23,848 bases of DNA from Promethearchaeota archaeon (GTDB taxonomy: Archaea; Asgardarchaeota; Lokiarchaeia; Sigyniarchaeales; SOKP01), in assembly GCA_048938445.1 (NCBI GenBank), contig JBHLME010000066.1, forward strand, positions 1 to 23,848. Reading direction: 5' to 3'. Both the position numbers and the translations under genes were made by a program. Below, one piece after another: positions 1 to 23,848 of this stretch (positions are counted from its first letter, which is position 1; each line of letters opens with the position of its first letter). Under the pieces are notes generated by a model. It was not told where the DNA came from and did no database searches. It saw only the letters and a program-made list of their open reading frames with translations.

Positions 1-511
1 ACCATACAAATTCTTTACCATCTTGAATTAAAGGAGTTCCACCAATATTCTTTCCTGTTTGAAGATCAATCTTATATTCCATAAATAGTTCATATAATTG
101 AGAATGTATGTCTTTTGTAGGTAATGGTAAATATTCCTTGATCTTTTCAGTAATGGTAGATACAGAAACAAAATCTCCAAAACGTTTTTCCATTGAACTA
201 TAAACTACTTTTAATATTCTAAGAAATTGATCTTCTGAAACATCAGCATCTTTTTTCTTCTTTTTTTTTATTTTTTCTGTATTTTCTAAATTAGTAAGAC
301 GATAATCTATTTTGGAGAATCTTCTGAATATCTTCTGAATGTTAACTTGAATTTCATTTAAAATAGTTGATGCTGAAAATAATTTTGCATTAATTCTTTG
401 AATTTCTTCATCTGATTGAGTTATTCTCCATTTTAAATAAGGAATTGATAGATCATGATAGACCTTTCCAGTTTCATTTTCAAATTCTACTTGATCTTCT
501 CTTGAAGTCAT
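1..511 (-). CDS. Hypothetical protein with predicted N-terminal coiled coil, Lys-rich linker and C-terminal winged-helix-like domain (3' end runs off the window)
   Basis: Not in the ORF track because it is truncated. Hand translation from ATG at 511 gives 170 open codons: MTSREDQVEFENETGK...EEIQRINAKLFSASTILNEIQVNIQKIFRRFSKIDYRLTNLENTEKIKKKKKKDADVSEDQFLRILKVVYSSMEKRFGDFVSVSTITEKIKEYLPLPTKDIHSQLYELFMEYKIDLQTGKNIGGTPLIQDGKEFVW. The fold is inferred from the pattern only. Confidence 0.8.
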   Translation of the reverse strand, partial: MTSREDQVEFENETGKVYHDLSIPYLKWRITQSDEEIQRINAKLFSASTILNEIQVNIQKIFRRFSKIDYRLTNLENTEKIKKKKKKDADVSEDQFLRILKVVYSSMEKRFGDFVSVSTITEKIKEYLPLPTKDIHSQLYELFMEYKIDLQTGKNIGGTPLIQDGKEFVW

Positions 512-758
512 TTCATTGAATTTAATTTTTTTATCTCCTTAATTTTAATATATCTTACTTCTATTTAACTATTGTGTTTGATTGGCTTCATTCTTATTCG
601 GAATGAGTGATATGGTCGTATGTATCGTCCCTAGAGGTCCCGACAAAAATAAAAAGGAATGTAGAAGAATAAGAAATAAATTTTTATAGTAAATTCTAAT
701 ATTGAATTTTATACCAATATCATTCAGTAAAGATTTGAGATTCTCATTTATATAAACA

Positions 759-1688
759 ATGATAGATTTGAACTTAATTACCCCGGACAATATAATAAGA
801 GGATTAGCTCTTGGAGTTAATTTATTAAAGTATAGAATAAAAAAAATTCCCTATGCTGTAAATTATGATTTAACTTGGCAATGTAATCTTCGATGTAAAC
901 ATTGCTATTTTTTTTCATCTGCAAATGAAGTTGAAAAAATTAAAAAAAAAGAATTATCAGATGAAGAATGGATAAAAATCTTTAATTATCATAAAAATCT
1001 CGGTATATTTAGTTGCTCTCTTACTGGAGGAGAACCCACTCTAAGAATGAATCTCCTATATGAAGCCGTGAAAATCTTTCCCTCAGTCCAAATTGCTTCA
1101 AATGGTATTATTAAATTACCTCCATTTAAAAATTCAATTAAAGAGCCTATTTATTGGGTGAGTATAGATGGTACTGAACAAATTCATAATATGATTCGTG
1201 GAGCAAACATATATGAAAAAGTCATGAATAATATTCAAAATGATAAACGAGTATTAATCTCAATGACAATAAATACTATTAACTATAAAGATATTGAAGA
1301 TACTTTGAAAGAAGTTTATAGTTCAGGCGTTTCAGGATTATTCTTTTTATTCCATACAAGTTATAACAATGATCCTCTTTTATTGAAAGGAGAAAAATTA
1401 AGAACTGCTGCGAAAAATATTTTAAAAGTAATGAAAGATTATGGAGATTTTATATTAATTTCTAAAAAGATGCTTGAACTTTACATTACTAAGGAATTTG
1501 TTCCTCATTGCATTTTAAAAAAGAATGATATAATTAGTTATTATCCAAATGGTAAAAAGAAATTTTGTGTAATGGGTAATTCGGAGTTGCTGTGTGAAAA
1601 TTGTGGTTGTATTGTCCCTGTTGCTTCTTATGCTCTTTCTAAATTTGACTCAGAAACAGTTGACAAGTTAAAAAAATTTCCATTTTGA
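759..1688 (+). CDS. Radical SAM protein with C-terminal Cys-rich auxiliary Fe-S region
   Basis: CxxxCxxC motif (CNLRCKHC), TGGEP, VSIDG...HNMIRG, and C-terminal C...CVMG...CENCGC. Confidence 0.93.
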   Translation: MIDLNLITPDNIIRGLALGVNLLKYRIKKIPYAVNYDLTWQCNLRCKHCYFFSSANEVEKIKKKELSDEEWIKIFNYHKNLGIFSCSLTGGEPTLRMNLLYEAVKIFPSVQIASNGIIKLPPFKNSIKEPIYWVSIDGTEQIHNMIRGANIYEKVMNNIQNDKRVLISMTINTINYKDIEDTLKEVYSSGVSGLFFLFHTSYNNDPLLLKGEKLRTAAKNILKVMKDYGDFILISKKMLELYITKEFVPHCILKKNDIISYYPNGKKKFCVMGNSELLCENCGCIVPVASYALSKFDSETVDKLKKFPF

Positions 1689-1694
1689 AGTTCC

Positions 1695-2069
1695 TCATAT
1701 ATTAGTAGATTTAAGAGACAATTTCTCAAAAAGAGGAGGAAGCATCTTCTTATATTCATCGTTATTAATGTGCTCTAAAATTTCAATAGCACCTTTCTCA
1801 AAAATTTCTTCATAATCTTCAGCATTTTCGAGCAAATTTAATACCAATATAACGTAATAATTTAATTCCACTCCTGAATAATAAGTAACGATATTTATAT
1901 CTTTTACATTTAAAGTGGTCATTCCAGCCTCCTTACTAAATCCATGTAGATTTAATAGATGCATGAAAGTCTTACCTGTAATAAATAATTCCTTATTTTC
2001 TGGATATTGGGCCTTTTTTTCTAGAGCAGTTTTTTCTTCCCATTTCATTACCATTAAACCAAGAGGCAT
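1695..2069 (-). CDS. Stand-alone longin/uDENN-like small protein (Asgard-type)
   Basis: 124 aa. N-terminal MPLGLMVMKWEEKTALEKKAQYP follows the hydrophobic strand-W/F-turn-YP pattern of uDENN/longin domains. It is followed by a helix, three strands (MTTLNV, INIVTYY, YYVILVL) and two C-terminal helices. Confidence 0.6.
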   Translation of the reverse strand: MPLGLMVMKWEEKTALEKKAQYPENKELFITGKTFMHLLNLHGFSKEAGMTTLNVKDINIVTYYSGVELNYYVILVLNLLENAEDYEEIFEKGAIEILEHINNDEYKKMLPPLFEKLSLKSTNI

Positions 2070-2237
2070 TGTAAAATCATTTATTGTTATTTAAAGTGAA
2101 TCTAATACTGATATTAATTTTCTATATAACTTTTGAGTTTTTATATATAAAAATAATAGCTAATTTTAATTATAAGTAATTCTTAGTGTTGAAATAATTA
2201 ACTTTTTAATTAAAACTTTCAGTAAAAGTTGAAAATA

Positions 2238-2822
2238 ATGTCAGATTTAAAATTTGAAGTAACTTATTTCGAGAAAGGAGGTCCACAAAATACTGACCAA
2301 GTCTTAGTTATTGCAAAAAAATATGCGGAACAATTGAAAATTAAAGATATCGTGTTAGCGAGTACAACTGGTACAGTCGCAGAAAAAGTTCTTGAATATT
2401 TTGATCCTAATGAATATAACCTTGTTATAATTACTCATGCATATTATTTCACCGGAAGCAAATTAAGGCAAGAATTTCCTGAGGATAAATTAGAAATATT
2501 GAGGAGTAAAGGTCTTAAATTACATTCTAGCACCCATGCAATGAGTGGAATAGAAAGGGGGATAAGAATAAATAAAGAAGCATGGCAATTTGTCGATTTA
2601 TTAGCAAAAATGATTGGATGGCAATTTTGTCAAGGTGTAAAAGTATGCATTGAAATAGCCTGTACGACATGTGATGCTGGTTTAATTCCAGACTTAGAAA
2701 GAGATATTATTTGCGTGGGAGGTACAGGAAGAGGGGCTGACACTGTATGTTTGATAAAACCGGCACCTACAAGTGAATTCAAGAATTTGAGAGTCAAAGC
2801 GATTTTATGTAAACCCTTATAA
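2238..2822 (+). CDS. Pyruvate kinase alpha/beta (PK_C) domain-containing protein, COG1751/MTH1675-like
   Basis: Motifs YFEKGGPQNT, IVLASTTG, HAMSGIERG, QGVKVCIEI...DAGLI and GGTGRGADT. ATG at 2238 is preferred to TTG at 2229. Confidence 0.88.
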   Translation: MSDLKFEVTYFEKGGPQNTDQVLVIAKKYAEQLKIKDIVLASTTGTVAEKVLEYFDPNEYNLVIITHAYYFTGSKLRQEFPEDKLEILRSKGLKLHSSTHAMSGIERGIRINKEAWQFVDLLAKMIGWQFCQGVKVCIEIACTTCDAGLIPDLERDIICVGGTGRGADTVCLIKPAPTSEFKNLRVKAILCKPL

Positions 2823-2840
2823 ATTTATATAATAAAAAAT

Positions 2841-2845
2841 GGTGA
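2841..2845 (+). promoter_or_regulatory. Shine-Dalgarno-like ribosome binding site (GGTGA)
   Basis: GGTGA lies 9 nt upstream of the ATG at 2855. Confidence 0.55.
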
Positions 2846-2854
2846 AATGTTCTC

Positions 2855-4075
2855 ATGAATGGAGAATTAATCAAAGAGATCCAAGAAATAAGAAAATCCT
2901 TTGGAAATTTGATTCATTATACACTTTTAAGCAAAAGCCATACATTTTCAAGAATGTGTAATAATGAAGTTTATTTAAAATTAGAAAATCTCCAAAGGAC
3001 GGGATCATTTAAAATAAGAGGAGCCTATAATAAAATCTCTAAATTAACTAAGGATCAAAAGAAAAATGGAATCATTACAGCATCAGCTGGAAATCACGGT
3101 CAAGCTGTAGCTTTTGTCTCAGGAATTTTTAATATAAAGTCAATTGTGGTCGTTCCTGAAGGAGCACCGATTGTCAAAATCGAAGCGATAAAAAATTATA
3201 ATCTAGATGGGGAAGTAATTGAATTTGGCTCTTCTTATGATGAAGCTTACAAAGAAGCATTAAAAATCTCGAAGAAGAGAAATTTAACCTTTATTCATGC
3301 TTATGATGACATTGAAGTAATAAAGGGACAAGGTACGATTGCTGTTGAAATTATGGAACAATTACCTGATGTTGAATATATCTTCTGCCCAATAGGAGGG
3401 GGTGGTTTGATTAGTGGGATTAGTTCCTATTGTAAAGAGATCAATCCCTCCGTTAAAATAATAGGTGTTGAATCTGAAAATGCGAGATCAATGCAAGAGT
3501 CTTTTATAAAGAATGAAATTGCGATAATTCCTTCAAATACAACAATATGCGATGGAATTGCGGTTAAAAAGCCTGGTAATTTAACGTTCGAAATTATAAA
3601 AGAAAGAGTAGATGATATTATTCTCGTGTCTGATGAAGAAGTGGCAAATTCAATACTCTTATTAATGGAAAGAGCTAAATTTTTTGTTGAAGGAGCTGGA
3701 GCTGCAGCTTTGGCGGCAGTTTTAAATAATAAAGTTCAAATTAAGGATAAAAAAATTGTTGTTATTCTCTCTGGAGGAAATTTAACACCAAATCTGATAA
3801 GTAGGATAATTTCCAAAGGTTTGATTAAAGAAGGTCGTCTATTAAAATTCAAATTAACCATTCTGGATAGACCTGGAGAACTATTGAAAATCTTGAACAT
3901 AATTGCTCAACAAAAGGGAAATATCATATCAATAATCCATGATAGAGAACGATTGGAGTTAGAATATCAAAAAAGTGAAGTAATTATTGAATTAGAAACA
4001 AGGAATTTCGGACATATCAACCAAATCATATCAAAGTTAAAGGAACAATTTAAAATTGAAATTTTAGCATTTTGA
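2855..4075 (+). CDS. ilvA: Threonine ammonia-lyase (PLP-dependent) with C-terminal ACT domain
   Basis: KLENLQRTGSFKIRGA (PLP lysine), ASAGNHGQ, GQGTIA, PIGGGGLISG, EGAGAAALAA, LSGGN, and ACT domain LDRPGEL. Confidence 0.95.
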   Translation: MNGELIKEIQEIRKSFGNLIHYTLLSKSHTFSRMCNNEVYLKLENLQRTGSFKIRGAYNKISKLTKDQKKNGIITASAGNHGQAVAFVSGIFNIKSIVVVPEGAPIVKIEAIKNYNLDGEVIEFGSSYDEAYKEALKISKKRNLTFIHAYDDIEVIKGQGTIAVEIMEQLPDVEYIFCPIGGGGLISGISSYCKEINPSVKIIGVESENARSMQESFIKNEIAIIPSNTTICDGIAVKKPGNLTFEIIKERVDDIILVSDEEVANSILLLMERAKFFVEGAGAAALAAVLNNKVQIKDKKIVVILSGGNLTPNLISRIISKGLIKEGRLLKFKLTILDRPGELLKILNIIAQQKGNIISIIHDRERLELEYQKSEVIIELETRNFGHINQIISKLKEQFKIEILAF

Positions 4076-4077
4076 AT

Positions 4078-4545
4078 ATGATTAAAATGAGAAAAAAAGA
4101 AAAAGAAATTGTTGATAAGGAATTACTTGAAAAAATAATAAGACGAGCTAAAGTATGTAGAATAGCAATGTCATTAAATGAAATTCCTTATGTAATCCCT
4201 GTTAATTATGGATATAAGGATAACTATTTATACATACATTCTGCTAGAGAAGGCAAGAAATTAGATATTCTCAAGCAAAATAATAATGTTTGTGTTGAAA
4301 TGGAAATAATTAATGAGATCATTAAAGCAGATCAACCATGCAAATGGTCAATGAAATATCAAAGCATGATAGGTTTTGGAAAAGCGGAGATTATTGATAA
4401 TATAGAAGAAAAAATTGAAGCATTAAATATCCTAATGGATCATTATTCCCCAGGTCAAGTTCATAAATTTCAAGAAAGATTAATTGAAAAGATAGTCATT
4501 ATTAAGATTCACTTGGAAAATATAACTGGAAAGCAATCTATTTAG
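4078..4545 (+). CDS. Pyridoxamine 5'-phosphate oxidase-like / NimA-family flavin-binding protein
   Basis: MRKKEKEI, CRIAM...PYVIPVNY, LYIHSAREGKKLDIL, YQSMIGFGKA and ITGK. The start may be 4072 (TTG), 4078 or 4087. It abuts ilvA, suggesting an operon. Confidence 0.9.
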   Translation: MIKMRKKEKEIVDKELLEKIIRRAKVCRIAMSLNEIPYVIPVNYGYKDNYLYIHSAREGKKLDILKQNNNVCVEMEIINEIIKADQPCKWSMKYQSMIGFGKAEIIDNIEEKIEALNILMDHYSPGQVHKFQERLIEKIVIIKIHLENITGKQSI

Positions 4546-5332
4546 ACCTAACCTCTTTCAAAACGAAATAATCCCTGTTAGAGCAATTAACAGTTATACC
4601 CGTAATAAATCCTATTTTTCCTTGGAAGGATGCTTTTTCTCTCTTTAAGAATTCATCTATCATTATTGAAATTTTTTCCGAGATTAAATCATGGTTAATC
4701 ATTGTTAATTTAATGATCTGCGAGTTTACATCATCCATAGCAAGAATGTTATTTAATTGATCGGGATATTCATTTATCAATGCGTCGTGAAGGATAACTC
4801 TGGTAGGATCTAAATTTTTATCTTCATAAGCTATGTTAAAGTTATCTATATTTCTTGTTTGCTTTAATGCACTTAAAAAGCCCATCATTGCTCCACAACA
4901 TCCTGTAGGACTTTCTTGACATGATCTTACAAGTCTCCCATAATAAAAATCTTGCTTTTTAATCATTCCTATATGTGGGCTAATGAAGAAAATCAAATTT
5001 CCTTTCCGTATTTGCTGAGATTCCGTACAAATTATATCTGGAACATGGTGACTTGCGGCTATAATACCCGATACACCTCCAACAGGGTATCCCGCTAAAC
5101 CTCCTAAATGAAATTCTCTACCATATGTTTTAGTTAGAGCTTTTTCTATTGTCTCTCTTTCTGCCAATCTATTGCAATCATCTGAACAAACACTAAAAAC
5201 AAGCCGGGAATTCTCACTATTATATTCACTAGGATCGAGAGTCTTTTTAATTTCTTCAATAAATTCTCCTACATTTAAAACTTGCCCCCAATCTCTAAAA
5301 CCAAATTCAATTTTATCTTTATATTCTTGCAT
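4538..5332 (-). CDS. LCIB/LCIC-family (theta-type) carbonic anhydrase-like protein
   Basis: Family motifs SVCSDD, FHLGGLAGYP.GG.SG..AASHHVPD, SPHIG, GRLVR and CCGA. The putative Zn ligands Cys/His/Cys plus Asp and Arg are present. Confidence 0.82.
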   Translation of the reverse strand: MQEYKDKIEFGFRDWGQVLNVGEFIEEIKKTLDPSEYNSENSRLVFSVCSDDCNRLAERETIEKALTKTYGREFHLGGLAGYPVGGVSGIIAASHHVPDIICTESQQIRKGNLIFFISPHIGMIKKQDFYYGRLVRSCQESPTGCCGAMMGFLSALKQTRNIDNFNIAYEDKNLDPTRVILHDALINEYPDQLNNILAMDDVNSQIIKLTMINHDLISEKISIMIDEFLKREKASFQGKIGFITGITVNCSNRDYFVLKEVRSK

Positions 5333-5488
5333 TATTAACCATTAATAAAAATATATTATTTTAAATATGTTAATTTTAATAAAAGAAAGATAAATAATAT
5401 TTTCTTCTACTTGAAGTTAAAAAGACTTTAAACAATCCTTAAGATTACATTTCATTTTGAAATTATCTTTTAGGTTTTTAATTTTACA

Positions 5489-6391
5489 TTATTTATAGAC
5501 TTGAATGGATTTCCGTTTATATGGCTTGTTTTGTTTGAAAGCATCAATTATGCCGTTCATTCTCCCTTTAATTAAATTCTTAAAAAACAATGAAGTATCT
5601 GTTAAAATGTAAAATGCCTCATCTTTAATTGCTCCAAATACGATATCACCCGCTATATCAGGGGAAAGGCCTGATTCCCACATGGACATAAATAGTTTAG
5701 CGAATTGTTCAGCTTCAGGATTTATTCTAATAAAGTTTTGTATAGCAGTATTAGTATCAACATCAGGAACAGGTACATTTTCTGGAGCATTTCTTATAGA
5801 ATTCATAACATTGGTTTTTACAAAACCAGGACAAAGCACAGACACTTTAATTTTTGAATTCATTGAAGAAAGTTCGGTATTTAATACCTCGGAAAGAGCA
5901 ACAACTCCAAACTTAGTCATTGAGTAAATTCCTTGATAATTTGTTGCAAGGAGTCCCGCCATAGATGATGTATTTACAATATGACAGTCTTCGTCTTGTT
6001 CAAGCATGATTGGAACAAATATTCGAATTCCATGTATAACACCCCATAAATTTACATTCATAACCCATTCCCATTCTGCCAGAGAAGCCTCCCAAAGTAA
6101 TCCAGAAAATCCAACACCAGCATTATTACATAGTAAATTGACTTTACCAAAATTATAAATAGTTTCCTGTGCTAAATTCCTTATATCACTTTCCTTTGAA
6201 ACATCTGTTACTACTGACAGTACATTATCTCCTGATTCTTTTAAGAGTTCTTTAGCTGAAGCTAATGCTTTTTCTTCAATATCGGCAATAACAACTTTCA
6301 TACCCTCATTTACAGCTCTTTTAGCAATACCTAATCCTATACCACTTGCTGCGCCAGTGATAACAGCAACTTTATCCTCAAAATCCTGCAA
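5489..6391 (-). CDS. Short-chain dehydrogenase/reductase (classical SDR)
   Basis: TGAASGIG, NNAGV, NTSS, catalytic YSMTK and CPGFV. TTG start is preceded by AAGGATGGT. Confidence 0.95.
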   Translation of the reverse strand: MQDFEDKVAVITGAASGIGLGIAKRAVNEGMKVVIADIEEKALASAKELLKESGDNVLSVVTDVSKESDIRNLAQETIYNFGKVNLLCNNAGVGFSGLLWEASLAEWEWVMNVNLWGVIHGIRIFVPIMLEQDEDCHIVNTSSMAGLLATNYQGIYSMTKFGVVALSEVLNTELSSMNSKIKVSVLCPGFVKTNVMNSIRNAPENVPVPDVDTNTAIQNFIRINPEAEQFAKLFMSMWESGLSPDIAGDIVFGAIKDEAFYILTDTSLFFKNLIKGRMNGIIDAFKQNKPYKRKSIQVYK

Positions 6392-6710
6392 TTTTTTTTA
6401 CCATCCTTTTTAATTTAAAATGTTATATTGAATTCTAATAAAAATTGATATCATAATATTTAACATTTTTGTCAAAAAGATTGATTTCTTTTATGATTCT
6501 TACAATTGGTTAGTTCCAAATAATTGTCATATTTAGATCACACAATTAAAAAAATTATTGGTCTTTAAATCATAATTGATAGAATTCATATCTTTAAAAG
6601 CTTCAAACTTAAACTTAAAATATAATATTATTTTCTATTTTTTAACAATAAATTATAATCATCAAGATCATTCTTTATTATAAGAGAAATTAAAATTCTG
6701 GAAAAAGACT

Positions 6711-7481
6711 ATGAAAATCATATTTCATGAGAAATATTATAATAGTAATTACGCTATGGATCCCGCTGCGGCTTCTGGTCGTTTAGATGGGATTATAGAT
6801 GTCTTGCAAAAGCGTCGAGAATATGAATTTTTAACACCTTCACCTGCTACTGAAGAAGATATTTTAAGAGTTCATACAGAAAATCACCTTGCTTATATTA
6901 AAAGAGATTCTTTATTGTATGAATTATCGGCTTTAGCAGCAGGGGGGGCAATTCTAGCCGCTGAGGAAGCATTTAATGGTAATCCTTCTTTTGCAGTTAT
7001 TAGACCACCAGGACACCATGCCTCAGCAGATTCATGTTGGGGATTTTGTTATTTTAATAATATAAGTATCAGTTTATTGAAGTTATATTCGGAGAAAAAG
7101 ATTAAATCCGCGTTCGTTTTAGATTTTGATTTACACACAGGGGATGGTAATATTAATATCTTGACAAGCCGGAATGATGATTTTGATGTAAAAATATTAA
7201 ATCCTGATTCATATAGTCGAAAAGAATATATAATGGAAGTAGAAAACTATATGCAGGGTTTAAAAAATATTGATATTTTTGTTGCTAGTGCGGGTTTTGA
7301 CCAGGGAGTAGATGATTGGGGAAATTTGTTAACACCGAAAGATTACACTGAACTGGGGCGTCTCATGAAAAAATATTCCAAAAAGCTTTGTAATGGGAGG
7401 CGTTATGCCCTACTTGAAGGTGGTTATAATCATGACGTTATAGGTAAAAATGCTGGTGCTTTTTGTCAGGGTTTTAACTAA
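6711..7481 (+). CDS. Histone deacetylase family (Zn-dependent deacetylase, AcuC/HdaI-like), compact form
   Basis: RPPGHHA, GFCYFNN, DFDLHTGDG, SAGFD and LEGGY. Confidence 0.93.
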   Translation: MKIIFHEKYYNSNYAMDPAAASGRLDGIIDVLQKRREYEFLTPSPATEEDILRVHTENHLAYIKRDSLLYELSALAAGGAILAAEEAFNGNPSFAVIRPPGHHASADSCWGFCYFNNISISLLKLYSEKKIKSAFVLDFDLHTGDGNINILTSRNDDFDVKILNPDSYSRKEYIMEVENYMQGLKNIDIFVASAGFDQGVDDWGNLLTPKDYTELGRLMKKYSKKLCNGRRYALLEGGYNHDVIGKNAGAFCQGFN

Positions 7482-7482
7482 T

Positions 7483-8607
7483 TTATTCTTTATCGTTCAC
7501 TATCTTATTATATATAATTAATAATAATATTCCTATTAAAAATCCAATTAATACATTGAACATAAAACAAAAAATAGCTGAAATCAAAATGATCGGAAAT
7601 TTCTTTTTATTAAAATCTTTAAATGAGACTTTTCCCAATAAAATTGCTGTATAAAAAAGCATCGCACCTAAAATTGCTTGTGGAAAATTAGTAAAAAGCA
7701 TTAGTATTGATTGAGAAAAGAATAGTCCAAAGATAATCTCCATTAAACCTTCCAATATCATTGACCCACCAGTCCTTGCACCGAATGCATATTGTGCTGC
7801 AAGACCCCCAGAGCCATGACATAAAGGAATTCCTCCAAAAAATGGATTGACTAAATTTATTAGACCCATATTAAAAGAAAGAGAGTTTGCATCTACTTTA
7901 CTTTCTGGAAATAAATCCCTTATCAATGCAACCGTGGCAATCATTACATTTGTCAAAGTCAAAAATAATTGAGCAAATCCTGCTAATACCATCCCAATTA
8001 CTAAATTTATAAAATCTGGAATATAAAAATCAATTCGAGGGATGTTAAAAATTAAATTAGATAATGATACTTGTCCGTTAATAAAAACGAGAAAAATTCC
8101 TAAAAACATGAGTATAATTGCTGAAGGAACGTGTTTACTTTTCATTAATAGTAAAATAATTCCAATGGCAATAAATCCAAGTATTAAATTATCCAAGAGT
8201 AATAATATTGAAGCCCATCCTAATATGAAGGCTAAACCCAATTGAATCCCTCGCACTGAAATTATAGGCACCTTTTTTACTATTGCATTTAATTTTTTTG
8301 AGAATCCTAAAACAGTCCAAACGATCCCCGTCCCAAAACCCGTCGATATTACCAAGGTAGGCGTCCAGTTATTAGCTAATGCCACCGTTCCAATAGTTTT
8401 TTGAGGTTGAACTGGCAGTGGCAAGTTGTATCTGATACCTAAAACGATATTCGTGATGCCTAAACAAAGAAACATACCTGCAGGATTTAGACCAACTATT
8501 GAGATGTATCCAATCATAAAAGGAATTAAAGTGCCCCAATCTCCAAGAGAACCACCAAATTCCCTTATTGAAAACTTTCTAAACTTCTTTCCTTGAATTT
8601 CTTCCAT
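7483..8607 (-). CDS. MOT1-family molybdate/tungstate (oxyanion) transporter
   Basis: Multi-TM protein with E.GGSLGDWGT, PLPVQPQK, RGIQLGL and GGIPLCHGSGGLAAQYAFGART, typical of the MOT1 family. Confidence 0.9.
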   Translation of the reverse strand: MEEIQGKKFRKFSIREFGGSLGDWGTLIPFMIGYISIVGLNPAGMFLCLGITNIVLGIRYNLPLPVQPQKTIGTVALANNWTPTLVISTGFGTGIVWTVLGFSKKLNAIVKKVPIISVRGIQLGLAFILGWASILLLLDNLILGFIAIGIILLLMKSKHVPSAIILMFLGIFLVFINGQVSLSNLIFNIPRIDFYIPDFINLVIGMVLAGFAQLFLTLTNVMIATVALIRDLFPESKVDANSLSFNMGLINLVNPFFGGIPLCHGSGGLAAQYAFGARTGGSMILEGLMEIIFGLFFSQSILMLFTNFPQAILGAMLFYTAILLGKVSFKDFNKKKFPIILISAIFCFMFNVLIGFLIGILLLIIYNKIVNDKE

Positions 8608-8664
8608 GATTTAGATAACAGGAATTATATTTATCTATTATAGTCAAAAAATAAAAAATATTGT

Positions 8665-8673
8665 AAAAAAAAA
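8665..8673 (-). terminator. Oligo-T tract, possible archaeal terminator after the DUF362 gene
   Basis: T9 on the minus strand begins 2 nt after the stop at 8676, followed by further T runs. Confidence 0.35.
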
Positions 8674-8675
8674 GA

Positions 8676-9998
8676 CTATTTAACTTGGAAAAAGTGATCT
8701 TCAAACTCGGGTTTATCTTTGTATTTTTGCATAAAGATCATTGGTGCCTTGTCTAAATTTTTAAAGATATATGAAGGGGCTCTAATTCCTGCCTGTCTAA
8801 GTGCTCCTTGGATTTCTTCTACTTCAGGAGGGCATCCTTTGATTGTTATTAATTCCTTGATATTCTCATTATCTTTATTCTTATTAATTTGACACTGACC
8901 AACCAAGATAGTCTTGTTCATTCCTGCGGTCGGTTCTAAGCACTTTCCTGTTAATACTTCGACATTATCAAAGGGTTCTCCTTTAAAAGCAGATTTAATG
9001 GCAACAAGGAGGACACCATTCAATGCTGAACAATACGTGCACATAGATTTATCGTATTTATGATATTTAATGCCAGTTATTCCTGCTTTTTGGTACGGGA
9101 GTGGCATGTCATCGTTTCCTGCATAAACGTAATCCCATTCGTGTGGAGATGCTAAATCTTCAATTTTTTCTCCAATTATTTCTATATCAGATAAATCTGT
9201 CTTACGGTTCCTACTTTTTGCGGCTATAACTAAATGTGGAACAGCAATGGGATCTATTCCTAATAAATTTGATCCAACAAGATCCGCTGATAATATATCT
9301 GTAGAAGCTACTAATATATTACTTCTATGTGCTTTTCCATCCATTGCAGGACCCCTTTCAAGGGTATAAATTCCATCAAGTATCGTTAAACTGGGAGGAA
9401 TTTTATTAGCTAATTGAGCTACATTATAATCAAGATCTCTTTCTGGGTCAGCACTATGAAATTTTTTCCTCGAGGGAATGCTAATCAATCCTTTAAGATT
9501 TTTAATTCCTAAGCTTACCACGCATTGAGCATGTGTTTTTAGAGCAGGAAGATCGATTAAAAAATCTGAATTTAACATGTCAGCATTCATTTTTACAGTT
9601 AAATCTTCTGTCAAATTAATTTTTTCAAATGGCCTATCAAAAGTATTATAAACTTTAATACCATGCTTCTTTATGAGAGCATTGTATCCAAGTTTTTCAA
9701 AAGCATCAGCAGGAGTTTCTTTATCTTTGGGATTTTCCGTGACGATTCCCTCACCAACAGTAATATCATTTACTCCTTTTTCTTTCAAGAGAGTAACAAC
9801 ATCTTCAACCACTCGGGATGTAGTAAGAACCTCCCACATTGGAAAAATGCAATGCCGATTCCAATAGACAATATTAGGTTTGATAAATACTTTCATATCT
9901 GGTTTTAAATGTTCAAATCCCTTCGCTAACTCGATTGCTTTACGGACTGATTCCAATGGCTCTTCATATTTTACAATAGATACTATTGAATTACTCAT
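8676..9998 (-). CDS. DUF362 domain-containing protein with C-terminal Fe-S binding domain
   Basis: VFIKPN, TVGEG, LPALKTH, SLGIKNLKG, ILDG..LERGP and ASTDILSAD. C-terminal CTYC...GQC...GCPP. Confidence 0.88.
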   Translation of the reverse strand: MSNSIVSIVKYEEPLESVRKAIELAKGFEHLKPDMKVFIKPNIVYWNRHCIFPMWEVLTTSRVVEDVVTLLKEKGVNDITVGEGIVTENPKDKETPADAFEKLGYNALIKKHGIKVYNTFDRPFEKINLTEDLTVKMNADMLNSDFLIDLPALKTHAQCVVSLGIKNLKGLISIPSRKKFHSADPERDLDYNVAQLANKIPPSLTILDGIYTLERGPAMDGKAHRSNILVASTDILSADLVGSNLLGIDPIAVPHLVIAAKSRNRKTDLSDIEIIGEKIEDLASPHEWDYVYAGNDDMPLPYQKAGITGIKYHKYDKSMCTYCSALNGVLLVAIKSAFKGEPFDNVEVLTGKCLEPTAGMNKTILVGQCQINKNKDNENIKELITIKGCPPEVEEIQGALRQAGIRAPSYIFKNLDKAPMIFMQKYKDKPEFEDHFFQVK

Positions 9999-10097
9999 GT
10001 ATTTACACTTAAATTTGAATAAATGAAATTCTCTATAATATTAGTTAAATATACTGTATGATTCATTATAAATTTTTTTTTAAAAAAGAATACGGGT

Positions 10098-10108
10098 AAA
10101 AAAAAAAA
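10098..10108 (-). terminator. Oligo-T tract, possible terminator after the P-type ATPase gene
   Basis: T11 on the minus strand lies just downstream of the stop at 10112. Confidence 0.45.
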
Positions 10109-10111
10109 GAA

Positions 10112-13042
10112 TTAAAAAACGATTCCTTTTCTTCGAGAAAAGTATTTGACGAATTCAAAGGAGACTATACATATCAAAGAAATTAAAAAACATACTAACC
10201 AATCTAATGCCGTGAGATACATTAGGCTAAAAGTATAGATATAGGGTTCTTCGTCTGAAGTAAATTTTAGCAATATTTGAAAATATGGAATGTACATTAG
10301 TGCTATTAACAAACAAAAAAGAAATAATAATATTGAATATAAAAAAGTATTATGATCTTCTTTAAAAGCTCTAATTAATGACTTATTTGGACGTCTAATT
10401 TGAAGTACTAAGAATGATTCACAAAAAAATAGAACAACCATTAACATTGTCAAAGTTTTTGCAATATATCTCTCACTTCCAGTATAAGTAGTAGTTGAAT
10501 ATAAGTAGGCATCATTGAGAATTCCAAAATTAAAATTTTCATTAAAAACAGGATAAATTTGTGTATAGCATATAAAATAGGTGATACTCATTGTTATTGA
10601 AAGTAGTATGCCAAATGATACCATCAAAATTAATGTATTTCTGGATAAAATTTCTTCTGAGTCTTTCGGTTTTTCTTTCATGACATCCTTAGAGGTTTTA
10701 TCAAATGTAATACCTAAGGCTGGAAATACATGCACGGTAATAGATAAAAAAACCCACATTAGATAATAAGTAGATTTTGGACTGACCCAATAAGGAAGTC
10801 CCAATCCTATATAAAAAATTACTTGAACTATTCCTTCAAAAATATTAGTACACACGAAAAATACAACAAGTGATCGAATTCTGGCAAAAATCCCCCTTCC
10901 TTGCTGGATACCTGTAACGATTGAATTAAATGAATCATCGGAAATGACCATATCCGCTGCTTCTTTTGCAACATCAGTACCTGTGATTCCCATTGCGATG
11001 CCAGCATCAGCTAAATTGAGTGCTAATGCGTCATTCACACCATCACCAGTCATCGCTACAACTCTCTTTTCTTTTTTATATTTTTTAACAATTTCTTGTT
11101 TATGTTCTGGAGAAACCCTTGCGAATACCTTGATTTTATCAAAATCGGCTGAATTTATAGCATCCTTTATGTCTTTCCCTTCAATTGTGATCTCATCTTG
11201 ATTTTTAATTATAGAAATTTGTTTTGCGATTGATTTCGCTGTTATTGGTGAATCTCCTGTAATCATTACAACATCGACTCCAGCTTCATGACAAGCCTCG
11301 ACAGATTCCTTTACACCTTCTCTGGGAGGATCCAATATAGTTACAAAACCTAAATATGTCAAGTCTGATTCAAATGTATCTCTATCATCATCTGAATGAG
11401 ATGGTAAAGCATAAAATTCTTTATAACATAAGCTTAAAATTCTATAACCTTGACCAGCATAAAAATCAACTTTTTCCATTATTTCATTTTTTAGTTTCTC
11501 AGAAAACTCTACATTCGCATCTTTATATAAAATTTTTGAGCATAATGGAAGCAAGACTTCTGAAGCACCTTTCGTGAATGAGTAATGTTTTTCTTCCCTT
11601 CTGTAAATTTTAGTCATTCTTTTAATTTTCGAGTCAAATGGATATTCCTTGATTTGTTCATAGTCCTCTAAAATATAATCTCCCATACCCTTTTGGAATA
11701 ACACCATTAAAGCTCCTTCCGTCGGAGATCCTACTACATTCCATGTAGGAATGATTTTAGAACCCACTTCAATTTCATTTTTAACAAGCGCCGAATTGTT
11801 ATTCAAGAAACCTGAAATTAAAACGAATTTTAAATGCGGATGATTTTCTACATGTTTTACAAATACAGGATTCTTGGGATCATCCATTTTAATGATCTCA
11901 CCTTCAGGAGAGTAACCACTTCCAGTTACTTTAAAAATTGAACCATTTGTCCATATATTCTGCACGCACATTTGATTTTTAGTTAATGTTCCAGTCTTAT
12001 CGGAGCAAACTACACTAACTCTTCCAAGACTGTCAACAGAGGCTATATTTCGAATAATTACTCCTTGATGAGCCATTGCTAAAAGTCCCGTAAGGAGCAC
12101 AATTGTAGTCACTAATGGTAAATTTATAGGCATTAAATCCATTGTAGAATTCAAATAACCAACAGGATCGAAAATTTCACTATTGGGATTAAAATTTATA
12201 ATAATAAGTTGAATTAATTTTATTAACATTAATAATCCCCATAATCCCATTACCATTATCCCTAACCATTTACCAAAATGATTCATTTTTTGGCGAATTG
12301 GAATATCACTTGTACCTGCTAATTCTAATTGATGAGACAATTTTCCTATCTCCGTATTTGGGCCTGTCTTAACTACTACGGCTTTCCCATTTCCTATAGT
12401 GACATAAGTACCATAAAATACCATATTTTTTCGTTCTCCAATAGAAATTTCCTTATCAAAATTGAGTGCCCTCCCATCAGATAATTTCTTTGCAGATTCA
12501 CTTTCTCCTGTAAGAGAGGCTTCATTTGCCTCCATATTTGCGCATTCAATTATTCTTGCATCCGCCGGGATTTTATCTCCTTGATTTATAACTAAAATAT
12601 CTCCTACTACTACATTTTTCGTTGTAATTTCAATTTTTTGACTGTCTCTTATTATTGTAGCTGTAGGTGCCGATAATTCGCGTAATGCATTTAATTTTTT
12701 TGTTGCTCGATATTGTTGGAATATTGCGATAGAACAATTTACCAATACAATTAATAGTGTCAATCCTATAGTAACCAGAGCGCTTCCTCCACCAACTAAA
12801 GATAAAATGAACATGATAAGGGCTCCAATTAGGTAAATAACTATAAGCCAATTAAATAAGGGTGCTAGATACACTTTTATAAAGCCTTTAGAAACTTTAG
12901 GGATTTCATTGAAACCATATAATTCTAAGCGTTTATTAGCTTCTTCCGTGCTCAATCCTTGTTTAGAATTTGTTTCAAGTTCTTCAAAAATGGTATTCAA
13001 TTCCCGGGCGTAATATGGAATTTCCATTGAAATATCATCCAA
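10112..13042 (-). CDS. P-type ATPase, P2A-like scaffold with atypical transport site (paralog 1)
   Basis: LTGES, CSDKTGTLT, KGASE, DPPR, MITGD, ARVSPEHK, MTGDGVNDA and about 10 TM segments. TM4 reads MDLMPINLP. The start is TTG 13042 or ATG 13027. Confidence 0.95.
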   Translation of the reverse strand: MDDISMEIPYYARELNTIFEELETNSKQGLSTEEANKRLELYGFNEIPKVSKGFIKVYLAPLFNWLIVIYLIGALIMFILSLVGGGSALVTIGLTLLIVLVNCSIAIFQQYRATKKLNALRELSAPTATIIRDSQKIEITTKNVVVGDILVINQGDKIPADARIIECANMEANEASLTGESESAKKLSDGRALNFDKEISIGERKNMVFYGTYVTIGNGKAVVVKTGPNTEIGKLSHQLELAGTSDIPIRQKMNHFGKWLGIMVMGLWGLLMLIKLIQLIIINFNPNSEIFDPVGYLNSTMDLMPINLPLVTTIVLLTGLLAMAHQGVIIRNIASVDSLGRVSVVCSDKTGTLTKNQMCVQNIWTNGSIFKVTGSGYSPEGEIIKMDDPKNPVFVKHVENHPHLKFVLISGFLNNNSALVKNEIEVGSKIIPTWNVVGSPTEGALMVLFQKGMGDYILEDYEQIKEYPFDSKIKRMTKIYRREEKHYSFTKGASEVLLPLCSKILYKDANVEFSEKLKNEIMEKVDFYAGQGYRILSLCYKEFYALPSHSDDDRDTFESDLTYLGFVTILDPPREGVKESVEACHEAGVDVVMITGDSPITAKSIAKQISIIKNQDEITIEGKDIKDAINSADFDKIKVFARVSPEHKQEIVKKYKKEKRVVAMTGDGVNDALALNLADAGIAMGITGTDVAKEAADMVISDDSFNSIVTGIQQGRGIFARIRSLVVFFVCTNIFEGIVQVIFYIGLGLPYWVSPKSTYYLMWVFLSITVHVFPALGITFDKTSKDVMKEKPKDSEEILSRNTLILMVSFGILLSITMSITYFICYTQIYPVFNENFNFGILNDAYLYSTTTYTGSERYIAKTLTMLMVVLFFCESFLVLQIRRPNKSLIRAFKEDHNTFLYSILLFLFCLLIALMYIPYFQILLKFTSDEEPYIYTFSLMYLTALDWLVCFLISLICIVSFEFVKYFSRRKGIVF

Positions 13043-13198
13043 TAAAATGTAATTTCTAATTTTATAATTAAAAATATTATATAGTAATAATAAAAATAGT
13101 TATGCTATTTATTATTATTGGAATGAGATATGACTAATCTTTAATTATAATCAATAAGATCTTAAAACTATAAAAAAAGAAAGGAAAATTAATGGGAA

Positions 13199-16060
13199 TT
13201 AAAAAACAATATTTTTCTTTCTTGCGATAAATTTAATTATTTCTATTCCAAATAATCCTGGAAATGAAAGAAAAATACATATTAGCCAATCATATGGGCT
13301 GAGAAAGAGAAAATTCAATTGAAGGGGAAGATTCCACTGATCATTAATTACTGTATTTACAGGATATGAAAATAAAACGAGTAGTACGTGAATACCTAAA
13401 GTAAACATACAAATCGTAAATAAAGTAATATTAAATTCTTCTTTAATGCTTTTTATTATCGATTTATTTAATCTTCTAACAGCCCATATAAAATTTGTTT
13501 CTGTAATAAATACGGTAGTAAAAAACATAGTTCTTGCCTTCATCTCCAATATTTCGCCCTCTTTTATTGTTACAATTGATGGCGGAAAATAACTTAATGA
13601 TGGATTAATATTGAATTCATTTAAGGGAATAAAATTTCCTAAGGTTAATTGGAGTGCGAATACGACTCCTATTCCCATCAAGAAGGAATGAATTATTAAA
13701 ATAATCCAAATGTTTTTGTTAAGTATTTCTTCACCATTTCTAGGCATTTCATTCATAATATCCTTTGGAGGTTTATCAATTACAAGCCCGAGAGAAATTA
13801 ATCCGTGTATAATTGTAAAGATATATACATGTTGCCAATTTGATGAGAATATTTCGAATATTGGAATAAAACTATAAAAAAAATAAATAAATCCTTCCAT
13901 CAAATTTAAACATATAAAGAAATATATGAGTAATCTAATATTTGAAAAGATGCCTCTTCCAATTTGAATTCCTTTCACGATTGAGGTGAAATTATCATCT
14001 GTAAGGATGATATCTGCAGTTTCCTTAGCTATGTCTGTTCCTTTAATGCCCATAGCTATACCTATTTCAGCTTTTTTAAGTGCTAATGCATCGTTAATTC
14101 CATCACCAGTCATCGCGACAACTTTTTCCATCTTTTGATATTGTTCCACAATTAATTCTTTATCAGAAGGATTAACTCGAGAATAAACAGTTATGTTTTG
14201 AAATTGATTTCTTTTAAAATATTTAATGCTTAATCCTTCAACAACCATCTCTCTTTCAGATTCATCAAGTATTCCTATGCTTGAAGCGATTGTTTTAGCC
14301 GTAAGTGGATGATCTCCGGTTATCATTATTACTTTTATTCCTGCATACTTGCATACCTTCACTGATTGTTTAACCTCAAATCGAGGAGGATCCATTATTG
14401 AGACAAATCCCAAGTATATGAGATTTTTTTCAAGTTTTTCTCTATCTAATTCATCATATTTATCCAAGTTTTTATAGGCAATGCTCAAAATTCTATAACC
14501 TTCTGAAGCACGTTGAAAAATCATATCAACAAGTTTATATCTTATTTCATCATTCATTTCTTCGACCTTTCCATCAATTTCAATAAATGAAGAATCTTCA
14601 AGAATGATCTCTGCTGCACCCTTAGAGAACAATAGATATGAATCCTCTAAAGTATCTAATTTACAAATTGATGACATTTTTTTTAATTCAGAGGTAAATG
14701 GAAATTCTCTTATAACTTTAAAATTTTTTCGTATATTATCAATTTTATATCCTGCTTTTTCAGCAAGCACTAATAATGCTGCTTCTGTGGGAGAACCAAT
14801 AATTTGTTTAATAGCCTTTTGAAATTTATGATTAATAGATTTATTAATTCCCTCGAAAAGTAATTCAGCAGTATTATTTACTACGATCGAAGCAATAAAT
14901 TTTTGAAAATTTGGATTGTCGCTAAGATCAATCATATTTCCATCTAGATAAATTTGTCCATTAATTTCATATCCAGAACCATCAACATCATATTCTTTTT
15001 CATTTAACCAAAATTTTTGCACGCACATTTCATTTTTTGTAATAGTCCCCGTTTTATCAGAACATAATACTGAAACGCGTCCTAGTGATTCAATGGAAGT
15101 CAGATTTTTGATAATAACACCACTTTGTGCCATTTTAAGAACTCCTGTTATTATCACTAGAGTTGTTACTAAAGGTAAATTAACTGGTACAATATTCATG
15201 GCTATTAAGATTGAATCAATTAAAACGCGATTGATGTTTTTATCCAAAAAAATGATTTGATAGATGATTAGAATAAAACAATTTATAAATACAACGCTTC
15301 CTAAGATATATCCTAACCGATTTAATTTTTTAACTAATGGGATTTCTTCGATACTTCCCATTTCATTTAAAGAATAAGAAATTTTACCTATTTCTGTCTT
15401 AGTTCCTGTATTAGTAACTAAAATCTTTGCTTTACCAGTATCTACAAAAGTTCCCATGAATACCATGTTTGTTTGATGATGAATAAAAACATCATTATCA
15501 GAAATTATTTCACAATTTTTCTCAACAGGTTCACTTTCACCTGTTAAGGGAGCTTCTTCAATGGTTAAATCGCTCGATTCAAAAATTCTACCATCCGCAG
15601 GTATTTTATCTCCTGATTTTATTATGATAATATCTCCAGGTACGAGATCTTTATTCAAAACTTGAATCTTATGACCATTTCTTATAACTGTTGCTTTTAA
15701 AGTCGAAATTTTCTTTAAAGATTCAAGAGCCTTTTGAGCTCTGTATTGTTGTATAATAGCTATAGCAGAATTAATAAATATAACAAATAAAGTAATAATT
15801 GTTGAGAAATAATCACCCAGTAATATTATGATGAGTGATGATATTATCAGAATAATGATCAAAAAATTGAAGAAAGGAGATAAATATATTTTCCAATATG
15901 ATTTTTTGACTTTTGGTAGTTCATTCAAACCATACTTTAATTGTCGTATGTTAATTTCATTTGGATTTAATCCCGTTTCAAGATTTGTTTTAAAATAATA
16001 AACTAATTCTTCTATCGATTGATTAAAAAATAATTTTTCATTAATAGATGATGAGATCAT
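13199..16060 (-). CDS. P-type ATPase, P2A-like scaffold with atypical transport site (paralog 2)
   Basis: LTGES, CSDKTGTIT, KGAAE, DPPR, MITGDH, SRVNPSDK, MTGDGINDA and about 10 TM segments. TM4 reads MNIVPVNLP. Confidence 0.95.
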   Translation of the reverse strand: MISSSINEKLFFNQSIEELVYYFKTNLETGLNPNEINIRQLKYGLNELPKVKKSYWKIYLSPFFNFLIIILIISSLIIILLGDYFSTIITLFVIFINSAIAIIQQYRAQKALESLKKISTLKATVIRNGHKIQVLNKDLVPGDIIIIKSGDKIPADGRIFESSDLTIEEAPLTGESEPVEKNCEIISDNDVFIHHQTNMVFMGTFVDTGKAKILVTNTGTKTEIGKISYSLNEMGSIEEIPLVKKLNRLGYILGSVVFINCFILIIYQIIFLDKNINRVLIDSILIAMNIVPVNLPLVTTLVIITGVLKMAQSGVIIKNLTSIESLGRVSVLCSDKTGTITKNEMCVQKFWLNEKEYDVDGSGYEINGQIYLDGNMIDLSDNPNFQKFIASIVVNNTAELLFEGINKSINHKFQKAIKQIIGSPTEAALLVLAEKAGYKIDNIRKNFKVIREFPFTSELKKMSSICKLDTLEDSYLLFSKGAAEIILEDSSFIEIDGKVEEMNDEIRYKLVDMIFQRASEGYRILSIAYKNLDKYDELDREKLEKNLIYLGFVSIMDPPRFEVKQSVKVCKYAGIKVIMITGDHPLTAKTIASSIGILDESEREMVVEGLSIKYFKRNQFQNITVYSRVNPSDKELIVEQYQKMEKVVAMTGDGINDALALKKAEIGIAMGIKGTDIAKETADIILTDDNFTSIVKGIQIGRGIFSNIRLLIYFFICLNLMEGFIYFFYSFIPIFEIFSSNWQHVYIFTIIHGLISLGLVIDKPPKDIMNEMPRNGEEILNKNIWIILIIHSFLMGIGVVFALQLTLGNFIPLNEFNINPSLSYFPPSIVTIKEGEILEMKARTMFFTTVFITETNFIWAVRRLNKSIIKSIKEEFNITLFTICMFTLGIHVLLVLFSYPVNTVINDQWNLPLQLNFLFLSPYDWLICIFLSFPGLFGIEIIKFIARKKNIVF

Positions 16061-16191
16061 TTTAGTTTATTATGAAATAAAAGAACAATTTGATAAATAT
16101 AATATAATCTAAATAAATTCAAGAAATATTAATTATTGTGATTTTTTTAAGGATTTTCTAAATAGATTGTCATTAAACAATTCTTATTGTT

Positions 16192-17133
16192 TTAAAGTTT
16201 TTTTTTAGGATCACCAAGGTTCTGTTTTAAACCTTGATATTTCTTTCGAATAGTCGTACTTGAAAATCCAGTTGTTTCTTCAATTAGCGATTGTGTAAAA
16301 ATTTTTCGTTTATCTACTAATTGTCCAACATAATAAACTAAGCCTGCAGTAAAAGCTTTATAATTTAGGTTTTTTAAATCTTTATAACTAATTTTTTGAA
16401 GCAAATCATTTGCCATTAGAAGCATTTCTATCTTAGATTTCTCATATTCAGATGTATCATTAAAAAATTCATTTACTTTATTAAATGGAATGGAATTCAA
16501 ATTCTTTTGAAATAAGATCTTTATTTTTTCTTTTATATCACGTTCTATGTCCGATTCTGTCTTTATCTTCTTCTTTCTTTTCTTTTCAACATTTTTAATT
16601 TTAAGCATTGCATTGTTTAACATTTTCTTATTTATCTTATGGCCAAGTTCATTACATACTTCGATAAAATGTTCTATTCGAATATTTGTCGTATCTTTAA
16701 CTTCCATCCAAATAATAGCTAGAAAAATGATTACCATGTTTTGATAGGGTTTCCGATATTTTTTACTATAAATTAGATATCGATCCTTAATTTCTTGAAA
16801 TTTTACTTGATCTATATTCAAACCAATTCCATATCCTTTTAATAAGTCAATAGTTTTTTTCTGTTCGCTAAATGAACCAACTGAATCACGAAACCATTTT
16901 TCTAAAGTTAAAATTTTATTATATTGTTCCTTTATTTTAGGATCTTGGGTTGCTTTTGAATCTCTTCTTCTTATACCCCTTTCATAATCTCTTTGTGAAT
17001 CTGAAAATTCACTTATAATGCTTGATTTATCAAAATCCATTCCGCCATCTAAGACTATACCACAATCCTGGCAAACAAGGAATCCTGCTTCAACTTTAGT
17101 ATTCTTATGTAAACATTCTTGGATTTCGTTCAT
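16192..17133 (-). CDS. Divergent transcription initiation factor IIB (TFB)-like protein
   Basis: N-terminal Zn ribbon CLH...GFLVCQDCGIVLD. C-terminal cyclin-fold/HTH AFTAGLVYYVG...FTQSLIEETTGFSSTTIRKKY matches the TFB pattern AAA.YIA...TQ..IA...GV...TIR..Y. Length is TFB-like. Confidence 0.78.
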   Translation of the reverse strand: MNEIQECLHKNTKVEAGFLVCQDCGIVLDGGMDFDKSSIISEFSDSQRDYERGIRRRDSKATQDPKIKEQYNKILTLEKWFRDSVGSFSEQKKTIDLLKGYGIGLNIDQVKFQEIKDRYLIYSKKYRKPYQNMVIIFLAIIWMEVKDTTNIRIEHFIEVCNELGHKINKKMLNNAMLKIKNVEKKRKKKIKTESDIERDIKEKIKILFQKNLNSIPFNKVNEFFNDTSEYEKSKIEMLLMANDLLQKISYKDLKNLNYKAFTAGLVYYVGQLVDKRKIFTQSLIEETTGFSSTTIRKKYQGLKQNLGDPKKKL

Positions 17134-17262
17134 GCCTTCCTAAATATCAACCTTTAATAAATTTTTTACGAAATATTAACCTTCAAAAACAATAAAAGCT
17201 TAAATTATTTTAAGTTATCTTATATTATATTTATTTTTGAGTATAATGAGGAAATAACTAAA

Positions 17263-17823
17263 ATGGAACGAGAAATCATTGATAAATGTTTGAAATATTT
17301 TAGTATACTAATATTCATTACCTCTTTAGTTGAATTAATCCTTGCTATAATTATAAGTCTAATCCCTATAATAGTTAATTCAGAAGTGATACCACTTATA
17401 AATTTCATACTTTCAGATAGTTTTCAAATTGCAGGAAGTGTTTCATGGATTCTTACGATAATAACTCCATTATTTACATTAATTCTTGGTCTATTTTTGT
17501 ATTTTATTATAACTAAGAAACAAATTAGTATTGAATACTTATCTAAATATATGATGGTATTTGGATTGATCATCATGATTGGAACTTTTATTAAATTAGA
17601 ATATCAATATATATTACAAAAAGTATCTGTTGTTATAGGAACAGATACTAAACAATTTTTACTTGTCTTAATCGATCCTTCAATAACTCCTTTTTCTGTA
17701 TTAGTTCTATGGACGATTCAGACGAGTATCTATTGTGGATATACCGTGCTTGCAATAGTAATAACTGCTGGTGGATTGAATAAAAGCTTAAAAATCGAGA
17801 AAGATCAAGAAAGTAGATCATAA
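17263..17823 (+). CDS. Hypothetical membrane protein (about 4 TM helices)
   Basis: 186 aa with ATG start and upstream GAGGA, four long hydrophobic segments and charged termini. No family recognised. Confidence 0.75.
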   Translation: MEREIIDKCLKYFSILIFITSLVELILAIIISLIPIIVNSEVIPLINFILSDSFQIAGSVSWILTIITPLFTLILGLFLYFIITKKQISIEYLSKYMMVFGLIIMIGTFIKLEYQYILQKVSVVIGTDTKQFLLVLIDPSITPFSVLVLWTIQTSIYCGYTVLAIVITAGGLNKSLKIEKDQESRS

Positions 17824-17839
17824 AATTCATTTTATTTGC

Positions 17840-18310
17840 TCAAAGAATTGCATTCCATGAAGCTATAACATGCTCTTTATCTACTTTAAAAACCTTCATC
17901 ATTTTGTCCCATTTGATATGAGATAAAATCCCTCTTGGAAATTTATTATCTATAGCATTAGCGATGCCTTTTATAAATTCTATGTCATCAGAATAAATAT
18001 CTATCTTAATTATATGATTACTCCCCTTATGAATATTCATACCTTTCACGTGACATTCAATATCAACAAAAACATCAATATTTGGAGCCAAAATATATAC
18101 ATTTTTATTCCGAGTTGCCCTCGATAATTCCTTTACTGTGGAACCATCATTATATTTTAAAAATTTTTTAATTGCATATACTGTATCTGGTACATAAGTA
18201 TTGATAAAATTACCATCAGAGCGAGCCCTTCTTCCAGTGCCAAAAAGAGTAGTTTTAGGTAAGCTTAGGAGATTTAATTTTTTTGCCCTTCTTTTTAAGA
18301 ATTTTGTCAT
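17840..18310 (-). CDS. Hypothetical protein with basic N-terminus
   Basis: Open frame with protein-like composition. ATG at 18310 (MTKFLKRRAKK) is preferred to TTG at 18325. No family recognised. Confidence 0.7.
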   Translation of the reverse strand: MTKFLKRRAKKLNLLSLPKTTLFGTGRRARSDGNFINTYVPDTVYAIKKFLKYNDGSTVKELSRATRNKNVYILAPNIDVFVDIECHVKGMNIHKGSNHIIKIDIYSDDIEFIKGIANAIDNKFPRGILSHIKWDKMMKVFKVDKEHVIASWNAIL

Positions 18311-18546
18311 AATTAAAAAGTACAAATTGGTTTATTTAAATCCACAAGGTAGGATTTTTTACATAATAATATTTACTTACAAATCCATAATAAAAAGTAT
18401 GGTAGAGAAAATCTTGAAACTGTTTTTTAATTATAAAAATAAAAAAACCTATAAAAGTTAAAATTTAATTCAATGATAAATATCTCATCATCATTGATAA
18501 TGCTTTAAAAGACACTGGATAGAACAATAAAGATAATTCGTAAAAA

Positions 18547-18570
18547 AATTATTATAACGTTATAATAATT
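18547..18570. repeat. Perfect 24-bp palindrome AATTATTATAACGTTATAATAATT
   Basis: Read directly; the sequence equals its own reverse complement. It is intergenic, downstream of tfb. Confidence 0.85.
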
Positions 18571-18694
18571 GATTTTCATTCATCCAGGAGAGAACAAGAA
18601 AATTGAGTTTAAGAATTTTTAAGATGAATTATTGTATTCTTATAATTTTAAGTTGTAATTAAAATATAAAAAAGGGTTAAAATTGTTAAAATAT

Positions 18695-19621
18695 TTATTT
18701 TAATTTCAGTTTTATTTGTTTTGCTCTGCTACGGAGTGTTACTTCCGTAATCTTAGCCACATCAGCTACATTTGATTGTGTCTTTCGTATTGCTCCTTCT
18801 TTCGCGGCAATATAAATGCAGGCTGCTGCTAGACCTTTGGGATCTTTACCGGTTCTTTTTAATCCGTTTTTTGATGCTTGGATTAGCATGTTTATTGCGC
18901 ATTTTTGTATTTTGATGGGTAAATTCAATTCATTTCCAAACCTAAAGACTAATTTTTCAGCTGTAATTGGTTGATATGATAAATTAAGTTCTGGTAAAAC
19001 ATCTCTGATTATCATTGCTAAGCTCCTATGAACTGTCCTTCTTGGTGTTAAGGATGCCTCGCACACTTCATCTAATAAACGAGGGAAATCATGAACTCGA
19101 ATTGCAGCATAAAGTGAACCCGCAATAAAACCATTAATCGAGCGCCCCATTGTTAATTTTTTTTTTGCCACTAAACTATAAATTTTCCATGCGGTTTCAG
19201 CAATGTATTCAGGAATATTTAATTTGGATGTTAACATTTTTAATTTAGGTTTAGCTTCCCAGAAATTACGTTCTATACTGGAAATTAAAGAATTCTGAAT
19301 CTTGGATAATCTAGAAAATAAAGCTTGTTCTTTAGGACCAATTGATTTGCCCTTTGAGTCTATTTTAGTTGTAGGTAGCATTGTTCTAGGTCCAAAGTCT
19401 CTCCATCGCGGTTCAGTTCTACGACGATTTTGTATTTCTTCTATTGTATATGCCCTTCTTTCATTTCCTACATAGGTCCTTTCAAATATCATACCACAGT
19501 TTAAACATACCTTATTTCCATCGCGAGATTCTATACTGGGAATGTTACAACATTCCTTTTTACCTAAAAGTTCATCAGTATCCTTATTTAGTCGTATCAG
19601 ATTCCTATATAGCTCATTCAT
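18695..19621 (-). CDS. tfb: Transcription initiation factor IIB (TFB)
   Basis: Zn ribbon CC...GNKVCLNCG, reader-like ERRAY, ERN, and cyclin repeats GRSINGFIAGSLYAAIR, GKDPKGLAAACIYIA and TQSNVADVAKITEVTLRSR. Confidence 0.93.
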   Translation of the reverse strand: MNELYRNLIRLNKDTDELLGKKECCNIPSIESRDGNKVCLNCGMIFERTYVGNERRAYTIEEIQNRRRTEPRWRDFGPRTMLPTTKIDSKGKSIGPKEQALFSRLSKIQNSLISSIERNFWEAKPKLKMLTSKLNIPEYIAETAWKIYSLVAKKKLTMGRSINGFIAGSLYAAIRVHDFPRLLDEVCEASLTPRRTVHRSLAMIIRDVLPELNLSYQPITAEKLVFRFGNELNLPIKIQKCAINMLIQASKNGLKRTGKDPKGLAAACIYIAAKEGAIRKTQSNVADVAKITEVTLRSRAKQIKLKLK

Positions 19622-19669
19622 GTTAATTCTATCCTAAAAGATTATAAAAAGTAAAAACTTCTTCGATCA

Positions 19670-19776
19670 CGAAATATTGGATTGTAAAAAATTTTGTATT
19701 ATAAACTTTTTGATAAGATCAATATGAATTAGTTTCATTTATAAATGTTTTCCTCACAAATATGTCCAATATATCG
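19670..19776. promoter_or_regulatory. Divergent promoter region with two TATA-like boxes and an inverted pair of TCCAATATWTCG motifs
   Basis: Minus strand: TTTATAAT (19705-19698) then TCCAATATTTCG (19681-19670). Plus strand: TTTATAAA (19738-19745) then TCCAATATATCG (19765-19776). Confidence 0.5.
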
Positions 19777-19837
19777 AAAAATTTTTGATTTACTGAAAAT
19801 CAATATTAAAATAAGTTTAAAATATCAAAAAAGATGA

Positions 19838-20359
19838 ATGAAAATGGAATTTTATGAAGTTATAAGAAAACGACGATCCTATAGGTTTTTTCAAAATAAA
19901 ATGCCTGAAAGAGAAAAAATTCAGAAAATTTTAGAAGCGGCACGTTTAGCTCCAACATGGGCTAATAAACAAGGGATGAATTATATCATTGTTCAAGATA
20001 GTCAAAAGGTTAAAGCAATTTGGGAAGCTGTTGACCAAAAACAGAAATTTTTAGATGCACCAATGTTTATCGTGGGTTGTATTAGCGAAAATAGTTCTGG
20101 TGCAAATAAAAATGGTTTAAAATATTTTACAGTAGATTTTGGTATATGTTTTGAGCATTTAATACTTGCAGCTACAGCTGAAGGATTGGCTACATGCTGG
20201 ATTGGATATTTTAATGAAGAAAAGATCAAGGAGCTATTAGACATTCCAAAAAAGTATCGTGTTATAGGATTAACACCATTAGGATATTCAACTAAAGAAA
20301 AAAGTGATATTCATGATCGAAAACCATTAGAAAAAATAATTCATTGGGAAAAATTCTAA
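19838..20359 (+). CDS. Nitroreductase family protein
   Basis: RRSYR.F, ILEAARLAPTWANKQ, HLILAATAEGLATCWIG, TPLGY and RKPL. Confidence 0.95.
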   Translation: MKMEFYEVIRKRRSYRFFQNKMPEREKIQKILEAARLAPTWANKQGMNYIIVQDSQKVKAIWEAVDQKQKFLDAPMFIVGCISENSSGANKNGLKYFTVDFGICFEHLILAATAEGLATCWIGYFNEEKIKELLDIPKKYRVIGLTPLGYSTKEKSDIHDRKPLEKIIHWEKF

Positions 20360-20401
20360 ATATTTGATTATAATATAATAGCTTAAAAAATATAATTTAA
20401 A

Positions 20402-22123
20402 ATGATGCTAATCCATAGAATTAATTTAAAAAACAATTCAATAAAAACAAAAGAGATTACTCTTGATTCTCAATATTATTTGTTAGGAGGAAGAGGCTTA
20501 ACATCACAAATTATTCTTGATGAAGTAGATCCAGATTGCGATCCACTTGGAGAGAATAACAAAATTATTATAGCTAATGGGCTTTTAACTGGTAGTTCCT
20601 TTCCTTGTTCTGCACGAGCTTCAGTTGGTGCAAAAAGTCCTTTAACTAATGGGATAAAAGAAGCTAATGTCGGTGGTAGGCCTTCGATGATGCTTGCTTT
20701 ACATGACATTCGTGCTTTAATTTTAGAAAAAACTTCTCCTATACTTAAGTTGATCTTGATTAAAAATGAAGGTATTACAATGGTTTCTGCTGAAGAATAT
20801 AAAGGTTTGGGTAATTATGAGCTTCATTCTAAGTTATATGATAAATATGGAAAAAAAATTGGTATTTTTTCCATTGGTCCTGCTGGAGAATATATGATGA
20901 AATCAGCGAGCGTTGCGGCTAATGATTTAGAAGGATATCCTAGCCGTCATGCTGCGAGAGGGGGATTAGGAGCAGTAATGGGCTCGAAAAAAATTAAAGC
21001 AATTGTAATTTTCCCTTCAAAAAATCCAAAATTTAAATACCATGACATTAAGAATTTCAAAGAAATCTCGAAATCTTTCACGAAAACATTAGTAGAATTA
21101 AAAAAAACTCTCTCTATTTACGGTACAGCATCACTAACTAAACCAATGAGCGAAATTGGAGGTTTACCTACTAAGAATTTTAGAAATGGTTCTTATGATC
21201 ATGCAGATGATATCTCTGGTGAAACATTGCATGAATTAGTTATTTCCAGGCAAGGGAAAAAACAGATTCCTTGTAGTCCTACTTGCGTGATAAGATGTTC
21301 AAACTATATCGTTGATGAAAATGGAAATCATGTAACCTCAAGTTTCGAATATGAAACAATCGCATTAAATGGTTCGAATTTAATGATAAATGATTTGGAT
21401 AGTTTAGCTAAAATAGATCATTTCTGCGATGATGTTGGTATTGATACAATAGAATTTGGTGGAACTATGGGTGTTGTAATGGATTGCAATAAACTAGATT
21501 GGGGGAATTCAAAAAAAGTTATTGAAATTTTAGATAAAGAAATAAGAAATAATACTGAATTAGGTAGATTATACGGAAATGGTGTTCAGCATGTTGGTAA
21601 GGTATTAAACGCAAAAAGAATCCCTCAAGTAAAAGGACAAGGTCTTTCTGGATATGATCCTCGAGTCTTTAAAGCTATGAGCGTGACTTATGCCACATCT
21701 CCAATGGGCGCTGATCATACAGCGGGTCCAGCAGTAGCTGGAAGAAAAGCAAAATCAGATGTGGATTATGGGGAAATATGGGAAAATTCAAAAAAACTTG
21801 ATTTATCTTACGAATTACAAATTTATATTGCTGTTATTGATTCATTGGGCTGTTGTTATTTTATTGGACCTAGTTATGAAAATTTAGAAATAATGGCAGA
21901 TGCAATCAATGCATTGAAAGGATTAAGATTATCTAGAGAAGATCTCATAAAAATAGGAAAAGATATCATTAAATGTGAATTAAGCTTTAATGAAAAAGCA
22001 GGTATAACAAGTAATATGAATCAATTACCAGAATTTTTTTCTAAAGAAGTTTCAATTCCAACAGATTTAAGAGTATCTTTTCAAGATCGAGAATTTAAAA
22101 AGTTTTGGAATAAATTAGAATAA
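20402..22123 (+). CDS. aor: Aldehyde:ferredoxin oxidoreductase family protein (tungstopterin, 4Fe-4S)
   Basis: GGRGL, KSPLTNGIKEAN.GG, IGPAGE, RGGLGAVMGSKKIKAI, CSPTCVIRC, EYET, DDVGIDTI, GADH and DSLGCC. Confidence 0.93.
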   Translation: MMLIHRINLKNNSIKTKEITLDSQYYLLGGRGLTSQIILDEVDPDCDPLGENNKIIIANGLLTGSSFPCSARASVGAKSPLTNGIKEANVGGRPSMMLALHDIRALILEKTSPILKLILIKNEGITMVSAEEYKGLGNYELHSKLYDKYGKKIGIFSIGPAGEYMMKSASVAANDLEGYPSRHAARGGLGAVMGSKKIKAIVIFPSKNPKFKYHDIKNFKEISKSFTKTLVELKKTLSIYGTASLTKPMSEIGGLPTKNFRNGSYDHADDISGETLHELVISRQGKKQIPCSPTCVIRCSNYIVDENGNHVTSSFEYETIALNGSNLMINDLDSLAKIDHFCDDVGIDTIEFGGTMGVVMDCNKLDWGNSKKVIEILDKEIRNNTELGRLYGNGVQHVGKVLNAKRIPQVKGQGLSGYDPRVFKAMSVTYATSPMGADHTAGPAVAGRKAKSDVDYGEIWENSKKLDLSYELQIYIAVIDSLGCCYFIGPSYENLEIMADAINALKGLRLSREDLIKIGKDIIKCELSFNEKAGITSNMNQLPEFFSKEVSIPTDLRVSFQDREFKKFWNKLE

Positions 22124-22154
22124 TAATTATTATTCTGATTTACTTTAAAGTAGT

Positions 22155-23848
22155 TTAACCCTTATTTTTTACAGAATCTTTTTCTTTTTTAATTTTATTT
22201 AAAGCTTTTTCAGCTATATTTGTATCAGTTTCAATTATTTTAGTAGCATCTGCTTCGATTTTCTCCAAGGCAATATTGATCTCATCCAAGACCGATTTTT
22301 CATTAGTATCTTTTAATTTTTTCAATAAAGCTTCTGTAGCACCAATGTCTCGTATCTTCCCTAATGCTTTGGCTGCTTCAGCTTGAACATAAGATTTCTT
22401 ATCATTAAGTGACTTAATCAATAAAGGTACAGCTTTTGGATCTTTTATACTACCTAATGCTCTTATAACTGAACTTCGCACTATTTCAGATTCATCCTTT
22501 AAAGCTTTCATTAATGAGTCTACACCTTTTTTATTACGTATCCATCCTAGAGCCCAAGCTGCCTCGGCTCGAACTTTCTCTGATGGATCATCAGATAGTG
22601 CTTGAATTAGAGGTTCAATATTTTTTTCATTTTTTATCCAACCAATTGTCCAAGCTGCTTTAGCCCTTATTTGATCATTTTTATCATCTTTTAAAATTTT
22701 AGATACAGCAGGGATAATTGAAGGATTTTTAGTTGTTTTGATAAAATCAAGAGCTTTGCTGCGAATCAAGTCATTAGGGTCTTCCATTGCTTTTATAAAC
22801 GGTTCCAAACCCCACTTACGTCTTAATTTCCTAAGAGAGTCTCTAGCTTTATCTGCTAATACAATGTTATCATGATTTAAATATTGCAATACATTATTAA
22901 TTGAATTGGAATTACCTATATCTCCTAAAGCAATAATGATTTCCTTATGACATTTGAAATTTTTATCATTCAATTTTTCTAATAAAAATTCAGTAGCTTT
23001 ATCATTACCCATTTTTGATAAACCCCAAATTGCTTTTTCAATATTCTTGATATTCTCATCATCCAATGATCGAGCAAGCTTTTGTATGGCCATTAGATCA
23101 TCAATTTTTGGAATATCACTTTTCGATTCAATAGGAGCAATCATTTTCTTTTCTTTTAAGGCATCGGTGATTTTAACTAGACCATACGTGTCAGTTATTA
23201 AGCCTAGAGCATGTACGGCTTTTTTTATAACTTTTTTATTTTCATCATTTAAGGTCCTAATGAGAGGAATTAAAGCTCTAAAATCCCCAATTAGTCCTAG
23301 TGCTTCAGCTGCATTATCTCGACCTTTTGTATATTTTTCTTTTAAAAGTAATATTAAAGGTAATACAGATCTGGGATCACCTATTTTTCCTAAACACCAT
23401 GCTGCCTTTTTTTTTGCATCCTCGTCATTAGAACTAAGTAATCGATTTAAGTTCTGTATGACATTATGATTTTTTTTTGGTATTATTGAAAATTCTTCAA
23501 TTATTTTTAAATCTAAAATCTTATCGATTGCTTCTGTAGCTTTTCTTCTAATTTTATAACTATCATCTTCAAGTGAATGGATTAGCAATTCGATAGTCTT
23601 CTTATCACCTATTTTACCTATTTTATCATCAGAGCTCCTTAAAAGCTCTTCTCTAATTTTTAGATCTAATATTTTATTGAGAGATTTAGCTGCTTTTTTT
23701 TTCACTTGGCGATTTTGATCTATTAATTTTTGAATTAGATAATATACTGCACCAGTATCACCTATATTTCCTAATGCTATTACTGCATTCTCCCTCAATT
23801 TATCATAATCATCCGATAATGCTTCGATTAAACCTAAAACCGCTTTCT
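22155..23848 (-). CDS. HEAT/PBS-lyase repeat protein (5' end beyond the window)
   Basis: Many repeats of the type L.D....VR..AA.ALG.I.D..AV..LI. The frame stays open upstream of 23798 (KAVLGLIEALSDDYDKL) to the window edge. Confidence 0.92.
   Translation of the reverse strand, partial: KAVLGLIEALSDDYDKLRENAVIALGNIGDTGAVYYLIQKLIDQNRQVKKKAAKSLNKILDLKIREELLRSSDDKIGKIGDKKTIELLIHSLEDDSYKIRRKATEAIDKILDLKIIEEFSIIPKKNHNVIQNLNRLLSSNDEDAKKKAAWCLGKIGDPRSVLPLILLLKEKYTKGRDNAAEALGLIGDFRALIPLIRTLNDENKKVIKKAVHALGLITDTYGLVKITDALKEKKMIAPIESKSDIPKIDDLMAIQKLARSLDDENIKNIEKAIWGLSKMGNDKATEFLLEKLNDKNFKCHKEIIIALGDIGNSNSINNVLQYLNHDNIVLADKARDSLRKLRRKWGLEPFIKAMEDPNDLIRSKALDFIKTTKNPSIIPAVSKILKDDKNDQIRAKAAWTIGWIKNEKNIEPLIQALSDDPSEKVRAEAAWALGWIRNKKGVDSLMKALKDESEIVRSSVIRALGSIKDPKAVPLLIKSLNDKKSYVQAEAAKALGKIRDIGATEALLKKLKDTNEKSVLDEINIALEKIEADATKIIETDTNIAEKALNKIKKEKDSVKNKG

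Follow-up and report, generated by a model that had tools for sequence, protein, structure and literature searches.

Tandem P2-type ATPases with a putatively rebuilt, histidine-containing cation site belong to a conserved clade of Asgard archaea

The stretch of DNA analysed here, referred to as the window, comprises 23,848 nucleotides of a Promethearchaeota archaeon (contig JBHLME010000066.1, positions 1 to 23,848). Two P-type ATPase genes lie side by side on its minus strand:

13199-16060, minus strand: gene A (P0002), a complete P2-type P-type ATPase of 953 amino acids, upstream member of the pair and member of the PxN/His clade described below
10112-13042, minus strand: gene B (P0001), a paralog of A, 976 amino acids when counted from the TTG at 13042
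13043-13198, minus strand: spacer between A and B, 156 bp, AT-rich, with oligo-T runs read directly after the stop codon of A

The two proteins share 39% identity. For gene B, the ATG at 13027 (971 amino acids) is a more likely start than the TTG at 13042 (976 amino acids); the database gene call (P0122) likewise has 971 amino acids and an ATG start. Clade proteins carry the database label 'Ca2+-transporting ATPase'. The pair had been singled out in a sequence-only reading, and reverse-complement translation of both open reading frames confirmed every motif position which it had given. The peptides MDLMPINLP, MNIVPVNLP, FLSITVHVFP, YIFTIIHGLI, TNIFE, LNLME, FCES and ITET were all found in the translations.

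The motifs TGES, DKTGT, KGA, TGD and GDGxND could each be located in both A and B. The phosphorylation motifs are placed as follows:

15044-15058, minus strand: DKTGT phosphorylation motif of A
11987-12001, minus strand: DKTGT phosphorylation motif of B

A and B share the same five Pfam domains (Cation_ATPase_N, E1-E2_ATPase, Cation_ATPase, Hydrolase and Cation_ATPase_C). With this domain set and the full series of motifs in each protein, both paralogs look catalytically intact, in agreement with the initial view of the pair. Membership in the P-type ATPase superfamily (HAD-IC) is indicated by the presence of the A, N, P and M domains together with the motifs, and the superfamily model TIGR01494 gives scores of 275 and 297 bits (cut-off 62). 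The P2 architecture is likewise recognizable, as Cation_ATPase_N and Cation_ATPase_C are accompanied by ten transmembrane (TM) helices in the AlphaFold2 model. This model of A (pLDDT 85.6, pTM 0.81) predicts a TM4 helix which is broken at residues 289-294. Direct reading of both sequences revealed no His- or Cys-rich tails in A or B. The hinge of the clade reads GDGxNDAL, whereas P2A-type pumps have GDGxNDAP.

The residues which set the pair apart are located in the membrane domain:

15176-15187, minus strand: TM4 PVNL of A, replacing PEGL, with Val at the Ca2+-ligand Glu position and Asn at the Gly position
12119-12130, minus strand: TM4 PINL of B, replacing PEGL
13805-13807, minus strand: TM6 His752 of A (CAC), at the Ca2+-ligand Asp position
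10730-10732, minus strand: TM6 His of B (CAT), at the TM6 Asp position
13895-13909, minus strand: TM5 LNLME of A, with Asn719 and Glu722 kept (site-I ligands)
10835-10849, minus strand: TM5 TNIFE of B, with Asn and Glu kept
13496-13507, minus strand: TM8 ITET of A, with Glu854 kept
10415-10426, minus strand: TM8 FCES of B, with Glu kept

Equivalences to the Ca2+-site positions were taken via an alignment with LMCA1 of Listeria, in which PVNL is aligned with PEAL and the His with the TM6 Asp, and via PEGL-type representatives. We take the TM4 Glu, TM6 Asn and TM6 Asp positions to form Ca2+ site II, and the TM5 Asn, TM5 Glu and TM8 Glu positions to form site I. The TM6 Asp presumably bridges both sites, while the TM2 Glu and TM1 Gln positions are assumed to be part of the acidic cytoplasmic cation-entry funnel.

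The conservation of these residues was followed at several distances. In a sample of 120 + 120 close homologs (n = 240), the TM4 Pro, TM4 Asn, TM5 Asn, TM5 Glu, TM6 His and TM8 Glu are each found in 240/240 sequences, and the TM4 Glu position harbors Ile, Val, Phe or Leu but never Glu. The TM6 His is present without exception in alignment A1 (29 rows) and alignment A2 (97 rows). At 20 loci from other GTDB families, the TM6 His and the TM5 Glu are both retained in 20/20, the TM5 Asn and the TM8 Glu in 19/20 and the TM4 Asn in 16/20. The four loci which lack the TM4 Asn all stem from one GTDB family and read PITIP (twice), PISIP and PIMIP. Conservation of the combined PxNL/His signature, on which the case for a distinct type of pump had been made to depend, thus holds for the His in all homologs checked and in part for the TM4 Asn, which is absent at these four loci outside the family of the window.

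The comparison group consisted of 101 PEGL-type cluster representatives, among which the TM4 Glu is found in 101/101 by definition of the group. Neither a TM4 Asn nor a TM6 His occurs in this group (0/101 each), and their presence in all 240 close homologs goes beyond coincidence. Position 748, a TM6 Asn in 96/101 PEGL-type sequences, is Tyr, Phe, Val or Ile in the clade, and position 751, a Thr in 89/101, is Val, Thr, Ala or Ser. Among the 30 clade representatives, the TM5 Glu is invariant (30/30) and the TM8 Glu is present in 29, whereas the PEGL-type group is divided at the latter position between Glu (45 of 101) and Gln (51 of 101). TM2 has Gln in 27/30 clade representatives against Glu in 94/101 PEGL-type sequences, and TM1 has Pro in 27/30 against Gln in 93/101.

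Judged by these alignments, site II has lost three residue classes, with the TM4 Glu exchanged for Ile, Val, Leu or Phe, the TM6 Asn for an aromatic or aliphatic residue and the TM6 Asp for His. The site-I residues persist and vary less than they do in ordinary prokaryotic pumps, and the TM4 Asn is a new addition. That the substitutions reflect selection and not decay, as originally proposed from the two paralogs, is upheld by their presence in 240/240 homologs and by the monophyly of the clade.

We define this clade by P-[ILVFW]-N in TM4, the TM6 His, the TM5 Glu, the TM8 Glu and placement on one tree branch. A and B both fall inside a clade of 31 rows, which is monophyletic in a FastTree phylogeny of 138 rows (SH-like support 100) and reaches an SH-aLRT of 100 in an IQ-TREE phylogeny of 71 rows from which the TM4 and TM6 motif columns had been removed. 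In both trees it is positioned among PEGL-type prokaryotic pumps. Of 151 Asgardarchaeota genomes sampled, at least 90 contain the clade, and its named members are all labelled Asgard except one (P0256), labelled Korarchaeota. Two other archaeal phyla, represented by 251 genomes each, returned 5 and 1 matches of at least 520 bits, and the four which were inspected have PEGLP. A genome-contig search with A1, which worked via the generic DKTGT and GDGxND patterns, yielded at least 79 loci with ordinary P2 pumps from many phyla; P-x-N occurred in none of the 81 TM4 motifs from the matches listed. This search does not amount to a survey of the clade. A look-up in a protein atlas returned only generic P-type clusters. 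These sequence comparisons delineate a large and distinct P2-type clade, centred on Asgard archaea and nested among prokaryotic pumps which resemble Ca2+ pumps. Further P-type pumps of this genome are of the PEGLP, PEGLI, P3A-like (PVALP) and P1B kinds, so that the A/B pair is additional to the usual set.

The tandem itself is a recurrent arrangement. In 17 of the 23 matching genomes from the window's own GTDB family, A and B are adjacent on the same strand with A upstream, and three more of these 23 genomes contain both copies on different contigs. A second tandem pair was found in another family (G025), and most other families of the phylum have a single copy. Our guess is that the two copies are ancient paralogs which have stayed adjacent in this lineage. 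The pairing might also mean that neither protein works alone, either because they form a heteromer or because one copy regulates its partner; any cargo would be compatible with this. The 17 adjacent pairs, the three further genomes with both copies and the tandem in G025 speak for such a joint function. However, common descent by itself would be expected to yield synteny inside one family, a single copy suffices in most other families and every catalytic and site residue is kept in both copies. In addition, the gap between A and B measures about 1 kb in 4 of the 17 pairs, and in the one such pair which was fetched (L143) an unrelated VTT/DedA gene lies within the gap. We therefore regard an obligate partnership as quite improbable.

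Representatives of 1500-1700 amino acids (n = 6) were considered as candidate fusions of A and B. This was rejected, since their halves are P1B-like and P2-type; the P2 half has PEGLP in three of the six and no match to the TM4 pattern in the other three. Not being A+B fusions, these proteins are uninformative on whether A and B bind each other. The gene neighbourhood was compared at the 20 loci from other families, where the search for a conserved partner beside the pump, Cdc50-like or other, detected no neighbour common across families. Genes for a subtilase and PanB flank the pump within one GTDB family only. ZnuA is located within 3 kb at 2/20 loci, both from one family, and a ZIP gene adjoins the pump at 1/20.

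What might such a pump transport? One Ca2+ site appears erased and the other rebuilt around a His, so another small ion is probably pumped. We assign a probability of roughly 0.6 to the reading that A and B represent a new P2-type subfamily with a normal catalytic cycle and one rebuilt, site-I-like pocket for a small cation other than Ca2+. Such an enzyme would run through an ordinary phosphorylation/dephosphorylation (Post-Albers) cycle and move a single small cation in each turn, through a pocket to which the His, two Glu and one or two Asn would contribute. The TM6 His could coordinate the cation, provide a built-in counter-charge or do both. Arguing from residue chemistry alone, a metal ion or H+ is favoured as cargo, as these fit best to a His/Glu/Asn pocket; a borderline divalent metal (Mn2+, Fe2+, Zn2+, Co2+ or Ni2+) is our tentative guess and H+ a clearly weaker one. 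Several observations weigh against this reading: the TM4 Asn is missing at four of the 20 loci from other families, metal-related neighbours of the pump are sparse and not independent of one another, and A and B lack His- or Cys-rich tails. Chances are about even that the subfamily has a cargo or coupling mode novel for P2 pumps, for example as a His-centred single-site transition-metal or proton pump which is ancient in Asgard archaea and functions as a fixed A/B pair in one lineage.

The database label would be roughly right if the clade pumped an alkaline-earth ion, with one Ca2+ (or Mg2+) per cycle bound at the kept site I and the His tuning affinity or proton counter-transport. The TM5 Asn and Glu and the TM8 Glu are indeed conserved, single-site Ca2+ pumps such as LMCA1 and SPCA1 exist, and the best-scoring models and structures are those of Ca2+ pumps: LMCA1, SPCA1 and SERCA head the lists of both the sequence search and Foldseek, where P2 pumps occupy all of the top 50 places and TM-scores reach 0.84. 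The scores nevertheless stay far from those of Ca2+ pumps proper. The two proteins obtain 456 and 479 bits on the PMR1-type model TIGR01522 (cut-off 798) and 432 and 460 bits on the SERCA-type model TIGR01116 (cut-off 703), whereas the PEGL-type control P0273 has 778 bits on the first model and 732 bits on the second; on the Ca2+ equivalog models A and B thus lie 220-340 bits under the cut-offs. Moreover, the single-site Ca2+ pumps known to us use site II, which is destroyed in the clade. Every member has His for the TM6 Asp, which presumably bridges both sites, the TM2 position assumed to belong to the acidic funnel has changed from Glu to Gln, and PEGLP and PEGLI pumps are already encoded in the genome. 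An alkaline-earth pump is therefore unlikely in our view. We consider a proton pump about equally unlikely. In this case the TM6 His, together with the buried TM5 and TM8 Glu, would take up and release H+ by analogy with the Asp site of P3A pumps. The side chain of His titrates near neutral pH, no site is left which could bind two metal ions, and the clade has a hydrophobic residue in place of the TM4 Glu, like P3A pumps and the PVALP of the genome's own P3A-like gene. On the other hand, P3A pumps presumably depend on the TM6 Asp which is His here, and the P3A model TIGR01647 gives only 337 and 351 bits (cut-off 615.5), less than the P2A models. The presence of a P3A-like pump in the same genome also counts against this assignment, and two invariant Glu plus Asn would seem to exceed the needs of a single proton site. 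A and B are below every NCBIfam equivalog cut-off. As the sequence-only reading had held, neither protein is likely to be an ordinary Ca2+, Na+/K+ or P3A-type H+ pump.

The most far-reaching suggestion made from the sequence was a lipid or organic cargo, with possible relevance to the origin of P4 ATPases. Lipid or a bulky organic molecule would then move along a TM1-2-4-6 groove, in a convergent or remote prokaryotic relative of the P4 flippases. PINL has the gate Ile of PISL followed by a hydrogen-bonding residue (Asn, where P4 pumps have Ser), and in a VIA-align comparison with PDB cluster representatives the P4B flippase Neo1 reaches a Z-score of 28.9 against 32.6 for the best P2 match; every ten-helix P-type class lies at Z 25-33, so that the fold alone has no power to assign a class. 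Identity separates them, with 18-21% to P4 chains and 27-31% to P2 chains. Furthermore, both proteins have LTGESE in the A domain where P4 enzymes have DGET, a point already raised against the P4 link when the pair was first described. The P4 model TIGR01652 gives 110 and 116.5 bits (cut-off 431), about equal to the 91-96 bits of ordinary PEGL-type pumps. The P2-only Foldseek list, the position of the clade among PEGL-type pumps in the trees, the conserved buried TM5 and TM8 Glu, which fit an ion pocket, and the lack of a shared partner gene at the 20 loci point in the same direction. Accordingly, a special relation to P4 flippases is not borne out by anything apart from the shared Ile, nothing was found that points towards lipid, and this cargo is very improbable. 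The likeness of PINL and PISL is best read as convergence on a hydrophobic residue which is also present in P3A proton pumps. The boldest version, in which a TM4 with a hydrophobic gate plus a polar residue and the His pocket would handle a lipid head group or an organic cation and the clade would thereby parallel P4 and P5 pumps among prokaryotes, is equally improbable.

The preferred reading of a small-cation pump with a single rebuilt site bears on more than one locus. P-type ATPases are among the best-understood transporters, and here a canonical site is rewritten in a coordinated way across a large, strongly conserved clade of the archaeal lineage closest to eukaryotes. Identifying the cargo would give the P2 scaffold a new specificity. 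If the Ca2+ label is wrong, inferences on Asgard Ca2+ signalling which build on it weaken. The result also takes away an attractive but unsupported connection to how eukaryotic lipid flippases arose. The subfamily appears to be uncharacterised, as had been supposed, and our literature searches retrieved no published description of the PxN/His clade. A recent review states that only one family of P-type ATPases has been added since 1998 and that more are expected among prokaryotes (PMC10654040). Databases and a published Asgard transporter survey regard Asgard P2-type pumps as Ca2+ pumps, and the survey assigns some Asgard proteins to TC 3.A.3.2.21 (PMC7997004).

Several known systems help to delimit the clade. 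P4 flippases (Drs2, ATP8A1/2, Neo1) share the P-type fold (Z 26-29) and an Ile after the TM4 Pro followed by a polar residue. Further hallmarks of the flippases are a conserved TM6 Asn which binds the lipid phosphate and a TM5 Lys. According to PMC11225554, they are characterized by DGET, by PISL with an invariant Ser which binds the lipid phosphate and usually by a Cdc50 subunit, whereas the clade has TGES, Ile or Val followed by Asn at the Ser position and no conserved partner gene that we could see. With the P1B-4 pumps of the sCoaT type, in which a membrane His serves as internal counter-ion as outlined in PMC10654040, the TM6 His may share a functional analogy, not membership; class and topology differ, and P1B models score far lower on A and B. 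The same review describes the P6 pump family of Mycobacterium CtpE as retaining PEGL in TM4 with an Ile at the TM6 Asp position. P6 would thus be another prokaryotic offshoot resembling Ca2+ pumps in which the TM6 Asp was lost, but by this description the clade is set apart through the loss of the PEGL Glu and the gain of the TM6 His. The P3A pumps (AHA2, Pma1 and archaeal P3A-like proteins) have a hydrophobic residue at the TM4 Glu position as well, and a single-site pump without need for a counter-ion is conceivable for the clade too; the TM6 residue is Asp in P3A pumps and His in the clade, and PVALP belongs to a separate gene of this genome. Lastly, the P2A pumps (LMCA1, PDB 6zhf, 6zhh and 9euq; SPCA1/PMR1; SERCA) share with the clade the P2 domain set, the ten-helix layout, the catalytic motifs and the TM5 Asn and Glu, and the TM8 Glu is found as in two-site pumps. 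The clade differs from them in that PEGLP with its ligand Glu is exchanged for P[ILVF]N[LI]P, the TM6 Asn and Thr-Asp Ca2+ ligand region for hydrophobic residues followed by His, the TM2 Glu for Gln and the TM1 Gln for Pro.

The two P-type ATPase genes under study, A (protein P0002) and its paralog B (P0001), lie on the same strand of a window with about 30% G+C and are separated by a 156-bp spacer. Their main features are as follows.

13199-16060, minus strand: ORF A, 953 aa
15176-15187, minus strand: TM4 PVNL of A
13805-13807, minus strand: TM6 His codon of A
10112-13042, minus strand: ORF B, 976 aa from TTG; 971 aa in the public gene call (ATG six codons in)
12119-12130, minus strand: TM4 PINL of B
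10730-10732, minus strand: TM6 His codon of B

The two proteins are 39% identical (381/983 aligned positions). Both possess the full P2-type domain set (Cation_ATPase_N, E1-E2_ATPase, Cation_ATPase, Hydrolase and Cation_ATPase_C) and the motifs TGES, DKTGT, KGA, TGD and GDGxND; as read from the sequences, the catalytic machinery is intact. TM5 reads TNIFE in B and LNLME in A, while TM8 reads FCES and ITET, respectively. The motifs and coordinates assigned in the sequence-only reading were all correct on re-reading, and its two replacements hold in an alignment to LMCA1, a Listeria Ca2+ pump of solved structure, where PVNL faces PEAL and the His faces the TM6 Asp. A helix break in TM4 is expected at the canonical binding site; the AlphaFold2 model of A (97-sequence alignment, pLDDT 85.6, pTM 0.81) contains one at residues 289-294.

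The altered residues are strictly maintained in close homologs. The 120 best database clusters for A share 55-65% identity with it (the window's own entry aside), the 120 best for B share 62-79% with B, and all have a length of about 950 aa. Their named sources are all Asgard (Promethearchaeota, Loki-, Thor-, Hod-, Hermod-, Odin- and Heimdall- groups), one further cluster being labelled just 'subsurface metagenome'. The conservation alignment combined 120 A-type and 120 B-type sequences, P0122 being omitted because it is the database entry of B itself. The TM4 Pro and Asn, the TM5 Asn and Glu, the TM6 His and the TM8 Glu are each present in 240/240 homologs; the TM4 Pro and Asn are separated by I, V, F or L, but in no case by Glu. 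Simple pattern searches over 120 A-type and 121 B-type sequences, respectively, recovered the catalytic motifs in almost every member: TGES (111 and 119), DKTGT (117 and 121), KGA (120 and 120), TGD (119 and 121) and GDGxND (120 and 121). The invariance of the altered residues bears out the earlier proposal that the substitutions reflect selection and not decay.

A search with A against 1.84 billion cluster representatives placed these proteins in a wider group, the PxN/His clade. TM4 motifs were taken from the best 150 matches. P-x-N occurs in 33 of them, with the TM6 His also present in the full-length ones, and below about 515 bits there is an abrupt change to matches that read PEGLP and have the conventional TM6 Asn..Thr-Asp. 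Two near relatives depart from the pattern: P0257 (PIMIP) keeps the TM6 His and P0288 (PVSIP) has lost it. Six long proteins (P0267, P0291, P0327, P0352, P0369 and P0380; 1516-1706 aa) carry two DKTGT motifs each, a P1B-like N-terminal half being fused to a P2-type C-terminal half. They are not members of the clade. The P2 half reads PEGLP in three of the six; the TM4 pattern found no match in the other three.

In a FastTree phylogeny of 138 full-length rows and 900 columns, with a P1B pump from the window's genome as root, the 31 PxN-type rows are joined with an SH-like support of 100 on a stem of length 0.34, among the PEGL-type pumps (prokaryotic Ca2+-pump-like P2 ATPases with the canonical TM4 Glu). 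The TM4 and TM6 motif columns were deleted before a second analysis with IQ-TREE (LG+G4, quick search) of 71 rows, comprising the 31 clade members, 36 random PEGL-type pumps and four pumps encoded by the window's genome. Here too, a single branch separates the clade from the remaining rows (SH-aLRT 100). A distinct clade is supported by both trees, which are without eukaryotic P4 and P5 sequences. A and B fall in separate subclades, A joining two representatives labelled Helarchaeota, and the duplication is therefore old.

Signature residues were compared between 30 clade and 101 PEGL-type representatives; the comparison is circular at the TM6 His and TM4 Glu columns, since these residues served to define the groups.

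Table. Signature positions (position; clade; PEGL-type)
TM4 residue after the hydrophobic one; Asn 29/30; Gly 90/101, Asn 0/101
TM6 position 748 (Asn in Ca2+ pumps); Y/F/V/I; Asn 96/101
TM6 position 751; V/T/A/S; Thr 89/101
TM8; Glu 29/30; Glu 45/101, Gln 51/101
TM2; Gln 27/30; Glu 94/101
TM1; Pro 27/30; Gln 93/101
Hinge; GDGxNDAL 27/30; Pro at final position 96/101

Of 151 genomes sampled from the phylum of the window, 108 contain a match at E <= 1e-150 and 90 one of at least 572 bits. All 20 loci of at least 572 bits fetched from other GTDB families are clade members, with the TM6 His and TM5 Glu in 20/20, the TM5 Asn and TM8 Glu in 19/20 and the TM4 Asn in 16/20. The four loci lacking this Asn belong to a single GTDB family (L124, L125, L128 and L130); their motifs are PITIP (two loci), PISIP and PIMIP. 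Together with P0257 they have Thr, Ser or Met in its place and still keep the TM6 His, which in the PIMIP forms is immediately followed by Asp. These variants could represent a sub-specificity inside the clade. Samples of 251 genomes from each of two other archaeal phyla yielded five and one matches of at least 520 bits, and the four inspected of these six all read PEGLP. The clade is likely restricted to Asgard; one representative with the depositor label Korarchaeota (P0256) would stand against this if the label is correct.

Among the 151 genomes, A-type copies (at least 980 bits) are confined to the GTDB family of the window, in which 23 genomes gave a match. In 17 of these, A and B are adjacent on the same strand with A always upstream; in three they lie on separate contigs, and three show a single copy, which in two of them lies at a contig end. 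Four of the 17 tandem pairs have a gap of about 1 kb, which contains a VTT/DedA gene in the one such locus fetched (L143). The window's genome (4.63 Mb, 256 contigs, 96.5% complete, 8.2% contamination) further encodes P1B pumps, a P3A-like pump and two pumps that read PEGLP and PEGLI, respectively. The A/B pair is therefore an addition to the usual set and not a replacement. The P3A-like pump (contig C104, 26501-28450, minus strand) has 824 aa and the TM4 motif PVALP; a review describes what prokaryotic P3A pumps transport as still undetermined (PMC10654040).

Several neighbouring genes deserve mention.

16192-17133, minus strand: 313-aa ORF directly upstream of A
18695-19621: canonical TFB
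8676-9998, minus strand: DUF362 protein, downstream of B
7483-8607, minus strand: MFS_MOT1 molybdate-transporter-like protein, downstream of B
20402-22123, plus strand: aldehyde:ferredoxin oxidoreductase gene

The 313-aa ORF is without a Pfam family and has a Cys-pair zinc ribbon at its N terminus. TFIIB zinc-ribbon matches were sub-threshold (11-21 bits, cut-off 29) in this ORF and in 4/4 orthologs scanned, and the ORF shows a weak local resemblance to the canonical TFB, in that protein's second repeat (E 0.008). On sequence grounds it is a candidate divergent paralog of TFB. In 9/11 loci fetched from the same GTDB family, the corresponding place holds an ORF of about 320 aa (by size and position, save the four scanned), and one of 440-444 aa, matching DUF362 in size only, follows B in 6/11. 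The loci from other GTDB families have no neighbour gene common to different families. In one of them (L117:8865-10847, plus strand) a 661-aa ORF beside the pump gene gives a match to PF09743, the E3 UFM1-protein ligase 1 family (41.6 bits, cut-off 23.2, E 1.5e-10), which is otherwise known from eukaryotes.

What do these pumps transport? In the clade, the Ca2+ site II positions are taken by hydrophobic residues; those of site I, in TM5 and TM8, are retained and show stronger conservation than their counterparts in ordinary prokaryotic pumps. These site assignments presume the residue roles of SERCA. Continued pumping of Ca2+ or Mg2+ by A and B appears unlikely. The Asp to His and Gly to Asn exchanges are near-invariant. 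Our general reading, with a probability of roughly 0.6, is that an ordinary Post-Albers cycle would operate on a single predicted pocket of His, two Glu and Asn, and that one small cation other than Ca2+ would be carried. Histidine with carboxylates and amides is typical of Mn2+, Fe2+, Zn2+, Co2+ and Ni2+ sites, and the pocket could equally serve as a proton site. In P1B-4 pumps, a membrane His has the role of internal counter-ion (PMC10654040). Within the small-cation reading, a transition metal is a tentative candidate and H+ a decidedly weaker one. A ZIP gene adjoins one locus, and in a single family two loci have ZnuA within 3 kb; these neighbours are too few to be evidence for a metal cargo.

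Full-text literature searches found no description of the clade, which agrees with the earlier suggestion of an uncharacterised subfamily. An Asgard transporter survey mentions 'orthologs of a putative Ca2+ ATPase (TC 3.A.3.2.21)' in each of the five proteomes that it studied (PMC7997004), and a 2023 review lists P1-P6 and expects further prokaryotic families (PMC10654040).

The sequence-only reading had also raised a possible tie to the origin of the P4 lipid flippases. For the window proteins, NCBIfam models rank in the order P2A, other P2, P3, P5, P1B and P4, as they do for three further clade members and two PEGL-type controls. The P4 model (cut-off 431 bits) scores 110 and 116.5 bits with A and B, 74-113 with other clade members and 91 and 96 with the controls; as these scores are alike, the clade is no nearer to P4 than any Ca2+ pump. 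The top 50 Foldseek matches are P2 pumps throughout. In an exhaustive structural comparison with the model, Z-scores are similar for all ten-helix classes (PfATP4 32.6, LMCA1 31.0, MgtA 30.0, the P4B Neo1 28.9, AHA2 28.6) and the fold by itself cannot decide the class; aligned identity is 27-31% to P2 chains versus 18-21% to P4 chains. Furthermore, the A-domain of P4 flippases has DGET, where A and B have TGES instead. The proposed P4 link is thus not sustained, and a lipid or organic cargo is highly improbable. According to a P4 review (PMC11225554), the Ile of the P4 motif PISL belongs to a hydrophobic gate, and the phosphate of the lipid is bound by the Ser. PISL and the clade's TM4 motif have the Ile alone in common, and the Val of the genome's own P3A-like pump parallels this same Ile.
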